Below are positions 1 through 64,000 of a stretch of DNA of 64,000 bases, one piece after another; position 1 is the first letter of the stretch, and each line of letters starts with the position of its first letter. Location of the stretch: assembly GCA_000146465.1 (NCBI GenBank), contig CP001947.1. The stretch is one strand, 5' to 3'. The notes below the pieces were generated by a model, which was not told the origin of the DNA, made no database searches, and saw only the letters and a list, made by a program, of their open reading frames with translations. Made by a program: the position numbers and the translations under genes.

Positions 1-297
1 CATCTCAGGGACAAACCGGTTGAGTGTGCTTGGAATTCTCTTCAATATTCTTTTGTTCAACATGTGCACATGATAGTTCAATGACCTCTGTGCATACCGA
101 GGACACTTTATCCCTCTACTTTGTGCATGGCGCAGATATGCAAGAAGAGCCACAGCACTTCTCCTGTCTAATATTTTCGAGACTGTACAGAAGAAGTATA
201 TCACCTCCATCGGGCTCATGTTCTTAAGATAGAAGATAAGAAAGGTCAGGCCTTCTTCAGAAGGCCTCTCGACAAGATGATGTCTTATCTTTTCCAT
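1..297 (-). CDS. 5' part of an unidentified protein-coding gene that runs off the window start
   Basis: Reverse-strand ATG at 295-297 followed by 99 sense codons with no stop to position 1. Absent from the ORF track because no stop lies inside the window. No recognisable domain. Confidence 0.25.
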   Translation of the reverse strand, partial: MEKIRHHLVERPSEEGLTFLIFYLKNMSPMEVIYFFCTVSKILDRRSAVALLAYLRHAQSRGIKCPRYAQRSLNYHVHMLNKRILKRIPSTLNRFVPEM

Positions 298-370
298 CAA
301 CAAGGCCTTTGAGAATCCAATCTTAAAACCAGTTTCCAAGAAAACTAAAAGAACAAGCCAAAACCATTTA

Positions 371-1792
371 CTAAGGGTAGAGTCTGCTTGGGTCCCTGGG
401 GAACAGCGAGAAGCATCTTATGTCCCCCATTCCAAAATATGCCTTCATCACCCTCTCAAGTCCAATCCCACATCCCCCGTGGGGTGGAACCCCATATTTG
501 AACGACTCCAAATATCCTCCAAGAGAAGATGGAGATATCCCATGCTCCGAAACATACCTGACCAAGTCCTCATAGACATTTACTCTCTGTGCTCCAGATA
601 AAATCTCCTCTCCCCGTAAAATAAAGTCGTACGACCTTGTTATTCCTTTCTCCTCATTTCTGTATGTGTAGAACGGTCTTGCAGATATCGGATAATCCTT
701 TATCACAAAGATGTCGACATCATGTATCCTCTTCACTATCGATCCCAGTCTCTTCTCGTTTTCACTGTTGAAGTCATCTCCATATCCCATCTCAACACCC
801 TCGCCCAAAAGAAGATCTACACATTCCCTGTGCGTCAGAACAACAGGCTCCCGATTATACTTGACATCTTCAAATCGATGGAAAGACCTTATTGTATCCA
901 GCTCTTCGCTGTACTCCTTTTTCAAATTGTCGAAGATGCTTACAAACATAGAGTGGATGAACTTGATCACATCGTTATAGTCTGTGGATATCTCCATCTC
1001 CATGTCAAGCCCAACAAACTCACTTAGATATCTGTTGATGTTGGACTCCTCTGCACGATACACATGCCCTATCTCATACACCCTTTTGAGTCCTCCTGCA
1101 ACAGCCATCTGCTTGTACAGCTGAGGACTCTGAGCCATGAACGCCTTTTTCTTGAAGTAGTCCACACTGAAGAGATTTGCCCCTCCTTCGCTCGAGCTTC
1201 CAATCAGCTTCGGTGTCTTTATCTCTACAAATCCGTTTCTACGGAGATAGTCCCTGAAGAAGAACATCACCCCATCAATCACCCGAAAGGTGGCTCTTGT
1301 CTGCGGTGCTCGAAGATCCAGGGATCTGTTGTCCAGTCGGATGTGGTATGCAACGCTTTGGAGTGTTGGGTTTTTTTCCCGTTCCTCAATCGTTGCAGAA
1401 ACATCCTTCATGGTGAATGGAAGGTTTTTGTCTGCCATGCTGAGAACAGAAAATCCGAGGATGCGGATCTCCACATCCTTCTTGCTACATCCAGATATTT
1501 CTGTCTCCTGCTTGACAACCCTTCCCTTTACTTCAATATAGGACTCGTGCGCCACCTTCTTGAGAGAGTTGAACTCCTCTATAGACAGATCCCCTTTCCC
1601 ATCCTTGGGTCTCTCGCACATGCACTGGACTGTACATCCATTGTCTCGCAGGACTATGAAGATATACTTGCCTGTGCAAGAGGACTTGAGAACAAACCCT
1701 CGGACAATCACGTGTCTTCCGTCAAGGTCTCCGCTCAGGTCCTTGATTTCACTTACTCCGCTTATGGAAATCTTGGAAAGTTGGTCTTCCAT
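371..1792 (-). CDS. DARS: Aspartyl-tRNA synthetase, cytoplasmic, class IIb
   Basis: ORF-track protein of 473 aa. N-terminal OB fold, class II motif 2 (YRAEESNINRYLSEFVGLDME), motif 3 (GGCGIGLERV) and the eukaryotic AspRS C-terminus FPRDPSRLYP. Start ATG confirmed as CAT at 1790-1792. Confidence 0.85.
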   Translation of the reverse strand: MEDQLSKISISGVSEIKDLSGDLDGRHVIVRGFVLKSSCTGKYIFIVLRDNGCTVQCMCERPKDGKGDLSIEEFNSLKKVAHESYIEVKGRVVKQETEISGCSKKDVEIRILGFSVLSMADKNLPFTMKDVSATIEEREKNPTLQSVAYHIRLDNRSLDLRAPQTRATFRVIDGVMFFFRDYLRRNGFVEIKTPKLIGSSSEGGANLFSVDYFKKKAFMAQSPQLYKQMAVAGGLKRVYEIGHVYRAEESNINRYLSEFVGLDMEMEISTDYNDVIKFIHSMFVSIFDNLKKEYSEELDTIRSFHRFEDVKYNREPVVLTHRECVDLLLGEGVEMGYGDDFNSENEKRLGSIVKRIHDVDIFVIKDYPISARPFYTYRNEEKGITRSYDFILRGEEILSGAQRVNVYEDLVRYVSEHGISPSSLGGYLESFKYGVPPHGGCGIGLERVMKAYFGMGDIRCFSLFPRDPSRLYP

Positions 1793-1967
1793 GGAAGGGT
1801 TGAAAATTCAACCTCTTTCTTCCCCAAAGCTCCAACTTAGTTCTTGGCCAGAACAGAAATTGGCCCGGCAACTCAGGACTGGTGATATCGGCTGGTTTAG
1901 GAGTCTTTTGTCCATTAAGGGGAAGAAAGGAGAAAAAAGTATAAGTATGGAAAAATGAAAGCTACCA

Positions 1968-2732
1968 ATGCAAGAGAACAAGACATCAGAAGAACTCAAG
2001 AAGAGACATATTCCTCTGGATTTCATCCTAAGTATAATCAACTTTTTCGTTGCTGCTGTACAGCTGGGGTATGGAAAGTTTAAAGGGGACCAAAGTAAGG
2101 ATAGCGGGTTTAGCAAGTATTCTAAATTTATAACTGCTATAGTTCTTCTGATTCCCATATTCAAGATCTTTTACCAGCTGAGTAGATTCAGAAGAGAGTG
2201 TGGAGTCAAGAAGATGAATCGAATTAAGATTCTTTGTATGGTTGCGTATTTGCTGGTCCTTTCTGCAGCAATTGTATTGCTTTTTAAAGATTCACCCAGT
2301 TTCTCCCTGGAAACCCAAGGTATGATGGTAGCTCAAGCATCACTTTTGGGAATGGTCATTTCGTCCTTGCTGATAAATTACAAGAATCTCCAAAAAGGAA
2401 ACTACATAGACTACTTCATCATATTGGCTTCTCTTGCCTTTGCAGCCAGGCTCGTAGCTCTCTTTCCTCCTTTCAAAGTCTATGGTATAGTGGTGGCAAT
2501 ATCCGAATGGGCCTCCATAGCTATTGCACTTGTTCTCCCTGTCCTCCAAAGCCTCCTCTATCCCGAAATCATCTCCTTACCGATCTCTTCAGAGGACTTT
2601 GCTATGCTAAATGCCTTGAATGCAGCTATTCTTATTCTTGGAGCAGGGATAGTAGCATCTCCTTACATCCAGAATTGGTACTCCAAATTTAGAAAGGATG
2701 GAAATGGCACTCAAAAAATACCAGCAAAGTAG
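1968..2732 (+). CDS. Hypothetical multi-pass membrane protein
   Basis: 254-aa ORF starting at ATG with about six hydrophobic helices and no recognised family. Divergent from the AspRS gene across a 175-nt spacer. Confidence 0.45.
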   Translation: MQENKTSEELKKRHIPLDFILSIINFFVAAVQLGYGKFKGDQSKDSGFSKYSKFITAIVLLIPIFKIFYQLSRFRRECGVKKMNRIKILCMVAYLLVLSAAIVLLFKDSPSFSLETQGMMVAQASLLGMVISSLLINYKNLQKGNYIDYFIILASLAFAARLVALFPPFKVYGIVVAISEWASIAIALVLPVLQSLLYPEIISLPISSEDFAMLNALNAAILILGAGIVASPYIQNWYSKFRKDGNGTQKIPAK

Positions 2733-2903
2733 CAAGCAGCGTTCGAACACCAAGTTAAAGTCCCCAATAAAAGGCCATCATTGCAATGAATATAACGATA
2801 ATTAGACAAACTTTCGATCCAAAACATTTTAATTGGAACAAAGAACACAGTGATATCAATCGTAGAATCTGGTATAGAAACAATTTAATAAAGGACGTAC
2901 CAA

Positions 2904-3272
2904 CTATTCAATTTCTGCAAACATCTCATCAATGTCATCAATTTCTTCGTCGCATCTAATGCCACCTGCTAGATAATGAATCCTCGAGGAAAGCCCCAGG
3001 ACAATCAGTGTGTATCCAATCAGGTGTCCCTCTGGAATGTTTGATGTCCCCAGGACATAAAGTTCCTCAGCTACCCGACGTATCTTGTCTCTTTTACTTC
3101 TGGATTTGTCGAGTAGGAACAGATTCCCAAGCCTCTTTAGATGAACAAGCTCCCTAAACAGCCTTGATCCTCGATGTCCATTCTTGGACTTGTATACAAC
3201 CATCTCTAAAATTTTCAACTCTTCTGCCAGCTCCTGACTATTATCTCTTGCCTTCTGTGTCTTTAAGGCCAT
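2904..3272 (-). CDS. Hypothetical small protein with an acidic C-terminal tail
   Basis: 122-aa ORF with ATG start and acidic tail EEIDDIDEMFAEIE. Faint resemblance to RNase P/MRP Pop5-type subunits; unverified. Confidence 0.35.
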   Translation of the reverse strand: MALKTQKARDNSQELAEELKILEMVVYKSKNGHRGSRLFRELVHLKRLGNLFLLDKSRSKRDKIRRVAEELYVLGTSNIPEGHLIGYTLIVLGLSSRIHYLAGGIRCDEEIDDIDEMFAEIE

Positions 3273-3323
3273 TCCAACCAGGGGTCCCCAACCCTGGCCT
3301 TCAACCCACGTTCTTCAGGATAA

Positions 3324-4994
3324 TCAGTTGCATTTCTTAATGTTGAACTGCCACAGATTCCCAAGCTGGGAGGTCGCTCCTACGTTCTTCAGCTGATTGC
3401 TTCCAATCCCTAAGGATTCAAGGACATTCAGCTTCGACAGAAGCTTGGGCCACACATACTCGTCGATCGTTCCTCTTGCAACCAAGTATATGATATCCAC
3501 ACTGTTCTTCTGCCCTATCCTATGTATTCTATCTTCGGCTTGTAGAAGAACTCCGGGATTCCAATACAGCTCTGCAAACACCACTGCTCTTCCTGCAGTA
3601 AGAGTAAGCCCCGTACTGCATGCCGTGATACTCAAAAGTGCAGTTTTTATCTCTTCGTTCTCCTGAAAGCTTTTGACCAGCATGTGCCTGTTACTGCTAG
3701 GTGTCGATCCGTCAATCCGAATAATCGAAACTCCTTTTTCTCTGAGAAACTCTTCAAGTCCATCCATCATCTCGACATGGTGGCAAAAGATGATGAACTT
3801 CATGTCTTTTTCTACGATCGTTGATATATACTGTTTTACCTGGTCTATCTTCAGTTTAACCGCTTCTCTGTACTGTGCAACCACATTCGTGTCTACATTC
3901 TCCCCCACAAGCTCTTTTGCCGGATCCCTTTGCTTTCCTTTGCATTGCAAAACAACCTGCCTTCGGAACTTGGGAGGTAGTTGGCTTAGCACCTCGTCCT
4001 TTGTTCTTCTGATCATCAGACATTTCTTCAAGATGTAATGAAGTTCCTCTGCATTGCTGCAACCCTTGTAGTCATACCACTGCCCAACCTTTCTACCGTT
4101 ACAGTACCTGGCTCCATACTCGGCAAACCGTGGAAAGATCGTTCTGTCGATAGACGATATTATGGGGTAAAGCTCCAATGGCCTACTCACTGCAGGTGTT
4201 CCCGAGAGTAGGAGCGCCCTAGATGCCCTCTGCAACAACGGAACTATTGCCTTTGTTCTCTTGGTATTCATACTCTTGAGATAATGGCACTCATCAGCAA
4301 TTACAACACCTGCTTTGCTCCCAAGTAGTACAGATCCATTGCTAGAGGCCATCTCGTAACTTACAATCCCAACCACTTGCCCAAAATCCTCCTTTCTCCT
4401 CATCACAACTGCATCTTCTCCTAAGAATCTTCTACAGGCATCTGCCCAGTCTTCAAGTAAAGATGCAGGAGCAATGATTAGAAGAGGCCATTCAGACCGG
4501 TAGTAGTATGAAACTGCAAGTGCCTGGATGGTCTTTCCTAGCCCCATGTCGTCTGCAACAATTATTCTTCCCCCTTGTCGAAGAGCGTACTGCACTCCTT
4601 CCCTTTGGAATGGAAGGAGCATGCCGTATATATCTCCCAGAAGTTCAAACTCCTGGCTGTCCGTCTCTTTCTTGGCAATCCTCAATGTCCCCTTTGGAAT
4701 ATCATCAAATACAAGTCCGTTTCTCCTCAATCCTCCCTTCACGGCCATATAGTCCTTCACACTTATCCTCCACTCGTTACTGCTAACATCATACACGCTT
4801 TCATCCAACCTGCTCAGTTCTGTAGACAATCTCTTGTTCGACGGCTTCAGCACAACCTTTCCATCTCCATTCACATAAACCTTTATCTTCGTTATCTTCA
4901 TACTTTCCTTCCCCTCGCTCTTCTTCTCCTCTTTGCTCCTCTCAGACATCCGAAGTTTGGCCTCAATTGCTCTTTCCCATCTCTCCTCTCCCAT
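3324..4994 (-). CDS. SNF2-family ATPase, SMARCAL1/HARP-like annealing helicase
   Basis: Helicase motifs DDMGLGKT (I) and DECHYLK (II), and the SMARCAL1-diagnostic LLLSGTPAVSRPLELYPII. The ORF track begins at TTG 5000; first ATG is at 4994. Confidence 0.8.
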   Translation of the reverse strand: MGEERWERAIEAKLRMSERSKEEKKSEGKESMKITKIKVYVNGDGKVVLKPSNKRLSTELSRLDESVYDVSSNEWRISVKDYMAVKGGLRRNGLVFDDIPKGTLRIAKKETDSQEFELLGDIYGMLLPFQREGVQYALRQGGRIIVADDMGLGKTIQALAVSYYYRSEWPLLIIAPASLLEDWADACRRFLGEDAVVMRRKEDFGQVVGIVSYEMASSNGSVLLGSKAGVVIADECHYLKSMNTKRTKAIVPLLQRASRALLLSGTPAVSRPLELYPIISSIDRTIFPRFAEYGARYCNGRKVGQWYDYKGCSNAEELHYILKKCLMIRRTKDEVLSQLPPKFRRQVVLQCKGKQRDPAKELVGENVDTNVVAQYREAVKLKIDQVKQYISTIVEKDMKFIIFCHHVEMMDGLEEFLREKGVSIIRIDGSTPSSNRHMLVKSFQENEEIKTALLSITACSTGLTLTAGRAVVFAELYWNPGVLLQAEDRIHRIGQKNSVDIIYLVARGTIDEYVWPKLLSKLNVLESLGIGSNQLKNVGATSQLGNLWQFNIKKCN

Positions 4995-5051
4995 CCTCAA
5001 ACCCTATGCCCAAAAGAATAAATAGCTAAGACTCCTCTTTATTAACAAAAA

Positions 5052-7466
5052 TCACTCCTCATCAAAGTTCACAACCCTTCTCTCAACCAGGTAGTTCTCG
5101 TCCATAAGTCTTTTGTAGAAGTCCTTGTCGCTCTGGATACTTTGTCCCACCTTCTTAGACACAAAGATAATATATCCAACAACCACTCCAAGCACAATAA
5201 ACTCCGTATTGCTCAGCCCAAGCAGCAGGGTCACTGCATTGTACATGTACCAAATCCCAAACAGAACAGAGATAAAGGCATTGACCTTGCAGAGTTCTCT
5301 GACAAGTGCTCGGAAGGTATAGTTCTCGGGAGATGAACTTAGAATGGTTTCCACAATCGAAGTGGAACTAAAGAAAAACAGAAACAGCCTCAGAGGCCGC
5401 ACTCCCGTGATGTTCGTCCCGTCATTCGACAGCACAATCACCATTAGGCTCCCGAAAAGAGGATACACTGTGTTTATGTATACATTCACAACCCCGTGCT
5501 TGCACAACTCTCCAATCGTCTGCAGGAAGCCCTTCTCTTCCTTCACAATGCTCGTTGTAACATGGATTACAATCCAAGAAATCCGAAAGAGAAAAGCTAG
5601 TGCCAAGTAGAATAAGATGTCCCCGGAGTCTCGGATATATGCATCTATATTGATTCCCCGGACAATGTGCTTGGCTATAAAGACATATCCGGTGTAAATA
5701 CAATAGAAGGACAGAATAACAGATAGACTTATCAACCCGCACCTTAAGGCAAACTGCCTCGGAACATAGAAAATGGCAAAATCCGAGGACAAGCGGGAAT
5801 TGAAGTATCTGCAGATCTCTCTTTCGGTTGGCCTCCTTTGCTCTCTTGCTCTGATATGCTGTCTCCTGAAGATCTTGTTCCTGTTCACACACCACATCAG
5901 CATTCGTTTATCACATCCCACTGCCCGGGCATTGTAAAGAAAGTTTTCCATCCCAAGCATCCGGGCTTCCAGCCTTACAACCCTGTTGAGCCCTTTAACC
6001 ACATAATCACAAAGGATTCTGTTGGAATACAAGAGCATTGTAAAGGTTTTATATGTAAGAGACAGTTTCAGAAAGCTTCTTATCGAGAACCTTATCTCAA
6101 TTTCCCCACAAGCCCATCGCATCATTGTAAGCCCTATCCCGTAGAACAGGGAAAAGGCCACCAGGTAAGTAATGACCCGGAGGAATATTCTTGAGATTCC
6201 TATCTTTGATGCCTCGTACAGTTCGTCCATGCGAGAGTCGTCATCGTCGGGAACAAAGTGCAGGACACCAGGCCGGAAACATCTTTTGAATCTAAGGAAG
6301 ACATTTCTTATTACAATGCTAAATGTATATCCAATCGACATGTGGAATACCAGCGAAACTCCTCCCTTCAAGACAACACTGTGCTCACTGCTCAGATGTA
6401 GTACATACACTCCCTTGTTCAGTATGTTTCCAAACATGTAGTGGAGAACCAGACCAAACGTTAGGTTCATGAAGAATATGTTCAGCATTATTATAAAGTA
6501 TATCTTCATGAAAATACATACATACTTTATCTTACTAATGCAGAACCTTTTCCGAACATCTTCTGCAAGGCTCATGATTGCCCAGAAAACCATGCCGAAT
6601 CCTACTAGTCTAGTGTACAAGCCTTCGAGATTCATTGCAGAGAGGAACTCATTAAAGGGCCCGTAGATCTTGGGAACGGAAATGTATCTCCCCATTGCAT
6701 ACATTAAAGGTATAAATGAAACAGGTAGAGTCATCCCAATGGCCCCTGATATTATTGGCTTGAAGAGAAAATTGTTCATAGGATCACTCAGCCTTCTGAA
6801 ATTAGTTCTCTCAACACCTGTGGTCTCGGAAATCTCTCTAGAAACAGATACGTTGGAATCCGAGGATAGATTCTCATCTATTCTACCCCCTTCATCCTCT
6901 CTAGACCCCTCCTCCCGCGGCTCTCTCTCTAGAGACTCTAGTATTGCGCGTGGATTCATCGTCATCCTCCTCCTTCTTATGTCTTCTCCAAACCTTTCTC
7001 TAATTTGGTTAAATAAACATCGGTTGACTTGCGCCAGCCATGCAAACGGAATCCCAACTGCTATCCACACCAGAATGTCTCCGAGCTCGGCCCTGGCGTT
7101 GGAATCATACAATCCTGTTGACACCATGAAAAAGTATCCATTGAAATAGAACACTACTATCCACTTCACCATCTGTAGGATACACCATGCAAGCACAGTC
7201 CCAACCCTCTGTCCTATACCTGCCACCCCCTTTATAAGTACCGATAGAGGCAGCACCTGGGGAGTGTCTGGCTTGTAGATGTCTCGGAACTTGTATTCAT
7301 AGTGGCATATATCGCACCTCTTGATCTTCGAACACTCCATCCACGACATCAAGCATTCCTTATGAATATACTTGATTGTTCCTGAGCACCGGCATGGACT
7401 GCACAGCTCGTCTCCCCTTACATCTCCCGTATGGCAGATCTTGCAGTTCCTTTTTTCTTCGCTCAT
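5052..7466 (-). CDS. DOA10: ER membrane RING-CH E3 ubiquitin ligase, Doa10/TEB4/MARCH6 family
   Basis: 804 aa. N-terminal RING-CH motif CKICHTG...CSPCRCSGTIKYIHKECLMSWM...CDICHYEY followed by many transmembrane helices. Confidence 0.8.
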   Translation of the reverse strand: MSEEKRNCKICHTGDVRGDELCSPCRCSGTIKYIHKECLMSWMECSKIKRCDICHYEYKFRDIYKPDTPQVLPLSVLIKGVAGIGQRVGTVLAWCILQMVKWIVVFYFNGYFFMVSTGLYDSNARAELGDILVWIAVGIPFAWLAQVNRCLFNQIRERFGEDIRRRRMTMNPRAILESLEREPREEGSREDEGGRIDENLSSDSNVSVSREISETTGVERTNFRRLSDPMNNFLFKPIISGAIGMTLPVSFIPLMYAMGRYISVPKIYGPFNEFLSAMNLEGLYTRLVGFGMVFWAIMSLAEDVRKRFCISKIKYVCIFMKIYFIIMLNIFFMNLTFGLVLHYMFGNILNKGVYVLHLSSEHSVVLKGGVSLVFHMSIGYTFSIVIRNVFLRFKRCFRPGVLHFVPDDDDSRMDELYEASKIGISRIFLRVITYLVAFSLFYGIGLTMMRWACGEIEIRFSIRSFLKLSLTYKTFTMLLYSNRILCDYVVKGLNRVVRLEARMLGMENFLYNARAVGCDKRMLMWCVNRNKIFRRQHIRAREQRRPTEREICRYFNSRLSSDFAIFYVPRQFALRCGLISLSVILSFYCIYTGYVFIAKHIVRGINIDAYIRDSGDILFYLALAFLFRISWIVIHVTTSIVKEEKGFLQTIGELCKHGVVNVYINTVYPLFGSLMVIVLSNDGTNITGVRPLRLFLFFFSSTSIVETILSSSPENYTFRALVRELCKVNAFISVLFGIWYMYNAVTLLLGLSNTEFIVLGVVVGYIIFVSKKVGQSIQSDKDFYKRLMDENYLVERRVVNFDEE

Positions 7467-7560
7467 AGGGGTACTTCATTTTGCCGAGAATCAAGCAATA
7501 AATAACATAAGTAGATACAAAAAACACCAATCGAGTGGTAAGAACTTTATTGACCCCGGT

Positions 7561-8151
7561 CTATAGATTCACAACAGTAAACAGAAGCATCACCCCTTTT
7601 CTCTCGAAGTGTTTCTTCAGCGCCAAATCCACGGCATAGCTCAATCCCTCCTCTTCCAGAGAAAGCACATCCTCTACAAACTCAAGTATCTCCTGCGCCC
7701 CTGTGATGGCATCCGACGGTGTGTCCTTAATATCGAAGTTCACCATGAAAAAGTGTTTTGTGCACGAAGGCGTATCTACATAGTACTCAAATATGCTGGT
7801 AAACACCCTCTCCTCACATGTTATCACTAGATCAAAGTCTTCACACCTCTGGAAGAAGTTCTCGGGCTTCTCCTTTACTCCCATGTTTCGTTCCAGTAGA
7901 TACAAAATCCCAGACTCTCTGTAGTAGTCTTCGTTTTTCATACACAAATCGTTATAAATCTTTTGGTAGGTCCAGTCAAAGCTATACACATTCGGCTTAT
8001 CTATTGCTTCCCCCGGGAGTTTTATAACGGGGCTGGTGCCAAAGGACTTGATTGGAATTCCCTTCTTCATAAACAGGTCATGTGTCTGCATGCTTCTATT
8101 CTGATTCATTGCACAGCTGACTGCAAGCTTCATTAGGGGCATCCCATTCAT
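7561..8151 (-). CDS. SSU72: RNA polymerase II CTD phosphatase Ssu72
   Basis: 196 aa. CX5R phosphatase loop VSCAMNQNRSMQ, with SFGTSPVIKLPG and FDLVITCEERVF matching the Ssu72 family along the whole length. Confidence 0.85.
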   Translation of the reverse strand: MNGMPLMKLAVSCAMNQNRSMQTHDLFMKKGIPIKSFGTSPVIKLPGEAIDKPNVYSFDWTYQKIYNDLCMKNEDYYRESGILYLLERNMGVKEKPENFFQRCEDFDLVITCEERVFTSIFEYYVDTPSCTKHFFMVNFDIKDTPSDAITGAQEILEFVEDVLSLEEEGLSYAVDLALKKHFERKGVMLLFTVVNL

Positions 8152-8195
8152 TCAAGGTAAAGCAAAGAACTTTCGCTATCTTGTGCCTACAAGCT

Positions 8196-8663
8196 CTAGT
8201 CTTCTTGGCTGCTTTCCGAGCTGGAGTCGTTCAGGAAATTCACCATGGGCAATGAAGGAAACGGAGGAAGATACAAGCTGGTGCTTTCATACCCAGGCGG
8301 GTACAATCTGTTCTGCCCCACAATTCCAGAGTGCGACACTAGCCCTCCAAGGTCCACATCAAACTCCTCTCCATTTTCCAACTTCTCCATTGTTTTGATC
8401 CGCTCCTCAATCCATAAGATTCCATCGTACATCCTCCTTTTCATTCCAAGGGCCTCAGACGACTTTTCCTCAATCACATCGTTCCATTTGTGGGCGTTGA
8501 ATGCAAGGGTCTCCCTTAAAGAAAGCCTCTCAAGTTCGGAATACGATATTTCGTCGTTCAGATACCTCTTAAGGCCTGCCAGAAACTCCTCGCTAACCTC
8601 CCTGTATAACCTGTCCATTAAGGGATAAAAATCCAATAGAACCATTAAAACTTTATTCCTCAT
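8196..8663 (-). CDS. Hypothetical protein
   Basis: 155-aa ORF with ATG at 8663, overlapping the 3' end of the upstream gene by 11 nt. An in-frame ATG at 8645 would remove the overlap. No recognised domain. Confidence 0.35.
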   Translation of the reverse strand: MRNKVLMVLLDFYPLMDRLYREVSEEFLAGLKRYLNDEISYSELERLSLRETLAFNAHKWNDVIEEKSSEALGMKRRMYDGILWIEERIKTMEKLENGEEFDVDLGGLVSHSGIVGQNRLYPPGYESTSLYLPPFPSLPMVNFLNDSSSESSQED

Positions 8664-9900
8664 TCACATTCTTCTTGGTCTTGTCGGGCTCAGGACCCTC
8701 ATCCTCTGTCTTTTCCTTGGCCTTCTTGGTGCCTTTCCTTTTCTTACTCACTCTTGGCGAGGACTCAGAAACCCGCTTTCTTCCTCTAATCGAAGCTTTT
8801 CTGGGTTGTACAGTATCATTCTCTTCGCTCCCCCTTTCCAGGAGTCTCATCGCACTCGATCTCTTTTTCCTTCCTACTCCCTTCCCTTCTGTATCTTCTT
8901 TTCTTTCCTCGTCTTCCTTCTTTTCTTCTCCTACGATACCCCGTTCCTCTTCCTTATTCACTTCCCTTTCTAGTTCAATCCGGCTTATAACATCACTAGC
9001 TATTGCATTTTTTATGTCACTCGATGATAACACTTCCTTAACCTCTTCCCTAATGTCTTCTTTGACATCTCCCATAAACTCTCTCTTCAGATCTTCTCGC
9101 AATTCCTCCTTGATATTATCCTTGACATTCTGTTTCAACTCGTCAAGACCCTCTTCTATAACCCCATTCTCATTCCTCATCTTCTCATCAACCACCTTTT
9201 CTGCTGTGTCCAGAATCTCCTTCTCTATCATCACCTCTCCAAGGTCTCTTGAGTTCTTCCGGCCCATCGATGGAAGAACAGGCGTGTCAACAACAGATAT
9301 CTCAATCGATTCCTTGATCTCCTTATTAAGAACCTCCTTCTGCTCCTCAATAGCCTGCTTCACACATGATACCCCTTCTCCATCTTCTCCCTTGCATAGT
9401 GAGATGTTCACTCCCGCTACCTTATTCAGTGCAATCGAAATAACCGCTTCTCCAATCCCCTCGTTCTTTTCAGACTCTCCTCCTAGGGTCTTCTCCTTCT
9501 TTTCAAATTCTAAACAGGGTCTTTCTCTCCCCTCTCCATTCAGGTAGCTCAGTTCCATCGTAGGCCTTCTAATGATCTTGTCCTCGTCTACAAAGTCCCC
9601 AGGCTCCGTCAAAGAAAACATAAACCTGTATCTGTTTATCCTTAGAACATCTCCAAATCCGAAGCCATATACAGATTCCTTCTCAAGAGCCTCCTCGTTC
9701 AAAAACACATTGTTCCCAAGCACCCGGATCTTCATTTGCTCAAAGTACACCATCACATGGTTTTCCTCCACCGATGGCTGTTGCAGCCGTACATCTGCAT
9801 CTAGCCCGCTCCCTATTGTTATCTCTGTCTCATTGGTAAATGCAATGCTCCGCACCTTATCGTCGCTCCCTAATGATGATAGTTTGTATTTCTCTCCCAT
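8653..9900 (-). CDS. FHA-domain protein with a long K/E-rich charged tail
   Basis: N-terminal FHA-like region (ITIGSG...VRLQQ...HVMVYF...GNNVFLN...GDVLRI), then E/K/R low complexity. The ORF track starts at TTG 9939; first ATG is at 9900. Confidence 0.5.
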   Translation of the reverse strand: MGEKYKLSSLGSDDKVRSIAFTNETEITIGSGLDADVRLQQPSVEENHVMVYFEQMKIRVLGNNVFLNEEALEKESVYGFGFGDVLRINRYRFMFSLTEPGDFVDEDKIIRRPTMELSYLNGEGRERPCLEFEKKEKTLGGESEKNEGIGEAVISIALNKVAGVNISLCKGEDGEGVSCVKQAIEEQKEVLNKEIKESIEISVVDTPVLPSMGRKNSRDLGEVMIEKEILDTAEKVVDEKMRNENGVIEEGLDELKQNVKDNIKEELREDLKREFMGDVKEDIREEVKEVLSSSDIKNAIASDVISRIELEREVNKEEERGIVGEEKKEDEERKEDTEGKGVGRKKRSSAMRLLERGSEENDTVQPRKASIRGRKRVSESSPRVSKKRKGTKKAKEKTEDEGPEPDKTKKNVNEE

Positions 9901-9968
9901 CAGTTCAAGGGCTTCCAAAGAGGATTCACATATCTTCAAACAAACACCGCAGATAGTAAAAGAGGGAT

Positions 9969-11633
9969 TTATTCAACTTTGATCACAATACTCTTTTCTG
10001 CATTTCTATTCAGATACTCTCCACACCCCACAAATACCTTACATTCACATGCCTTCTTTAGCTCTCCAGAGTCAATGCTGAATCTAACCTTAGCCTTTTT
10101 CGAAAAGTCGTCTATAATCTGTATCTTCCCATAGATAACATTGTCTATGGTCAACATCACAATCCACTTGACAAAAAAGGATTCCTTCATGAAAGGTGCA
10201 TGCACTATAACTTCTCCTTTCTTTTCATCAAGATAGCACTCTCGCTCAAGGGTCACGTTGATTGTTGCAATGCTACCCCCGGGAATCACATACACCGCTT
10301 GCTCAGACCTCCCGTTCCGTACCCCTTCCTCCCCTTCATTCCGGGTAACAAGATTTTCTGTCTCAGACTCAGAGACATCACTAATGTCCTTGACAACCCC
10401 TGTCTCAATCACAGATGCACTGAACTCACTTATCTTAATTACAGGAATGCTTCTGTATACATTCATTCCAGACTCTAGATTGCTTCCTGAGAAGAAAGCC
10501 CTTAGACACTCCTCCTCAGACATCTTCTCCTTCCTATTCTCCTGGATAAATAAGTCTTCAAACCTCACAAAGGGAATCTCCAGCATCCAATACTTCGGAT
10601 CAAATACCGCCTGGATAATCATCGACTCAAGAACCACAAGGCTCTTCACAACATTTCCGTATCTCTTTGCAATTCCAATCGCCTTCATCCCCTCTATCAG
10701 CCGAAGAGATGCTTTTTGCACATACTCCACATCGCTCTTTGCCGCCTGTCCAGTCCTAAACAAATGATCCATCAACACAAGATATCCCTTCCCCTCCTTT
10801 CCACAGTCTCGTAGTGGATATCCAAATCCGCTTTCAATCCGTCCCCGAAGACCCTCTACATTGCTCTTCCATCCATACTCCATAAACTCAACCGACCTCG
10901 TCATAAGGGCCATCAGCTTTTCCACCACGTCATGGTTGTACTTTCCCTGGTTCATCCTGTCATCGATCTTCTCATAAAACATCTCCATCGTTCGGAAGTT
11001 CACTCCCACCCTGTTAAGGTCACGAATTTCCTTCCACTTCCTGTATGCCCACCGGGGAAGCAGTACCCCCAAAAGTAGAGAGTACAACACAAATGCGTAA
11101 ATCCCCTGGCTAACAATCATCTTAGGAATCGCTACAATCTCCCCAGTCTTCGACTCCCTGTTCAGCCACGTCTCGTATTTTTTCTTGTTGCTCACAAGCC
11201 CATACGCCCTGTTGATCATCTTCTGCTTTTCTTCATACTCTTTCCGAAGCTCCTCCGGTGCCTTTCCAAGGTTGTATTTCATCAAGAGCATTCTCAACCT
11301 CTTCTTAATCTCCTTCTCTCCCGCATCCTCGTCTATCCCAAGCACCTCCAAAGGGTTAAATCCCTTCTTGTACTCAATCTTCAAAGTTCGGATATTCCCA
11401 ACCAAATACGATATAACAATCCATATAATAATTGTAAATACCTTCCTCTTAGTCTTCCTCTTCACATTCTTGTTTTTACATCCAGGGCAAAAGCACCGTA
11501 CCCTTCGGATCGGCGTACTATCAACCAAGTCGTATGTCATATACAAAGCCACAGGAACCAGCATCGATAGCAACAAATAGCTCGAGGCAAGCCCCGACTC
11601 ATCATACTCGTAGTCATATGCCATCAAGGGCAT
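9969..11633 (-). CDS. SEC63: Sec63-like ER translocation protein: three TM segments, a degenerate J domain, and a Sec63/Brl domain
   Basis: 554 aa. Two N-terminal TM helices, a lumenal J-like segment (NPLEVLGIDEDAGEKEIKKRLRMLLMKYN, no HPD), a third TM, then a long cytosolic domain, matching Sec63 topology. Confidence 0.5.
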   Translation of the reverse strand: MPLMAYDYEYDESGLASSYLLLSMLVPVALYMTYDLVDSTPIRRVRCFCPGCKNKNVKRKTKRKVFTIIIWIVISYLVGNIRTLKIEYKKGFNPLEVLGIDEDAGEKEIKKRLRMLLMKYNLGKAPEELRKEYEEKQKMINRAYGLVSNKKKYETWLNRESKTGEIVAIPKMIVSQGIYAFVLYSLLLGVLLPRWAYRKWKEIRDLNRVGVNFRTMEMFYEKIDDRMNQGKYNHDVVEKLMALMTRSVEFMEYGWKSNVEGLRGRIESGFGYPLRDCGKEGKGYLVLMDHLFRTGQAAKSDVEYVQKASLRLIEGMKAIGIAKRYGNVVKSLVVLESMIIQAVFDPKYWMLEIPFVRFEDLFIQENRKEKMSEEECLRAFFSGSNLESGMNVYRSIPVIKISEFSASVIETGVVKDISDVSESETENLVTRNEGEEGVRNGRSEQAVYVIPGGSIATINVTLERECYLDEKKGEVIVHAPFMKESFFVKWIVMLTIDNVIYGKIQIIDDFSKKAKVRFSIDSGELKKACECKVFVGCGEYLNRNAEKSIVIKVE

Positions 11634-11691
11634 TTGTTGATTTCCAAAAAAACAAAAATTTAATCTCTATTCATCCAGGGTCTCCATCCCC

Positions 11692-13815
11692 TCAGGGAAG
11701 GTACTCCAGATAGCCTTCATCAGCTCTACAATACTCCTTCTCAATCAGCTTCCCAATGGCCTTCATCACAGTCTTCTCGTCGTTCCCAGACTCCTCCTCG
11801 ATAATTTTGACCATCCCAGGAACTTCAATTCTCTTTCTTCTCTTCAATATTCTCATGATCCTAGCCTCCAAAACCGCATCAAAAGCCCCCACCGTTTCCA
11901 TCTCTCTCTTGGTTGTGGCTTCCCCAAACTCAATTTCAAACAGATCCACAATCTCACAGCCTTCTTCTCCCTCCATGTCTTCTCCATTTCTATCCAAGGT
12001 CAGATTCCACTCAGAGTCCATAAGACACACCCGGTCCTTGTATTTCTTTCTAATATAGCTGTACTCCTTGAGGGAAAACATCCTGTTCAGTGACAAAACC
12101 CCGTCCTTGCACCCAACAAATCCGTTCGATAGAAGATACTCAAGGTTTCCCTCAAATCCAGAACCTCCGACACATCTTCCAGCATCACTCATCTCTCTAT
12201 CAACATCCAACCACAGCATTATCAGAACCTTGTCCATGCTCATCCGGAAGTAGAACCCGTTGATCGAAAATATCATCCATGATAGATTATGGCAGCACTC
12301 CAATTCTCCCCGCGGATATTTCATCATCTTTGGCCGCGACACAATTCCCCAAATGTCCTTCAGGGGCTGGGGGAGATTCTCTCCACTTGCCCTCAGGTCG
12401 TAGAACCCCTTTGTCAGAAACCTTGTCTCTGTAATCAGTTCTATGTCTTGCCCTGCGATGCAGAAATCGTTTCGGTCGTAGTTCACCTGATTTTCATACA
12501 TTATGCTCATACTTCTGTTAATACTAGTCCCTATATATCTCTCCATCAATGAAACCAACATCCCTTCTCTTTTTTGTGACCCTCTCCATCCCAACATTCT
12601 CCTTCTTGCATCTTCTGTTATCTTTCCAACAATCCCTTCCTTGTTTGACATAAGGCTTGCAAACACAACAAGAACCTCTATCTCTCCTTCCGTCTCCTCT
12701 CCATTCCTTACTGCCCTGTCAATGTGCTTGTGAATCTCATCCTCAAACCCAAGTCTGCCCGAAATGTGAAGGTACTTCCTTATCTCCTCGTTGAGATGCA
12801 GAATCAGTTCCTCCTCATTCATAAGATTCTCCTTCATCTGCTTGCGGATCCGAAGATACTCCGTCTTCAGATCCCCCAGACTCTCAGTCCCAAGTATCTT
12901 CCTTCTCATAACTTCCTTGTACTTTTCCGCAACCCTTGCCATATACTCAGGTTCCATGAAGTGGATGATCTTTACATACAGCTTAAACTTCTCAAACTTC
13001 TCCATCCTCTGCACAACCACCTTCAAAACATCGTCAAACCTGTCCTGCACCCTACATGCAATCCCCTTGTACAGCTTGTTGTTATCTGGATCAAAAACCT
13101 TTGAAGCAATGTATATCTCCAGATACACCCTTTTTAGAACCTTGTTGATCTCTCCGTCGAAGTCCATCGATGCATGGAATCCCTCGAGGTATTTCCGCAT
13201 CATGTCCTCATACTCCAAGGATTCGTCACAGAAAAACAACATTCTCTTGAGAAGCCGGACTGTCTCCGCTAGCCGCAGGAAGTTGTAATCCTTGCATCCC
13301 CGTGAAACCCCAATCTCAAAGAACACTATGTCCTTGGCTTGTCCCACCACTCTTTCCATGTATCTTCTGTAGAAGACCGTATTCCCAAGTGTCCGGATGT
13401 CCTGGATGTGTCCATCCCTTCTCTCCAGGCTGATCCGGATAAAGTATCTTTCCAAGTACGAGTAAGCCTTGGCCACCAGATCCAAGGCATTGGAGAACTC
13501 CAGCAGCTGGCTGTGCAGGGTCTTCAGAGATGTAAAACACCTCAGCCCATCCACATACGCCAGAAGCGTCTTCTTCAAGCACTCATAAACTTTTGCTCCT
13601 CTTGTCTCAAATATCGGAGTCGCCTCTGTGCAGTGACTGTATATGGTGTCGTATACTTCCATAAAGTCCTTCGAGGAAGATGCCTTATGGTTACAAAGAA
13701 GAGACATGGTTAAATCCTCCAGCCTCTCCAACTCCTGTATACCCATTCGTGGGTATGTCCAATAAACATAAATGCTTCCTCGGACATCGAATCGAGCCGC
13801 AGGAACAAACGGCAT
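11692..13815 (-). CDS. Cullin-family scaffold protein
   Basis: 707 aa. C-terminal cullin neddylation/winged-helix signature ARIMRILKRRKRIE...IGKLIEKEYCRADEGYLEYLP. Confidence 0.7.
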   Translation of the reverse strand: MPFVPAARFDVRGSIYVYWTYPRMGIQELERLEDLTMSLLCNHKASSSKDFMEVYDTIYSHCTEATPIFETRGAKVYECLKKTLLAYVDGLRCFTSLKTLHSQLLEFSNALDLVAKAYSYLERYFIRISLERRDGHIQDIRTLGNTVFYRRYMERVVGQAKDIVFFEIGVSRGCKDYNFLRLAETVRLLKRMLFFCDESLEYEDMMRKYLEGFHASMDFDGEINKVLKRVYLEIYIASKVFDPDNNKLYKGIACRVQDRFDDVLKVVVQRMEKFEKFKLYVKIIHFMEPEYMARVAEKYKEVMRRKILGTESLGDLKTEYLRIRKQMKENLMNEEELILHLNEEIRKYLHISGRLGFEDEIHKHIDRAVRNGEETEGEIEVLVVFASLMSNKEGIVGKITEDARRRMLGWRGSQKREGMLVSLMERYIGTSINRSMSIMYENQVNYDRNDFCIAGQDIELITETRFLTKGFYDLRASGENLPQPLKDIWGIVSRPKMMKYPRGELECCHNLSWMIFSINGFYFRMSMDKVLIMLWLDVDREMSDAGRCVGGSGFEGNLEYLLSNGFVGCKDGVLSLNRMFSLKEYSYIRKKYKDRVCLMDSEWNLTLDRNGEDMEGEEGCEIVDLFEIEFGEATTKREMETVGAFDAVLEARIMRILKRRKRIEVPGMVKIIEEESGNDEKTVMKAIGKLIEKEYCRADEGYLEYLP

Positions 13816-13843
13816 TCGGGAGACTCTTGGCCCAAAACAATCA

Positions 13844-14425
13844 TTATATCGAGTTTATTCTTTCTCTTATCATGTCCTCAAGATCACAAGGCTGGAGTAC
13901 ATTGAACATCTTCATCTTGGACAAGGCAAATATTGTATGGAGGTCGTTGTATTCGTTTAAAAAGTATGATAGCACCCCCTCTCGGCTTTCGCCTCTTCTG
14001 TTCTGCTTGATCACCAAAGAGCTTTCCAAATGGAGATAATGGAACTTCACATTGAACAAGACCAGCCGAAGAAATGCTGTGGCCTCTTCATCCTCGCCCA
14101 AAGACCCGATGGCCCTACAGATGTACTTCCCCAGGCTCTTCCATTTATAAATCATGTCGACTACCTTGCACTTTCCACTTTCCTCTGTGTATCCCTTTAT
14201 ATACATCATGATTGCCTCCATAAGCATCTTTATTCCCTCTTTCCTAGACTCCCCCATCATTGCATCTGCCTTGGCTCTCAAATCCTTTGCCTTTTGAAGA
14301 AGCAGACTTGTATCTGGGGCCTGGGGTTTCTGGAATGTTCCATATCCAAGCTTGTCGATTTCTGGGTTGCGGAAGATTTTTGACTCGACCAGCTTCTTTA
14401 TCCTGGAGGATATAGAGCTGTCCAT
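13844..14425 (-). CDS. Hypothetical protein
   Basis: 194-aa ORF. The track starts at TTG 14428; first ATG is at 14425. No recognised domain. Confidence 0.35.
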   Translation of the reverse strand: MDSSISSRIKKLVESKIFRNPEIDKLGYGTFQKPQAPDTSLLLQKAKDLRAKADAMMGESRKEGIKMLMEAIMMYIKGYTEESGKCKVVDMIYKWKSLGKYICRAIGSLGEDEEATAFLRLVLFNVKFHYLHLESSLVIKQNRRGESREGVLSYFLNEYNDLHTIFALSKMKMFNVLQPCDLEDMIRERINSI

Positions 14426-14501
14426 CAAGGGATGAAAATGGTGCTGAATAGTGGCTACCCCAGGGCGAGGAGGAAAGGCCCTGGAGGCCGAAGGATATCT
14501 T

Positions 14502-14524
14502 GAAAAATTTGCAGCCCCAGGAAA
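14502..14524 (+). promoter_or_regulatory. AAATTT-like plus CCC-like upstream motif of RPL5 (GAAAAATTTGCAGCCCCAGGAAA directly before ATG)
   Basis: Read in sequence. The same module occurs upstream of RPL19, RPL14, RPS18 and RPL36 in this window. Matches the transcription signals described for microsporidian highly expressed genes. Confidence 0.5.
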
Positions 14525-15413
14525 ATGGTAAGTGGCACATGGTAATTTTAAGAGTAATGCAAAGGGGACCAGGAACTACCACAAGAACTTCCAGGTGAAG
14601 AGAAGAAGAAGACGAGAGGGCAAGACCGACTACAAGCACAGAACCAATATGATTCGACAGGATTCCAACTCATACGGGTCTGTGAAGCACAGGCTGGTTG
14701 TCCGGATTACAAAGAGCCGGGTGATTTGCCAGATCACAGGAGCCTACATGGATGGAGACCGAGTGATGGTGTATGCAGACTCGTCTGAGCTGAAGAAGTA
14801 TGGAATCAACTTTGGGCTTACAAACTACTCTGCAGCATATGCAACTGGATTCCTGATTGGAAGAAGGGCACTGACAGCATTGTCTCTGGATGGAGTATAT
14901 GGGCCCAAGGAGATTGACGGGACATACAGTATTACGGAGGATGTTGATGGAGAGAGAAAGGCGCCCAAGGTGTTCCTCGACATTGGACTTGCAAGGTCCA
15001 CAAAGGGAGCAAAGGTGTTTGGAGCAATGAAGGGAGCATCTGATGCAGGACTGAACATCCCACACAGCGAGGTGAAGTTCTATGGGTACCAAGAGGATGG
15101 GAGCTTTGATGCAAAGGAGCTGCACGACAGGATTTTTGGATACAACGTCTCTGAGTACATGCAGAAGTTGCGGGACAGTGATGAAGAGAAGTACAAGACC
15201 CAGTTTTCAGACTATATCAAGAAAGGCATCTCGGCCGAGGACATTCCACAGATCTACAAGAGTGCTCTGGACAAGATTGCATCAGACCCATCGAAGGAAG
15301 CAAGGGAAGTGAAGGACTACTCTTCGCTTAAGAAGTACCGGCCGGTTCGACTTACATATGAGGAGCGCAAGGAGAGGATACAGGCCAAGCTTTCCACGAT
15401 TGAGAGCGAATAA
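14525..15413 (+). CDS. RPL5: 60S ribosomal protein L5 (uL18); exon 1 is ATG 14525-14527, a 25-nt intron spans 14528-14552, and exon 2 is 14553-15413
   Basis: The ORF-track protein (from GTG 14532) is RPL5 ([15 protein letters not shown]...). In that frame a stop lies immediately upstream and there is no ATG. ATGGTAAGT at 14525 and TTTTAAG ending at 14552 restore the frame to give [28 protein letters not shown]. Confidence 0.85.
14528..14552 (+). other. Spliceosomal intron of RPL5, 25 nt: GTAAGTGGCACATGGTAATTTTAAG
   Basis: GTAAGT donor immediately after ATG, TAATTTT branch-like element, AG acceptor, frame preserved. Confidence 0.75.
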
Positions 15414-15511
15414 ATTCTTTTTATCTGAACTTTTGGCTTTACTAACTGGATGAGGTTAGTATCTGTAGAAGGGTGTTTGGTGAAAAGAGGGTGAGGAGAG
15501 GGGCATTGCTA

Positions 15512-15583
15512 GACGGTGTGGCGCAATGGTAGCGCGTCGGATTCCAGTCCCGAAGGTTCTAGGTTCAAATCCTAGCTCCGTCA
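15512..15583 (+). tRNA. tRNA-Trp (anticodon CCA), 72 nt
   Basis: Hand-folded cloverleaf. D-arm GCGC/AATGGTA/GCGC, anticodon loop TTCCAGT, T-arm CTAGG/TTCAAAT/CCTAG. Near-identical to eukaryotic tRNA-Trp. Mismatches at acceptor 6:67 (U.U) and anticodon stem 31:39 (A.C). Confidence 0.7.
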
Positions 15584-15673
15584 TTTCTTTTCTCTCGGGA
15601 AGTCTCGGAATGTCTTTTGTCCCAAAGGAAAATGGCCATTGAACCATAGTAAATCAAAACAAAACAATCCCCT

Positions 15674-17821
15674 ATGAAAGCCGAGGAATCTCGGGGCCAA
15701 AGCCCTGTCTCAGACCAAGGGTTATGGGAATATGCAGTTTCTTCCATCTTCACCGGAGCTCAAAGGAAGTTTAGAGAAGCATTGGTCATCCCAGGCCTTC
15801 GGCCTCCGGGACCTAGGATTCATTTTGTACCCAAGGATGTCTGGAAGGCCATAAAGGAGGATCTTTCCACGGAATGCAACCCTTGCTACGAGTATCGGGA
15901 AGAGCCTTGGAGAGCAGTTTTTGTTACGTTTGTGATAGATGAGCTTGTCCCTAACACCAATGCCCCAGAGACCGGAAGAAGCATGGTTGTCAAGGTTGGA
16001 TGGATACTTTCCATACTCCAGTCTCTTGTTAGCCTCAACGACTTTAGGTCTTACGAACGGCCTTGCCGTACAGGAGGAATGGGGAAGTCTAGAAAGATAG
16101 TAAATGTCCTCTCCAGTTCGACAGATAGAGTGTTTGATGTGGTGCTGGAAATAATGGGCTTCGAGGTTGGGCTGGACGAGTTTATGAGCCTGTACAGAAT
16201 TATGGCGCTGGACGGGAGGGTGATCCATCCCTTAGTGAAACTTGAAGGCTTTGGAGATGGAAGTGTACTCCGGATCTCAAGGATTGTAAGGATGCCTGAC
16301 GGAAGGGCTCTGTCTGCCGACAGCCACATGAAGAACATAGCCCGGGGACTTAAGAATCAAGGGAATACGTGTTTTATGAATAGCGGGCTTCAATGCCTGA
16401 CAAATTGCTGGAAGCTCACGGAGTATTTCATGAGCAAGGAGTATGAAAAACATTTGGACGAGACAAAGCCTATTCATGTATCTCTGGCCAATGCATACTA
16501 TGATCTTATCTCGGAGATGTACAATGGAGATCAACAGTCCATTGTGCCATCTGGGATCCGTGCAAGCCTGGGATCGGTTTATGAGGAATACAAGGGAAAT
16601 GAAGAGCAGGATGCAGCGGAATTTATCGGAAAGACACTAGACATGCTTCATGAGGGTCTTTCAAAGGGATATGGGGACAGCGAGAAGAAAGAAAGCTGGA
16701 AGCGGTCGATTGTCACCGACCTGTTTTTCTTCTCTCAGAAATCGACGTTGACATGCAAGGAGTGCGGAAGAAGCAAGACATCTGTCGAGCCCTCGATGTG
16801 TCTTTCTTTGCCTATTCCATACCAAAGGGAATACAAAGAGAACATTGTGTTGTTCTATGAGTCTGGCAGGAGACAGCCTTTAAGAACGTATGCAGACGTG
16901 TCTTCCAGCATTGGAGATCTTAAGAGGATACTGAGAGCAGACTATGATGTGGCTGGAAAGGTTACGTGCATATGGTATGGCGCAGGACGGAGGATGTTTG
17001 AACTTGGAGATGACGTTATTCTGAAGGATGTTCCGCAGACCTTGTTCTGCTACGAGTACTTTGAGGATAAGAAATACTGCTGGGTCCATCTGAAGACTAA
17101 GAAACTGTTTATAGACAGGTCATTTAAGTTCAACATATTGATCCGAGCCTTTGGAAGTAATGAATCGCTAATATTCTTGGAGATGAAGAAGACGATAGCC
17201 CATCTTGTTGAAAGGGAAGCACAGTGCATTCTGGAACGGGAGGACATTTCCCCATACTTCAAGCTAGAAATAGCGGCGTGGGATTATGGGGAGAAAACAA
17301 TCGACTCTCCTGTTGTGGTGGCGATAAGTAGATCCCACGGGGGGAAAAGGCTGTTTGGGGCTTCCTGGAACCCTCTGGACACGATTCGGGCGATAGATGC
17401 ACCATCCATTACCCTTCAACACTGCTTAGACAAGTTTCTGGAGAAGGAAGATCTTCATCCCTCGGAGCTCTTACATTGCGAGGGGTGTGGCAGAAAGAGA
17501 AGGTTCAGTAAGAAGATGGACTTGGAGTGTCTCCCTGTGTATCTGATAGTCCAGCTGAAGAGGTTCCAGTATGTCAACTCCTTTCCCGTAAAGATCTCAA
17601 CTCTGGTTGGATATTCCCTGGATAGATTTTCCATTTGTGGAACGGAATACAAAGTCATAGGAGTGTGCAACCATGACTCGGATACAGTCACATCTAGTGG
17701 ACATTATGTAAGCTATCTTCGAAAGGACGGATGGTACCTTTGCAACGACCAGAAGATTGAGAAGGTCTCGAAAATAGACCAGGAATACACATATGTTCTC
17801 TTTCTTGAAAGATGTGTCTAG
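15674..17821 (+). CDS. Ubiquitin carboxyl-terminal hydrolase, USP/UBP family
   Basis: 715 aa. Cys box GLKNQGNTCFMNSGLQCL and His box GHYVSYLRKDGWYLCNDQKI. Confidence 0.8.
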   Translation: MKAEESRGQSPVSDQGLWEYAVSSIFTGAQRKFREALVIPGLRPPGPRIHFVPKDVWKAIKEDLSTECNPCYEYREEPWRAVFVTFVIDELVPNTNAPETGRSMVVKVGWILSILQSLVSLNDFRSYERPCRTGGMGKSRKIVNVLSSSTDRVFDVVLEIMGFEVGLDEFMSLYRIMALDGRVIHPLVKLEGFGDGSVLRISRIVRMPDGRALSADSHMKNIARGLKNQGNTCFMNSGLQCLTNCWKLTEYFMSKEYEKHLDETKPIHVSLANAYYDLISEMYNGDQQSIVPSGIRASLGSVYEEYKGNEEQDAAEFIGKTLDMLHEGLSKGYGDSEKKESWKRSIVTDLFFFSQKSTLTCKECGRSKTSVEPSMCLSLPIPYQREYKENIVLFYESGRRQPLRTYADVSSSIGDLKRILRADYDVAGKVTCIWYGAGRRMFELGDDVILKDVPQTLFCYEYFEDKKYCWVHLKTKKLFIDRSFKFNILIRAFGSNESLIFLEMKKTIAHLVEREAQCILEREDISPYFKLEIAAWDYGEKTIDSPVVVAISRSHGGKRLFGASWNPLDTIRAIDAPSITLQHCLDKFLEKEDLHPSELLHCEGCGRKRRFSKKMDLECLPVYLIVQLKRFQYVNSFPVKISTLVGYSLDRFSICGTEYKVIGVCNHDSDTVTSSGHYVSYLRKDGWYLCNDQKIEKVSKIDQEYTYVLFLERCV

Positions 17822-17876
17822 AATAATAAATGGTTGTATTTAGCTGTTGAAGCCTAGGATTGGTTTTGGTAAAAAG

Positions 17877-20800
17877 ATGGGGAAGGCAGTCCCCATGGGA
17901 TTTGAGTCCACGGGGGACCTTGGATATACTGACTATTTTGAGCGGTTAGGAACGGTTGTTGGGAGAAGTGACGAGTTAGTGGTAAGGAGGGTGATGGAGG
18001 TGCTGTGTGGAGATGTAAGCTGTAAGCAGGAGATTGTTGAGGAGGTTATTGGAAAAAGCTTAGCGAGGGAAGACTTTGAAGAGATGGTGAAGCTAACAGA
18101 AAGATTCCTCAACAGAGATACAAAGAAGATTGACTTTGAAGATGTTGAGCTATTTGATGTTTTATTTACTCTTCGAGAGAAGAAGAGGCTCCTTGAGATT
18201 ATAAGGAAAAGCACGGATCTTGAAAAGGATCTCCTTAGGGCTCTTGGGGGCCGGAAGATGTATTTTATGAGATACATACTCGACAACAAAAAGATGTTTG
18301 AACATTTTCTTGGCTATCAACTGTTTCCAGATACAAGAAGGGAGATACAGAAACTGATGAGGAGCGAAGGAGGTCCTCCAGCCTTTATCAAGTACATAGA
18401 CAGCGATGTACTGAGTCTTATGAAGGGGAGCAAGGTGATTGATTTGGAAAAGACATCAGATGCCAGCGGTACACATATGATAAGAGGGGAGTATCCTACA
18501 GGATCAAGTGTAAGGTACGAAGATGGAGCCAAGATTGTTTTTGTTCCAGGGCAAAAGGTGGATGTTGAGTTTGACGGAGAGCCTCCGGAAAATGTAAAGA
18601 GGCTCTTTGGAAGGAACTTTGTGTTCAACTATGTCCAAAGTGTAGTCCAGAGCTCTGTGCTGAAAGGAGATGGGAATGTTCTTGTGTGTGCACCTACGGG
18701 GAGTGGAAAGACAGTTATAGGAATGATGTGTATTCTCAAGGAGATTGAAGCAAGAAAGAAGGTGCGGGTTGGATACATTGCTCCCATGAAAGCACTGGCA
18801 AGGGAGATATGCAAGACCATTGGAAAAGTGTTTTCAAAACATGAGGTTTCTGTTGTAGAACACACTTCGGATATCTACTCTGGATATAGGCGTCTTGAGC
18901 AGGCAGGGGTGATAGTATCCACACCGGAGAAGTTTGATATTTTGACAAGAAACACGGACCTCCGCTTCGACCTGGTGATTATTGACGAGATCCACATTAT
19001 TGGGGATTCAAGGGGTGCGACAATAGAAGCCATTGTGGCAAGAATGGCCATGCAAAAGAAATGCAGGATTGTTGGGCTCAGTGCAACTCTTCCTAATTAC
19101 ATGGATGTCGGGACATTTATTGGATGCAGGGATTCGGACATATTCCACTTTGGGCCAGAATTTCGAAAAAACGCAATAGACTACGAATTGATAAACGTTG
19201 GAATGAAGGAAAGGGAAATGGGAGTGGTAATAGAAAAGACGTTGGAGAATCTGGAGTTAGATAAGCCGGTGATTGTGTTTGTACACTCCAGGAGCGAAAC
19301 TCTTGAGGTTGCAAGTGAAATAAGAAGGTATATGGAAAAGACTAGTGATTTGGAAGTGGATGTGAGTGCAGGAGTCCGAGAGCTTCTGAAGTACAGAGTC
19401 GGAATTCATCATGCTGGACTGGACAAGAAGACAAGACAAACAGTTGAAAATCTGTATCGAGATGGAAAAATAGATGTGATGGTGTGCACAGCTACGCTTG
19501 CATGGGGAGTGAATCTCCCTGGAAAGACTGTGATAGTTAAGGGGACCGAAGTGTATGATACTTCTTGCGGATGGAAGGCTATAAAGCAGATCGAGATGCT
19601 CCAGATGTTTGGAAGAGCCGGAAGGTTTGGCGATGGCCGGTGCAAAGGAATACTGGTATCGAGCAAAGACAACGAATTTCTTATTCAACGGAGTATAGAT
19701 TCTAGACTACTTCCTGGATTGTGTGATTGCCTCAATGCAGAGATAGTAAGAGGAATGAGGAGATTTGAGGAGATGGTGGACTGGTTCAAGCATACCTTTT
19801 ACTATACAAGACTGGTGAAAATGAATAGGGAGCCTGGGAAGATGGTTAAAAGCCTTGTGTATAGTGCTCTGAAGCTTTTGGAAGGAGCAGGACTCATTGT
19901 GCTGGAACCCGATATACACCCCACAGCTGTTGGAGAAGTAGCATCTAGATATTACATCTACTATAAGGATGCAAAGAGGCTGTTTGATGGCCTTTCTCAA
20001 AACATGTTGGAATCGTCTTTACTGCAAATCCTAGAGGGAACAAGGGAATTCTCTGATCTAAATGGTAACGAGAAGGAGATGGAGTCCCTCAAGGATCTTG
20101 TGCCTATCCCCACTGAATCCATATTTGGGCTACAGGTACAGTGTTATATAGCCAACCGAATGAACTCAGCACCTCTCTCTCAGAATCTCTGCAGGGTGTT
20201 CAGGGCGCTGTTTGAGATTGGAATGAGAAAGAAGCTTGGGATCGCAAAGACAATACTGGGGTGGTGTAAAGCAGCAGAGCATAGGATATTTCCGTACCAG
20301 ACACCTTTGAGGCATTTTACAGACGATGTGGAAGTCCTGAGGAGTCTGGAGATGAAGGAAATTCCTTTTAAGGTGTTGGAGGTACTGGGCAAGGATGGGC
20401 TAGATGAGATAGGAATTGGAGGGAGCATCATAGTTGAAGCCCTAAAATATGTTCCCAAATTCAATATCTCTCCGAGTATTCGAGTTGCAGCACCTGGAAA
20501 CTATGTCATAAGCATTGGAATCGAAAAAACGTTCTGCGACAGCAAGATCGAAAGTAATATGTACCATCTTTTCATAACCGATTCAAAAGAGTCGAGTCTG
20601 GTTGTGTGTGACACAGTAATATTCCAAAAGGAGTGTGAGTATGTATGCCAGAATTATGGGGTATGCACAGACTCTCCATTTCTGAACATCTACCTTCTCT
20701 CTAGTCATTATCTGTGTCCCATACATCCTGTAACATTAGATCTGAGGAGTAGTATGGAATCTTCTCCTTCGGTATTTAGTAGAGTGTGGAGGTCTTTTAT

Positions 20801-22319
20801 GGAAAAGAAAGCATCTGGGATGAACAATTGCGTCAAACTGGATCTATTCCACAATGAAATTTCCACAGAAGTGGTGGTTGTGCCCAGCTATGCTGAGAAA
20901 AGAAGGTTAATGCTTCTGGGCTACAGGGCATACACTTATGAGGAGTTTGTTTCTTGGAGGGTTATTTCTGGCCCTGTTACTATTGTGGAGGTGGACGGGA
21001 TTATTTCGAACCACCTTATAGAAGCTTGCATGGCACATTGTATCATAAGAAATATTCGGATGGTTCTGGTAGGACTTCCATTTACAACGGGTGGAGGAAT
21101 TGAATCGATCGGAAAGATTGAAAAGAACCTGAAGGAAATAGGTGTAGAAGTTTGTGAGTCTTACTCTCCTACATACCATGGCCAGCTCTTTGACTTCAAG
21201 ATTAGGATAATCGAAAATATCCGTGGGGTGGATGTGGAGGAGAGCTCATGTCTTATCATTTGCTCTACAATGAAGATGATTGGATATTTCAAAAAGTTCT
21301 TTGAAGATGCAAGGATTGCTTCAGAGTATACAGGAATCCATAAGGGTGTGTACTTCGCTACAAAGAGAGTGGTTGATCTATGGGTAGATAGGAGATGGAG
21401 TCCCGAAGTATCCCAAGTCCACATTGTCGGGACAGACTACTACGACCACGAGACCTCATCTTATGTCGATTACTCTCTTGCGGATGTTAAGAGGTATTCC
21501 CTCCTTGGTAAAAAGGCAGTTCTTTACGTGAGGGAAAGTAAGAAGGCGCTATACTTTGGAAATGGAACTGTTCCTTTGCACTATTGCTCGTCTGAAAGGA
21601 AAGAGCTCTATTTGTATCCATACTGGTTGGGATGTAAACCAGAGAAGAGCCAAGGAAGTTCTCTATTTGTTAAGGACCAAGAACTAACGCGATATGGGAT
21701 GATACTGTGTAAGTATTGTGTTGGAATCGACACTGTTGAAATGTTCATTGAAAAGGCCAAGGATAAGATGGGGTTGAAGAGCATTCGGGCTCTTGTGTGT
21801 GGGGCAGGGGAGCTTGTGCTTGATGTTGATCCAGATGAGTTGGAAGCATTATCTAAGACAGGGGTGGATCTTTCGTTTGGAAAGGCATATGGGATGACTT
21901 CATACGTACTGGATATGAGTGAAGGAGACGAAAGGATTCTTCAGCAGTATGCTGGGAGTATACTTCCGGTGGTGAATAGGTTATACTTGTGTCTCGTGGA
22001 AGTTTCATTAGAAAAAATGTATCTGAAAACAGCATTCAACACCATGTTTGGACTCCAGAATATTATGAGTGTCTTTATCGAGGACAAGGACAAGTTCTAC
22101 AATGCAAAGCTTTGCGGGGGAGCTGTGCTCATTGAAGTTTTGTCCGTCCCTCGAAGCCCGATGGGATGGGTTGTGTTCTTTCTATTTGACGGATCGAAAG
22201 AGTCCGAGATTATTTATATCGAATGCCCAGGAACATACTCCACATCTTGGAACCACAAGATCTGCTATGTGATGAGCGACAGCTACCCTGGCTTTGAGAA
22301 GATCGAGGACAAGGCATAA
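17877..22319 (+). CDS. BRR2: Brr2/Ski2-like DExH-box RNA helicase with Sec63 domains, most likely the U5 snRNP helicase Brr2 in reduced form
   Basis: Motifs VCAPTGSGKT (I), DEIHIIGDSRG (II), SATLPN (III), QMFGRAGR (VI). The second cassette has no Walker A. The track ORF starts at TTG 17847; first ATG is at 17877. About 1480 aa against roughly 2100 aa in other eukaryotes. Confidence 0.7.
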   Translation: MGKAVPMGFESTGDLGYTDYFERLGTVVGRSDELVVRRVMEVLCGDVSCKQEIVEEVIGKSLAREDFEEMVKLTERFLNRDTKKIDFEDVELFDVLFTLREKKRLLEIIRKSTDLEKDLLRALGGRKMYFMRYILDNKKMFEHFLGYQLFPDTRREIQKLMRSEGGPPAFIKYIDSDVLSLMKGSKVIDLEKTSDASGTHMIRGEYPTGSSVRYEDGAKIVFVPGQKVDVEFDGEPPENVKRLFGRNFVFNYVQSVVQSSVLKGDGNVLVCAPTGSGKTVIGMMCILKEIEARKKVRVGYIAPMKALAREICKTIGKVFSKHEVSVVEHTSDIYSGYRRLEQAGVIVSTPEKFDILTRNTDLRFDLVIIDEIHIIGDSRGATIEAIVARMAMQKKCRIVGLSATLPNYMDVGTFIGCRDSDIFHFGPEFRKNAIDYELINVGMKEREMGVVIEKTLENLELDKPVIVFVHSRSETLEVASEIRRYMEKTSDLEVDVSAGVRELLKYRVGIHHAGLDKKTRQTVENLYRDGKIDVMVCTATLAWGVNLPGKTVIVKGTEVYDTSCGWKAIKQIEMLQMFGRAGRFGDGRCKGILVSSKDNEFLIQRSIDSRLLPGLCDCLNAEIVRGMRRFEEMVDWFKHTFYYTRLVKMNREPGKMVKSLVYSALKLLEGAGLIVLEPDIHPTAVGEVASRYYIYYKDAKRLFDGLSQNMLESSLLQILEGTREFSDLNGNEKEMESLKDLVPIPTESIFGLQVQCYIANRMNSAPLSQNLCRVFRALFEIGMRKKLGIAKTILGWCKAAEHRIFPYQTPLRHFTDDVEVLRSLEMKEIPFKVLEVLGKDGLDEIGIGGSIIVEALKYVPKFNISPSIRVAAPGNYVISIGIEKTFCDSKIESNMYHLFITDSKESSLVVCDTVIFQKECEYVCQNYGVCTDSPFLNIYLLSSHYLCPIHPVTLDLRSSMESSPSVFSRVWRSFMEKKASGMNNCVKLDLFHNEISTEVVVVPSYAEKRRLMLLGYRAYTYEEFVSWRVISGPVTIVEVDGIISNHLIEACMAHCIIRNIRMVLVGLPFTTGGGIESIGKIEKNLKEIGVEVCESYSPTYHGQLFDFKIRIIENIRGVDVEESSCLIICSTMKMIGYFKKFFEDARIASEYTGIHKGVYFATKRVVDLWVDRRWSPEVSQVHIVGTDYYDHETSSYVDYSLADVKRYSLLGKKAVLYVRESKKALYFGNGTVPLHYCSSERKELYLYPYWLGCKPEKSQGSSLFVKDQELTRYGMILCKYCVGIDTVEMFIEKAKDKMGLKSIRALVCGAGELVLDVDPDELEALSKTGVDLSFGKAYGMTSYVLDMSEGDERILQQYAGSILPVVNRLYLCLVEVSLEKMYLKTAFNTMFGLQNIMSVFIEDKDKFYNAKLCGGAVLIEVLSVPRSPMGWVVFFLFDGSKESEIIYIECPGTYSTSWNHKICYVMSDSYPGFEKIEDKA

Positions 22320-22385
22320 AACCTTGAGACTGTGGAACAATTTGACACCACGTCTATTAAATCTGAAGGGAGAACCCATATCATA

Positions 22386-25358
22386 ATGAACAGGAAGGAG
22401 AATAAAATAGTCACATCCAAGTATACAGCCATGACTTTTTTTCCTTTGAACATATACCATCAGTTGTCAAGGCCATCAAATCTATTTTTCCTTCTGACTC
22501 TTATTCTTCTATCAATTCCGGCGATATCTCCTTTCAGCCCATTTACCTATCTCCTGGCGTTTGTTGTTGTTGTTGGGGCATCGATGATGAAGGATGGAGT
22601 TGAGGACTACAGAAGACACAAGCAAGACAGAATCATAAACGAGAAGCCGGCCAATGTAGTTCGGAGACAAGGGGAAGATGCAAGGGTGGAGGAAATACAT
22701 GTGGAAGATCTCAGTGCTGGAGATCTTATATTTATAATGAAGGATCAGGAAGTACCTGGAGATGTGGTTTTGCTAAACAGCAGAGTAAAGACCTCTGATG
22801 GAATCAAATGCAAAAACTACTGCTTCATAGAGACAAGCAACCTAGATGGAGAAACAAATCTGAAGAAGAAGACGGCACAGCATCATATTCCGTGTGAGGA
22901 AGGAAGGACTGTGCTTGAGTGTGGAGAAGGAAAACTGGACATATGCAGTTGTGACAAATATTACATGGACAGTATATCCGAGTTCTATGTCGAGGATACG
23001 GGGGATTTACTTAACAAGTTTGAGTGCCAAGTGACCATTGGCGGGGAAAACACTCTATGCAACGAAAAGAATGTTCTTTTGAGAGGATCAAGAGTTAGGA
23101 ACACAGAACGTGTTCTTGGTATTGTAGTGTCTGTAGGGAAGCAGACGAAGCTGGGGAAAAGCCACTTCAAGGTAAAGATGAAAATATCTCTTTTTGAAAA
23201 AAGAATAGGAGACTTTATATTTGGAATATTCATGATATACCTGGGGATTCTGGCAGTGACCTCTATTCTTGGCGCTAGATTTCTTAGGAAGGATGACATC
23301 GAATATTTGTACTTGCATGAGTATCTTACCAACGACTCCCTGAAGCAAACAGGAACCAACTATATTCTGTTCAGCTACTTGATTCCTCTGTCTCTGTTTG
23401 TAACTCTTGAGGTATCCCGAATGTTCCATTCGATGTTTATATCTTATGATGACGAAATGGTTGGGAATGGAATGAAGTCCATGTGCAGAAACTCCAACAT
23501 TACAGAGGACATAGGGATGATTGAATATATCTTAACGGATAAGACCGGAACTCTCACAAAGAACTCCATGGTCTTCAAGTATTGCCACGTGTACAACTCT
23601 GAGGATCTTATTTCTCGAGAAGATTTAAAGGAGGAAAGCCTCCATGTGGAACTTGTAAACGACCTGAGTTTGGAAGCTAAGAAGAGCCGGTCGAGAATGA
23701 TGTTCATACTTGCGCTCTTGTGCTGCAATTCGATAGAGCCTCTCAACAACAATTTCGAAGGGATCTCGCAGGACGAGCTGTGTATTATTCAGGAATTAAA
23801 GAACCAGGGCTATGTGCTAGTGAAGAGAGACGAAGACTATGTTCTAGTGGAGATAAACGGAAAAAGAACCAGGTTCAACATAGTGATTTCCCTGGACTTT
23901 ACTTCTGCAAGGCAAAGGATGTCTGTGGTGATGGAGGTGTTGGGAAGGTACATTCTGTTCTGCAAGGGCTCTGACCAGAAACTTCTCGGAGACAAGAGAA
24001 TGGTTTTTGAGCAAGGAGACATGGGAACGATCAAGGCACTTATAAACAACAACTCGGAATACAGGTCCCTTGTTGTCGGATACAAAGAACTGGACAAAAA
24101 AGTAACGGATGAGCTGAAAAGGAAGTATGCTGGGGTTTCCTTGAGAGACAAGTTCCTGGAGCAGGAAAGAATCTTCGACTCGGTGGAGGAGGAGATGGTT
24201 TACTTAGGAACAACGTTTATCGAAGATGAGCTTCAGGAAGACGTAAGAAGTACTATAACTTCCCTCCGGGATGCAGGGATCAAGATATGGATGATCACAG
24301 GCGACAAGAAAGAGACTGCAATCAGCTGCTCAGAAGACTGTGGAATTGTTCAGAAGAACCATGAGGTGCAATCTCTTGCCATAGATGGTAAGGAGTTTCT
24401 GAAGAGGCTCTCAGACCCAGGGATCTTCGATTACAAGTCAATTGTGATATATCGGGCAACACCCTATCATAAGGGAAAGATAGCCGAAAAGATAGTCGAG
24501 CTTGGGAAGAACACACTTTCGATTGGTGACGGAAACAATGATGTCCCCATGCTTACAAGCTCTCATGTTGGTGTAGGGATCATGGGCAAGGAGGGCACAC
24601 AGGCAAGCTTGTCGGCAGACTTTGCCATCCCAGAGTTTAGGTTTCTAAAGAGGCTCATACTTGTCTACGGGCGCTACAACCTCATAAGATTCTCCAAGAT
24701 AACTCTGAATGCATTCTTCAAGAACATATTCTTCATCTCGATACAGTTTCTGTACAATTTCTTCAACGGATACTCGGGAAAACCCATATACAACAACTTC
24801 TTTCTGAACTATTACAATGTACTCTTTACATCCTTTGTCCCGCTGTCCATAGGACTCTTCGACAAGGACAAGCCAGAAAACTACCTAATGTCACATCCCG
24901 AGGATTACAAAAATGCAAGAAGGCTCTTTGGAAGACCTTCATTTGTGTTTGGATTTATCTACACGATCCTTCTTGGGATTGTAGTGTTTTTGCTTTCGGT
25001 CGGCACTGTCTATGTGAAGGACATGGTAAACAAGGAAGGGCTTGTCGGGGGATATATCCTCCTCACGAACTATTTTTCCATTGTTGTCTTTCTGGTTGTA
25101 CTGTCCACACAGATCCGGGAGATCTCCTTCTTTGTTGTATATTCATGGATAGCAATTGCTCTTAGTGTCATTCTTAACTTTGTAACTCTTTTTTTCATTC
25201 AGGAGTTGGATGCCACTGCAAACAATGCAGCCTTTAACCTGTTTTCTCTCCCTGTCTTCTACTTGACTATCCTCTTTGTACTCTCAGGAGTACTGCTTGT
25301 CGACTTTGTTATTATGAAGATGCTTTCTGCAGTAAAGAAGAATCGGGGATGGCCTTGA
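22386..25358 (+). CDS. P4-type ATPase, phospholipid flippase of the Drs2/Dnf family
   Basis: DKTGTLT phosphorylation site, TGDKKETA, GDGNNDVPM hinge, and the flippase-type N-terminus with 10 TM helices. The track starts at GTG 22332; first ATG is at 22386. Confidence 0.85.
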   Translation: MNRKENKIVTSKYTAMTFFPLNIYHQLSRPSNLFFLLTLILLSIPAISPFSPFTYLLAFVVVVGASMMKDGVEDYRRHKQDRIINEKPANVVRRQGEDARVEEIHVEDLSAGDLIFIMKDQEVPGDVVLLNSRVKTSDGIKCKNYCFIETSNLDGETNLKKKTAQHHIPCEEGRTVLECGEGKLDICSCDKYYMDSISEFYVEDTGDLLNKFECQVTIGGENTLCNEKNVLLRGSRVRNTERVLGIVVSVGKQTKLGKSHFKVKMKISLFEKRIGDFIFGIFMIYLGILAVTSILGARFLRKDDIEYLYLHEYLTNDSLKQTGTNYILFSYLIPLSLFVTLEVSRMFHSMFISYDDEMVGNGMKSMCRNSNITEDIGMIEYILTDKTGTLTKNSMVFKYCHVYNSEDLISREDLKEESLHVELVNDLSLEAKKSRSRMMFILALLCCNSIEPLNNNFEGISQDELCIIQELKNQGYVLVKRDEDYVLVEINGKRTRFNIVISLDFTSARQRMSVVMEVLGRYILFCKGSDQKLLGDKRMVFEQGDMGTIKALINNNSEYRSLVVGYKELDKKVTDELKRKYAGVSLRDKFLEQERIFDSVEEEMVYLGTTFIEDELQEDVRSTITSLRDAGIKIWMITGDKKETAISCSEDCGIVQKNHEVQSLAIDGKEFLKRLSDPGIFDYKSIVIYRATPYHKGKIAEKIVELGKNTLSIGDGNNDVPMLTSSHVGVGIMGKEGTQASLSADFAIPEFRFLKRLILVYGRYNLIRFSKITLNAFFKNIFFISIQFLYNFFNGYSGKPIYNNFFLNYYNVLFTSFVPLSIGLFDKDKPENYLMSHPEDYKNARRLFGRPSFVFGFIYTILLGIVVFLLSVGTVYVKDMVNKEGLVGGYILLTNYFSIVVFLVVLSTQIREISFFVVYSWIAIALSVILNFVTLFFIQELDATANNAAFNLFSLPVFYLTILFVLSGVLLVDFVIMKMLSAVKKNRGWP

Positions 25359-25681
25359 GAGGTCCTATCTACTGGTGTGTATCCTGGAGTTTGGTAGTTA
25401 AGGAAATTTTTGTATCCCCCTGGATGAAAGAAAGCGATAGACAAATATTTTTTGATGTCAATGCTATCCACAGCTCCACGGAAACAACAGAAGAGGACGA
25501 GATATCCGATATGTTTGATGAAAGGATGTTTAATGACTCCCTTGGAGGAGGAGATTTCATTAAGCTTGAAGAGGAATTAAAAAAGGTAAGGAGCATCAAG
25601 AAACAATAGGCATATTTGCATTCATACTATTCCTAAATTGTGAATAAAGGCTTAAATGCTCTCGATATTCCTTCTTCATGT

Positions 25682-26827
25682 CTAGCAACATTTTCTGAAC
25701 AATGCAGCCACCCCATGGCCTCCACCCACACAAAGAGCTGCAACTCCATATTTGCCTGGTTGTTCTTTCTCCATGGTGTTTAGTAACGTGCAAACAATCC
25801 TTGCTCCAGAGGCTCCTATTGGATGCCCAAGGGCTATGGCTCCTCCGCACTTGTTAACCCTTTCTCTTGCAATCCCTAGTTCCTTCAGACAGCAAAGAAC
25901 TTGAGATGCAAATGCCTCATTTATTTCAAAGCACGAAATCTGCTCTTTCTCGAGACCGTTCTTTTTCAGTAGTTTCTCGATCGCGAAAACAGGTCCCAAG
26001 CCCATATCTCTGGGCTTAAGCCCGACTGTTGCAAAATCGACAAACTCTGCAATGGCTGGAAGACCCAGGTCACTGGCTTTTGCTCTTGTCATCAAAAGAA
26101 CTGCAGAAGCTCCATCAGATAGCTGTGAAGAATTTGCCGGCGTGCAAATCCCGTCTTGGCGGAACACAGGTTTTAGATTTCCGATGACTTCCAAAAGCGT
26201 TTCCCTTATGCCTTCATCATGCTCGACAGTTTCCCCTTCAATCTCCATAGGAATGATTTCCCTGAGGAATATGCCCTTCTTTGTGGCCTCGGCAGCCCTA
26301 TTCTGGCTTTCTACTGCATATTTGTCTGCCTCCTCGCGTGTTATTCCATATGTTTTACCTAGCATCTCAGACACTTCTCCCAATCCCAACAGACAATCCT
26401 CGGCATCTGTATTTTCTTCCTTTCTACTAAGATTGTATTCTTTAGGAAGTCCATAAGACGTCATGGATTCAAATCCCCCTGCTAGTCCAACCTCTATCTT
26501 CCCCAGCTTGATCTTCTCTGCAATAAGCCCAATAGACTCGAGTCCCGAACCGCATATTCTGTTTATGGTCATAACCGGTGTTGAGGCCGGTATTCCTGCT
26601 CTTAAGACTCCCATTCTTGCAGCAATACTCCCTTCCATCGAGGAAAGACAATGCCCAAGAACGACCTCTTCAATGGCCTGAGGATCAATCCCTGTCTTTT
26701 TGATGACTCCATGGACGGCTGCACCTATCAACTCATCATTCTTGAGATTCTTGAACTTGCCCCTTCCTGCCTTTGCAATGGGTGTTCGAAGTGCACAAAC
26801 AACAACAACATCTTCCATAAGTATCAT
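25682..26827 (-). CDS. ERG10: Acetyl-CoA C-acetyltransferase (thiolase II)
   Basis: 381 aa. N-terminal VVVVCALRTPIAKAGRGKF, active-site region NRICGSGLESI, C-terminal GVAALCVGGGHGVAALF. Confidence 0.85.
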   Translation of the reverse strand: MILMEDVVVVCALRTPIAKAGRGKFKNLKNDELIGAAVHGVIKKTGIDPQAIEEVVLGHCLSSMEGSIAARMGVLRAGIPASTPVMTINRICGSGLESIGLIAEKIKLGKIEVGLAGGFESMTSYGLPKEYNLSRKEENTDAEDCLLGLGEVSEMLGKTYGITREEADKYAVESQNRAAEATKKGIFLREIIPMEIEGETVEHDEGIRETLLEVIGNLKPVFRQDGICTPANSSQLSDGASAVLLMTRAKASDLGLPAIAEFVDFATVGLKPRDMGLGPVFAIEKLLKKNGLEKEQISCFEINEAFASQVLCCLKELGIARERVNKCGGAIALGHPIGASGARIVCTLLNTMEKEQPGKYGVAALCVGGGHGVAALFRKCC

Positions 26828-26933
26828 TCCTCAGGGCTTTTCAACATGTCCTTTATCAAAAAGCCTCTTGTCTAGGTTGTAAGGAGAGAGGAATTGTTTA
26901 CCAGGTATAAATACACAGATCAAAACAAACAAC

Positions 26934-28745
26934 ATGGCCAAGCCATTGCAAACCAAGATCAAGAGCTCTCGCTCAAACCAACTAGCCCAGGGTGTACTTA
27001 TAGTGATTCTGTCGATTCTTCTGTTCAATAAGAAAGCATCTATAACAAGAGATGAGACCGAGTTTATAAGAAGTCTTAAATCTTATGAACAAGGGAGATT
27101 CTGTCTCTACAAGCATCTTCCATTGCCAGGCATACTCTGCCATGGCCTGAAGAAGACCTTCTCGTATATGAATGTTCCTTTGCTATCCTTGGTATTGGAA
27201 AGCCCTAGACTGGTCAGCCTTGGACTCTTTGTTGTGACCATGCTGCAGATCTCCTGGCTATCCCAAGAAACATACAATCTGGAAGCTTCATGGATGGTTT
27301 TGGTGGTCTATATGGTCAGGTTGTTGGTCAACACTCAAACCATATTCTCCACAAACGAGATGTTTTCTATATGTTTTCTTGCAGGAGGGATTGTTCAGAT
27401 AAAAAAGAAACGCTCCTTTACCTCTGGGATTCTGATTGGGCTTTCGGTGGCGTCTAGCTGGGCATCTCTGTGTATTTTGCCTCCTCTTGCAATATTTTAC
27501 GGCATTGAACTGTTCTCATTTGCAGCGAACCCTGTAAATCGGTTAAGCAAGGCTTTTCAGAAACTTTTCAAAGGAATTATTGCATTTGCAGTCATCCCAG
27601 CTTCTATATATTTCCTGTCGTTTCTTGTGCACTATTCTATCCAGAACCAACATGCAAGAGATGCCGAAAAGTTTTCTGTCGAATTCCAAGCAACACTGAA
27701 AGGAAGCATGCACGAGCCCACAGACAAGTATCTCATGGACAGAAGCATAGTTACTATCCTAAACCAAAAACACAACGTGTATTTAAATATGAAGGAAGGC
27801 ATTCCCTCATGCTCTGGACAGAAGGCGGAAGACTCCATGTGGATGATCATTAAGGTTCATTCCAACCACTCGGGGGGAGAAGTTGAGGAGGAGGGTAGAT
27901 ACATTAATCATGGAGATCTTGTGAAGATGGTGGAGTTTGGAAGTAATATGTGTCTGAGGGTTGTGAATGAAGACACAGAAGACAAGTTTAGAAAAGTTCT
28001 TGGATTTGTCCAGGAGGACAACGAAGCAAATGAAGAAGATATATGGCAGATAATCGGAGATGGACCAGTTGTCAGCAGGAACTCGTTGGTAAGATTCAGG
28101 CACTACAAAACAGCAATGGATCTGTGTATCAGGAGCCTCCGGAGATCCGAGGAAAGCGAAGATGGAGAAAACACTATTGAAAAAGGTGTGAGTGGGTCGT
28201 TGTACAGCGATAACAAGTCTAGACTGTTCTACATCAGTGATAACAGAAACCATGACTTCTTCAAGAAGAACTTTGAGGATGGAAGGCCTAAAGAAGAAGT
28301 CCTTAACTTTCCCCAAAAGGGCTTTATGTCAAAGATGTTTGAGCATCATAGGAAACTCATAAAAACGTCCTCTGGGTGGAAATGGGGTTCACCAGGTTAC
28401 TCCATGCTACATCTTCAAAGTGGGGAGAGGTATTTGATGAAACACGACATAGTTTTCAATATCTTTACAGTTGTATCTTCATTTTTATTTCCTGTAGTAC
28501 TTCTGGCCAACCACATTTCTTGGAAGAAGTACGATAAAGGTTTTAGAGCGAGAAAAGACGATTCTTTTGTATGTGTGATGTACTTCTGTGCAGTTCTTAT
28601 GGGAAGCATCCTCGGTTTTGGCCTAGCACCCTTGGAAATGTTAAGCACCTGGATGATGCTGAACCTTGTGTTCCTTCTTGGGATGAAGCCAGCCTTGATT
28701 TTCTTTTCTGTCCTCCTCTCTACTTCGATGAGAATCTTGAGATAA
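26934..28745 (+). CDS. PMT: Dolichyl-phosphate-mannose:protein O-mannosyltransferase (PMT family)
   Basis: 603 aa. N-terminal DE motif region (ITRDETEFIRSL...KHLPLPG), multiple TM helices, a central MIR-like loop (HSNHSGGEVEEEGRYINHGDLVKMVEF), and C-terminal TM helices. Confidence 0.6.
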   Translation: MAKPLQTKIKSSRSNQLAQGVLIVILSILLFNKKASITRDETEFIRSLKSYEQGRFCLYKHLPLPGILCHGLKKTFSYMNVPLLSLVLESPRLVSLGLFVVTMLQISWLSQETYNLEASWMVLVVYMVRLLVNTQTIFSTNEMFSICFLAGGIVQIKKKRSFTSGILIGLSVASSWASLCILPPLAIFYGIELFSFAANPVNRLSKAFQKLFKGIIAFAVIPASIYFLSFLVHYSIQNQHARDAEKFSVEFQATLKGSMHEPTDKYLMDRSIVTILNQKHNVYLNMKEGIPSCSGQKAEDSMWMIIKVHSNHSGGEVEEEGRYINHGDLVKMVEFGSNMCLRVVNEDTEDKFRKVLGFVQEDNEANEEDIWQIIGDGPVVSRNSLVRFRHYKTAMDLCIRSLRRSEESEDGENTIEKGVSGSLYSDNKSRLFYISDNRNHDFFKKNFEDGRPKEEVLNFPQKGFMSKMFEHHRKLIKTSSGWKWGSPGYSMLHLQSGERYLMKHDIVFNIFTVVSSFLFPVVLLANHISWKKYDKGFRARKDDSFVCVMYFCAVLMGSILGFGLAPLEMLSTWMMLNLVFLLGMKPALIFFSVLLSTSMRILR

Positions 28746-28788
28746 AAACTGAGATTAAAAGTATGATTGACTATATACTTTACAGGTT

Positions 28789-29580
28789 TTATTTATGAAT
28801 ACAAAATAGATGTTTCTTGGCGTTCCAGGAGTAGTCGGGTATCAAACAATTCTCTAAGATGCAGATATTTCTATTGGAATGGTTTAGCATCTCAAAGGTC
28901 TTCTCCACGACATCTCCGTAGATTTCAAGAAATTCGTTGTGCCGCACCATAATGTGTCCCTTGCTCACAGCTATCCGAATCCCTATGGGAAGGAGATCTG
29001 TCTTCCTGTCCCCAGACTCTTCATAATAAAGATTTTTTAAATTAGAAGAAATGCACTTGATCTCTCTATAAAACTCTATAGAGAAATCAAGTGCATTTGG
29101 AATATCTGTAAACACAAACAAGAAGGAGTCTCCTTCATTTCGCACCTCTAGGCCTCCATGCTCCTTACATAATCTCCTTGCAATTTCGTCGTGAAAGACA
29201 ATTGTTCTATTCATTGCATCAGGGAAACAGTTCCAAAGGTTCGAACTGTCAACAATGTCCGTTATAACCAGGATAAGGTTTCCTTGAAGAAACCTCCTGG
29301 GGATTCTTCGAGAAATGTATTTTCTGTAACAAAGCTTCCCTCCCTTCTTTCCCTGGGGAACCTCCATCTTTTTAATCTTTAAAGGCTCTTTCCCTTGGCT
29401 CCGAGAAATAAGCATGCATTTCACTCCGTCGATTATCCCGACCTTGAAGCCACAGAACACCGACCCGAGTATCCATACCGGATTAATTGCCACCCATATC
29501 GCACATGCAATCATCTGTGTATGCATCCTAAAACTATATGCCACTAGCTGAAGAATAAGCGTCATGTTGTTCTTCAACAT
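28789..29580 (-). CDS. Membrane-anchored protein with a class III adenylate-cyclase catalytic domain of fungal Cyr1 type, at minimal length
   Basis: 263 aa. Two N-terminal TM helices, then LILVITDIVDSSNLWNCFPDAMNRTIVFHDEIARRL..GGLEVRNEGDSFLFVF and GIRIAVSKGHIMV..YGDVVEKT. These match the metal-binding D..D and the core of the Cyr1 catalytic domain. The N in the conserved (V/I)N motif is replaced by E. Confidence 0.65.
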   Translation of the reverse strand: MLKNNMTLILQLVAYSFRMHTQMIACAIWVAINPVWILGSVFCGFKVGIIDGVKCMLISRSQGKEPLKIKKMEVPQGKKGGKLCYRKYISRRIPRRFLQGNLILVITDIVDSSNLWNCFPDAMNRTIVFHDEIARRLCKEHGGLEVRNEGDSFLFVFTDIPNALDFSIEFYREIKCISSNLKNLYYEESGDRKTDLLPIGIRIAVSKGHIMVRHNEFLEIYGDVVEKTFEMLNHSNRNICILENCLIPDYSWNAKKHLFCIHK

Positions 29581-29834
29581 GGGGGCTTTTTAAATCCGTT
29601 TACTTTTATGTCCTACCGTTTTGACAGATAATTTTGGCACAATTGCAATTTTGAGAAATTAAAATTTAATCCTCTTTCAATTATACTTCACATTTTTCCA
29701 TAGGATACACTCCCTGGATAGATTGAATTCTATTCTTCGGCCAATTTCCATAATTGGAAATATAAATAACAATATTTACAAATAAGGAATAAAAAGTAGG
29801 TAGCGGTAATAACGAAAGATGTGATGGAAAATCT

Positions 29835-30731
29835 TCACTCTACCATTTTCCAACCAAACTCAACCTCCATGCCCTTTTCCCAGTTATATTCCTTTACAAC
29901 TCCCACAGTAAAGCCGATGGTTAACCTTGTCCCTTCTCCCATTACACTGCATATCTCTTCCCTAAGGCAATTGCTGTAGACAGCCTTGAGATCCTTCCCC
30001 AGAAATATAACGTTGTTCTTACTGTCGCCAACAATAATCAAGTCGTTCCATATAGTAGAGGCCTTGATATTGTACGGGAGCTCGGTGAACGAGGCTTCTC
30101 TGGTCTTGGGATCAAACACAAGAACCTTTCTGTCAAACAACGATATCACCAATGTTTCTCTAAGAGCACCCATCGATACTATAGGCTCCTTTAGAAATAC
30201 CAAGCATGGATACTCATCCATCCAAACTTCTCTCTTCCTCCTAAATATAATGTCTTCTATCTCTACCTTCTCTATACAAAATACCTTTCCATTTTCAAAC
30301 GAGAGAAATAGTCTGTCCTCACTAACCATTCCATATGTGCATATCCCATTGGTTGATTCCATCTTCGTCTTCTTAACCTCAACATCCTCATCTTCAATGC
30401 TAATTACCATAATCTCTTTACTGCCCACAATCAGGAGCCAATTCTTGTATACAACAGAGACATCTAATGGTCCTTTTGGCGTAATGTCCTTGATCTCGTA
30501 CCCAGAAAGGAACTCGACTCTGATCTTGGACAACAGTACCCATCCATCACTGAAATACTTGATATCAACTATCTCCTTGTTCAGAGCCACTTCCTTAAGA
30601 ATCTTTCTTCTTGGCCTGTTCCATACAACCAACTTGCTTGATGTTGCAACAAGAAGAATGTCCCCTTCAGAGCCAAGAGCGAGAATCTTATCTCCGTGTC
30701 TGTATGTAAACGAACCACATCTCTTGTCCAT
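29835..30731 (-). CDS. Hypothetical beta-propeller (WD-like) protein
   Basis: 298 aa with repeated beta-strand-rich blades (e.g. ILLVATSSKLVVWN, LLIVGSKEIMVISI, LIIVGDSKNNVIFLG). No family assignment. Confidence 0.4.
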   Translation of the reverse strand: MDKRCGSFTYRHGDKILALGSEGDILLVATSSKLVVWNRPRRKILKEVALNKEIVDIKYFSDGWVLLSKIRVEFLSGYEIKDITPKGPLDVSVVYKNWLLIVGSKEIMVISIEDEDVEVKKTKMESTNGICTYGMVSEDRLFLSFENGKVFCIEKVEIEDIIFRRKREVWMDEYPCLVFLKEPIVSMGALRETLVISLFDRKVLVFDPKTREASFTELPYNIKASTIWNDLIIVGDSKNNVIFLGKDLKAVYSNCLREEICSVMGEGTRLTIGFTVGVVKEYNWEKGMEVEFGWKMVE

Positions 30732-30782
30732 CCAGTGGGAGACTTGGGAGAGAAATATATCAATGCAGTTTATTTGAGCTCC

Positions 30783-32285
30783 TCAGAAGTTTTTGAGGAA
30801 GTATCTAAATCCTGTCTTCAGCAGCAGAACATAAAGCAGTTCTTCGGGATCGCAGTCTTCATTAACCTTGACCATCAGGACAGAGTGTCTGGAAGAATAG
30901 AAGAAGTATCCCTTACTCCGAAGACTTGGTGTCAAGAGCTCCTCAATAAGTGGAGTTCCAAAGAGAAACGGGGGATCCGTCTTGTCCTCAACCTCCTCAA
31001 AGCCTGTTCTGGAGTAAAGGCTAAGGATAAAGTCGTAGTCTCGGAAGGTGGGCTGCAGTAACTTATGTGTTTGGAGCCTCATGTTTTCATCGAATAGGGG
31101 AATCTTCAGCCCTAGCACAGTTTTCTTGAGCCCGTTCAGCCTTTGCACAATCTTCAGAGGTGGGGTTTTTATAACTACTATGTCATGCTGGTACACCACC
31201 TCAAACCTCTTGTTCTTGTTCTCCGTAACTTTCAGCGTCTCAAGGTTGAACGAATACCCCTCAAGTCTGATTCGATGTCCCAAAAACTCTTGGAAAAATC
31301 TTCCAAACGATCTTATTTCTCTCCCAATCATCAGACATATCAGCTCCACAAGTCTGTCGTCAAAGTACACAGGAAAATATCCATGGCTGTCTAGAAAAAT
31401 CTTGGTAATCATCGTATTTTTCTTAACCACATCAGACTGCTCGCTCATAATTTCAGATATCCGCTCGTTAATTCTAAATTCCGCCTTTCGGTCTCCTTTT
31501 ATCATAATCTTAAATTTGAAGTACGATCCTCGGTACTTCAAGAGAACATGGCTATACCCAATCGCACATCGGTACTTGCTCTTCTTATAGATCAAGCAAT
31601 AGAGAGCTGTCTTTGCACAGTTAAGTGCATCCTGATCCTGCGGCCAGTTTGCATACGATCCGCAATGTAAATAGCACTCGTGGATGTTTGTAACCGAGGT
31701 GCTCATATGCATTGTACCACTGTCGATAATTTCCACGGGAAGTCTTATCTTCTTGATGTGCTCAAGAATCTCAACATATTTTGAATACTCGTCTCCCATC
31801 AGCTTGATCCCAAACACTATCTCATTCCACACAAAGTCATCCGCCTTGAATCCCTTCAGTCCATTCACTAGCAGGAAGTAAGGAATAGTGCTCTCGGGCC
31901 CGTTATAATTCGGTACAGGACTGTATCCTCTGTTGCTGAGCTTGATCCCAATAAAATGCTTGCCTTCAGAGGTATTAACATAGACATATCTCATCCGATC
32001 TCCATAGATCCGAATCACATCCTCCTTAAGCTTCTCGCTGCTGTATAGGGATTCCTTGTCCCTGAGGACTGCTTCAATGTCAAATAGATATTCCCCGTTG
32101 AGAATCGACCTGTACACCTCATCCTTCTTCCCTAGATGCATCAAAAGTACACTGTATACAGAACTTGGAGGCATGAACTCGTTTATCTTGTTCGACAATG
32201 TAAGCTCCTCAATCACCGAGTCCACATCTATTTTTATCTTATACTTTTCCAGTCTATCCTCTATGTACCTCTTGGCATTTTCCAT
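30783..32285 (-). CDS. Hypothetical protein, 500 aa
   Basis: Long ORF with ATG start, codon usage like its neighbours, and no recognisable domain. Confidence 0.4.
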   Translation of the reverse strand: MENAKRYIEDRLEKYKIKIDVDSVIEELTLSNKINEFMPPSSVYSVLLMHLGKKDEVYRSILNGEYLFDIEAVLRDKESLYSSEKLKEDVIRIYGDRMRYVYVNTSEGKHFIGIKLSNRGYSPVPNYNGPESTIPYFLLVNGLKGFKADDFVWNEIVFGIKLMGDEYSKYVEILEHIKKIRLPVEIIDSGTMHMSTSVTNIHECYLHCGSYANWPQDQDALNCAKTALYCLIYKKSKYRCAIGYSHVLLKYRGSYFKFKIMIKGDRKAEFRINERISEIMSEQSDVVKKNTMITKIFLDSHGYFPVYFDDRLVELICLMIGREIRSFGRFFQEFLGHRIRLEGYSFNLETLKVTENKNKRFEVVYQHDIVVIKTPPLKIVQRLNGLKKTVLGLKIPLFDENMRLQTHKLLQPTFRDYDFILSLYSRTGFEEVEDKTDPPFLFGTPLIEELLTPSLRSKGYFFYSSRHSVLMVKVNEDCDPEELLYVLLLKTGFRYFLKNF

Positions 32286-32365
32286 AACAGAATGGGTTGG
32301 GATCCAGGAAATCTAAATTGAAGAAGAAAGTTCTCTTCCTCTTTCACAAGAAACAGAAATAACCT

Positions 32366-33964
32366 TTAATCATAAAAATCAGAGATGACATTGTCGATCT
32401 TGAGAACCATTGTAACAAGCTGTGTTGCCATCTGGAACTGCCGAATCTTGCTGCTGAGAGCATCAAAAACCCCCAACTTCTTCATGTCCTGCTCCCCAAC
32501 GTCCAGGCAATCAACTCCAAGCCTGAAGTTCTTACTTTCCATTTGCAATTTCCGAAGGTCCGACGAATACTCAATCGGGTTGTAACCACTGTTTCTTGCC
32601 AAACAGAGCGGAATCTCCTCAAGAGCCCTTCCAAACCCAAGGATCGCTTCTTGCTCCTCTCCAGAATACTTCCCTGCTTCCTCTTCCAAGGAAAGAGAGC
32701 ACGACATCTCAGAAGATCCTCCTCCGTAAACTATTCTGTTGTTGGTAAGGATGTTCCGAACGGCACAAAGAGCATCTCGGATAGATCTTTTGGCTTCCTC
32801 AATAACTAGATCATTTGCTCCTCGAACAAGAATAGTAACGGCCCTGCTACGCTCCGGGTTCTCAACTACAATAATCTTGTCGTTTTCCGTTCCAAGACTC
32901 TCCTCACGGATACTTGCCTTTCCAAGATCAGATTCGTCGAGATCTTCAAATCGGGCTATTATCGATCCTCCTGTATGGACAGCCAGAAGCTCAAGCTCGT
33001 GTCCTCCAACCCACCTCACCGCTGGAAGATCATTCTCCATAAGAAGAGAGTTTGCTTCGTCATCAAACCCCCATTGGCACATAACAATGTTGGCTCCGCT
33101 TTTCCTGACACTTTCTATCATCTCTGTAAACTTCCTTCTTTCATATTCCTCTAGCTCCTTGTACTCCTTAGCATTCCCAATAATAAGACTATGCTTGGTC
33201 TTCAGCTTCGGAGGTTCAAAGGGACAGCTGAGAAGTGCTATCCGTCCGTCCTCAATCTTCTTCTTCATCTGAGGATGGCTGATCTCCTTGTTAAGAACAA
33301 CCCCCTTCACAAGCGTGGTGTCAGATATATCCCGTCCAACCTTACCTTCAATGTTGATTAACTCAAAGTCAAGGTCCTTTCTCTCTGTATCCGCAACCAT
33401 CAAAACTGCAGATGTACATATCTCTGCAAACTTCTCAAGAGACTTGCTCACTATCTTACTCCCTAGGCTTGTCTTTGCTGCTTTCATCATCGTCTCTCTT
33501 AGATCGCATATCTCTTCGGAAATCTCATTTAGATGCTTAACAGCACACTCTAGAGCTAGCTCAAAACCCTCAGATATCTTAACCGGATGTATCCCTTGTC
33601 CAAGTAGTATCTGGGCCTGTCCAAGGAGAGCAGAAGCAAGTACAACTACCCCTGTGGTCCCATCTCCTATCTCCTCATCCTGAGATTCACTTAACTGCAC
33701 TATAAGCCTTGATATCGGATTCTCTGTCATCTCCATCTCTTTAAGTATGGTTGCTCCATCATTGGTCACAACTATATCGTCGTCCTTGCTCTGCAGTATC
33801 TTATCCATTCCAGTCGGCCCCAAAGAAGTTGAGAGAAAAGCTGCTATCGACCTAACAACTCCAATGTTTGCAATAATACATTGATGTCCCTTGGTCCTGC
33901 ACATCTTGTCCTCTTCAGTTATCTGAAACGTCTGCCCTAGTTCGTCAGTTAGAAGATCCGGCAT
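32366..33964 (-). CDS. CCT5: T-complex protein 1 (CCT/TRiC) subunit epsilon
   Basis: 532 aa. VTNDGATIL, EIGDGTTGVVVLA, CQWGFDDEANSLLMENDLPAVRWVGGHELELLA and RIVYGGGSSEMSCSL match CCT5 along the whole length. Confidence 0.9.
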   Translation of the reverse strand: MPDLLTDELGQTFQITEEDKMCRTKGHQCIIANIGVVRSIAAFLSTSLGPTGMDKILQSKDDDIVVTNDGATILKEMEMTENPISRLIVQLSESQDEEIGDGTTGVVVLASALLGQAQILLGQGIHPVKISEGFELALECAVKHLNEISEEICDLRETMMKAAKTSLGSKIVSKSLEKFAEICTSAVLMVADTERKDLDFELINIEGKVGRDISDTTLVKGVVLNKEISHPQMKKKIEDGRIALLSCPFEPPKLKTKHSLIIGNAKEYKELEEYERRKFTEMIESVRKSGANIVMCQWGFDDEANSLLMENDLPAVRWVGGHELELLAVHTGGSIIARFEDLDESDLGKASIREESLGTENDKIIVVENPERSRAVTILVRGANDLVIEEAKRSIRDALCAVRNILTNNRIVYGGGSSEMSCSLSLEEEAGKYSGEEQEAILGFGRALEEIPLCLARNSGYNPIEYSSDLRKLQMESKNFRLGVDCLDVGEQDMKKLGVFDALSSKIRQFQMATQLVTMVLKIDNVISDFYD

Positions 33965-34006
33965 CCACTGGGGTAATTTTTTCCAGGACTCTTTTCCACC
34001 AAAACT

Positions 34007-34453
34007 TTAGTCCCGCTTGTTCAACACCATTTCATAAAACTTATTACATTTATATTCCTTGTTAATCTCAAATCCATTTCTTCTGTAGAATTCCAGGCCT
34101 CTTGTGTTTTCTCTGTACACATACAAAACCACTCTCCCCACAATCTCGTTGTACTGCACCTTGCACTCATTCAGCAGCAAGGTTCCAATTCCCTGCGACC
34201 TATAGTTCTCCTCAACATGGAGCTCAAACACATACGCAGTATCTTTGGAAAATCGGAACGTAATAAATCCAGCAGGCTCCTTTCCAACATAACAGAAGAT
34301 GTAATTATTACTTCTATTTGTCAGAGACTTATACTTTGAAAATCGAAGCAAAGGACTTTTGCAATATTGGCGTATATTTGAGACTGCCAGATCTAAAGCC
34401 CACTCAATCATATTCTTACTAGGTTTTTCCACCTTCAGGACTCTCCTCTCCAT
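34007..34453 (-). CDS. GNAT-family N-acetyltransferase
   Basis: Acetyl-CoA-binding motif YRSQGIGTLLLNE and a GNAT fold. The track starts at 34555, but the ATG at 34453 avoids overlap with the divergent gene at 34491. Confidence 0.6.
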   Translation of the reverse strand: MERRVLKVEKPSKNMIEWALDLAVSNIRQYCKSPLLRFSKYKSLTNRSNNYIFCYVGKEPAGFITFRFSKDTAYVFELHVEENYRSQGIGTLLLNECKVQYNEIVGRVVLYVYRENTRGLEFYRRNGFEINKEYKCNKFYEMVLNKRD

Positions 34454-34490
34454 TGGAAATATTTTTCTAAGGCTTCTTCCCAGCCCAGCC

Positions 34491-34964
34491 ATGGAAAGCA
34501 AAAGAAAAAACACCACGAAGGAGCTTCTTAGAAAAATAGAATCACAGATAGACAAAGTGGCCTTTCTTCATTCTAATCCTACTCAAGCCAGAGAAATCGG
34601 AAAGGCTCTCCCCCCTCTACACCATCCCCAGGAAATTCTTGGAAGGTGTATTGCGAGGATGGACCGGCTGAACTCAATGATGAATCCAATGAAGTGCTTC
34701 ACAACATCTATTCCTTCAATAGAGAAACAGGTGGAGTACTTGTACCAAAGAAAAAAAGAATTTGACGAGGACAAGTGTTATTCTCTTCTTACAAAAAATA
34801 GAGTCGATGGAATCCTTTCCAACAGAAAAGCAACAATCAGGACAAAAGGAAGAACTCTAAGCTACGAGTTTAAGGAAAAGCTCACAGGATTCTTGTCAAA
34901 GAGAGGTAATGCTTCATGGAGCAATGAGAAAATAGATGACTTCATTAACTCGATGATGAAGTAA
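34491..34964 (+). CDS. Hypothetical protein
   Basis: 158 aa counted from the first ATG (the track begins upstream at 34359). No recognised domain. Confidence 0.35.
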   Translation: MESKRKNTTKELLRKIESQIDKVAFLHSNPTQAREIGKALPPLHHPQEILGRCIARMDRLNSMMNPMKCFTTSIPSIEKQVEYLYQRKKEFDEDKCYSLLTKNRVDGILSNRKATIRTKGRTLSYEFKEKLTGFLSKRGNASWSNEKIDDFINSMMK

Positions 34965-34989
34965 CTCATATAAACCATCCTAAGCCTGT

Positions 34990-35766
34990 TTATTTATCTT
35001 TTCTGGACTTTGTTCTACCAATGTACTTGGTTCTACACTGGATGGGGTTTCGAGTCATTACATGTGTGCTCACGTTTCGCCAATCTCCCTCTCCATATAT
35101 GTTCACACCTTCCATTAGTCTTTCATTTTCATCCTCTGTCCATTTGCCTTTGCGAAAATTTTTGTTGAGGAAATAAAATCTCATGGCACATTCCTTCCCA
35201 GTCTTTGTCTTAACTATCTTCGATACATATCTCCATTTCGAAAGCCCGTACTTCTCCACTCCCTGCTCCAAAAGCTTGTCTTCCTCCACACTCCACATCT
35301 TCGGTACAGATATGGTATTTGACCGAAGATGCTCTGTAAACACTTTAAAGGGTCTACATCCAACTTCCTTGGATATTTCAATCCAGTCTCTGCCCTCCTC
35401 GCTCATTTCCTTGACTCTGGCCATGTCGCTCTTACTCAGTTTCTTGTCGAGGCTCTCCTCCTTGTTGATCCATTTGTTAAAGCATTCATTTCTTGAAATG
35501 CTGAACTTTTCAGACATCTCCTTCCAGAAAGAGTCCTTGAGATCAAATCTCATGCAGTTCTTTGTTTTCTTGTGGAACTCCTTGTCCCGTTGAATGTCCG
35601 CTTCAACAGATATGGATACTTTTCCCTTCGGCTTAAGCCTGGCTATTGTGTTATTATAAGAGCATTGTCTTTTTATGTCTCGAAGCCTCTTCAAAATTTT
35701 CTCTATCTCTATGTAATCCATGTAAAGTCTCTCCAACCTTTTGTTCAGAGACCCCTTCTCTACCAT
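34990..35766 (-). CDS. Myb/SANT-domain DNA-binding protein
   Basis: Two Myb repeats (WSVEEDKLLEQGVEKYG..W and WTEDENERLMEGVNIYGEGDW). The track starts at TTG 35787; first ATG is at 35766. Confidence 0.55.
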   Translation of the reverse strand: MVEKGSLNKRLERLYMDYIEIEKILKRLRDIKRQCSYNNTIARLKPKGKVSISVEADIQRDKEFHKKTKNCMRFDLKDSFWKEMSEKFSISRNECFNKWINKEESLDKKLSKSDMARVKEMSEEGRDWIEISKEVGCRPFKVFTEHLRSNTISVPKMWSVEEDKLLEQGVEKYGLSKWRYVSKIVKTKTGKECAMRFYFLNKNFRKGKWTEDENERLMEGVNIYGEGDWRNVSTHVMTRNPIQCRTKYIGRTKSRKDK

Positions 35767-35790
35767 TGGGCTGTCTTGTCCATCCAATTT

Positions 35791-36816
35791 TCACTTCAGC
35801 TGTCTGCTTATGTTCGTAAGCCCACATCCAGGCCCAAACACAGTATGTCCTTGTGCAGTGTTCCGAACCTCGTACTCAAACCCAAAAAACCGCTTCAGCA
35901 TTTCCAGGATCTTTTCCACATCCAAGTCAACCTTTCCAACCCACAGACCTCCTACACTTGGAGGTGCCAAGGACATTAAGGAAAGTGCAAGATAAAGAAG
36001 CTTCTTGTCAAACATCCCTCCATATTTGATGCTCTTTAAAAGATCTTTGCAGGCTCTTGTTGCTGTTTCTCTCGGTGTTAGACCTTCCCCGTTCATTACA
36101 GAATAATAAATCCCGTTCTTCGATTCCGCAAAAACTGCACACTGGAATCCAGGAGACGGCCCCGAATCTAGTCTATTCGACATGTTGGAGAACACCTTTG
36201 TGTTTGAAACATCCTCCATAAGTTCCTTAATTCGCTCGGTCATCTCCTTGACAGGTATGGAACTCACTCTGCTGCTCAGAACTAACCCTCGGATCTTGAG
36301 AATCTTCTCTGGATTCTCCAATGAAATGGTAGTTATCTTCCCAGGCATGTCTACTGTGAATATAACCTCTCCTTTCCCTTCAGGCCCAAAGCCCCTCTTC
36401 TTGACTACAATCTCGCATCCCTTGATCCCAAATCTCTTCAGCACTCCAAAATGTGCAATTCTAATAAGATCGACACACAGCTTGTCGTTTGTTACTCCTT
36501 TAAACCTTATCTTCAAGGGCTCCGTTATAAAGGGACACAGAATAAGAAGGGGCTCTATATACATCGAGATCTCATCTTCACATCTTGCAACAACATCTCC
36601 TCCTTTCAGCGACCCAGGAGTAAAAACCATCTGGCCCTCCTCCCAAGAACAAGTAGATCCATGGGATATGCTCCGTAGAAGTTTGATAAACGATCTTGCC
36701 ATCTTAAGTCTCTTTTCTACTGCCACCCTGACTTTGTTCTTGGACAAAAGACTAAAGACAAGAATAAGCTCCAGATTCTCTTCGCAGTCAAAGACCATCT
36801 CTTCTATGCAATTCAT
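35791..36816 (-). CDS. RCL1: RNA 3'-terminal phosphate cyclase-like protein (Rcl1/RtcA family)
   Basis: 341 aa. Overall pattern resembles the RTC family, including the insert-domain region and C-terminal GPGCGLTN. Assignment is moderate. Confidence 0.5.
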   Translation of the reverse strand: MNCIEEMVFDCEENLELILVFSLLSKNKVRVAVEKRLKMARSFIKLLRSISHGSTCSWEEGQMVFTPGSLKGGDVVARCEDEISMYIEPLLILCPFITEPLKIRFKGVTNDKLCVDLIRIAHFGVLKRFGIKGCEIVVKKRGFGPEGKGEVIFTVDMPGKITTISLENPEKILKIRGLVLSSRVSSIPVKEMTERIKELMEDVSNTKVFSNMSNRLDSGPSPGFQCAVFAESKNGIYYSVMNGEGLTPRETATRACKDLLKSIKYGGMFDKKLLYLALSLMSLAPPSVGGLWVGKVDLDVEKILEMLKRFFGFEYEVRNTAQGHTVFGPGCGLTNISRQLK

Positions 36817-36824
36817 CCAGAGGG

Positions 36825-37487
36825 TTAGGGGCAGTGCAAAAAAGAATCCCTCGAGAAAGGGCTTCCCAGAAACTGCTCTGTGATCTCTTCCAGGAATCTT
36901 TTTCTATCTTTAGATCTGAAATACCCAGACCCAACCACTGCATAATCCACTCCCCTAATCTCCTTGATATTTTCAATTCCTATTCCTCCATCAATTCCAA
37001 CTATCTTTCCACTCCTCTGGATCTCCTCCACTTTTGCCAAGCATTCTCTTTGGAATCTTTGCCCTCCAAACCCTGGACTAACACTCATTACGAGAACGAA
37101 GTCTATGCCTTCCATCCCCACCTCTTCCACTCGAGTCTCAGGATTGATGGCAATCCCAAACAACACATCTCTTTGCTTTAGATATTCCCTAACTCCTCTT
37201 TTGTTAGATATCTCATGATGGATTGTCACCAGAGTCACTTTCCTCAGATCTATCCTCATAATAACATCCAGAGGCGACTCCACCATCATATGTATATCAA
37301 ACACAAAGTCATGCTCAAGGATCCTGTTGATTATACATGGCCCGAACGTGATGTTCTTGACAAAGGTCGTGTCCATGACATCCAAGTGAACATTGGTCAC
37401 TCCATTCCTCTTTAAGTCTTGAAGCTCCTCTTCAAGTCTCAAGAAGTCGCAATCTAGTATGCTTATTCCTATCTTTCTCTTTAACAT
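36825..37487 (-). CDS. RPE1: Ribulose-phosphate 3-epimerase
   Basis: 220 aa. HLDVMD, DIHMMV, SVSPGFGGQ and GGIGIENIKEI motifs of the RPE TIM barrel. Confidence 0.85.
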   Translation of the reverse strand: MLKRKIGISILDCDFLRLEEELQDLKRNGVTNVHLDVMDTTFVKNITFGPCIINRILEHDFVFDIHMMVESPLDVIMRIDLRKVTLVTIHHEISNKRGVREYLKQRDVLFGIAINPETRVEEVGMEGIDFVLVMSVSPGFGGQRFQRECLAKVEEIQRSGKIVGIDGGIGIENIKEIRGVDYAVVGSGYFRSKDRKRFLEEITEQFLGSPFSRDSFLHCP

Positions 37488-37534
37488 TCAGGATGGGTCC
37501 AAAAGCGTCTATCCAATATCATTTATTTATCTTC

Positions 37535-37882
37535 TTAGAACGTCAGGTCACTATCTTCACATGGAATAGGCTCTGAAAGGAACTTGTAAACCCAAATCCT
37601 CCTTATCTTCATCTCATGTAGGTCCTGTGTCAGGCTATTACAACAGCAGAGGCTTTTAATCGCACTTGTTTCAAAACTCTCTCTATATTGAAGCTTGTCT
37701 TGCACATACCTTCGGATTCCATATACACTGAACGGAACAAGAAAGAACCCAAATGCAGAAAACCTTTTGTTCCTGAATATCCTTGCATAGACTATCGAAG
37801 ATAGATAGCATGGACATAAAGTAGATGCCAGGCAAAATCTGGGCGAAAGTATAGGACACACGAATGGAAGATCATAATCCAT
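37535..37882 (-). CDS. Hypothetical small membrane protein
   Basis: 115 aa from the first ATG (the track starts at TTG 37888), with one or two hydrophobic helices. Confidence 0.3.
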   Translation of the reverse strand: MDYDLPFVCPILSPRFCLASTLCPCYLSSIVYARIFRNKRFSAFGFFLVPFSVYGIRRYVQDKLQYRESFETSAIKSLCCCNSLTQDLHEMKIRRIWVYKFLSEPIPCEDSDLTF

Positions 37883-37994
37883 TACCAAACCTTGAAAGGA
37901 AAAATATATCCTCTCTTCTCCTATTCAAATAGGAGATTGCCCAATAGGATCATCGGCCTCATTAAGGAGGACGATAAGGAGATGCCATGGCAAG

Positions 37995-38300
37995 TCATGC
38001 CATCCAGAATCTTCCATACACTGCTTTCCCACACACATTACATTCATCCCCATCCTGATACTTCTTTATTGCACACAAAGAGCAAAAGCTATGCCCGCAT
38101 TCTGTGAGGACTCTTTCCTCAAATGTCTTCTTGCATATTCCGCACAAAAGATCATCATCTGAAATCATCCCCATCTCTGAAAATCCTATTGATCTTTCAT
38201 GCAAATATTTGCAGGAATCTCCATATCCGCAGTATCCCGTTTCTCTAAATGGCTTGCAGATGATTTTGTGTGTCTCTACCATTTCATTATCTTTGGCCAT
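37995..38300 (-). CDS. CWC24: CCCH zinc finger plus RING finger protein, Cwc24/RNF113-like splicing factor
   Basis: CKPFRETGYCGYGDSCKYLH (C3H1) followed by the RING CGICKKTFEERVLTECGHSFCSLCAIKKYQDGDECNVCGK. First ATG at 38300 (track TTG at 38309). Confidence 0.7.
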   Translation of the reverse strand: MAKDNEMVETHKIICKPFRETGYCGYGDSCKYLHERSIGFSEMGMISDDDLLCGICKKTFEERVLTECGHSFCSLCAIKKYQDGDECNVCGKAVYGRFWMA

Positions 38301-38356
38301 AAGCCCCAAGGATAGTCTTGATGGGTCTTATATTTTTCCCAAAGCAATCTCAACAT

Positions 38357-39385
38357 TCAATCAAATTCGTCAGACAACGGGGCTTCTCTGGGAGGCTTTG
38401 TCCACCATCCATAAAAAGATTTCGAGGCTTTGGAAAGACTCCCAAGTGCTTGAGGAACATACTCTTGAACCTTATTCTTAATGGTACTTCCAAGTTCTTG
38501 AGGAACATACTCTTGGATCTTTTCCCTAACGATGTTTTTAAAATTGGGAATATACTCCTGCAATATCTTCTTTACAATAGATGGAATTATCTTCTTTGCA
38601 TATTCTAGAACAAGGATCTTGGCCTCTTCCTCCGATAGGGAGGAGCCCTTCTTTTTTGAGCTGTGCTCCTCATTTTCGATTGCAATGATCCATTCAAAAA
38701 AGAGAACAATGCATCTCTTTGCTATTGGATATAAAAAGGGAAAAGATACCACGATCAAAAACAAAAAAGTTATTGGTAGTGAAAACTTTTCAAATCTAAA
38801 CGGAACTCTCTCCATTCTCTCTTCAACCTTTCTCTTGATAGTCGACTCCATTGCCATCAGAACAACACCCACCAGATAGGAAATCTCTGAGGGAATTCCT
38901 TCTCTTCCGTGATTCAGAAAATCAACTGCCAGTGCTGTTCCAATGATCAGAATAGTCAAAGATGAAAATATAGTCTTACTGGCAGAATAAGGAGTAGTGG
39001 AATTCAATGTCTCACAAGCATTTGGCAGTAGATATCCCATCGACACAAAAATGGCACACTTGTGGATTCCAGCCTTTCCAGTTTTGAATGCAACAATTGC
39101 CCTGAGAAAGTATATTGTTAGAACAGCTATGCAGAATAGCTTCATCATAGTTTTGATATTTATATCATTCAAAGCAGACTTCCCGTCGCTTCTGTTGATG
39201 GAAATCAATCGCAATAAGAGTCTTACTTGGTAAAGGAAATTCACAAGCATAAGAATCCTAATTATCCAGCTAGCCAACACCCAGTTTACATTTGCGTATT
39301 GTATTCCAACTATAAAGTACAAGGTAAATAGTGTCAAAACCTCACTGCTAAACGGTTTTATGTTTATGGAAGCGATCTTCTCCAT
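38357..39385 (-). CDS. Hypothetical multi-pass membrane protein with C-terminal 16-aa tandem repeats
   Basis: 342 aa. TM helices, then repeated K(I/V)QEYVPQ(E/A)LGS units. Confidence 0.45.
   Translation of the reverse strand: MEKIASINIKPFSSEVLTLFTLYFIVGIQYANVNWVLASWIIRILMLVNFLYQVRLLLRLISINRSDGKSALNDINIKTMMKLFCIAVLTIYFLRAIVAFKTGKAGIHKCAIFVSMGYLLPNACETLNSTTPYSASKTIFSSLTILIIGTALAVDFLNHGREGIPSEISYLVGVVLMAMESTIKRKVEERMERVPFRFEKFSLPITFLFLIVVSFPFLYPIAKRCIVLFFEWIIAIENEEHSSKKKGSSLSEEEAKILVLEYAKKIIPSIVKKILQEYIPNFKNIVREKIQEYVPQELGSTIKNKVQEYVPQALGSLSKASKSFYGWWTKPPREAPLSDEFD
38444..38575. repeat. Imperfect tandem repeat, about 2.5 units of about 47 nt, inside the coding region
   Basis: CAAGTGCTTGAGGAACATACTCTTG at 38444 is repeated as CAAGTTCTTGAGGAACATACTCTTG at 38491, with a third degenerate unit. 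It encodes the KIQEYVPQELGS repeats of the gene above. Confidence 0.6.
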
Positions 39386-39523
39386 TCCCTACTTCTGAGA
39401 GAAAACCAAGATAAATTAATTACAACTGTGAACCAATAAAAACACTCTTTCTCTCCTTATTAATCAAATTCAAAAAGAAAATCCATGTTATTCAGGATCG
39501 CAGGGCTAAGTAAAGATGTTTAT

Positions 39524-40068
39524 TCAAGACGAGACTGCTCTGTTCGACAAGTTAAGTGCCTCTGCCTGCTCGGCAAGCTCTCGGGCTCTTTGCTCATCGG
39601 CCTTTCTCTTGATTATGCTATCTTTCATGTGGAATCTGTGCTTGAAAAGATGGCCCTTTGCCTGCTTGTAAAACACTCGGAAGTCTTCCTTGGTGATCTC
39701 TCCATTGGCCCTCATCTCCTTCAGCATCTTCCTCATTGCACGAATCTTCTTCATCCATAGCTCCTTCCTTGGCATTCTTGCATTGGCCGTACCAAAGCGC
39801 TTTCCAGGCCCCATGTGCCTCCCCTTCTTCTTGGCTGCCAGGCGCTTTCGGAGTCGTCCTCTGCTGGTGTGCTTGTCCTGCTTCATAATAATCACATTGT
39901 CTTGTATCAGCTGCCTAATCTGATCCCGAGTGGTTGCTCCGTTGAGCCTCTCAATTTCGTTGTTATCCAACCAAAGCTTCTTCTTCCCACATCCTAGGAT
40001 GTCTGCTGCCAAACGCCTGACTCTCTCCTCGTTCGACCTTCAAATTAGAAATGATCCATCACTTACAT
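39524..40068 (-). CDS. RPL19: 60S ribosomal protein L19e; exon 1 is AT at 40068-40067, a 29-nt intron spans 40066-40038, and exon 2 is 40037-39524
   Basis: The ORF-track protein (TTG start) is L19e but lacks the conserved N-terminus. AAAATGTAAGTG on the minus strand gives AT|GTAAGT...TTTGAAG|G. Splicing completes ATG and yields MSNEERVRRLAADILGCGKKKLWLD, matching the L19e N-terminus. Confidence 0.8.
40038..40066 (-). other. Spliceosomal intron of RPL19, 29 nt, sitting inside the start codon: GTAAGTGATGGATCATTTCTAATTTGAAG
   Basis: GTAAGT donor begins at the G of ATG, CTAATTT branch-like element, AG acceptor, frame restored. Confidence 0.7.
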
Positions 40069-40089
40069 TTTTAGGGTGCAAATTTTTCC
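40069..40089 (-). promoter_or_regulatory. AAATTT/CCC upstream module of RPL19 (GGAAAAATTTGCACCCTAAAA before ATG)
   Basis: Read in sequence. Nearly identical to the RPL14 module at 53015-53034. Confidence 0.5.
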
Positions 40090-40152
40090 GGGCTTTTGCC
40101 TAAAGGCCTGATCAAACAACTCTCCAAAAACAAGATTTATTCGTCCGAGTCT

Positions 40153-40641
40153 CTAGGCCTCGCATCCACACTGCCAAATCTCATCAACGGTCCTGCAATC
40201 AACAATAGTCTTTCCAAGTCTCTCGTTAACTATGTTGTGGACCTCGCACAGCCATGTCTTGAATTCCTTACCACTTCCAACTCTTGGAGGATGATCTTGA
40301 ATCAGCTTTTGAAAGTGCTTAGTACACTCACCACAGGGAAACAGAGATGACAGGAGATGAATGAAGCTTAGGGTATCTTTCTTCTGCTGGAAGCTTGGCG
40401 ACGCTGGATATCTCGACCCCATTGTGTGGAGTAGTGTCCATGTAGCCCTTCCCAGCCTTTCTCTTATCTCCTTCTTGTTCATCTTCCTCACCTGAAAGTC
40501 TTCAAGCCTAACTCCATTCCAGGAGGATAGGTTGGAAATCTTCTTTTCTCTATTTCCTGCTACAAACTCGTAGCATCTATATATAATCCATGCTGCAATC
40601 AGTACTGCTAAGATCTTTCCATACCCCTTCTCTCTCTTCAT
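40153..40641 (-). CDS. FAD-linked sulfhydryl oxidase of the Erv/ALR family, Erv2-like architecture
   Basis: N-terminal TM anchor, Erv core (WTLLHTM, CGECTKHF), and a C-terminal CGC shuttle motif (QCGCEA). First ATG at 40641 (track GTG at 40656). Confidence 0.7.
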   Translation of the reverse strand: MKREKGYGKILAVLIAAWIIYRCYEFVAGNREKKISNLSSWNGVRLEDFQVRKMNKKEIRERLGRATWTLLHTMGSRYPASPSFQQKKDTLSFIHLLSSLFPCGECTKHFQKLIQDHPPRVGSGKEFKTWLCEVHNIVNERLGKTIVDCRTVDEIWQCGCEA

Positions 40642-40802
40642 GTTTATACTCCACACTTCTTTATTTATAGACTTTCATGTTTCATCCTTATCACTCCTCA
40701 TCAGTTTTCGTCCCTTGGATATTTACTTGACAGAGCTCTTGAAAGCCGGATATCCAGTCATACTCGCAAGGAATAAATATAGCTGGTTGGCAGACCCCAA
40801 GG

Positions 40803-41741
40803 ATGAAAACACTTCCGAAGTTCAAGCCGTTTGTCCAGGCTTGTACAGACTGCGGAGAAACACAGAACATAGTCGAAGACTACAAAAACGGATACCATGT
40901 GTGTGGAAGATGTGGATGTATTGTGGGAAACAGAATCATAGACGAGGGAAGCGAGTGGAGATCATTTGGAGATAGCAATAAGGTAGATCCATGCCGAATC
41001 GGAAGTGCAAGTAACCCTTATCTCGAATCGGAACAGCTAGACACCATTATAAGCACAGGCGGAGGAATGAATTCCTATATGCTGTCGAAAATCCAGATGA
41101 AAAACAGCATGAGAGGTCCAGAAAGAGCTCTAAAGCATGGGATGAATCTTATCACTGCATTCTGTGAGAGGTCGAATCTTTCAAGGACCATCATCGACAG
41201 AGCACATTACATCTTCAAGAACATCGAGGAGAGAAAGCTTCTGAAGGGTAAAAACGTGGAAGGGATTGTTGCAGCCTGCATATACATAGCATGCAGGCAA
41301 GAGGAGTGTCCCAGAACATTCAAGGAGATAAGTGTGATGACTGCTGTACAGAAAAGAGAGATAGGAAGATGCTTCAAGTTGATATCTCCCCACTTGGAGA
41401 GGATGGCAACAATGTCTACAGAGAATATAATAGCAAGATTCTGCTCCGATCTTAATTTGAACATCAAGATCCAGAAGATTGCTACAGAAATAGCAAAGGC
41501 AGCACATGAGCTGGGATGTCTTGCAGGTAAAAGCCCTGATTCCATAGCAGCAGCAGTCATATACATGGTAACAAATCTATTTCCCGAGGAAAAGAGAATC
41601 CAGAAGGATATTCAGTTTGTAACCAATGTCACGGAAGTTACAATCAAGAATACATATAAAGAATTGCTGGCCTTCAAATATGACATAATCCCCGAAAACA
41701 TGGTCTGCAAGGAAAACATAGACAAACTCCCTGGATATTGA
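40803..41741 (+). CDS. TFIIB: Transcription initiation factor IIB
   Basis: 312 aa. N-terminal zinc ribbon CTDCGE...CGRCGCIVGNRIIDEGSEWRSF, B-finger and linker, then two cyclin repeats. Confidence 0.9.
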   Translation: MKTLPKFKPFVQACTDCGETQNIVEDYKNGYHVCGRCGCIVGNRIIDEGSEWRSFGDSNKVDPCRIGSASNPYLESEQLDTIISTGGGMNSYMLSKIQMKNSMRGPERALKHGMNLITAFCERSNLSRTIIDRAHYIFKNIEERKLLKGKNVEGIVAACIYIACRQEECPRTFKEISVMTAVQKREIGRCFKLISPHLERMATMSTENIIARFCSDLNLNIKIQKIATEIAKAAHELGCLAGKSPDSIAAAVIYMVTNLFPEEKRIQKDIQFVTNVTEVTIKNTYKELLAFKYDIIPENMVCKENIDKLPGY

Positions 41742-41801
41742 TGAGATGCTAAGGACTGTAATTTCTAGGGATAGAGATATGCATAAGAATTAAAAATTCC
41801 T

Positions 41802-42263
41802 TTATTTCTTTCTTGAAACACCCATGGACTTCCCACGTCTTCCATTTGACTTGGTCCTTTGTCCACGGACCTTGAGGCCAACATCGAGTCTGCATGCTCT
41901 GATGCGCTTGTTCTTCTTTCCTCTTTCAATCATCATTCTTAGATCTGCATCGAGTTTTGTACCTATGAGATGGGATGTTGTCCCGTCAACAGGATCCTTC
42001 TGATGGTTTAGATAAGATTCCGGAATTCCTAGGCTTGCAGGGTCGAGAATTGCATCTGAAATCCTCTTCATCTCCTCCTCAGACATTTCTCCGGCACGCC
42101 TCTTCAAATCAATCCCAAGGCGCTTGCATATGGCTGTCGAGATTCTTATTCCCACACCTCTGATCTTTGTAAGAGCAAAAGCAATTCTCTTTGTCCCGTC
42201 AATGTTGGTGTTGTGGATACGAACGATGTACTGGACGTCAGCCGGGTCGTAGACATAGTTCAT
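41802..42263 (-). CDS. RPS18: 40S ribosomal protein S18 (uS13)
   Basis: 153 aa. VRIHNTNIDGTKRIAFALTKIRGVGIRIS...RACRLDVGLKVRGQRTKSNGRRGKSMGVSRKK. Confidence 0.9.
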   Translation of the reverse strand: MNYVYDPADVQYIVRIHNTNIDGTKRIAFALTKIRGVGIRISTAICKRLGIDLKRRAGEMSEEEMKRISDAILDPASLGIPESYLNHQKDPVDGTTSHLIGTKLDADLRMMIERGKKNKRIRACRLDVGLKVRGQRTKSNGRRGKSMGVSRKK

Positions 42264-42282
42264 TTAAGGGATTAAATTTTTC
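42264..42282 (-). promoter_or_regulatory. AAATTT/CCC upstream module of RPS18 (GAAAAATTTAATCCCTTAA before ATG)
   Basis: Read in sequence. Confidence 0.45.
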
Positions 42283-42358
42283 ACGGTTCAAAATGAAGGC
42301 AGACTTTCAAGATGGAAAGACAACAGGACGTAGTAACAGATAAAACCAAAAGTATACT

Positions 42359-42643
42359 TTATTCCTCCAGAAGCATCTTTGTCAACTTCTTCATCCTCTT
42401 TCCTGCACGCTTGTGAGACCCCAATCTCTTTCGGAGAATCCTCTGTGCCTTGCTATTGTTCTTTGCCTCAATAAGCGAAATAACTTTCTTCTCAAGTGGA
42501 GAATAACCGCATAACTCCTCTGCAACTGAGGCTGCAAACATGCGTATCTTTCCAGACTCCTCGCTGGGCTTCTTGGCTTCTCTCTTCACATCGGGCCTCT
42601 TTACTGGATAACGTACTCGAACTTTCTTGAGAGCGTTCTTCAT
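42359..42643 (-). CDS. RPL36: 60S ribosomal protein L36e
   Basis: The ORF track gives a 197-aa ORF. Only the C-terminal 94 aa, from the ATG at 42643 (CAT at 42641-42643 confirmed), match L36e (..SPLEKKVISLIEAKNNSKAQRILRKRLGSHKRAGKRMKKL). Confidence 0.8.
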   Translation of the reverse strand: MKNALKKVRVRYPVKRPDVKREAKKPSEESGKIRMFAASVAEELCGYSPLEKKVISLIEAKNNSKAQRILRKRLGSHKRAGKRMKKLTKMLLEE

Positions 42644-42647
42644 TGCA

Positions 42648-42664
42648 GGGCCGAGAAAAATTTT
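42648..42664 (-). promoter_or_regulatory. AAATTT/CCC upstream module of RPL36 (AAAATTTTTCTCGGCCCTGCA before ATG)
   Basis: Read in sequence. Confidence 0.45.
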
Positions 42665-42695
42665 AATTCTACAAGGATGCAGTCCTTGCAAACCA

Positions 42696-45287
42696 ATGCT
42701 TATTGAGAGGTTCAAAGAAATAAGAAACAAGATATATGAGGATATCCATGCAGCCTCTGAGACAGACATAAGATTTATGAGGGATGCTCTGGGTCTACAA
42801 GACATGGCATATGGAAGGATCAAGACGTATTCTGCCGAGGACAGCAAGGTTCTGGCGCTTTTTACATTGAAGTACAATGTTGCAGTTCTCTTGGAGTTTA
42901 TTTCCCGAAACGGAGTCGAGCTTGGGAGCGATATATGTATGGCGCTTTGCAATGCATTGTTTGAGGAGATTCCTCAGGCATCTCCTGAATGTTCCCTGGA
43001 GATCGAGGATATAAAAGCACGAACGGACGAGGTGATTGTAGACATCCTGTGTAGCATTGGAGAGGGGATGCATGTTGAGAAGATCAAGTCATATTTGAGC
43101 TTGCAGGAGATTCCTGACGGGGTTAGCGTCAATCTTGCAGTGGTGTTTACAGCTCCATCCTGGAAGTCGTATGACCTCCGTGTGATTAATGAATTGGTTC
43201 TTGGGCCTGTTTTGGTGGAGCTGCTGAGAAGTTTTAAGGAATCTCTCCGGCCGCAAATAAAGGAAAGAATATTGGACTCTTGCAAGAAGAGACTTAGGAA
43301 TGAAAGAGATCGGTCGATTATTTACCAAATATTCTACGAGCTTAACACAGGGAAGGACATTAAGATGTTTGAAATTGAAGAAGACGAGAAAGAGGAGGCA
43401 TATGTTGGATTTATATACTCTCTAATGGTTGATGAAGAAAGTTGCTTAAAGGGATATGAGGTTTTGTCAAAGGCAGGTCTTTTTAACGACCTAAGAAAGG
43501 CTCTTGAAATGATAAATGTTCTAAGCCAGGCAGAATATAAAAGAATTAGGCCTGAAGATGAAAAGCTCATCTATCATCTTATGCAAGTGATTGAGAGGCT
43601 TGTATCTTCAGACTGGCATGGCCTTGGCTTTGTAAGGCTGTACTTCATGAGATTTGTCGAGCTGTTTCTTAACACTCTTGTAGGGCAAATTTCTCTAAGG
43701 ATAAAAGGGCAGATATACGAGATCCTATCTTCATTCATGAGAGATGGAGACTGTAAGGAAACAATCTGCGAGTTTATGAGAGGAGTTGGGATATTCAACA
43801 AAGAGGCCATCCATGCTGATTTCGAGAAAGAACTTGAGAGTAAGAACTTCTCTATGGCTCCGAGTTTCCTCCGGTTTTGTACGTTTCTTGGAAATGAGGA
43901 ATGTATCAGATTTGCCATGTACGCACTTAAAAGCGAGGATCCATCAACAGTCACCCGGTGCTTTGACGTCATCGAAAGGTTTGTGGACAAGAAAAACACA
44001 GAGGGGGGGAGTAGCAGTGAGTTTATTGTTTCTCAGCTCTCCTTGATGTCTCAACATATTCGAGTAGCAATGCTAAACAACTCACAAGTCACCAACAGGA
44101 TTTTGGAATTCCAGCTGAGCACGGGCATTGTGATTGGAGATGTGTCGATAATCAATGTGATCATAAATACACCGAACCCAAGGTTCTTTGAGTATGTAAG
44201 GCTTTTTGAGGACTTCTCATTCTTCATGAATGAAAACTTCCTTGAAAGGCTTTCTGAAGATGAAGAAGAAGGCTTCAAATATCTCTGTGAGGTGACTGCT
44301 AACAACCATGAAGCATGCAAGTTTGTGATGAACAATGAAGATTGGTTCAATGCTTATGTCAAAAACAATCCTTGTGTTCAAGAAGCAGCCATTAGGATAT
44401 ACGAGAACCTGGTTGATTATGACATCGAGAATGTGGAAGTCAGCTTTGACAGAGGGTTTATCCTTCCAGACATACCACATCGGTCAGTATTCTCGATTCT
44501 TAGCAAGTTGATTCTTTATTCGGTTTATACAAGAAAGACTTCATACTCAAGATATATCACAGACAAAGACTACAGCTTGGATAGCTCAAATATCAATGAG
44601 TACTGTTTGTATATCAAATGCAGAATAGTTGTAGGAGACAATGTTGAGGATAGGATCAAATATCTTATGAAACAGTATACAGGAATAGAAGATCTACTCG
44701 GATATTATGAGGTTTCCACTGGGATATCACTGAACATCTCCTCCTCAAAGAACCTCTTGGTAAACATAGGAAAGAAGGATACAAGCATGTTTATCAACAT
44801 GTTTAGCAATGCTAGTAACTTCGAGAAGTTTCTTTTATTCTTTTTCATTGGAGAAATTGATGCAGAGGAAGGCAAGGCAATTGAGAAAATAGTCAAAGAG
44901 GAAATCACAAGAATAATGGTATCCCAGTCCTCGAGCACATCGGAGAAAATGATTCTGAGGCAATGCTTGATAACACTCTTGTCTCTTAACAACATAGACT
45001 CGATTGTGAGGTTGATAGGCGAATATGACGACACCGATCTACTTCTAAAAGCCAACATAAGAAATCTTCTGTGCGGAGGGTCATACTTCAATAGCTCTTT
45101 GGTCATGAAAGGCCCATTGGAGCTGCAAGTCTATGCTGTTCTCCTCCTTTATTACAAATCAGTCTGGGACTTAGCTGCTCTGAAGGATTGGATCCTGTAT
45201 CTTAGGAGAGAGTGTAAGGATAACGACGACCTGGAATATCTTATAAGCGATATCAAGAGCAAAAACATACGGATTGAGCTTGAGTAA
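42696..45287 (+). CDS. Large hypothetical protein, about 864 aa, probably alpha-helical-repeat, with no family assignment
   Basis: The track ORF begins at TTG 42627, overlapping the RPL36 start. First ATG is at 42696. Long uninterrupted frame with neighbour-like composition. Confidence 0.45.
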   Translation: MLIERFKEIRNKIYEDIHAASETDIRFMRDALGLQDMAYGRIKTYSAEDSKVLALFTLKYNVAVLLEFISRNGVELGSDICMALCNALFEEIPQASPECSLEIEDIKARTDEVIVDILCSIGEGMHVEKIKSYLSLQEIPDGVSVNLAVVFTAPSWKSYDLRVINELVLGPVLVELLRSFKESLRPQIKERILDSCKKRLRNERDRSIIYQIFYELNTGKDIKMFEIEEDEKEEAYVGFIYSLMVDEESCLKGYEVLSKAGLFNDLRKALEMINVLSQAEYKRIRPEDEKLIYHLMQVIERLVSSDWHGLGFVRLYFMRFVELFLNTLVGQISLRIKGQIYEILSSFMRDGDCKETICEFMRGVGIFNKEAIHADFEKELESKNFSMAPSFLRFCTFLGNEECIRFAMYALKSEDPSTVTRCFDVIERFVDKKNTEGGSSSEFIVSQLSLMSQHIRVAMLNNSQVTNRILEFQLSTGIVIGDVSIINVIINTPNPRFFEYVRLFEDFSFFMNENFLERLSEDEEEGFKYLCEVTANNHEACKFVMNNEDWFNAYVKNNPCVQEAAIRIYENLVDYDIENVEVSFDRGFILPDIPHRSVFSILSKLILYSVYTRKTSYSRYITDKDYSLDSSNINEYCLYIKCRIVVGDNVEDRIKYLMKQYTGIEDLLGYYEVSTGISLNISSSKNLLVNIGKKDTSMFINMFSNASNFEKFLLFFFIGEIDAEEGKAIEKIVKEEITRIMVSQSSSTSEKMILRQCLITLLSLNNIDSIVRLIGEYDDTDLLLKANIRNLLCGGSYFNSSLVMKGPLELQVYAVLLLYYKSVWDLAALKDWILYLRRECKDNDDLEYLISDIKSKNIRIELE

Positions 45288-45415
45288 TAAAATATCTTAA
45301 AGCACGCGATTGCGCTTCCTGTGTAATCTACTTCTCATCAAAACTGAAACAAGAAAGAGGCCGAAGCTATTTATTCAAGAAGGGCTTGACTTCCGTGCAG
45401 GCCCGTGGGTCTGGC

Positions 45416-45637
45416 TCAAGGCTTGCTTGTATTCTCTTGCTTCTTGATCTCTCTCTGCTTCTGCCGCTCCCTTAAGAAGTTCCTCTTCTTTGTCTTTAAG
45501 ATCTTGATCTTGCTAAGGAGGCTCTTTCTTTCCTCCTGCTTCTGCTGCTTTATTCTCAGCCTCTGCTTGAAGGAGAGGACTGTATTGGGATCTTTTTGTT
45601 TCTTCTCCTTCCATACCTTCAAGTAAGTTTTGCTCAT
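45416..45637 (-). CDS. Small lysine-rich coiled-coil protein, 74 aa, possibly Cgr1-like nucleolar protein
   Basis: MSKTYLKVWKEKKQKDPNTVLSFKQRLRIKQQKQEERK... from the ATG at 45637. The longer track ORF (to 45868) is antisense to the Sm-like gene. Confidence 0.4.
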   Translation of the reverse strand: MSKTYLKVWKEKKQKDPNTVLSFKQRLRIKQQKQEERKSLLSKIKILKTKKRNFLRERQKQREIKKQENTSKP

Positions 45638-45721
45638 TGCTGCGGTTCCTTGAAAAATATTTTTATCGTTAAGACATTCAAGCCAAAATAGTTGTGAGGG
45701 TGGAAAAGCCCTTAATTCGAA

Positions 45722-45937
45722 ATGGACAACACCCTGTACACAGCCTTTATAGGAAAGGCTGTTAAGGTCAAGATTTGCGACGGCTCTGAGTTTAGAGGAA
45801 CATCGGCAGCAATAGATGCATATCTCAACATATCCTTGGAGTCTGTATTCTACCTTCAGAAAGGCCAAGAGCCCAGATATTATTCCTCTCTATTCATCAA
45901 AGGATCGTATATCGACCACATAGCATTGGATGTATGA
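45722..45937 (+). CDS. Sm-like protein (LSm/SmF-type Sm fold)
   Basis: 71 aa. Sm1/Sm2 pattern FIGKAVKVKICDGSEFRGTSAAIDAYLNISLE...FIKGSYIDHIA. Confidence 0.7.
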   Translation: MDNTLYTAFIGKAVKVKICDGSEFRGTSAAIDAYLNISLESVFYLQKGQEPRYYSSLFIKGSYIDHIALDV

Positions 45938-45980
45938 GGTTTTCAGGCCGAATAGGCAAGTCTTCTATCTAAAATGAAGT

Positions 45981-46418
45981 TTATAAGGAAGGTTTATTTC
46001 TTTTGATCTTACAGACTATCTTACTGCTCATAGCCTGGATGTTATGCCGTATGGACTCGATGTCATTCATGATCCTTAGGGTTTCTCTACGATACTCCGT
46101 AAGAAGTTTTCCTAAGTACTCGATCTTCATCATTAGATTCTCACTTTTACTATCAACAGCCTCGTGGCGGAGAAGATGTTTCTTAAGAGGATCGCTTCGT
46201 GTATAATCCTTCCCACACAAATGACACTCGAAGGGCCGTTCTCCCGTATGTCTCCGTGCATGGGCAAGCAGTGCGTGCTTACTAACCTGGACTTCTCCAT
46301 ATCTCGGACAATCTTTCCACAAGCACCTAGCCTCCTCGTCCTTTTCTATGTGGGAGAGCAGATGACCTCTCACATTATCTTCGATGTCTTTCTGACACTC
46401 CTCCCATTCACATCTCAT
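45981..46418 (-). CDS. C2H2 zinc-finger protein
   Basis: 145 aa with three to four C2H2 units (CxxC...HxxxH), e.g. FECHLCGKDYTRSDPLKKHLLRH. Confidence 0.65.
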   Translation of the reverse strand: MRCEWEECQKDIEDNVRGHLLSHIEKDEEARCLWKDCPRYGEVQVSKHALLAHARRHTGERPFECHLCGKDYTRSDPLKKHLLRHEAVDSKSENLMMKIEYLGKLLTEYRRETLRIMNDIESIRHNIQAMSSKIVCKIKRNKPSL

Positions 46419-46493
46419 TGCTTAGGAGGGCTACCATGGGCAAAAGCTCTTCTCCAAAAGGAAAACAACATTTTAGCTTTATCATCATATAGA

Positions 46494-47411
46494 TCATGTT
46501 CTGTATAGATTATTGTATTTCTTGAAAGCTTGGGCTTCAGAATCATACTCGCCTAGGCATGCTCGCTCCCTAGCCTCTTGGATTCTTTGCTTGAGTAGTC
46601 GAATCCTTGTTCTGTCAAACATAATGTCTCCAATAGTTCCGCTTGCACAAACCACTCCATCCTTCGGAGATTTTCCATGTCTATCCAGTATCTTCCTACC
46701 CATCTTCTTCCTTGCTTTCCTGGAACTGTTCTTCATGAGCAAACAAAATGTTTCGAGCAAGCTGCACTCCACATCCTCCAGATCCCTTTCCAGCTTGTTT
46801 CTCTTGCCATAAAGCTTGCACAATGCCTCAAGTAGATGTAGCTCTTTCCACATCCTTTCGACCTTCTCCTTCGAGAGCTCTTCACTTCTTCTACTTCTCC
46901 TACTAGGCTTAATAATTCTCTTGCGGAAGCACACATAAGCAAGAGGATTGAATTTCTCGTTTCTGATTAGTATTCTGGATGCAACCATCCTGGAGAACTT
47001 TTCCTTGCCTTCTAAAAGGTCTTGCTTGTTGGAGATCGTAGACAGTATCCCATAAAACTGCTTTTCATCCACTCCAGACTCCTTGCATATTCTCCTATCT
47101 TCGTTGTTCATCAAGTACTCGTTCTCGGCATCTCCAATCCATTCGACATATTTGCGCTTGGGAACATATTTGCCATAAATTTCTCGTGCCGGGTTATCCA
47201 CTTTAGTTATCACCGGAATCGGGATGTTTCCCTTCTCTCCCTCCATTATCTTTTTCAGGTGGAGCTCTTTCTCTTCATCGGCTTCCATCCCTGTGTCAAG
47301 CGACGGAGGAACATACTCCTCCAAGGAAGACACGTCGAAGGACCCGGGTTTGTAAATAGCATATGGCAAGCCATTGTCTATTTTCACATTTCTCTTTCTC
47401 TTGTATACCAT
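46494..47411 (-). CDS. EPL1: Enhancer-of-polycomb-like protein (Epl1/EPC, NuA4 subunit)
   Basis: EPcA-like block IPIPVITKVDNPAREIYGKYVPKRKYVEWIGDAENEYLMNNEDRRICKESG. First ATG at 47411 (track TTG at 47447). Confidence 0.55.
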   Translation of the reverse strand: MVYKRKRNVKIDNGLPYAIYKPGSFDVSSLEEYVPPSLDTGMEADEEKELHLKKIMEGEKGNIPIPVITKVDNPAREIYGKYVPKRKYVEWIGDAENEYLMNNEDRRICKESGVDEKQFYGILSTISNKQDLLEGKEKFSRMVASRILIRNEKFNPLAYVCFRKRIIKPSRRSRRSEELSKEKVERMWKELHLLEALCKLYGKRNKLERDLEDVECSLLETFCLLMKNSSRKARKKMGRKILDRHGKSPKDGVVCASGTIGDIMFDRTRIRLLKQRIQEARERACLGEYDSEAQAFKKYNNLYRT

Positions 47412-47498
47412 GGATAATTTTTCAGAGACCACGTTTAAGCACAACAAATTGAGTTTATTGGGAGAGAATATAGGGCCGGAAGTCTTTTGGGCCCTTGA

Positions 47499-48146
47499 AT
47501 GGAGAGAGCAATAGAGCTGGTGATGGAGGAGCTAGGAAGTACTCACGACTCTGAATGCATAAGGAATTGGTACTTCTCGTATCTTCAAAGGAAAGAGAGC
47601 CCAAAAAGCAAGTTCAAGGATGTTCTATCGATTATCAAGGCAGACATTGAAGATATCAAGGTGCTGGAATCGACGGTCATGCTCTTTGAAATTTCACAAG
47701 AGACAGCAGATGAGATTTCCTTGAAAGATGTGGCCCATTCTTACGAGAATTCGATGGAGATCATCTCGATTTTGTCTTTATACAATTCTATCTTCCCTAT
47801 AATTCAAAGATGCATCAGGAACGAGAGTGTTGGAAGCCGAGTCTCTGATCTCTACAATGAGGTTAGTATGCATTTGAATGGGCCACGGGAAGGATCCCGA
47901 GAAGTCCTGGAAGGGAGAAGGAGGTTTTTCTTTGATTTCTATATTCCTGTTGAGATATACTTTATGTCTGTGGGAAAGAACTATGAAATGAAAGAGAAGG
48001 AGAAGAAGTTCGTCGAAATGTATTTGACTAAGAAGAAGCTGGATAAGAAGGGTTTGGCCTATGGAGACAAATTTTATGAGGAGATGTCGTGCGGGGACGA
48101 AAAGGTTTCCAAGGCATTAAAATTTCTCTTTGAAGAGGTTTATTAG
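47499..48146 (+). CDS. Hypothetical protein
   Basis: 215-aa ORF with ATG start and no recognised domain. Confidence 0.4.
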   Translation: MERAIELVMEELGSTHDSECIRNWYFSYLQRKESPKSKFKDVLSIIKADIEDIKVLESTVMLFEISQETADEISLKDVAHSYENSMEIISILSLYNSIFPIIQRCIRNESVGSRVSDLYNEVSMHLNGPREGSREVLEGRRRFFFDFYIPVEIYFMSVGKNYEMKEKEKKFVEMYLTKKKLDKKGLAYGDKFYEEMSCGDEKVSKALKFLFEEVY

Positions 48147-48201
48147 ATTGGAAAATTGCAAGATAGTATAGATGTTGAAAATCCGGATGATTTTTTGACC
48201 C

Positions 48202-49140
48202 ATGACGATGGAAATTAATAATAAGGAGGATGAAAATCTCTCTAGCTTTAAAAGGAATCTCAGGAAGATGATTCAACTGGAGGAGGAGGCCAAGAAGAGG
48301 AGAGAAGATCAAAGGTCCCGGAAGCTGGTCTCTATCAGGGTTGGGAAGATTGAGGGAATGGGAGAGTCACCTGAAAGAAAATTTGTTCAGGACAGGAAAA
48401 GGGTATTTGAAGAGCCAAAGGTGGAATATGAAGGAGAAGGAAAAGTAAGAGAGAGGATAGAAAGTTTCAGCAAGAAGGATGATGGTGTGGACGAAAGGAT
48501 TTTAGGCGAAGAAGAAAAGAAGGGTTTTGTTTATGATAAAGACCATGGAAGGAATGGAGAAGAGGCCCAAAACAGCACCAATGCTGAGAGGAAGGGTAGT
48601 GAGAGCCTGAAGATTGTAGAAGAATGTAAGATAAGTGTCAACAGAGAGGTATTGGAATCTGGACCTAAATATAAAGACGAAGAAGCAGAGGATGAATGCT
48701 TCAAAGAGATTTCCGTTGAAGACATCAAAAAGAGCCTCCTTGCAGAATTAGATTCGGAGAGGGAAAGTGAAGCAGATATCATAAGTACTGTGATGAAGTC
48801 TGAAAACTCAGCACCTTCGCAGCAGGAAGTTATATATGTTGACAGAGAAAGTAGTTCTTTGGAAACAGAAAAGAACCCATATAACATAGGGTGTAATGTA
48901 TATGCTTACGACATCCACTATAAGATCTCTGATCTGTCTTGGGGGAACCCATCTGGACATATAACTCCTAATGAAAAAGAACCATCGATTAGTAGCAACA
49001 AAAGTCCTGTAAGGGAACATGGAGACGTTAATCTGGAGGATGGACCTGTAACTTACCAAGATCTTGACGAGGAAAAGGAGGAGAAGGGATGGTTTTCTTT
49101 GATATTTGAGTCCGTTTTTTCTATCTGCTGTGGTAAGTAG
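48202..49140 (+). CDS. Hypothetical acidic (E/K-rich) protein
   Basis: 312-aa ORF with ATG start and a low-complexity charged sequence. Confidence 0.4.
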   Translation: MTMEINNKEDENLSSFKRNLRKMIQLEEEAKKRREDQRSRKLVSIRVGKIEGMGESPERKFVQDRKRVFEEPKVEYEGEGKVRERIESFSKKDDGVDERILGEEEKKGFVYDKDHGRNGEEAQNSTNAERKGSESLKIVEECKISVNREVLESGPKYKDEEAEDECFKEISVEDIKKSLLAELDSERESEADIISTVMKSENSAPSQQEVIYVDRESSSLETEKNPYNIGCNVYAYDIHYKISDLSWGNPSGHITPNEKEPSISSNKSPVREHGDVNLEDGPVTYQDLDEEKEEKGWFSLIFESVFSICCGK

Positions 49141-49236
49141 AAATAAAGAGTTGTAATAGTTTTTAGCTAAGCCTAAGGGTCTTTGTCTTTATGCATCCAA
49201 GTAATAAAATTTATAGACGAAAATTCTAGCCCTGAG

Positions 49237-50346
49237 ATGGTTGACCGAAAGGTGCTGTTTGCAAGGTCTTCGAAGTCAAATAACTTGAGCATGGGAATAG
49301 TTGGACTTCCAAATGTAGGGAAGTCAACTCTTTTCAACTTTCTTACAAGGAACAATGTTCCTGCGGAAAATTACCCGTTCTGCACGATTGATCCTTCGGA
49401 AGGTCGTGTGGAGATTCAGGACGAGAGAGTGGACTTTCTGGAAAAGAAGTACTCTCCTCAAAATGTTGTGAAGGCATATTTAAGTATAACAGACATAGCC
49501 GGACTTGTCAAGGGAGCTAGTACTGGAGTTGGGCTTGGAAATCATTTTCTGGACAACATCCGAAGTGTGGATGGAATATTTCATGTTGTAAGATGCTTTG
49601 AAGATACAGGAGTGGCTCATTTTGAGGATGGGGTTGATCCAATAAGAGACATAGAAATAGTCAACGAGGAGCTGAGGCTCAAGGACTATGAGACTATGGT
49701 TCGCCATGAAGAGAAAATGTCGAAGGATCTGAAGTCGAAACCTTCTGACAAAAAGCTGAAGGATCAGGTTTTGCTGGTCAGGAGGCTTGTGGAGATATTG
49801 AAGAGCGATTGGGTAAACAAGCATTCGTTCAACGAAGAAGAGATTGGATACATAAGCACTCTGAATCTGCTCACAGTGAAGAATGTAGTGTATCTAGCCA
49901 ATATCAGTGAGAAGGATTATGAAATGCGGCGGGCAAACAAGCACCTACGAGCGGTTATGAAGTATTCTGAGGATGTTATTGTGTTTAGTGCTACATATGA
50001 GGCCAACCATGAATCCAAGGTATTTTTGAACAAGCTTGTAAAGAAGGGATATGAGTCTTTAGACCTAATAAACTTCTTTACTGTGGGAAAGGACGAGGTC
50101 AGGAGCTGGACGATAAGAAGAGGAATAAATGCACCTTCTGCAGGGGCAGTAATCCACACGGACTTCAAGAAATATTTTATTATGGCCGAGGTGATGTCTT
50201 TTGAAGATTTCAAGACATATGGAGGAGAGGCTGAGGTCAAGAAGGCTGGAAAGTACCACCAGAGAGGGAAAACATACATTGTTAATGACGGAGACATAAT
50301 TCTCTTCAAGGTCAATCCACCCAAGTCCACAGGAAAGAAGAAATGA
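49237..50346 (+). CDS. OLA1: Obg-like ATPase 1 (OLA1/YchF)
   Basis: G1 GIVGLPNVGKSTLFN, a YchF-type G domain, and C-terminal TGS and ThrRS-like regions. The track starts at TTG 49183; first ATG is at 49237. Confidence 0.85.
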   Translation: MVDRKVLFARSSKSNNLSMGIVGLPNVGKSTLFNFLTRNNVPAENYPFCTIDPSEGRVEIQDERVDFLEKKYSPQNVVKAYLSITDIAGLVKGASTGVGLGNHFLDNIRSVDGIFHVVRCFEDTGVAHFEDGVDPIRDIEIVNEELRLKDYETMVRHEEKMSKDLKSKPSDKKLKDQVLLVRRLVEILKSDWVNKHSFNEEEIGYISTLNLLTVKNVVYLANISEKDYEMRRANKHLRAVMKYSEDVIVFSATYEANHESKVFLNKLVKKGYESLDLINFFTVGKDEVRSWTIRRGINAPSAGAVIHTDFKKYFIMAEVMSFEDFKTYGGEAEVKKAGKYHQRGKTYIVNDGDIILFKVNPPKSTGKKK

Positions 50347-50396
50347 ATATCTGTTCCGATTAAATAGAATTTATTTAAGTTTCTATGCATATACAA

Positions 50397-52187
50397 CTAG
50401 AAGAAATAGAACTCAAAGTCGTCGATTTCCTTTGTTTTTTCCTGCACGTGCTCCTCAGGCTTGTGTGCCTCCTTTCCATCTATCTTCTTGAGAATGTCCT
50501 GAAGTCTTTCGATAAGCTCGTTTTTCTTACCGGTGTGGTTCAGTCCAAACTCTTTCATAAGACTCTTGAGTTGCTGAACTGTGACATTGTTAAAGTCAAG
50601 CTCGCTTACCGAGTCCTTGAAGTTTTGAACCACTTCCTTAAACTCGTCTGTAACGCCTTTATTGGAATTAAGGAATAGCGGAAATATAGAATTTCCGTTG
50701 CTTCTCTCTGGAGAACTCTTTCTCATTGTCCCAAGATACATCTTTTGGCTGTCATCGACCCCTTGGATGAAGTCCAGACTCGAGTATTTTGATGGATGAA
50801 CAATTCCCGGGTGCAAACCTTGGTTACTCTTTATGTATTGCCACAAGAGAGGATTACTCTTCCTCTTTTTCCGGTTCATCCATGCATTGTTTTGTACAGG
50901 TACATCCGTATACCTCTGCTGGAAATGCGTCCTGAAGGCTGGATTCGGAAAGAGAGATGCCATCATTCTCCGGTCATAGTCTGCTCCGTCCACCTGCCTG
51001 TGCATTTTTTGGCCGCTTCCGAAAGAGGCTTGGCTATGACCGAACTCACGGTCGCCAAGAGTATGTGGTGAGGAAAATGCTCCACTATGTAGGTGATTTC
51101 TTGGTCCTTCGGAGCCATGTATTCTAGAAATTTCCCCAGGCCCAAGGGGAACAGCTCTTCCTTCATAAAAGGAATGCCTTTCATTATTTCCAAATCCTCC
51201 TTCATAGTAGGAGTCAGGCCCCATCCTCACTTGAAAAGGCCCTTTGCGAAATCCTTGATTTAGTTCTTCGCCTTCCTTATACAAGAGATGTGTTGGGCCT
51301 TCAGAAAGCTTTTCCTCTCCCATACTCTTTCTTGAGGGCCCATATCTACCATATTCCTCTTTTCCTTTGGAAAATTCTTGATGGAAATTCCATGGTGTGC
51401 CTTGACTTCCAAAAGATCCAGTATTACCGAATGCATCGTCTTCTTGGAACAGTCTTCTTCCCATTTCTCCGAAGTTGCTATCTTGTGAGCCTTTGGGCTC
51501 TCCCGGGAATTCCTGAAAAAAGGATGGAAGCCCAGTGCTCTGCTCATTTCCAGCTCTTCCACTATAATATGGATTTCTATTCCCTAGGTAGTCTCCTCCA
51601 TCTTTCCCCACCCCATTCAGACCGTTATTGCTATAGGTCTCCACTTTTTTTACATCTAGAGAATTATCGGAGTTAATGCTATTGTTGCATGCTTCATTAG
51701 AAGAAATATCACCTGCTCTGGAAAATGGCTTACTAAATCCAAGAAAATTAGTTATGCTATCTGAGGAGTCTCCGGCCCTGCTGGTCTGTAGATATTCGCT
51801 AGGTAGGGAATTCTGCATCCCTTGCAGTCCTCCTAAAGAGAAATGCTCTACTTGATTTGTAAACTGCTTTTGCCCATAGTCAACTTTGTCTCCAAAGCCA
51901 TTTCGAATCTGGGTAACATGTAGAAAGGATTCCACATCTCTCTTTCGAGGCCTTCCTCTGGATGGAATTTCTATTGGCTTGGAATTCTGGTCGTCATCCA
52001 TCTTGTCTCCTTCCTCTGTCCTCCATTTTGCTTTTAAATGTTTTAGGTACTCTGTTTCATTTCTCACAAATAGGATCTTGAGACTTCGTTTGTGGCCAGT
52101 AGCAGGGCGAGACTTGATTCCCAAAACCTTCATTTTAGTAAAAGACAAGCGCAGGTCCAAATAATTGTTTTGTTTATGGATGTCCAT
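50397..52187 (-). CDS. SAP-domain nuclear protein with an AT-hook and an FG/G-rich low-complexity centre
   Basis: 596 aa. AT-hook RGRPRK near the N-terminus, G/F/N/S-rich middle with scattered FG dipeptides, and a C-terminal SAP motif VTVQQLKSLMKEFGLNHTGKKNELIERL. Confidence 0.5.
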   Translation of the reverse strand: MDIHKQNNYLDLRLSFTKMKVLGIKSRPATGHKRSLKILFVRNETEYLKHLKAKWRTEEGDKMDDDQNSKPIEIPSRGRPRKRDVESFLHVTQIRNGFGDKVDYGQKQFTNQVEHFSLGGLQGMQNSLPSEYLQTSRAGDSSDSITNFLGFSKPFSRAGDISSNEACNNSINSDNSLDVKKVETYSNNGLNGVGKDGGDYLGNRNPYYSGRAGNEQSTGLPSFFQEFPGEPKGSQDSNFGEMGRRLFQEDDAFGNTGSFGSQGTPWNFHQEFSKGKEEYGRYGPSRKSMGEEKLSEGPTHLLYKEGEELNQGFRKGPFQVRMGPDSYYEGGFGNNERHSFYEGRAVPLGPGEISRIHGSEGPRNHLHSGAFSSPHTLGDREFGHSQASFGSGQKMHRQVDGADYDRRMMASLFPNPAFRTHFQQRYTDVPVQNNAWMNRKKRKSNPLLWQYIKSNQGLHPGIVHPSKYSSLDFIQGVDDSQKMYLGTMRKSSPERSNGNSIFPLFLNSNKGVTDEFKEVVQNFKDSVSELDFNNVTVQQLKSLMKEFGLNHTGKKNELIERLQDILKKIDGKEAHKPEEHVQEKTKEIDDFEFYFF

Positions 52188-52632
52188 GGCTAAAGACCAA
52201 GAGAAGGTTTACATGCTTTTGGAACTAGAAAGGATCCGGCAGCTGAATATCCCGCACGTGTATGCATTTCCTACTGGAACTCTGGAATTCACATGTGCAA
52301 TGTTCCGAGGCTCGGACCATACTGTCTTCAAGCTAATAAAATCAGACATTTATGAGAAGTGGAGTGTCCTAATCGATGGGGAATGTAGTGAGGAAATGAA
52401 CAAGATGTCTGGCTCATGCGATGCACATATAACACTAGAAACAACTGTACAGACACTAAGCAGATGCCATAATACCAGTCTCTTTGGAAAGTCTAAAAAC
52501 ATCTTTCCATTTATTTCCGAAGGTTTTCCAAACAGAGAGAAAAATATTACAGCGCTTTTGCTCTTTGTTAAAAATAGATGTTCCAAGACAAATGGTTGTG
52601 GAGAGAAGATGGCTATTCAGATAAAAGAGTAG
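52180..52632 (+). CDS. Hypothetical protein
   Basis: The track ORF starts at TTG 52165. In-frame ATGs at 52180 and 52186 lie within a CCATGG shared with the divergent SAP gene start. No recognised domain. Confidence 0.3.
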   Translation: MSMAKDQEKVYMLLELERIRQLNIPHVYAFPTGTLEFTCAMFRGSDHTVFKLIKSDIYEKWSVLIDGECSEEMNKMSGSCDAHITLETTVQTLSRCHNTSLFGKSKNIFPFISEGFPNREKNITALLLFVKNRCSKTNGCGEKMAIQIKE

Positions 52633-52663
52633 AAACAAACAGAAGCGAAGATAAGATGTTTAA

Positions 52664-53014
52664 TCATGCCAGTCCCTTTTCCTTTAGGAGCTCGTCCTCA
52701 ACTCTTTTCCTCAGCTTCATCTGGAATCTCTCGAAATCATTGGTTGTATCCTCCTCACTAATGCTTTCTGGAATGAGCTTTCCTATCTCTTCTGGACTAA
52801 GATCCTTAATGTCAAACGACTCATCCTCAAGGTGGAGATTAGATATAGAGCACATTTCCCTCTCTCCATCCTTCCTCTGGAGAAGTACAAAGGTTGCATC
52901 GATGATGCCAACAATTATGCCATATGTTTTTCTTTTTTCTTTGAGTGCAGGTGTCACAATCCTTCCCAGCCTTACTGTCTTCTAAAGTTAGCCAAAAAGA
53001 AGCTCACTTACCAT
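52664..53014 (-). CDS. RPL14: 60S ribosomal protein L14e; exon 1 is ATG at 53014-53012, a 30-nt intron spans 53011-52982, and exon 2 is 52981-52664
   Basis: The ORF-track 97-aa ORF begins at GTG with no early ATG. Its sequence (YGIIVGIIDATFVLLQ...NDFERFQMKLRKR) matches L14e. Upstream, ATGGTAAGTGAGC...GGCTAACTTTAG|AAG restores the frame to give MKTVRLGRIVTPALKEK..., matching the L14e N-terminus (FKRFVEIGRVALV). Confidence 0.8.
52982..53011 (-). other. Spliceosomal intron of RPL14, 30 nt: GTAAGTGAGCTTCTTTTTGGCTAACTTTAG
   Basis: GTAAGT donor directly after ATG, CTAAC branch-like element, AG acceptor, frame preserved. Confidence 0.75.
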
Positions 53015-53034
53015 TTTTAGGGCAAATTTTTGTG
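53015..53034 (-). promoter_or_regulatory. AAATTT/CCC upstream module of RPL14 (CACAAAAATTTGCCCTAAAA before ATG)
   Basis: Read in sequence. Almost identical to the RPL19 module. Confidence 0.5.
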
Positions 53035-53061
53035 TAGATTTAACCGTAGGAAAGTACACTG

Positions 53062-53379
53062 GTGAATCCCCAGGCACAGATGAAGATAACAGACTTGCAG
53101 AATGAGGTCAACCACCTCCTGTTTCTTTATTTCACATCTATAGGGGTCATCCAAAGAGATGCGGGACTAGGAGACATTTACGACAAGATGGAAGAGCTGA
53201 AGAGAGAGATTGATGACTGCCGAAAAAGGATTATGCGGCTCATGGACTCTGAGGAAGTGGATGTAGAACTCTGCAATGACTACAAAGAAATCATCACCGA
53301 GGGTAAGGAATTTGTGAGAGATGGGCTGAGTTTCCTTGACAAGCTTCTGAAGAAAGACTATGGACCTGGAAACTATTAA
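53062..53379 (+). CDS. MED21: Mediator complex subunit 21 (Srb7)
   Basis: 105 aa. N-terminal ITDLQNEVNHLLFLYFTSIGVIQ matches the Med21 signature (DRLTQLQDAVN..FCNAIGVLQ), followed by coiled-coil heptads. Confidence 0.6.
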   Translation: MNPQAQMKITDLQNEVNHLLFLYFTSIGVIQRDAGLGDIYDKMEELKREIDDCRKRIMRLMDSEEVDVELCNDYKEIITEGKEFVRDGLSFLDKLLKKDYGPGNY

Positions 53380-53406
53380 CATGAAAGATTTCAAGCTGCC
53401 CCTAAA

Positions 53407-55446
53407 ATGGTTATTAAAATTTCTATGGGAGATGGTGAAGATATTAGCTTTGATATCGAGAATCCTCCTCTAGATTCGAAGTTTGATGAGCTGTTAAAAC
53501 TTCTGGATACTAATAAGGTTTCTCGATCTATACAACATAAAATAGTATATGGATATAGAAGACGTCCAGAGCTTGCCATGAAGATACTTGAGCAGCTGAT
53601 CAGGGCTGACGGTGAGGATCAGATCACACTTCTACTTCTACTTGCATGCAAGCTTCAAGCAGGAATGGATGGAGTTGACATAGTACAAAGGATGGAGCTT
53701 TTTGAATCTCCAATGCTTGATATTCTCAAAGGATTTGCTTCTCTAAGGAAGGAGAGCTATGACGGAGCACTGTTTCTCTTTGGAAAGGCAGGGTTTTCTC
53801 TCGGGATCCAAATCTGCAACTATTATCTTGGGAACATTGCAGAAGCCAAGAAGTCTGAAAATAAGGTGGTGAAGGGATATTGTCTTCTAAAGGAAGCCAA
53901 AAGCAACGACGAGCTCCGGGAGGTTACACGATTGTTTCGGGAGACCGGCAAAAAGGATCTTCTGTTTGGACTAGGAGTCGGAGAGGATTATGAAAATCGG
54001 GAGAATGTTGATGTGAAGATGAGACTTATTGGGGAATTTGTGGAAAGAGGAGAGTTTCAAGAGGCATGGGAGGAAATGGAAGGGATGCCAAGGAGCGCAG
54101 AAGTTCTCTATCTAAGAGGAAAGGTAGAGCACATGAAAGGGGATTTCGAGAAAGCAAAGAGGTACTACACAGAAAGTCTGGAGTGTGATAGAGATTTCTT
54201 TAAGAGTGAATACAATCTACAAAGGATAGTCCAGAATAAGATGAGAGAAGCGCACTATCGGTCTCCCGAGTTTTGTGATTTCAAAGCCTATCTCGAGCTC
54301 AAGAACAAGATAGTTGATATAAATCTAGACGGATGCAGTGAAGAATTTCGGAATGTGGTCTCTGTGATAGCCAACAAAGGGCTGAGGAGAAGAGATACTC
54401 TTCTAAGAAGATATATGAAGCTGATAGGGAATCCATGGATTGAGAACTTTGTAGTGATGAACAATATTGGATATTCCCTGTGCAGTCACATGAGACCTTT
54501 TGACGAAACAGAAGAAAGGACGGAAGGAAACGACCGATTTCTTATTGGATCGATTGGAATAGATGAAGAAGACAAGAAATGGAGGGGAGAAGGAGAAGAG
54601 GGGGAAAAGAGAGCAAAGGAAGGAGAAAAGTATTTGAGAAAGGCATTAGACGAATGCCCTGATGAGTACAGGGAAGTGATAAGATACAACCTTGGATATG
54701 TGATGGAAGATAAAGAGTTGCTAGCAGATCTGTCATTAAAAGAAGCAAGGTTGCTGCTCTCAGTTGAAGGAGAAGGGATATCTTCCATTCCCAACGAGCT
54801 TGAACTAGCAGGGTTTTATCATATGAAGAGAAAGGAATTCAAATTAGCAAAAAAGATATTCCAGAAGTTGGATACATTGTACAGTAGCATTGGGCTTGGA
54901 AATATATACATTAGAAGCTTCTACAAGGACAAGGACGAATCTGCATTAGGGAAGGCTATGAAAGCGTTTTCCAAGGGGTTGAAGTCGTACTATTGTGGAA
55001 ATGGAGTTGGGATATGCCTTGCATTGAAGGGGAGGATGGAAGAGGCTATCGATGTGTTTAATAACGTTTCGATTGACTGGCCTGGAGGATATGTAAATCT
55101 TGGAAACACACTGATTCTTTGTAGAAGATATAGAGAGGCTATGGATGCCTTTTTGAAGACCTCTTCGATGAGATATTCTCGGAAGATGCTTGAAAGGCTC
55201 TGTAATATTGTTAATGAAATTGACGGATATAGACTGTGTGTGGATGTGGGGATAGCCGGGGCTAGAGAGAAGGCTTTTGAGCTTCTTGTTGAGCAAGGAC
55301 GGTTTGAGGAAGCTTCTAAGCTTGGAGTCTCTGATGAAAGGCTTGTAAGAATATACGACGAAAAGAGAGAAGAGGAAAGAAAGAAGAAGGAGGAGTTGAA
55401 GAAAAAGGCTGAGGAGATGAGGGAATACAGAAAGAGAAGAAAATAA
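53407..55446 (+). CDS. CTR9: TPR-repeat protein, Ctr9-like (Paf1 complex)
   Basis: 679 aa. The N-terminus IKISMGDGEDISFDIENPPLDSKFDELLKLL resembles the Ctr9 N-terminus (IEIPL.D.DEVIELD..LP..DEV..IL). Multiple TPRs and a C-terminal K/E-rich tail. Confidence 0.5.
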   Translation: MVIKISMGDGEDISFDIENPPLDSKFDELLKLLDTNKVSRSIQHKIVYGYRRRPELAMKILEQLIRADGEDQITLLLLLACKLQAGMDGVDIVQRMELFESPMLDILKGFASLRKESYDGALFLFGKAGFSLGIQICNYYLGNIAEAKKSENKVVKGYCLLKEAKSNDELREVTRLFRETGKKDLLFGLGVGEDYENRENVDVKMRLIGEFVERGEFQEAWEEMEGMPRSAEVLYLRGKVEHMKGDFEKAKRYYTESLECDRDFFKSEYNLQRIVQNKMREAHYRSPEFCDFKAYLELKNKIVDINLDGCSEEFRNVVSVIANKGLRRRDTLLRRYMKLIGNPWIENFVVMNNIGYSLCSHMRPFDETEERTEGNDRFLIGSIGIDEEDKKWRGEGEEGEKRAKEGEKYLRKALDECPDEYREVIRYNLGYVMEDKELLADLSLKEARLLLSVEGEGISSIPNELELAGFYHMKRKEFKLAKKIFQKLDTLYSSIGLGNIYIRSFYKDKDESALGKAMKAFSKGLKSYYCGNGVGICLALKGRMEEAIDVFNNVSIDWPGGYVNLGNTLILCRRYREAMDAFLKTSSMRYSRKMLERLCNIVNEIDGYRLCVDVGIAGAREKAFELLVEQGRFEEASKLGVSDERLVRIYDEKREEERKKKEELKKKAEEMREYRKRRK

Positions 55447-55509
55447 ATACTATTAAAGCTTCATGGGGTGGTTGTTTCCTTTTTAGAAGGATTTAATGTC
55501 CCTTGTATA

Positions 55510-56973
55510 ATGAATGATTTTGAAACCATAGGAGTTAAAAGATTCTTCAATGGGCATATCAAGGACGGAGAATGTGTACTAAAACAGGAAGTATTTGACT
55601 TTATAGTTCAGGAGATGACACCAACTAGGCTGTGTGGAATACTCCCTATTGTCGACCATAAAGGATTTCTGGAAGGAAAAGAAGTAGTCGGATATTCTGA
55701 GGGTCTAAGTATTGAGGAGAAGGAACAACGCACTATAATGCACAAGAAGCTAAAGTGTTATCCATTTGTAAAGGCCAAAACTATTGGGGGGAAGATATGT
55801 CTTGAGCATACCGACGAGGATGTATATTCATTTGTTCTCCAGAAGGTGATGTTTAATACGATTGATGCAGGAAAATGGATCTGTAAAAGACTTGGAGTTC
55901 CCGATAATGCATTTCAGTTTGCAGGGAATAAGGATAAGAGAGCTGTTACATTCCAGGAGGTTACTGTTCAATGTTCCTTCATGAAACTCTACAAACTTGC
56001 AGTGAAGTTGAACAAGGAAGAGAATTCTTTCGAATGGGAAGATTTGATTGGGGAAGGTTACAGCAGGGAAAGTATTGAAGAGGAAAACAGAAAGGTGGAA
56101 GAAGAAATCCTAAAGATTAAGGGGATAAGCTCAGAAGAATGGAAAGAAGAACTTGAGAGGAGTTGGCCGGAGGAAAGAGAAAGGATAGAAAAGCCCTTAG
56201 ATAGAGAACTAGCTGAATGGGAAAGATTCAGGTCTTCAATAAAGATCTTTGATATCAAGAAGTCGTCAGTAAGGAAACTGGGAGACTTAAAGGGAAATAG
56301 GTTTAGTATAGCATTGCGAGGCTTCAAGGACAAAGGACTGATAGAGAACCTAGAAAGGGGCTTTTTGAATTACTTTGGACAGCAGAGATTTGGAAATAAG
56401 CTAAAAAATCACGAGATAGGATATGAAATTCTGACAAAGAAATACGAAGAGGCTGTTAATAAGATTATGAAGGGAGGAAAATGCTATGAACTTTATATAG
56501 ACGGGAAGTACGAAGAAGCCATGAGCCTCGGAGATGGAGTGGAAAAGTACATTCTGAAGTGCAAATCCAAAGGGATAAAGGAAAAGGATATGATATATGG
56601 ACTACGCAGGGAGCTTCGGATGTTATACCTCCATTCTTACCAGAGTCTAAAGTTTAACGAAGCTATTAACAGCAGGATGGAGTATGGAACAAGTGTTGTT
56701 GAGGGAGACATGGTTTATGTGGATGGAGAGGTCAAGGCTGTGGAGAATCCATCTGAGTTTAGTATATTCGATGTGGTCCTACCGTTGGAGAAATTCAACA
56801 ACAAGATGCTAAAGGGTGGGTATAGAAAAATAGTGGAAAAGGCCAACAACGTCATTATGACTGAGTTTGAGGATCGGGTTGTGGTTAAGTTTTTCCTGAA
56901 TAGCTCGTGCTATGCCACAATGGCTCTGAGAGAGGTAATTGGAAACTCTGTACTGAATAAAGTAAGCGTTTAA
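55510..56973 (+). CDS. PUS7: tRNA pseudouridine synthase of the TruD/Pus7 family
   Basis: NYFGQQRFG motif plus a TruD-type catalytic core. The track ORF begins at GTG 55468; first ATG is at 55510. Confidence 0.7.
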   Translation: MNDFETIGVKRFFNGHIKDGECVLKQEVFDFIVQEMTPTRLCGILPIVDHKGFLEGKEVVGYSEGLSIEEKEQRTIMHKKLKCYPFVKAKTIGGKICLEHTDEDVYSFVLQKVMFNTIDAGKWICKRLGVPDNAFQFAGNKDKRAVTFQEVTVQCSFMKLYKLAVKLNKEENSFEWEDLIGEGYSRESIEEENRKVEEEILKIKGISSEEWKEELERSWPEERERIEKPLDRELAEWERFRSSIKIFDIKKSSVRKLGDLKGNRFSIALRGFKDKGLIENLERGFLNYFGQQRFGNKLKNHEIGYEILTKKYEEAVNKIMKGGKCYELYIDGKYEEAMSLGDGVEKYILKCKSKGIKEKDMIYGLRRELRMLYLHSYQSLKFNEAINSRMEYGTSVVEGDMVYVDGEVKAVENPSEFSIFDVVLPLEKFNNKMLKGGYRKIVEKANNVIMTEFEDRVVVKFFLNSSCYATMALREVIGNSVLNKVSV

Positions 56974-56980
56974 TTCCGTA

Positions 56981-58213
56981 TTAGTTGAGAAGTCCTTTTT
57001 CCAGGTTCTTTAAGATTTGGATTCGTTTCCAAACGATAAGCTTTTTTACATACCAAACGTTTCGGTTGAAGATCTTTTTGTGTTTATCGCAACGCCTTCT
57101 CCAATAGTTGTTTAGTGATTCTGGGGTCTTGCAGCAGCTTAGCAAAGACTTGAAGTCTTTTATATTTTTTTCTATAATGTAGTTTCCAGTCCATGTAATT
57201 TTTGATATTAGGGTTTTGAGATAGATCTGGAGTCTTTCTTCTTCCCCTCCAAAGATTTCCAGCTGTTCTTGGGTGGTTTCCTCCACAGAGGTGTCGTAGG
57301 GCTTGTGAAGGATCTTGTTGAGGTTTTTTATGGCTCTCAACACATCAAAATTCTTTTTGTAGTTCATGATATATATGTACAGAAAGGTTGATATCTCTAT
57401 CTCTGGAATGTGGATGGTCCAAGTGGTGTCGAGTGCATAAAAAAATGTCTTGAACTTCCTTTCAAGATCTTCGGTGATCTCCAGGAGAAAGATTCCACAA
57501 ATCCTTTGAAGATACTGGAAAAACATTCCATAATCTCTTCTAAGATCCTGTCTGAAGCAAGCCTTGTTATTTTCAATCTCTTCATCAGGAATTCCTGTTT
57601 CGTTGTAGAATTCCACAATGCGACAAGCATGGCGATTCTTTTGAATGCTAGTGCATTTTTCTCCAAGACGTTTAAGTATTCTATACACAGGAATTAGGCC
57701 TGTGTCTTCAAAGCGGGCCGTAAGGAATCGGGAGTATTTCATTCCTAAAGCCTCAAGCCTTTCCCTTTCTCTTTCTTCGCGTGGATACAGCTGCATCGAC
57801 TGATAATAGTCCAAGTAAAGATAAGTCTTTCCTTCGGCTTCCATCTCTATTCTCTTCGAGTAATAGCCCAGTGCTCTGAGAACCGGATATATCGGCAAGG
57901 GCTTTGAAAGAGCTCTTCCCGGCATTTCTTTAACTGTGTCCGCAAAGATATCGAAGTATCTGGTGGATTTAATACCTAGATAGTTTTTGATGTCATCAAA
58001 CAGTACATAGTAGATCAACAAGTTCACATAGTCCTCGCTATATTTCTTGATTAGGAACTTCCTGGGCTTTTCCTTGTTGATGGTTTTTCCAACAAAAGCT
58101 GGTAGAATTTCGCTTGAAACTTCCATTCTGTCTTTTATGATATGACCCTCCTCACAGATATAGTCGTTCTCTATCATCTCGAGGGGAGCACCACATATTT
58201 CACAGACAATCAT
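56981..58213 (-). CDS. Zinc-ribbon protein, possibly a TFIIB-related factor (Brf1/Rrn7-like)
   Basis: The first ATG at 58213 gives the N-terminus MIVCEICGAPLEMIENDYICEEGH (CxxC...CxxH ribbon), followed by a helical region. The track starts at TTG 58273. Confidence 0.4.
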   Translation of the reverse strand: MIVCEICGAPLEMIENDYICEEGHIIKDRMEVSSEILPAFVGKTINKEKPRKFLIKKYSEDYVNLLIYYVLFDDIKNYLGIKSTRYFDIFADTVKEMPGRALSKPLPIYPVLRALGYYSKRIEMEAEGKTYLYLDYYQSMQLYPREERERERLEALGMKYSRFLTARFEDTGLIPVYRILKRLGEKCTSIQKNRHACRIVEFYNETGIPDEEIENNKACFRQDLRRDYGMFFQYLQRICGIFLLEITEDLERKFKTFFYALDTTWTIHIPEIEISTFLYIYIMNYKKNFDVLRAIKNLNKILHKPYDTSVEETTQEQLEIFGGEEERLQIYLKTLISKITWTGNYIIEKNIKDFKSLLSCCKTPESLNNYWRRRCDKHKKIFNRNVWYVKKLIVWKRIQILKNLEKGLLN

Positions 58214-58257
58214 TCTGGGATTTCCAAGGGCATTTTTATCTATGTCTTCCTTCGCCC

Positions 58258-59652
58258 ATGGAAAAGAACACAAAGATCAAGGGCGGGTCCTTCAAAACCA
58301 TGGGATTGGATTACAGACTTCTCCGAAACATTCTTTACGAAAACCCAACGCCAATTCAAAGAAAGACAATTCCGTTGGTTCTGGAGAGAAGGAGTCTAAT
58401 GGGGGTTGGAAGAACAGGGAGTGGAAAGACACTATGCTATCTCATCCCTGCTGTGCAACGAGCCATCGAGGGAGAAAGAACACTTGTGATTGCCCCTACC
58501 AAGGAGCTTGTCACCCAGGTCAGAAGGGTACTGAAGAGACTGGCAAGAGGGATAGAGGATGTATGGAAGCTCATTGAAATCAACACTCCAGGAAATATTC
58601 AAAGCACAAGTGTTGAGATGCTGGTGGTTGATGAAATAGATAGAATTCTGGAAGAGCCAAGCCTGAAGTTGGTATTTGATAGGATAAGCGAAGAGGTGGC
58701 GTGCCAGAAGGTATTCTTTAGTGCAACACTCCCAGATCATCCATTGAACATAAAGGTAGTTGAAATAGAGGCCAAGATAAACGAGACGGTTAAGCATTTT
58801 TTCTTCTATGTTCCAAGTGAGAGCAAGGAGGCAGCTCTGCTTCGAGTATTGGATAAGACAAGAAAGACAATTGTGTTTGTTGCAACTAAGTATGCTGTGG
58901 AATTGCTTCTAGAGATCCTTAACAAAAACAATTTCGAGTCACGTGGAATTTATTCTTCAATGGACGATGAGGCAAGAAGAACCAATTTCAAAGACTTCAA
59001 CTCTTCCAAGTTCAACATTCTTGTTGTGACGGATGTTGCAGCACGTGGACTAGACATCCCATATCTTGACACTGTTGTAAACTATGATCTGTGTGACGAA
59101 AGGACATTTCTGCACAGGGTTGGGCGTGTTCGGGGAATGGGAGTGCAATACAGCTTTGTGACATACACAGATGTCTTTCACTTCTTCAACATACAGGAAA
59201 CATATCTTCCCAATGTTGAGATCGGAACAATTCCTCAGGAGTATCTAGATGTTTATGACTTCGGGGAATTTGAGCATCTAAAGTCTGTTGCAAACAAAGG
59301 ACATCAGAAATGCCTTGAATTTAGAAGAAAAGTCAGTGTTCCGGCCGAGTACAAAGACAAGATAAAGGGATTCAAAACTCATTCTATGTTTGAGCATAAG
59401 GAAACACTTCTTGACCAGCTTAAAGAGATGGAGAGCCGCAAGACATTACCTCGAAAGGAAGATGAAAAAGTAGAAAACAAAGAGTACAGAGACCAGACAT
59501 TTATACCCTATGCCCGTAAGGACTCTAGAATTCATTCATCTGCGTTTGGAGTGGCGAAAGATGATTACGTCAGAGAAAGAAAGGAAAAATTTTCTTTTTC
59601 CATGATGAGGAGGAGAACAGCAAAGAAAACGGCGGAAACAAGTAAAAAATAA
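58258..59652 (+). CDS. DEAD-box ATP-dependent RNA helicase
   Basis: Q motif (PTPIQ), motif I GRTGSGKT, motif II VVDEID, motif III SAT, motif VI HRVGRVRGMG. Confidence 0.85.
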   Translation: MEKNTKIKGGSFKTMGLDYRLLRNILYENPTPIQRKTIPLVLERRSLMGVGRTGSGKTLCYLIPAVQRAIEGERTLVIAPTKELVTQVRRVLKRLARGIEDVWKLIEINTPGNIQSTSVEMLVVDEIDRILEEPSLKLVFDRISEEVACQKVFFSATLPDHPLNIKVVEIEAKINETVKHFFFYVPSESKEAALLRVLDKTRKTIVFVATKYAVELLLEILNKNNFESRGIYSSMDDEARRTNFKDFNSSKFNILVVTDVAARGLDIPYLDTVVNYDLCDERTFLHRVGRVRGMGVQYSFVTYTDVFHFFNIQETYLPNVEIGTIPQEYLDVYDFGEFEHLKSVANKGHQKCLEFRRKVSVPAEYKDKIKGFKTHSMFEHKETLLDQLKEMESRKTLPRKEDEKVENKEYRDQTFIPYARKDSRIHSSAFGVAKDDYVRERKEKFSFSMMRRRTAKKTAETSKK

Positions 59653-59749
59653 ACGAATTTTATTGGCAAGTAAGTTGTTGTGTCTTCTTAGTTATAAAGG
59701 TTTTCAAGAAATCAGGGTTTTGGAATTGTGTATCTCCTTTAAAGTAGGA

Positions 59750-59822
59750 GGCCTCATAGCTCAATGGTTAGAGTGTCGGCCTACGGAGCCGAAGGTTGAG
59801 GGTTCGAGTCCCTCTGGGGTCG
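59750..59822 (+). tRNA. tRNA-Arg (anticodon ACG), 73 nt
   Basis: Hand-folded: acceptor GGCCTCA/TGGGGTC, D-arm GCTC/AATGGTTA/GAGT, anticodon stem TCGGC/GCCGA with loop CTACGGA, T-arm GAGGG/TTCGAGT/CCCTC, discriminator G. Confidence 0.85.
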
Positions 59823-60404
59823 GCTGTCTTTTGTGCTTCTTTTTTTCTTCCTAGACTTTTTCATCCACATCTCTAGTGCATTGCTTCTGTATCTGCCCTG
59901 CACATCTTCATCCAACGAGTTCCACATCTTAATGAACATACGAACGTTTTCTTCTGGAGACACATTTATGTCGCCACAGATGTCGAAGAGTTCGTTTACA
60001 AAGAAAAGATATCCTGAACACTCCCATCGCTGTATATCCCGTATTTTAACATATTTTCTTAGCTTCTTTATCGTGTTTGTATCATTGACTAAATTGCCGT
60101 CGTCACAGCCATCCAACTCATTGGCTTCCTCAAGATCTTTATTGCATTTTTCCACATACATATTCCTCTCCTCGTCCGGCATTTCCTTCCATACAGCCAT
60201 CATATTCAAGGCAGTATCGACACAACTTGTGTATTTGTAATTATTACTTTGGAAAAAGTCCCTGGCAAAGACCGTGAATGGAGATCTCTGCTTGGTAGGC
60301 ATTGAATACAAGGATTCAAAAAATTTCATCTCGGGGGTATGTATCTTCGAAAAATACACCAAAGGAATTAGATAGTACAGTAGAGGCCAATAAATAGAGT
60401 CCAT
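59781..60404 (-). CDS. HMG-box protein (two divergent HMG boxes, basic tail). Its 3' end overlaps tRNA-Arg in antisense.
   Basis: Box-like segments KQRSPFTVFARDFF...MMAVWKEMPDEERNMY and KKLRKYVKIRD...IKMWNSLDEDVQGRY, with tail KKSRKKKRSTKD. The last 14 codons are the reverse complement of the tRNA. An alternative start ATG lies at 60329. Confidence 0.5.
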   Translation of the reverse strand: MDSIYWPLLYYLIPLVYFSKIHTPEMKFFESLYSMPTKQRSPFTVFARDFFQSNNYKYTSCVDTALNMMAVWKEMPDEERNMYVEKCNKDLEEANELDGCDDGNLVNDTNTIKKLRKYVKIRDIQRWECSGYLFFVNELFDICGDINVSPEENVRMFIKMWNSLDEDVQGRYRSNALEMWMKKSRKKKRSTKDSRPQRDSNPQPSAP

Positions 60405-60411
60405 TTAATCC

Positions 60412-60957
60412 CTATTTTCCCACCAGGCCCGAATTCACATTCTTTTCTTCAGCAATCTTGTTATAGACGGCCTTCTCGTCGTCGCTGAGTTCTTTCCATC
60501 TCTTTGCAACAGCAGACGTAGTCTCCATCATCGTGAAGCTGGGATTCTCTTCAGAAACAGCTTTTCGGACTGCCTTAAAGAACTCGTTGTACCCAGTTAC
60601 TTTCTTGGCTCCTTTTTTCTTTCTTCCAGCTGCTGCTTCATCAGCTGCAACCTTCTCAAGATAATCCTGGTACTCATCGCTCTTCTTGTATTCCTCAACC
60701 TTTGCCAGATATAGCTCTCTCTCCTTGTTTGAAATCTTGTTGTATTCCTCTCTTTCCTCATCAGAGAGCTTCTTCCACATCTCAGAAATAGATCTTCCTT
60801 GGTCTGCTACGGGTAGCTTGCTCAGTTCCTCATTCTTCTTCCTTTGCTCCTGCCCAAAAATAAAGTACCCCGACATAGGCTTCTTCGGTGCATTGGGGTC
60901 CTTGCGTTTTTTTACTGCCGCTTTACTCCTTGGCTTTTTGCTCTTCTCAGTTACCAT
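60412..60957 (-). CDS. HMGB-type protein with two HMG boxes
   Basis: 181 aa. KDPNAPKKPMSGYFIFGQEQRKK...SEMWKKLSDEEREEYNK and KKVTGYNEFFKAVRK...AKRWKELSDDEKAVYNK. Confidence 0.75.
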   Translation of the reverse strand: MVTEKSKKPRSKAAVKKRKDPNAPKKPMSGYFIFGQEQRKKNEELSKLPVADQGRSISEMWKKLSDEEREEYNKISNKERELYLAKVEEYKKSDEYQDYLEKVAADEAAAGRKKKGAKKVTGYNEFFKAVRKAVSEENPSFTMMETTSAVAKRWKELSDDEKAVYNKIAEEKNVNSGLVGK

Positions 60958-61083
60958 AATGATGGGGGTAGAAGAAATAGCTTATAAAATTTTAATAAGA
61001 ACCAGCCCAGTCGATATTTTACAGTTAAATCGCCCTTCTAACCTCTTATCATATGCAGTAGATACCAATTGATAGAGTGTCTT

Positions 61084-61860
61084 TTACAAAATATCATTCT
61101 CGGGCCTGAGTCTCTCCTTAACAATCTCAAGTAGCTTCTTCACCTCGGAAAGCATAGCATGTGTTGAAATGTATTCCTCTATGACTCTGTGTGCCTCATT
61201 CAAGTCTCCCTGAAGTGCATTACATACCTCCTTCTCATCTCCACTGACATCAAGATCTAGAGGCGTCCCCTCGATGGAATAGCAGAGAAATCCACAGAAG
61301 GTGTATATGTTTTCCTTGAACCCCAAGAATATTTTAGCTGCCTCTCCATACCTTCCAAGTTCTATATACACCTCTGCAATGTCTCTCATTGCCTTTTTCT
61401 TATGATGCTTCCAGCTGCTTCCACAGTAGCACTCAGCAACCTTCTGCAGGCATTCCAGGCATCCCTCGAGATTTCCTTCCTTTCTTAGTATCTCAGATGC
61501 TCTTTGGAAACTCACTGCTGCCAAGCTCTCTCGTCCACATTGCTTGGAATACATCCCAGACTTCTTATATGCCGAAATGGCTTTTTCAGGATATTCATCC
61601 TCACATGTCTGTGCTATCTTCTCATACACCTGCGAAGCTTGATATCTTCCATACTCTCCGTCCTCCATCTCATAGGTCTTTGCCGCCTCCTCGTAGTATC
61701 GTATCTTTTCAGATGTCTCCTCTTCCATATTTCCAATCTCCATGAAAATCTCCGCAGAGCTTTCATAGTCTGGCGATGAAAACAGATTGAATGGAAATGC
61801 TCCCTTTGTCCTCAATTTCTCTGCTTCCTTTAGTTTTCTGGTTTTGGATTCAGCATCCAT
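61084..61860 (-). CDS. SEC17: Alpha-soluble NSF attachment protein (alpha-SNAP/Sec17)
   Basis: N-terminus KGAFPFNLFSSPDYESSAEIFMEIGN and TPR-like helical repeats match alpha-SNAP. First ATG at 61860 (track TTG at 61926). Confidence 0.6.
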   Translation of the reverse strand: MDAESKTRKLKEAEKLRTKGAFPFNLFSSPDYESSAEIFMEIGNMEEETSEKIRYYEEAAKTYEMEDGEYGRYQASQVYEKIAQTCEDEYPEKAISAYKKSGMYSKQCGRESLAAVSFQRASEILRKEGNLEGCLECLQKVAECYCGSSWKHHKKKAMRDIAEVYIELGRYGEAAKIFLGFKENIYTFCGFLCYSIEGTPLDLDVSGDEKEVCNALQGDLNEAHRVIEEYISTHAMLSEVKKLLEIVKERLRPENDIL

Positions 61861-61966
61861 GGGCCCCTTCCCGTGTGTTTTTTTAAGCACCTCCGCTTTT
61901 TCAAATCCAGAGAGCAACCTGCACAAAACTTTATTTAATAAACATCAATAAATCTATCCTGAAGAC

Positions 61967-62890
61967 TTAATGGGAGCAGAAGGGCTTTCTGCTGAGATTG
62001 TATATTAGTATCCCCACAATACTTATGGCTAATCCTGCATAGTTCAAACTGCTTAGGGTGATATCTTTTGTTACTATTGCATAAAAAATAATTATCAGCT
62101 CCTTAACAATCCCTGCAACACTTAGAAACACAACACCGGTTTCCGAAACAAGCATGAACTCTGCACATAGTAGCGTAAATGATAGGACCCCGCAAAGAGA
62201 AATATACCCAAAATTTCGTAGGGCAGCATCAAACGTGTTGAAAAACCTAGATGTTGCTATCTCCATGAGACCTTCAACATGCAAAGAAATTAAGAGGAGG
62301 AGGAACGATATGGGAAGGCAAAGGTCCCTTATGGTTACAAGAATTCCTTCCTTCCGGACTTCCTGATTTCTAATAAGGTATTGGACAAACGCCCATCGGA
62401 ACCCTGCCATCAAAGAAGCAAACGAGATGGTTCCGAATCCAATAATATCAAAGCTTGTGTTTTTTATTGACGTGAGAAACACTCCCACGCCAATGGTGAA
62501 TATCGTCAGAAAAAACGTTATCGATGGTTTCTCGATCCCAAGTGCAAATCCAAATAACAGAATAAACACCGGAGAAGAAGACTTCACCATTGTGTAGAAT
62601 GCAAGGGTTGCCGACCTTAGAGATATGGATGAAAGGCCTATGTCTGTGGCTCCTGCAAGGGCACATGGAAACGAAGGCCCAAAGTAATTAGGCTTTGGAG
62701 CTTTTTCCTTCTGAAACCTCAGGGCTGTGGATGCTCCGAAAAAATGGATCAGGTTCTGCATGGACGCCTTGAACAAGGGAAAGGAGAAATTGTATGTCTT
62801 TTTGGAAAGCAGAAACGATGTTAGATATCCCAGGCTTAATGACAGAACATAATACATGAGCACTAATCCCAGTACTCTGATTCTGTTCAT
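61967..62890 (-). CDS. Drug/metabolite-transporter-superfamily membrane transporter, nucleotide-sugar/triose-phosphate transporter-like
   Basis: 307 aa with about 9-10 TM helices and a TPT/NST-like C-terminal region (KELIIIFYAIVTKDITLSSLNYAGLAISIVGILIYN). Confidence 0.5.
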   Translation of the reverse strand: MNRIRVLGLVLMYYVLSLSLGYLTSFLLSKKTYNFSFPLFKASMQNLIHFFGASTALRFQKEKAPKPNYFGPSFPCALAGATDIGLSSISLRSATLAFYTMVKSSSPVFILLFGFALGIEKPSITFFLTIFTIGVGVFLTSIKNTSFDIIGFGTISFASLMAGFRWAFVQYLIRNQEVRKEGILVTIRDLCLPISFLLLLISLHVEGLMEIATSRFFNTFDAALRNFGYISLCGVLSFTLLCAEFMLVSETGVVFLSVAGIVKELIIIFYAIVTKDITLSSLNYAGLAISIVGILIYNLSRKPFCSH

Positions 62891-62990
62891 TCCTCTTGAG
62901 TGTATTTTCTTTGGAGAGTCTTTTCTTCACAATGTTTCAAAGCCCCATCCAATCACATTGTTGTGTCTGGAACAAATGAATTCTGGTTTC

Positions 62991-62998
62991 TATAAATA
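62991..62998 (+). promoter_or_regulatory. TATA box (TATAAATA) about 25 nt upstream of the U2 snRNA 5' end
   Basis: Read in sequence; the position fits snRNA-type promoters. Confidence 0.45.
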
Positions 62999-63017
62999 TG
63001 TTTTTTTTCCTAGGCCC

Positions 63018-63210
63018 TACCTCTCAAGCCAATCGGCTTTGATCAAGTGTAGTATCTGTTCTTGCCAGTGTAAGAACTGGCATTATCCGTAAGGATAAAT
63101 TCATCGAATTTTTGGATGGCAGGGTGATGTAGAGGAGCTTGAGCGCTTGCGTTTCGGCCAATCTACTTGAGGTCTGCAGGCTTCTGGGCTGTAGAGCCTA
63201 GGAAAAGCCG
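63018..63210 (+). ncRNA. U2: U2 spliceosomal snRNA
   Basis: GATCAAGTGTAGTATCTGTTCTT at 63041-63063 is identical to the conserved U2 5' region, including the GUAGUA branch-point-interacting sequence. Stem I is AAGCC/AATC/GGCTT. Stem IIa is GTTCTTGCCAG..TAAGAAC..TGGC. Canonical Sm site AATTTTTGG at 63107-63115. 3' stem-loops, then a T7 run at 63211-63217. The 5' and 3' ends are approximate. Confidence 0.8.
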
Positions 63211-63268
63211 TTTTTTTGTAATGTTTTCTGTTCTATTTCTTTTATCCAAGGATCCCCAACTCAAAGAA

Positions 63269-64000
63269 ATGAAGTATGCGGAGATCATCATAGGGCCTCC
63301 TGGAAGCGGGAAGTCTACCTATGTCATGAATAAAAAGACATGGCTCTCCCATAGAAGTCCATACACAATAAATCTTGATCCGGGGAATTCCAACTCCAAG
63401 GAGTTTGACTATTCGATATGCTCCATCTCGTCGTCTTCGGTATATCAAGAAAAACATGATGTTGGGCCTAACATGTCCACAAAATGCATTTTAGAGGAAT
63501 TTGTTACTCGTATCGATGAGTTCTTCCGGGAGAACATTGAAGATACAGACCACTACGTCCTAATAGATTTTCCAGGACAGGTGGAATTTTTTATATCCAG
63601 CGATATTCCCAACAGAATCATCAGATATCTTAAAAGAAATGGATATTCGGTTGTGGTTTTGAATCTTATCGACCTGGTATTCTTCTCGAACAGTCACTCG
63701 CTGGTTTCATCGTATCTAATCTCGACATTGTGCCTCTGTCTTCTTGAGTCGGCCCAGATCAACATCATCAGCAAATGCGACAATTGGAAAAGTCTTGAGA
63801 TGGAGTATCCGTTGGAAGAGATTGCATCGTTGGAATGTCTAGAGGAGATTCCGAGGAAGAAAAAGTTGTATAGTGAGATGATCTCTTTTGTCCTCAACCA
63901 AGGACTGCTACTGTATGAAATCCTGGACTATGACAATCCAGACTCTGTTCTAAATCTTCAGGTTGGCATAGACAGAGCAAGCGGGTTGTTTTTTGAAGAC
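63269..64000 (+). CDS. GPN-loop GTPase (Npa3/XAB1/GPN family), 5' part; the gene continues beyond the window end
   Basis: Hand-translated: MKYAEIIIGPPGSGKSTY (P-loop), LIDFPGQVEFF (G3, typical of GPN GTPases), and 244 codons open to the window end. Absent from the ORF track, probably because no stop lies inside the window. Confidence 0.7.
   Translation, partial: MKYAEIIIGPPGSGKSTYVMNKKTWLSHRSPYTINLDPGNSNSKEFDYSICSISSSSVYQEKHDVGPNMSTKCILEEFVTRIDEFFRENIEDTDHYVLIDFPGQVEFFISSDIPNRIIRYLKRNGYSVVVLNLIDLVFFSNSHSLVSSYLISTLCLCLLESAQINIISKCDNWKSLEMEYPLEEIASLECLEEIPRKKKLYSEMISFVLNQGLLLYEILDYDNPDSVLNLQVGIDRASGLFFED

Follow-up and report, generated by a model that had tools for sequence, protein, structure and literature searches.

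Near-identical 5' ends of the eL19 and eL14 genes of Encephalitozoon intestinalis are probably adjoining known signals of ribosomal-protein genes

The eL19 and eL14 genes of Encephalitozoon intestinalis begin with almost the same sequence, and it is very probable that the block they have in common consists of four short known signals, each independently constrained and placed next to one another, and is not one repeated element. The block comprises 28-29 bases on the minus strand (40059-40087 in eL19, 53004-53031 in eL14) of the 64,000-nucleotide stretch of DNA analyzed here (the window), which belongs to chromosome VI of E. intestinalis ATCC 50506 and has a GC content of ~42%. Three neighbouring proteins are exact matches to E. 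intestinalis ATCC 50506 records, for example Eint_061160.

On the minus strand, the 5' end of eL19 is AAAAATTTGCACCCTAAAAATGTAAGTGATGG (40087 -> 40056) and that of eL14 is AAAAATTTGCCCTAAAAATGGTAAGTGAGC (53031 -> 53002). A sequence-only reading of the window had described these two ends as near-identical and about 13 kb apart on one strand. The range that it gave for eL14, 53006-53034, contains or adjoins this end. Both observations hold, as 27 of the 30 columns in the best alignment are identical (9 + 11 + 7, split by a 2-nt and a 1-nt gap) and the blocks lie 12,946 nt apart. The string that it gave for eL19 was exact. For eL14, however, it gave four Cs (GC-CCCT) where the sequence has three (TTTGCCCT), and therefore the gap on the promoter side is 2 nt (CA) and not 1. 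It had also attributed the different placement of the two introns to ATG versus ATGG, and this is correct, since the eL19 intron opens at the G of ATG and the eL14 intron opens just after ATG. The features of these genes and of the others discussed below are collected in Table 1.

Table 1. Positions of the signals, exons and introns in the window
Feature	Position	Strand	Basis or remark
eL14 AAATTT-like promoter signal, AAAAATTT	53024..53031	-	motif as defined in Peyretaillade 2009
eL14 CCC-like motif, -8..-6 from ATG	53020..53022	-	sequence
eL14 start codon, entire exon 1, TAAAA before ATG	53012..53014	-	spliced product fits 7qep_M4 from residue 1
eL14 intron, 30 nt, GTAAGTGAGC...GGCTAACTTTAG, GT-AG, CTAAC branch-point-like site	52982..53011	-	
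eL14 exon 2, 105 codons + stop	52664..52981	-	E=4.7e-53 to 7QEP chain ECU06_1215
eL14 up to ATG, AAAAATTTGCCCTAAAAATG		-	30-nt intron after ATG
eL19 AAATTT-like signal, AAAAATTT	40080..40087	-	sequence
eL19 CCC-like motif within GCACCCT, -8..-6	40074..40076	-	GCACCC conserved in all five taxa
eL19 ATG	40066..40068	-	exon 1 is AT only (40067-40068); G 40066 is the first intron base
eL19 intron, 29 nt, GTAAGTGATGG...TTTCTAATTTGAAG	40038..40066	-	
eL19 exon 2	39524..40037	-	Pfam Ribosomal_L19e; 7qep_M9
eL19 up to ATG, AAAAATTTGCACCCTAAAAATG		-	29-nt intron from G of ATG
uL18/RPL5 5' end, third copy of the layout, AAAAATTTGCAGCCCCAGGAAAATG to ATG	14503..14552	+	25-nt intron 14528-14552, begins GTAAGTGG directly after ATG
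uS13/RPS18 promoter + ATG, AAAAATTTAATCCCTTAAATG, no intron	42261..42281	-	Pfam identity
eL36 promoter + ATG, AAAATTTTTCTCGGCCCTGCAATG, no intron	42641..42664	-	Pfam identity
Three non-ribosomal carriers of an AAATTT-like run	60412-60984; 49201-50346; 9969-11661	-; +; -	

The exon models of both genes are full-length. Removal of the intron from eL14 gives a product of 106 aa that aligns over its entire length (1-106/1-106) with 7qep_M4, which is ECU06_1215 in the E. cuniculi ribosome 7QEP, and the same product aligns with eL14 from two further microsporidian ribosomes. Pfam Ribosomal_L14e scored 13.8 bits on the 106-aa product, which is under the cut-off, so the identity of eL14 is not given by Pfam alone and comes instead from the microsporidian ribosome structures. 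The unspliced sequence reads to a stop after 8 codons. E. cuniculi and E. hellem have the eL14 intron at the same position and with the same length (gene span 351 nt, 106 aa), and the AAATTT-like signal of the orthologues is AAAATTTT or AAAAATTT. Among NCBI-named eL14 records, a protein search returned those of E. cuniculi (ECU06_1215), E. hellem (EHEL_061160) and O. colligata and none for E. intestinalis, for which only a 97-aa ORF fragment from a Logan assembly was found. The E. intestinalis eL14 gene (52664-53014, minus strand) may be absent from public annotation, and the signals at its 5' end confirm it as a gene. A 135-codon ORF antisense to eL14 (52578-52985, plus strand), which came from naive ORF selection, is almost certainly spurious. 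Just upstream of the eL14 A-run there is also a block, GTTAAATC (53037-53044, minus strand), that is conserved in Encephalitozoon orthologues and not shared with eL19; it sits in the 65-nt divergent spacer between eL14 and a 99-aa ORF (53080-53379, plus strand).

The start codon of eL19 is interrupted and is restored by the G that opens exon 2. The gene spans 545 nt, and subtraction of the 29-nt intron leaves 516 nt, or 171 aa and a stop. The spliced product of 171 aa aligns from end to end (1-171/1-171) with 7qep_M9, the eL19 chain of E. cuniculi in 7QEP, and the unspliced sequence reads ATG-TAA. Within the intron, E. cuniculi and E. hellem retain TTTCTAATTTGAAG, and all five taxa compared below have CTAATTTGAAG. 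An interrupted L19 start codon has been reported before, in the legend to Fig. 1 of Cornman et al. (2009; PMC2685015), for both N. ceranae and E. cuniculi. Upstream of the eL19 A-run, CAAAAGCCC (40090-40098, minus strand) is conserved in Encephalitozoon orthologues and is not shared with eL14.

We also scanned the window for an A-run/T-run followed by CCC and then by ATG, and identified the matches by Pfam or PDB. The window holds five ribosomal-protein genes, and in every one (5/5) an A-run/T-run, CCC, 3-6 nt and ATG follow one another; three of the five carry a start-adjacent intron as well. The third of these, uL18, has a spliced model that aligns 1-287/1-287 with 7qep_L5, and its unspliced sequence reads to a stop after 6 codons. 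In eL19, eL14 and uL18 alike, removal of the intron gives a full-length conserved protein and retention an early stop. All three introns have the donor GTAAGTG, end in AG, and carry a branch-point-like motif at the 3' end (TTCTAATTTGAAG in the 29-nt, GGCTAACTTTAG in the 30-nt and GGTAATTTTAAG in the 25-nt intron), and their lengths are within the 22-76 nt known for Encephalitozoon introns. Intron removal has been seen by RNA-seq for E. cuniculi introns in general, and the three introns are probably spliced in E. intestinalis. There are four occurrences of ATG(G)TAAGT in the window, of which three are at ribosomal-protein start sites and one (15357, minus strand) is inside the uL18 gene region without such context.

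The limitation of this arrangement to ribosomal-protein genes in the window rests on the promoter run: A3+T3+ within 35 nt of ATG was found in 5/5 ribosomal-protein genes versus 3/45 other gene models (Fisher p=2.6e-5). The CCC element is general, as CCC or GGG lies within 15 nt of ATG in 32/49 naive gene models in the window; in both eL14 and eL19 it occupies -8..-6, inside the published enrichment zone of -10..-3. The three other genes with an AAATTT-like run within 35 nt of ATG encode an HMG-box protein, a YchF-type GTPase and a Sec63/DnaJ-like protein, in keeping with a published statement that an AAATTT-like signal is present in some highly expressed genes. A ribosomal-type promoter string (AAATTTTTGTATCCCCCTGGATG) is also found upstream of a 61-codon acidic ORF, MKESDRQIFFDVN... 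(25404-25609, plus strand; ORF at 25424), which may be a small, highly expressed gene. Its assignment as Sem1/DSS1 is unsupported, there being no Pfam hit and no BLASTP similarity to an approximate human DSS1 query. An intron-like string of 34 nt, GTAAGTAG...TGTAATAGTTTTTAG (49133-49166, plus strand), overlaps the stop codon of a 312-aa ORF (48202-49140) and contains AATAAA. Its splicing would merely swap the last 2 codons for 12 others, and it is probably a chance match and not a real intron.

The components of the block have been described in other studies of microsporidia. The CCC triplet and its enrichment at -10..-3 were first described by Cornman et al. (PMC2685015). Peyretaillade et al. 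(2009; PMC2803860) found that in five microsporidian species the CCC motif of ribosomal-protein genes has an AAATTT-like signal upstream of it, and reported 5'UTRs of <7 nt from E. cuniculi RACE. Katinka et al. (2001) and Lee et al. (2010), in the part of their work cited by Whelan et al. (2019; PMC6349667), described mini-introns with an extreme 5' bias, mainly in ribosomal-protein genes. The window's promoters resemble those of PMC2803860 and PMC2685015 in their sequence, order and spacing (A-run/T-run, 1-8 nt, CCC, 3-6 nt, ATG), and there is no material difference from the published signals. The eL14 gene (ECU06_1215) is missing from the 2009 table since it was annotated later, and its upstream sequence fits the consensus.

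In terms of these signals, AAAAATTT is the AAATTT-like promoter motif, for which a TATA-like role was proposed by its authors and which presumably serves the common high transcription of ribosomal-protein genes. The next part, G(CA)CCCT, is the general CCC-like motif, within ~10 nt of the start codon, and would lie beside the transcription start. AAAA-ATG would be a very short leader and the start codon, in keeping with the published 5'UTRs, and GTAAGTG would be the strict 5' splice site of the short 5'-biased introns, able to pair with U1 snRNA, the 5' end of which is ACUUACC and complementary to GGUAAGU (Belkorchia et al. 2017). Judging from the cited literature, transcription would start a few bases before ATG, with CCC marking the initiation region; the factors that would bind these motifs are likewise those suggested by published work. 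The extreme compactness of Encephalitozoon 5' regions would have brought the four signals next to one another, and since each of them varies little, genes using the commonest versions would come out near-identical over ~30 nt. Each gene has kept its own version, with GCACCC and an intron inside ATG in eL19, and GCCC and an intron after ATG in eL14.

The likeness of eL19 and eL14 is met with elsewhere among ribosomal-protein genes. The additional table of Peyretaillade et al. (PMC2803860) gives 72 E. cuniculi ribosomal-protein upstream sequences, among them L19 (AAAAAATTTGCACCCTGAAA, with an intron), which is one or two bases apart from eL19 in the window, and the near-identical entries S8 (AAAAAAATTTGCCCTGAA), S4 (AAAAAATTTGCCCTGAAA), L7 (AAATTTTTGCCCTGAAA) and L27 (AAAAAATTTGCCCTAGGA). 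We calculated pairwise distances among these 72 strings and eL14, the latter taken from locus L002, so that the genome-wide distribution is drawn from E. cuniculi, while the E. intestinalis set consists of the 5 ribosomal-protein genes in the window. In E. cuniculi, L19 and L14 are separated by an edit distance of 4, and 148 of 2628 pairs (5.6%) are at no greater distance. L14 has its nearest neighbours in L7 (1 edit) and S4 (2 edits) and L19 has its own in S4 (2) and SA (3), and TTTGCCCT is common to eleven E. cuniculi ribosomal-protein genes. The view that the resemblance goes beyond consensus similarity is therefore unsupported, given these pairs and the closer neighbours that L14 has in L7 and S4. 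Other ribosomal-protein genes do not lack the cassette, which is widespread, and its presence in them makes the L19/L14 finding an ordinary one. The accompanying suggestion of a conserved cis-module is supported in part, as the block consists of conserved cis-signals at ribosomal-protein 5' ends, which all five genes in the window and essentially all 72 in E. cuniculi have.

The five ribosomal-protein genes of the window form 10 pairs, of which L19-L14 is the closest. With 2 edits in the promoter part, the E. intestinalis pair is closer than that of E. cuniculi (4) or E. hellem. The states that bring it together are the A5T3 run and A at -4, each of which is also seen, unlinked, in other species. 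A convergence of eL19 and eL14 in E. intestinalis was considered and rejected, because E. hellem is discordant and the outgroup eL19 has G and then A5, a pattern of independent toggling within the consensus.

We then compared the orthologous loci of E. intestinalis, E. cuniculi, E. hellem, O. colligata and a GC-rich relative represented by Logan run SRR21633403. In all five taxa eL19 has the form ...AAATTTGCACCC[T/C][G/A]AAAATGTAAGTG, with the intron starting from the G of ATG, and eL14 has the form ...TTTGCCCT...AAAATGGTA[A/T]GTG, with the intron after ATG. The CA indel (GCACCC in eL19 versus GCCC in eL14) and the offset between ATG|TAAGT and ATGG|TAAGT are fixed for each gene in all five. 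Orthologues differ by ~1 base over the core, and are more alike than eL19 and eL14 are within one species. The AAATTT-like signal was found upstream of the orthologues in E. cuniculi, E. hellem, the SRR21633403 relative, O. colligata and two distant AT-rich relatives. In the distant AT-rich relatives, eL14 (44% identity) has AAAAAATTTACCCAATG and eL19 (50% identity) has AAAATTTACCCCGAATG; both keep AAATTT-CCC-ATG and neither has an intron. Comparison with sister species, which had been proposed as a check, thus identifies the cassette as ancestral, the form peculiar to each gene being the same in E. cuniculi, E. hellem, the SRR21633403 relative and Ordospora colligata, and the aligned sequences indicate that the eL19 and eL14 layouts each predate the Encephalitozoon/Ordospora split. 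In the SRR21633403 relative, the eL14 and eL19 introns share their first 10 nt, GTAAGTGGGC (L014 ~746-755, L015 ~713-722). The donor extension common to both genes is thus longer here than in the named species, which may be an effect of the GC-rich composition.

A different explanation, and a very unlikely one, is that promoter, start codon and 5' splice site form an obligately coupled module that is selected as one unit. For example, a donor within ~10 nt of the cap could tie splicing to initiation or gate translation. In favor of such a module, GTAAGTG lies at ATG or one base after it in three of the five ribosomal-protein genes in the window, different genera share the layout, and the unspliced reads end at once in eL19 (ATG-TAA) or after 8 and 6 codons in eL14 and uL18. 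Splicing of short introns was moreover found to be low by Grisdale et al. (2013; PMC3629993), with 30/37 below 50%, which leaves room for regulation. However, the same authors saw no strong role, either compensatory or regulatory, for the splicing of ribosomal-protein genes, and some E. cuniculi introns reported in the literature are neither 5'-biased nor in ribosomal-protein genes. In the window, uS13 and eL36 have the promoter but no intron, as do the distant orthologues of eL14 and eL19 with their AAATTT-CCC-ATG. The promoter and intron parts are therefore separable, and the coupling of promoter, start codon and splicing that the sequence-only reading had suggested is very unlikely to be obligatory. 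It is also very unlikely, though conceivable from the sequences, that a donor within ~10 nt of the cap and inside or beside ATG, together with inefficient splicing, serves as a conserved dosage valve for some of the ribosomal proteins. Were this true, unspliced eL19 mRNA would yield Met-stop and unspliced eL14 and uL18 mRNAs peptides of 6-8 residues. With no full protein from such mRNAs, the splicing rate would determine output, and selection would act on the tight spacing of promoter, ATG and donor as one unit and not merely tolerate it.

Gene conversion or a recent duplication, by which one ribosomal-protein 5' end was copied onto the other, is extremely unlikely. It would account for the 27 identical positions out of 30 and for the closeness of this pair among the window's five genes, and it could draw on the A5T3 run that both genes have in E. 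intestinalis and in the SRR21633403 relative, as well as on the 10-nt intron start GTAAGTGGGC shared in the latter. However, the likeness ends abruptly at the block edges, that is, at the functional motifs. Over 60 nt per side of the block only 20/60 positions are identical, and the local alignment scores of 8 and 9 are within the range of shuffled sequence (6.9 +/- 1.3), so that the flanks are at chance level. Each gene keeps its own state of the CA indel and of the ATG/ATGG offset throughout the five taxa, and the A/T junction and the -4 G/A position toggle independently, E. hellem L14 having TAAAA but its L19 TGAAA. The unrelated genes L7, S4 and S8 are as close or closer. Because the eL19 and eL14 5' ends group by gene and not by species, recent gene conversion is unsupported, and the suggestion of conversion between ribosomal-protein 5' ends is not upheld by the chance-level flanks or by the gene-specific indels of five genomes. 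A chance match of two short AT-rich stretches is next to impossible, for although the block is short and partly A/T homopolymer, and its 11-mer CCCTAAAAATG is not rarer than chance with one mismatch allowed (2 found vs 1.8 expected), the 22-nt block pattern had no hit in 100 shuffles, the core local alignment score of 22 (6.1 +/- 1.2 in shuffled sequence) was reached in 0/500, and both copies lie exactly at ribosomal-protein start codons and are conserved in orthologues.

The explanation by four adjoining signals carries little weight as a discovery, as all of its components are already published. The AAATTT and CCC signals, the 5'-biased mini-introns and the split start codon of L19 became known between 2001 and 2013. 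The introns of the window resemble the mini-introns of Encephalitozoon and Nosema in being GT-AG introns of 25-30 nt with a GTAAGT donor and a CTAAY branch-point-like site 4-7 nt before AG, and in lying directly after ATG, or inside it for L19; they differ in being those of E. intestinalis orthologues. The signals are nevertheless of use for annotation, where they mark true start codons and tiny first exons. The case also illustrates how extreme genome compaction can give unrelated genes the semblance of a common repeated element. Promoter elements specific to ribosomal-protein genes, and introns retained in such genes, occur in other eukaryotes as well, in the form of the metazoan TCT/5'TOP initiator and the intron-rich ribosomal-protein genes of yeast. 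The arrangement described here is alike in concept, with a dedicated core-promoter signal and 5'-proximal introns preferentially kept in an intron-poor genome. However, the sequences and factors are different, and microsporidia pack all of these elements into ~30 nt with a leader of only a few bases.

Follow-up and report, generated by a model that had tools for sequence, protein, structure and literature searches.

A U2 snRNA gene in the spacer between divergent TPT and GPN genes on chromosome VI of Encephalitozoon intestinalis

The question raised by this locus is what the 378-nt spacer between two divergent protein genes encodes: a small protein, the remains of an RNA gene, or a functional spliceosomal RNA. 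The spacer belongs to the window, by which we mean the entire stretch of 64,000 nt (64 kb) analyzed here, which is part of chromosome VI of the microsporidian parasite E. intestinalis ATCC 50506. It extends from the start of a TPT-family sugar-phosphate transporter gene at 62890 (Eint_061240; 61967 to 62890 on the (−) strand; 100% identity to the E. intestinalis ATCC 50506 protein) to the ATG at 63269 of a GPN-loop GTPase gene that runs off the window (PF03029; 63269 to 64000 on the (+) strand; Pfam E-value 2.6e-32), in agreement with the length and divergent arrangement given in the initial annotation. A search of the 64 kb with the complete set of 4227 Rfam families gave a match to RF00004 (U2) at 63017 to 63209 on the (+) strand, which scored 83.5 bits (gathering score, 46; E-value 5.6e-15) and spanned model positions 1 to 192, i.e., it was not truncated. 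The initial annotation had called a U2 snRNA gene here and had named an Rfam score below the threshold as the result that would speak against it; the score lies well above that threshold, and nine syntenic orthologues and the covariation of the stems (see below) point the same way. We put the probability that 63017 to 63209 (+) is a functional U2 snRNA gene of E. intestinalis, apparently single copy at this locus, at about 97%. Beyond U2 and two tRNA genes, nothing in the 64-kb window was matched at the gathering thresholds or in a permissive scan (E ≤ 0.5), with the limit that such scans are blind to divergent snoRNAs and other ncRNAs are possible in the window despite this null result; U6 was absent from the 64 kb. 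The first T-run after the tRNA-Trp and tRNA-Arg(ACG) genes (flanks at 15584 to 15600 and 59823 to 59850) is T4, which in several relatives is the sole one, and the tRNA-Arg gene keeps its syntenic position in every relative that we looked at.

The elements of a U2 RNA can be followed along the match from its 5′ end. Stem-loop I (UCAAGCC AAUC GGCUUUGA), present in both the Rfam alignment and the minimum-free-energy fold, occupies 63024 to 63042 and leads into the single-stranded catalytic/recognition region GAUCAAGUGUAGUAUCUGUUCUU at 63041 to 63063. This region is identical to the Rfam consensus at 23 of 23 nt, which confirms the exact match to the conserved U2 5′ region, GUAGUA included, that had been noted from the letters. 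It includes the U2/U6 helix I sequence, the U2 side of which is that of the Rfam consensus, and the branch-point recognition sequence GUAGUA (63049 to 63054). Both the Rfam alignment and the minimum-free-energy fold leave GUAGUA unpaired, and none of the ten species deviates from it. Downstream follow stem-loop IIa (63063 to 63082; seven pairs, from the fold and covariation) and stem-loop IIb (UUAUCC GUAA GGAUAA; 63083 to 63098, from the minimum-free-energy fold and the Rfam alignment), and then the predicted Sm-protein binding site AAUUUUUGG, read directly at 63107 to 63115. We defined an Sm site as RAU4-6GR between stem IIb and stem III, and AAUUUUUGG has this form. The Rfam alignment leaves the site single-stranded between these two stems, whereas the single-sequence energy fold instead puts a few weak pairs across it; in all six Encephalitozoon-clade sequences it is kept as (A)AUUUYUGG. 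The 3′ part consists of two GC-rich hairpins, an extended stem-loop III (63119 to 63177, from independent folding and compensatory pairs; apex GCGCUUGCG at 63143 to 63151) and a terminal stem-loop IV (63179 to 63209), which folds in every orthologue despite sequence divergence. No Encephalitozoon-clade sequence departs from the stem III apex CGCUUGCG, whose counterpart in the Rfam consensus is GCUUGC.

The 5′ half thus carries stem I, the U6-pairing region, and GUAGUA. If the elements work as they do in other U2 RNAs, the Sm site would nucleate the Sm ring, and stems IIa and IIb, the Sm site, and the two 3′ stem-loops would together form the canonical U2 snRNP scaffold. Comparison across species argues that the structure is maintained. 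In stem IIa, 93% of the alignment cells are paired, with compensatory double changes across species in 3 of the 7 pairs; in stem I, 91% are paired over ten species, and the changes are one-sided G-U. Taken together, stems I and IIa are 92% paired over ten species, compared with 21 to 47% in slid controls, in which the pairing partner was moved by 1 to 3 columns. In a six-species alignment, half of the predicted pairs (22 of 44) have changed by compensation, most of them in stems III and IV, and the two-hairpin 3′ architecture was recovered in each of six divergent orthologues folded independently. The formal covariation count covered stems I and IIa, the MAFFT alignment having lost register at stem IIb. 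The whole-RNA fold is modestly more stable than shuffles (z = −2.3), as is usual for snRNAs. Since the stems change by compensation and the same fold is reached in each species, we read the locus as a functional structured RNA and not as a pseudogene or a coding region.

The position of the gene is conserved as well. U2 lies in the GPN/TPT spacer of nine other microsporidian genomes, pointing to the GPN gene, with Rfam scores of 65.7 to 80.7 bits. These nine comparison loci comprise five from the Encephalitozoon clade (78 to 86% TPT identity) and four from more distant microsporidia, among them Vairimorpha ceranae (L008), V. necatrix (L009), and Nosema granulosis (L010). The GPN and TPT genes are divergent neighbors in all nine, and the GPN GTPase gene adjoins U2 in all 10 genomes. 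A 31-nt block, AUCGGCUUUGAUCAAGUGUAGUAUCUGUUCU, of which the 63041 to 63063 region is part, is invariant in 10 of 10 microsporidia, and alignment of the whole spacer shows that only the TATA box, the CCC motif, the U2 body, and the T-run are conserved, the remainder being full of indels. A decaying U2 pseudogene is difficult to reconcile with a locus that is syntenic in ten species across the Encephalitozoon/Nosema split, in which all functional elements are intact and invariant and the stems change by compensation; U2 pseudogenes are common in large genomes, but the genomes compared here are extremely compact, with little dispensable DNA left in them. The related possibility of another snRNA of the same clan, i.e., U12, draws on the fact that U2 and U12 are placed in one Rfam clan, yet U2 remains the best family in Rfam clan competition and GUAGUA is the branch-recognition sequence of U2, not of U12. 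We therefore regard a pseudogene or a U12 gene as very improbable.

Even less probable, to the point of being negligible, is that ORF 62856-63092 is translated into a 78-aa protein and that the region resembles U2 by accident. An ATG-to-stop ORF of 78 codons is indeed present, but it overlaps the TPT start on the opposite strand, and a Pfam search with its product gave no match. In each of the five Encephalitozoon-clade relatives, the frame runs into stop codons before it reaches the U2 part, and the upstream part aligns with gaps that are irregular in both length and position. The only peptide segment that appears conserved is the one translated from invariant U2 nucleotides, and an E-value of 5.6e-15 to the U2 family would be left to coincidence. 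We rejected the ORF as protein coding on the grounds of the missing Pfam match and the frame broken in all relatives, and thus share the view, already taken in the initial annotation, that it is spurious.

U2 of the genus Encephalitozoon has already been described, and the present gene is an ordinary, known finding. Rfam 12.0 already contained Encephalitozoon U2, and Belkorchia et al. 2017 count it among eight "previously described" ncRNAs in a study that proceeded by synteny over E. cuniculi, E. intestinalis, E. hellem, and E. romaleae and validated E. cuniculi ncRNAs, including U2, by 5′/3′ RACE (PMC5499648). The U2 snRNA was also handled as an annotated E. cuniculi gene in the transcriptome study of Grisdale et al. 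2013 (PMC3629993), and Whelan et al. 2018 modeled branch-point pairing from an alignment of microsporidian U2 snRNAs. The E. cuniculi U2 belongs to the same family and genus, has a TATA-like box and a CCC start motif, and is of similar size. The Encephalitozoon-clade orthologue L004 (67.9 bits; GPN/TPT spacer) has the same invariant 5′ half and Sm site as the E. intestinalis gene, and in both a GCUUGC apex caps stem III and a T-run follows the terminal hairpin. Compared with these, the E. intestinalis gene shows only species-level sequence divergence in the 3′ half, namely in stems III and IV, which are kept by compensatory changes.

Human and yeast U2, as represented by the RF00004 consensus, share the 23-nt identity in the U6-pairing/branch-recognition region, stems I, IIa, and IIb, the Sm site, and the GCUUGC apex, and the E. 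intestinalis RNA is like human U2 in overall length (~190 nt). In contrast, its first ~10 nt and the sequence of stem-loop IV diverge from the consensus, and we take the stem IV loop to be devoid of the human U2B″-type loop sequence. The human U2 promoter is composed of PSE and DSE elements, whereas that of E. intestinalis is a simple TATA box plus CCC motif, with a T-run after the 3′ hairpin. The value of the locus is mainly one of annotation: if U2 is missing from the chromosome record, it deserves an entry there, and the 78-aa ORF that overlaps it is best left uncalled. It also provides a clean example of an snRNA gene packed between two protein genes in a minimal eukaryotic genome.

The U2 genes of V. 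necatrix, V. ceranae, and N. granulosis occupy the same place upstream of the GPN gene and share the identical 31-nt core, stems I, IIa, and IIb, and the terminal hairpin with T-run, but they have no counterpart of the AUUUUUG Sm site that E. intestinalis retains in the interval from stem IIb to stem III. The loci in which AUUUUUG is absent from this interval are L007 (3346 to 3530), L008 (3326 to 3505), L009 (3113 to 3296), and L010 (3260 to 3439), on the (−) strand. The Nosema/Vairimorpha U2 has U-runs at two places only, within stem III on its 3′ strand and downstream of the terminal hairpin. Because the internal Sm site is missing there, Sm-ring assembly may differ in the Nosema/Vairimorpha clade. 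The distance between the U2 end and the GPN ATG also varies: it is 51 nt in E. intestinalis and ~23 nt in L004 (2717 to 2740), compared with only 10 to 15 nt in the Nosema/Vairimorpha loci (L007 to L010). With gaps this short, the GPN promoter must overlap the U2 3′ hairpin and T-run, or else the GPN mRNA must arise from read-through.

Transcription of the E. intestinalis gene would start from a simple promoter. A TATA box, TATAAATA, is located at 62991 to 62998, ~26 to 28 nt upstream of the RNA 5′ end, and a CCC motif marking the putative transcription start region at 63015 to 63017, both read directly on the (+) strand. A TATAAAT-like box is found at the equivalent position in 9 of the 10 orthologous loci, L004 having only AATAAACA, and the CCC motif is invariant in the six Encephalitozoon-clade sequences and present in 10 of 10 loci. 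The combination of TATAAATA with CCC 12 to 22 nt later occurs a single time in the 64 kb, at U2. In E. cuniculi, all 18 ncRNA genes with RACE-mapped ends have a TATA-like box and a CCC/GGG motif, the latter close to the mapped start sites (PMC5499648). By analogy, the U2 start site in E. intestinalis would be expected in the CCC region, giving, with the TATA box, an RNA of about 193 to 200 nt. The exact ends are likely to be 63017 to 63019 at the 5′ side and between 63209 and 63217 at the 3′ side, judging from the sequence.

A run of seven T residues (63211 to 63217 (+), read directly), the putative terminator of the initial annotation, stands directly after the terminal hairpin. Like the Sm site, the downstream stem-loops, and the TATA box, it is present at the position claimed for it, and a T4 to T7 run is found at the equivalent place in 10 of 10 species; a naive estimate puts the chance of such a run in the six Encephalitozoon spacers at ~2e-5, a figure that ignores shared ancestry. 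The proposed function is less secure than the run itself. U2 contains an internal T5 at 63109 to 63113, within the Sm site, as do five of the six Encephalitozoon-clade U2 sequences, and three of the four Nosema-clade sequences contain internal runs of T6 to T7. In comparison, most Encephalitozoon-clade loci have just a T4 after their tRNA genes, which suggests that T4 may be sufficient to stop Pol III in Encephalitozoon. A Pol III gene should hold no internal T-run as long as those terminating the tRNA genes, and U2, with T5 versus T4, does hold one. The internal T5 and the T4-only tRNA flanks thus make the role of a Pol III-type terminator unlikely for T7, and a terminator function in general has low-to-moderate support. 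The hairpin and T-run may take part in 3′-end formation.

These runs also bear on the polymerase. The U2 gene is most likely transcribed by Pol II, as are other Sm-class snRNAs, of which the canonical Sm site is an established hallmark. Alternatively, a genuine U2 could be transcribed from its TATA-only promoter by Pol III, or by a merged machinery, with the hairpin and T-run acting as a Pol III terminator, and U2 is in fact a Pol III transcript in trypanosomatids. The T4 to T7 run directly after the terminal hairpin in ten species is what such a scheme would call for, and the absence of a canonical internal Sm site from the Nosema/Vairimorpha U2 would be compatible with it. So would the promoter, given that TATA plus CCC is the same arrangement as that of the Pol III-type ncRNAs (U6, RNase P, and SRP) in Encephalitozoon and that shared polymerase factors were proposed by Belkorchia et al. 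2017 (PMC5499648). However, with T4 appearing to suffice after the tRNA genes of the same loci in most Encephalitozoon-clade genomes, the internal T5 (5/6 Encephalitozoon) and T6 to T7 (3/4 Nosema-clade) should truncate the transcript. Moreover, the T-rich 3′ flank of the Nosema-clade genes lies 10 to 15 nt from the GPN ATG and may be kept as part of the GPN promoter. We thus find Pol III transcription of U2 unlikely and retain Pol II as the polymerase.

A broader proposal has a similarly low probability in our estimation, namely, that the hairpin and T-run could be a genuine polymerase-independent or Pol III-like termination device of a shared, simplified TATA-plus-CCC system, doubling as the GPN promoter region, with U2 and GPN fused head to tail since before the Encephalitozoon/Nosema split. 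If this were true, microsporidian U2 biogenesis would be fundamentally unlike the Pol II/Sm-class pathway of other fungi. In any case, the T-run and the U2-GPN linkage offer small handles on transcription initiation and termination in a system where all polymerases seem to use TATA plus CCC, a question raised by Belkorchia et al. 2017. NNS-type Pol II terminator motifs (GUAA/UCUU) can be seen by eye downstream of U2 in each Encephalitozoon-clade flank; these 4-mers are too frequent in T-rich flanks to count, and we set them aside. Literature searches on the trimethylguanosine cap in microsporidia returned nothing relevant.

The RNA would find its substrates among the few mini-introns of the genome, whose UAAY branch sites GUAGUA would pair with, leaving the branch adenosine bulged. 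Three such introns are present in the window, in the ribosomal-protein genes for uL18/L5 (14528 to 14552, (+) strand, 25 nt), eL19 (40038 to 40066, (−) strand, 29 nt), and eL14 (52982 to 53011, (−) strand, 30 nt). The first two hosts were identified by Pfam, and the eL14 host protein matches chain 7QEP_M4 of the E. cuniculi ribosome (E-value 4.7e-53). The pattern GTAAGT...TAAYTT...AG has 3 sites in the window, compared with 0.29 expected by chance. All three introns are at the start codon, the initiator codon of eL19 being split as AT|G; they begin with GTAAGTG and have a UAAY candidate branch A 6 to 7 nt before the intron end. In the canonical register, with the branch A bulged, GUAGUA forms 5 pairs with the eL14 intron (GCUA[A]C), 4 with the eL19 intron (CUA[A]U), and 3 with the L5 intron (UA[A]U), the last rising to 6 if shifted by one GUA repeat. 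This modest pairing is compatible with U2 function, but off-target registers score equally, so that the number of pairs alone does not discriminate.

Genes for the splicing machinery are found in the window as well. A 1490-aa helicase (17847 to 22319) combines DEAD, Helicase_C, and Sec63 domains with a weak SNRNP200 wHTH match in Pfam and is probably of the Brr2 type, an assignment that does not formally separate it from Slh1/ASCC3. A 101-aa protein (37995 to 38300) has the CCCH-plus-RING architecture of Cwc24 according to Pfam, and a 71-aa protein (45722 to 45937) contains an LSM domain (LSM/Sm fold). The initial annotation had reported Brr2-like, Cwc24-like, and Sm-like genes together with three intron-bearing ribosomal-protein genes, and all of them were recovered. 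It had further described the window as a joint sample of the spliceosome and its substrates; this holds in the sense that these genes and introns are in the window, but we found no evidence that they are functionally clustered with U2. The E. intestinalis genome measures roughly 2.3 Mb. Published numbers for such a genome are about 2000 genes, about 37 introns, and 24 to 37 splicing proteins (PMC3629993, PMC5499648, PMC10158995). Against this scale, 3 proteins and 3 introns among roughly 60 genes are not clearly above expectation, and we rejected functional clustering; with about one gene per kb in so compact a genome, the co-occurrence of U2 with splicing genes is unremarkable.

Two minor observations concern other parts of the window. 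The largest stretch without an ATG-initiated ORF in a greedy tiling covers 432 nt (42264 to 42695) and gave no Rfam match at E ≤ 0.5; it could represent the N-terminal portion of the 886-aa ORF at 42627 to 45287 or of the (−) strand ORF at 42359 to 42952, or it may hold a divergent snoRNA. The second is the 9-mer AAAATTTGC, which occurs exactly three times in the 64 kb, at 14504 to 14512 (+), 40078 to 40086 (−), and 53022 to 53030 (−). This count is not above chance (14 of 100 shuffles), and the placement is the same in 3 of 3 cases: each copy precedes the start codon of a different intron-bearing ribosomal-protein gene, with its own first base 20 to 21 nt before that of the codon, and is followed by CCC. 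The combination of AAAATTTGC and CCC resembles an AAATTT-like plus CCC promoter signal reported for Encephalitozoon.
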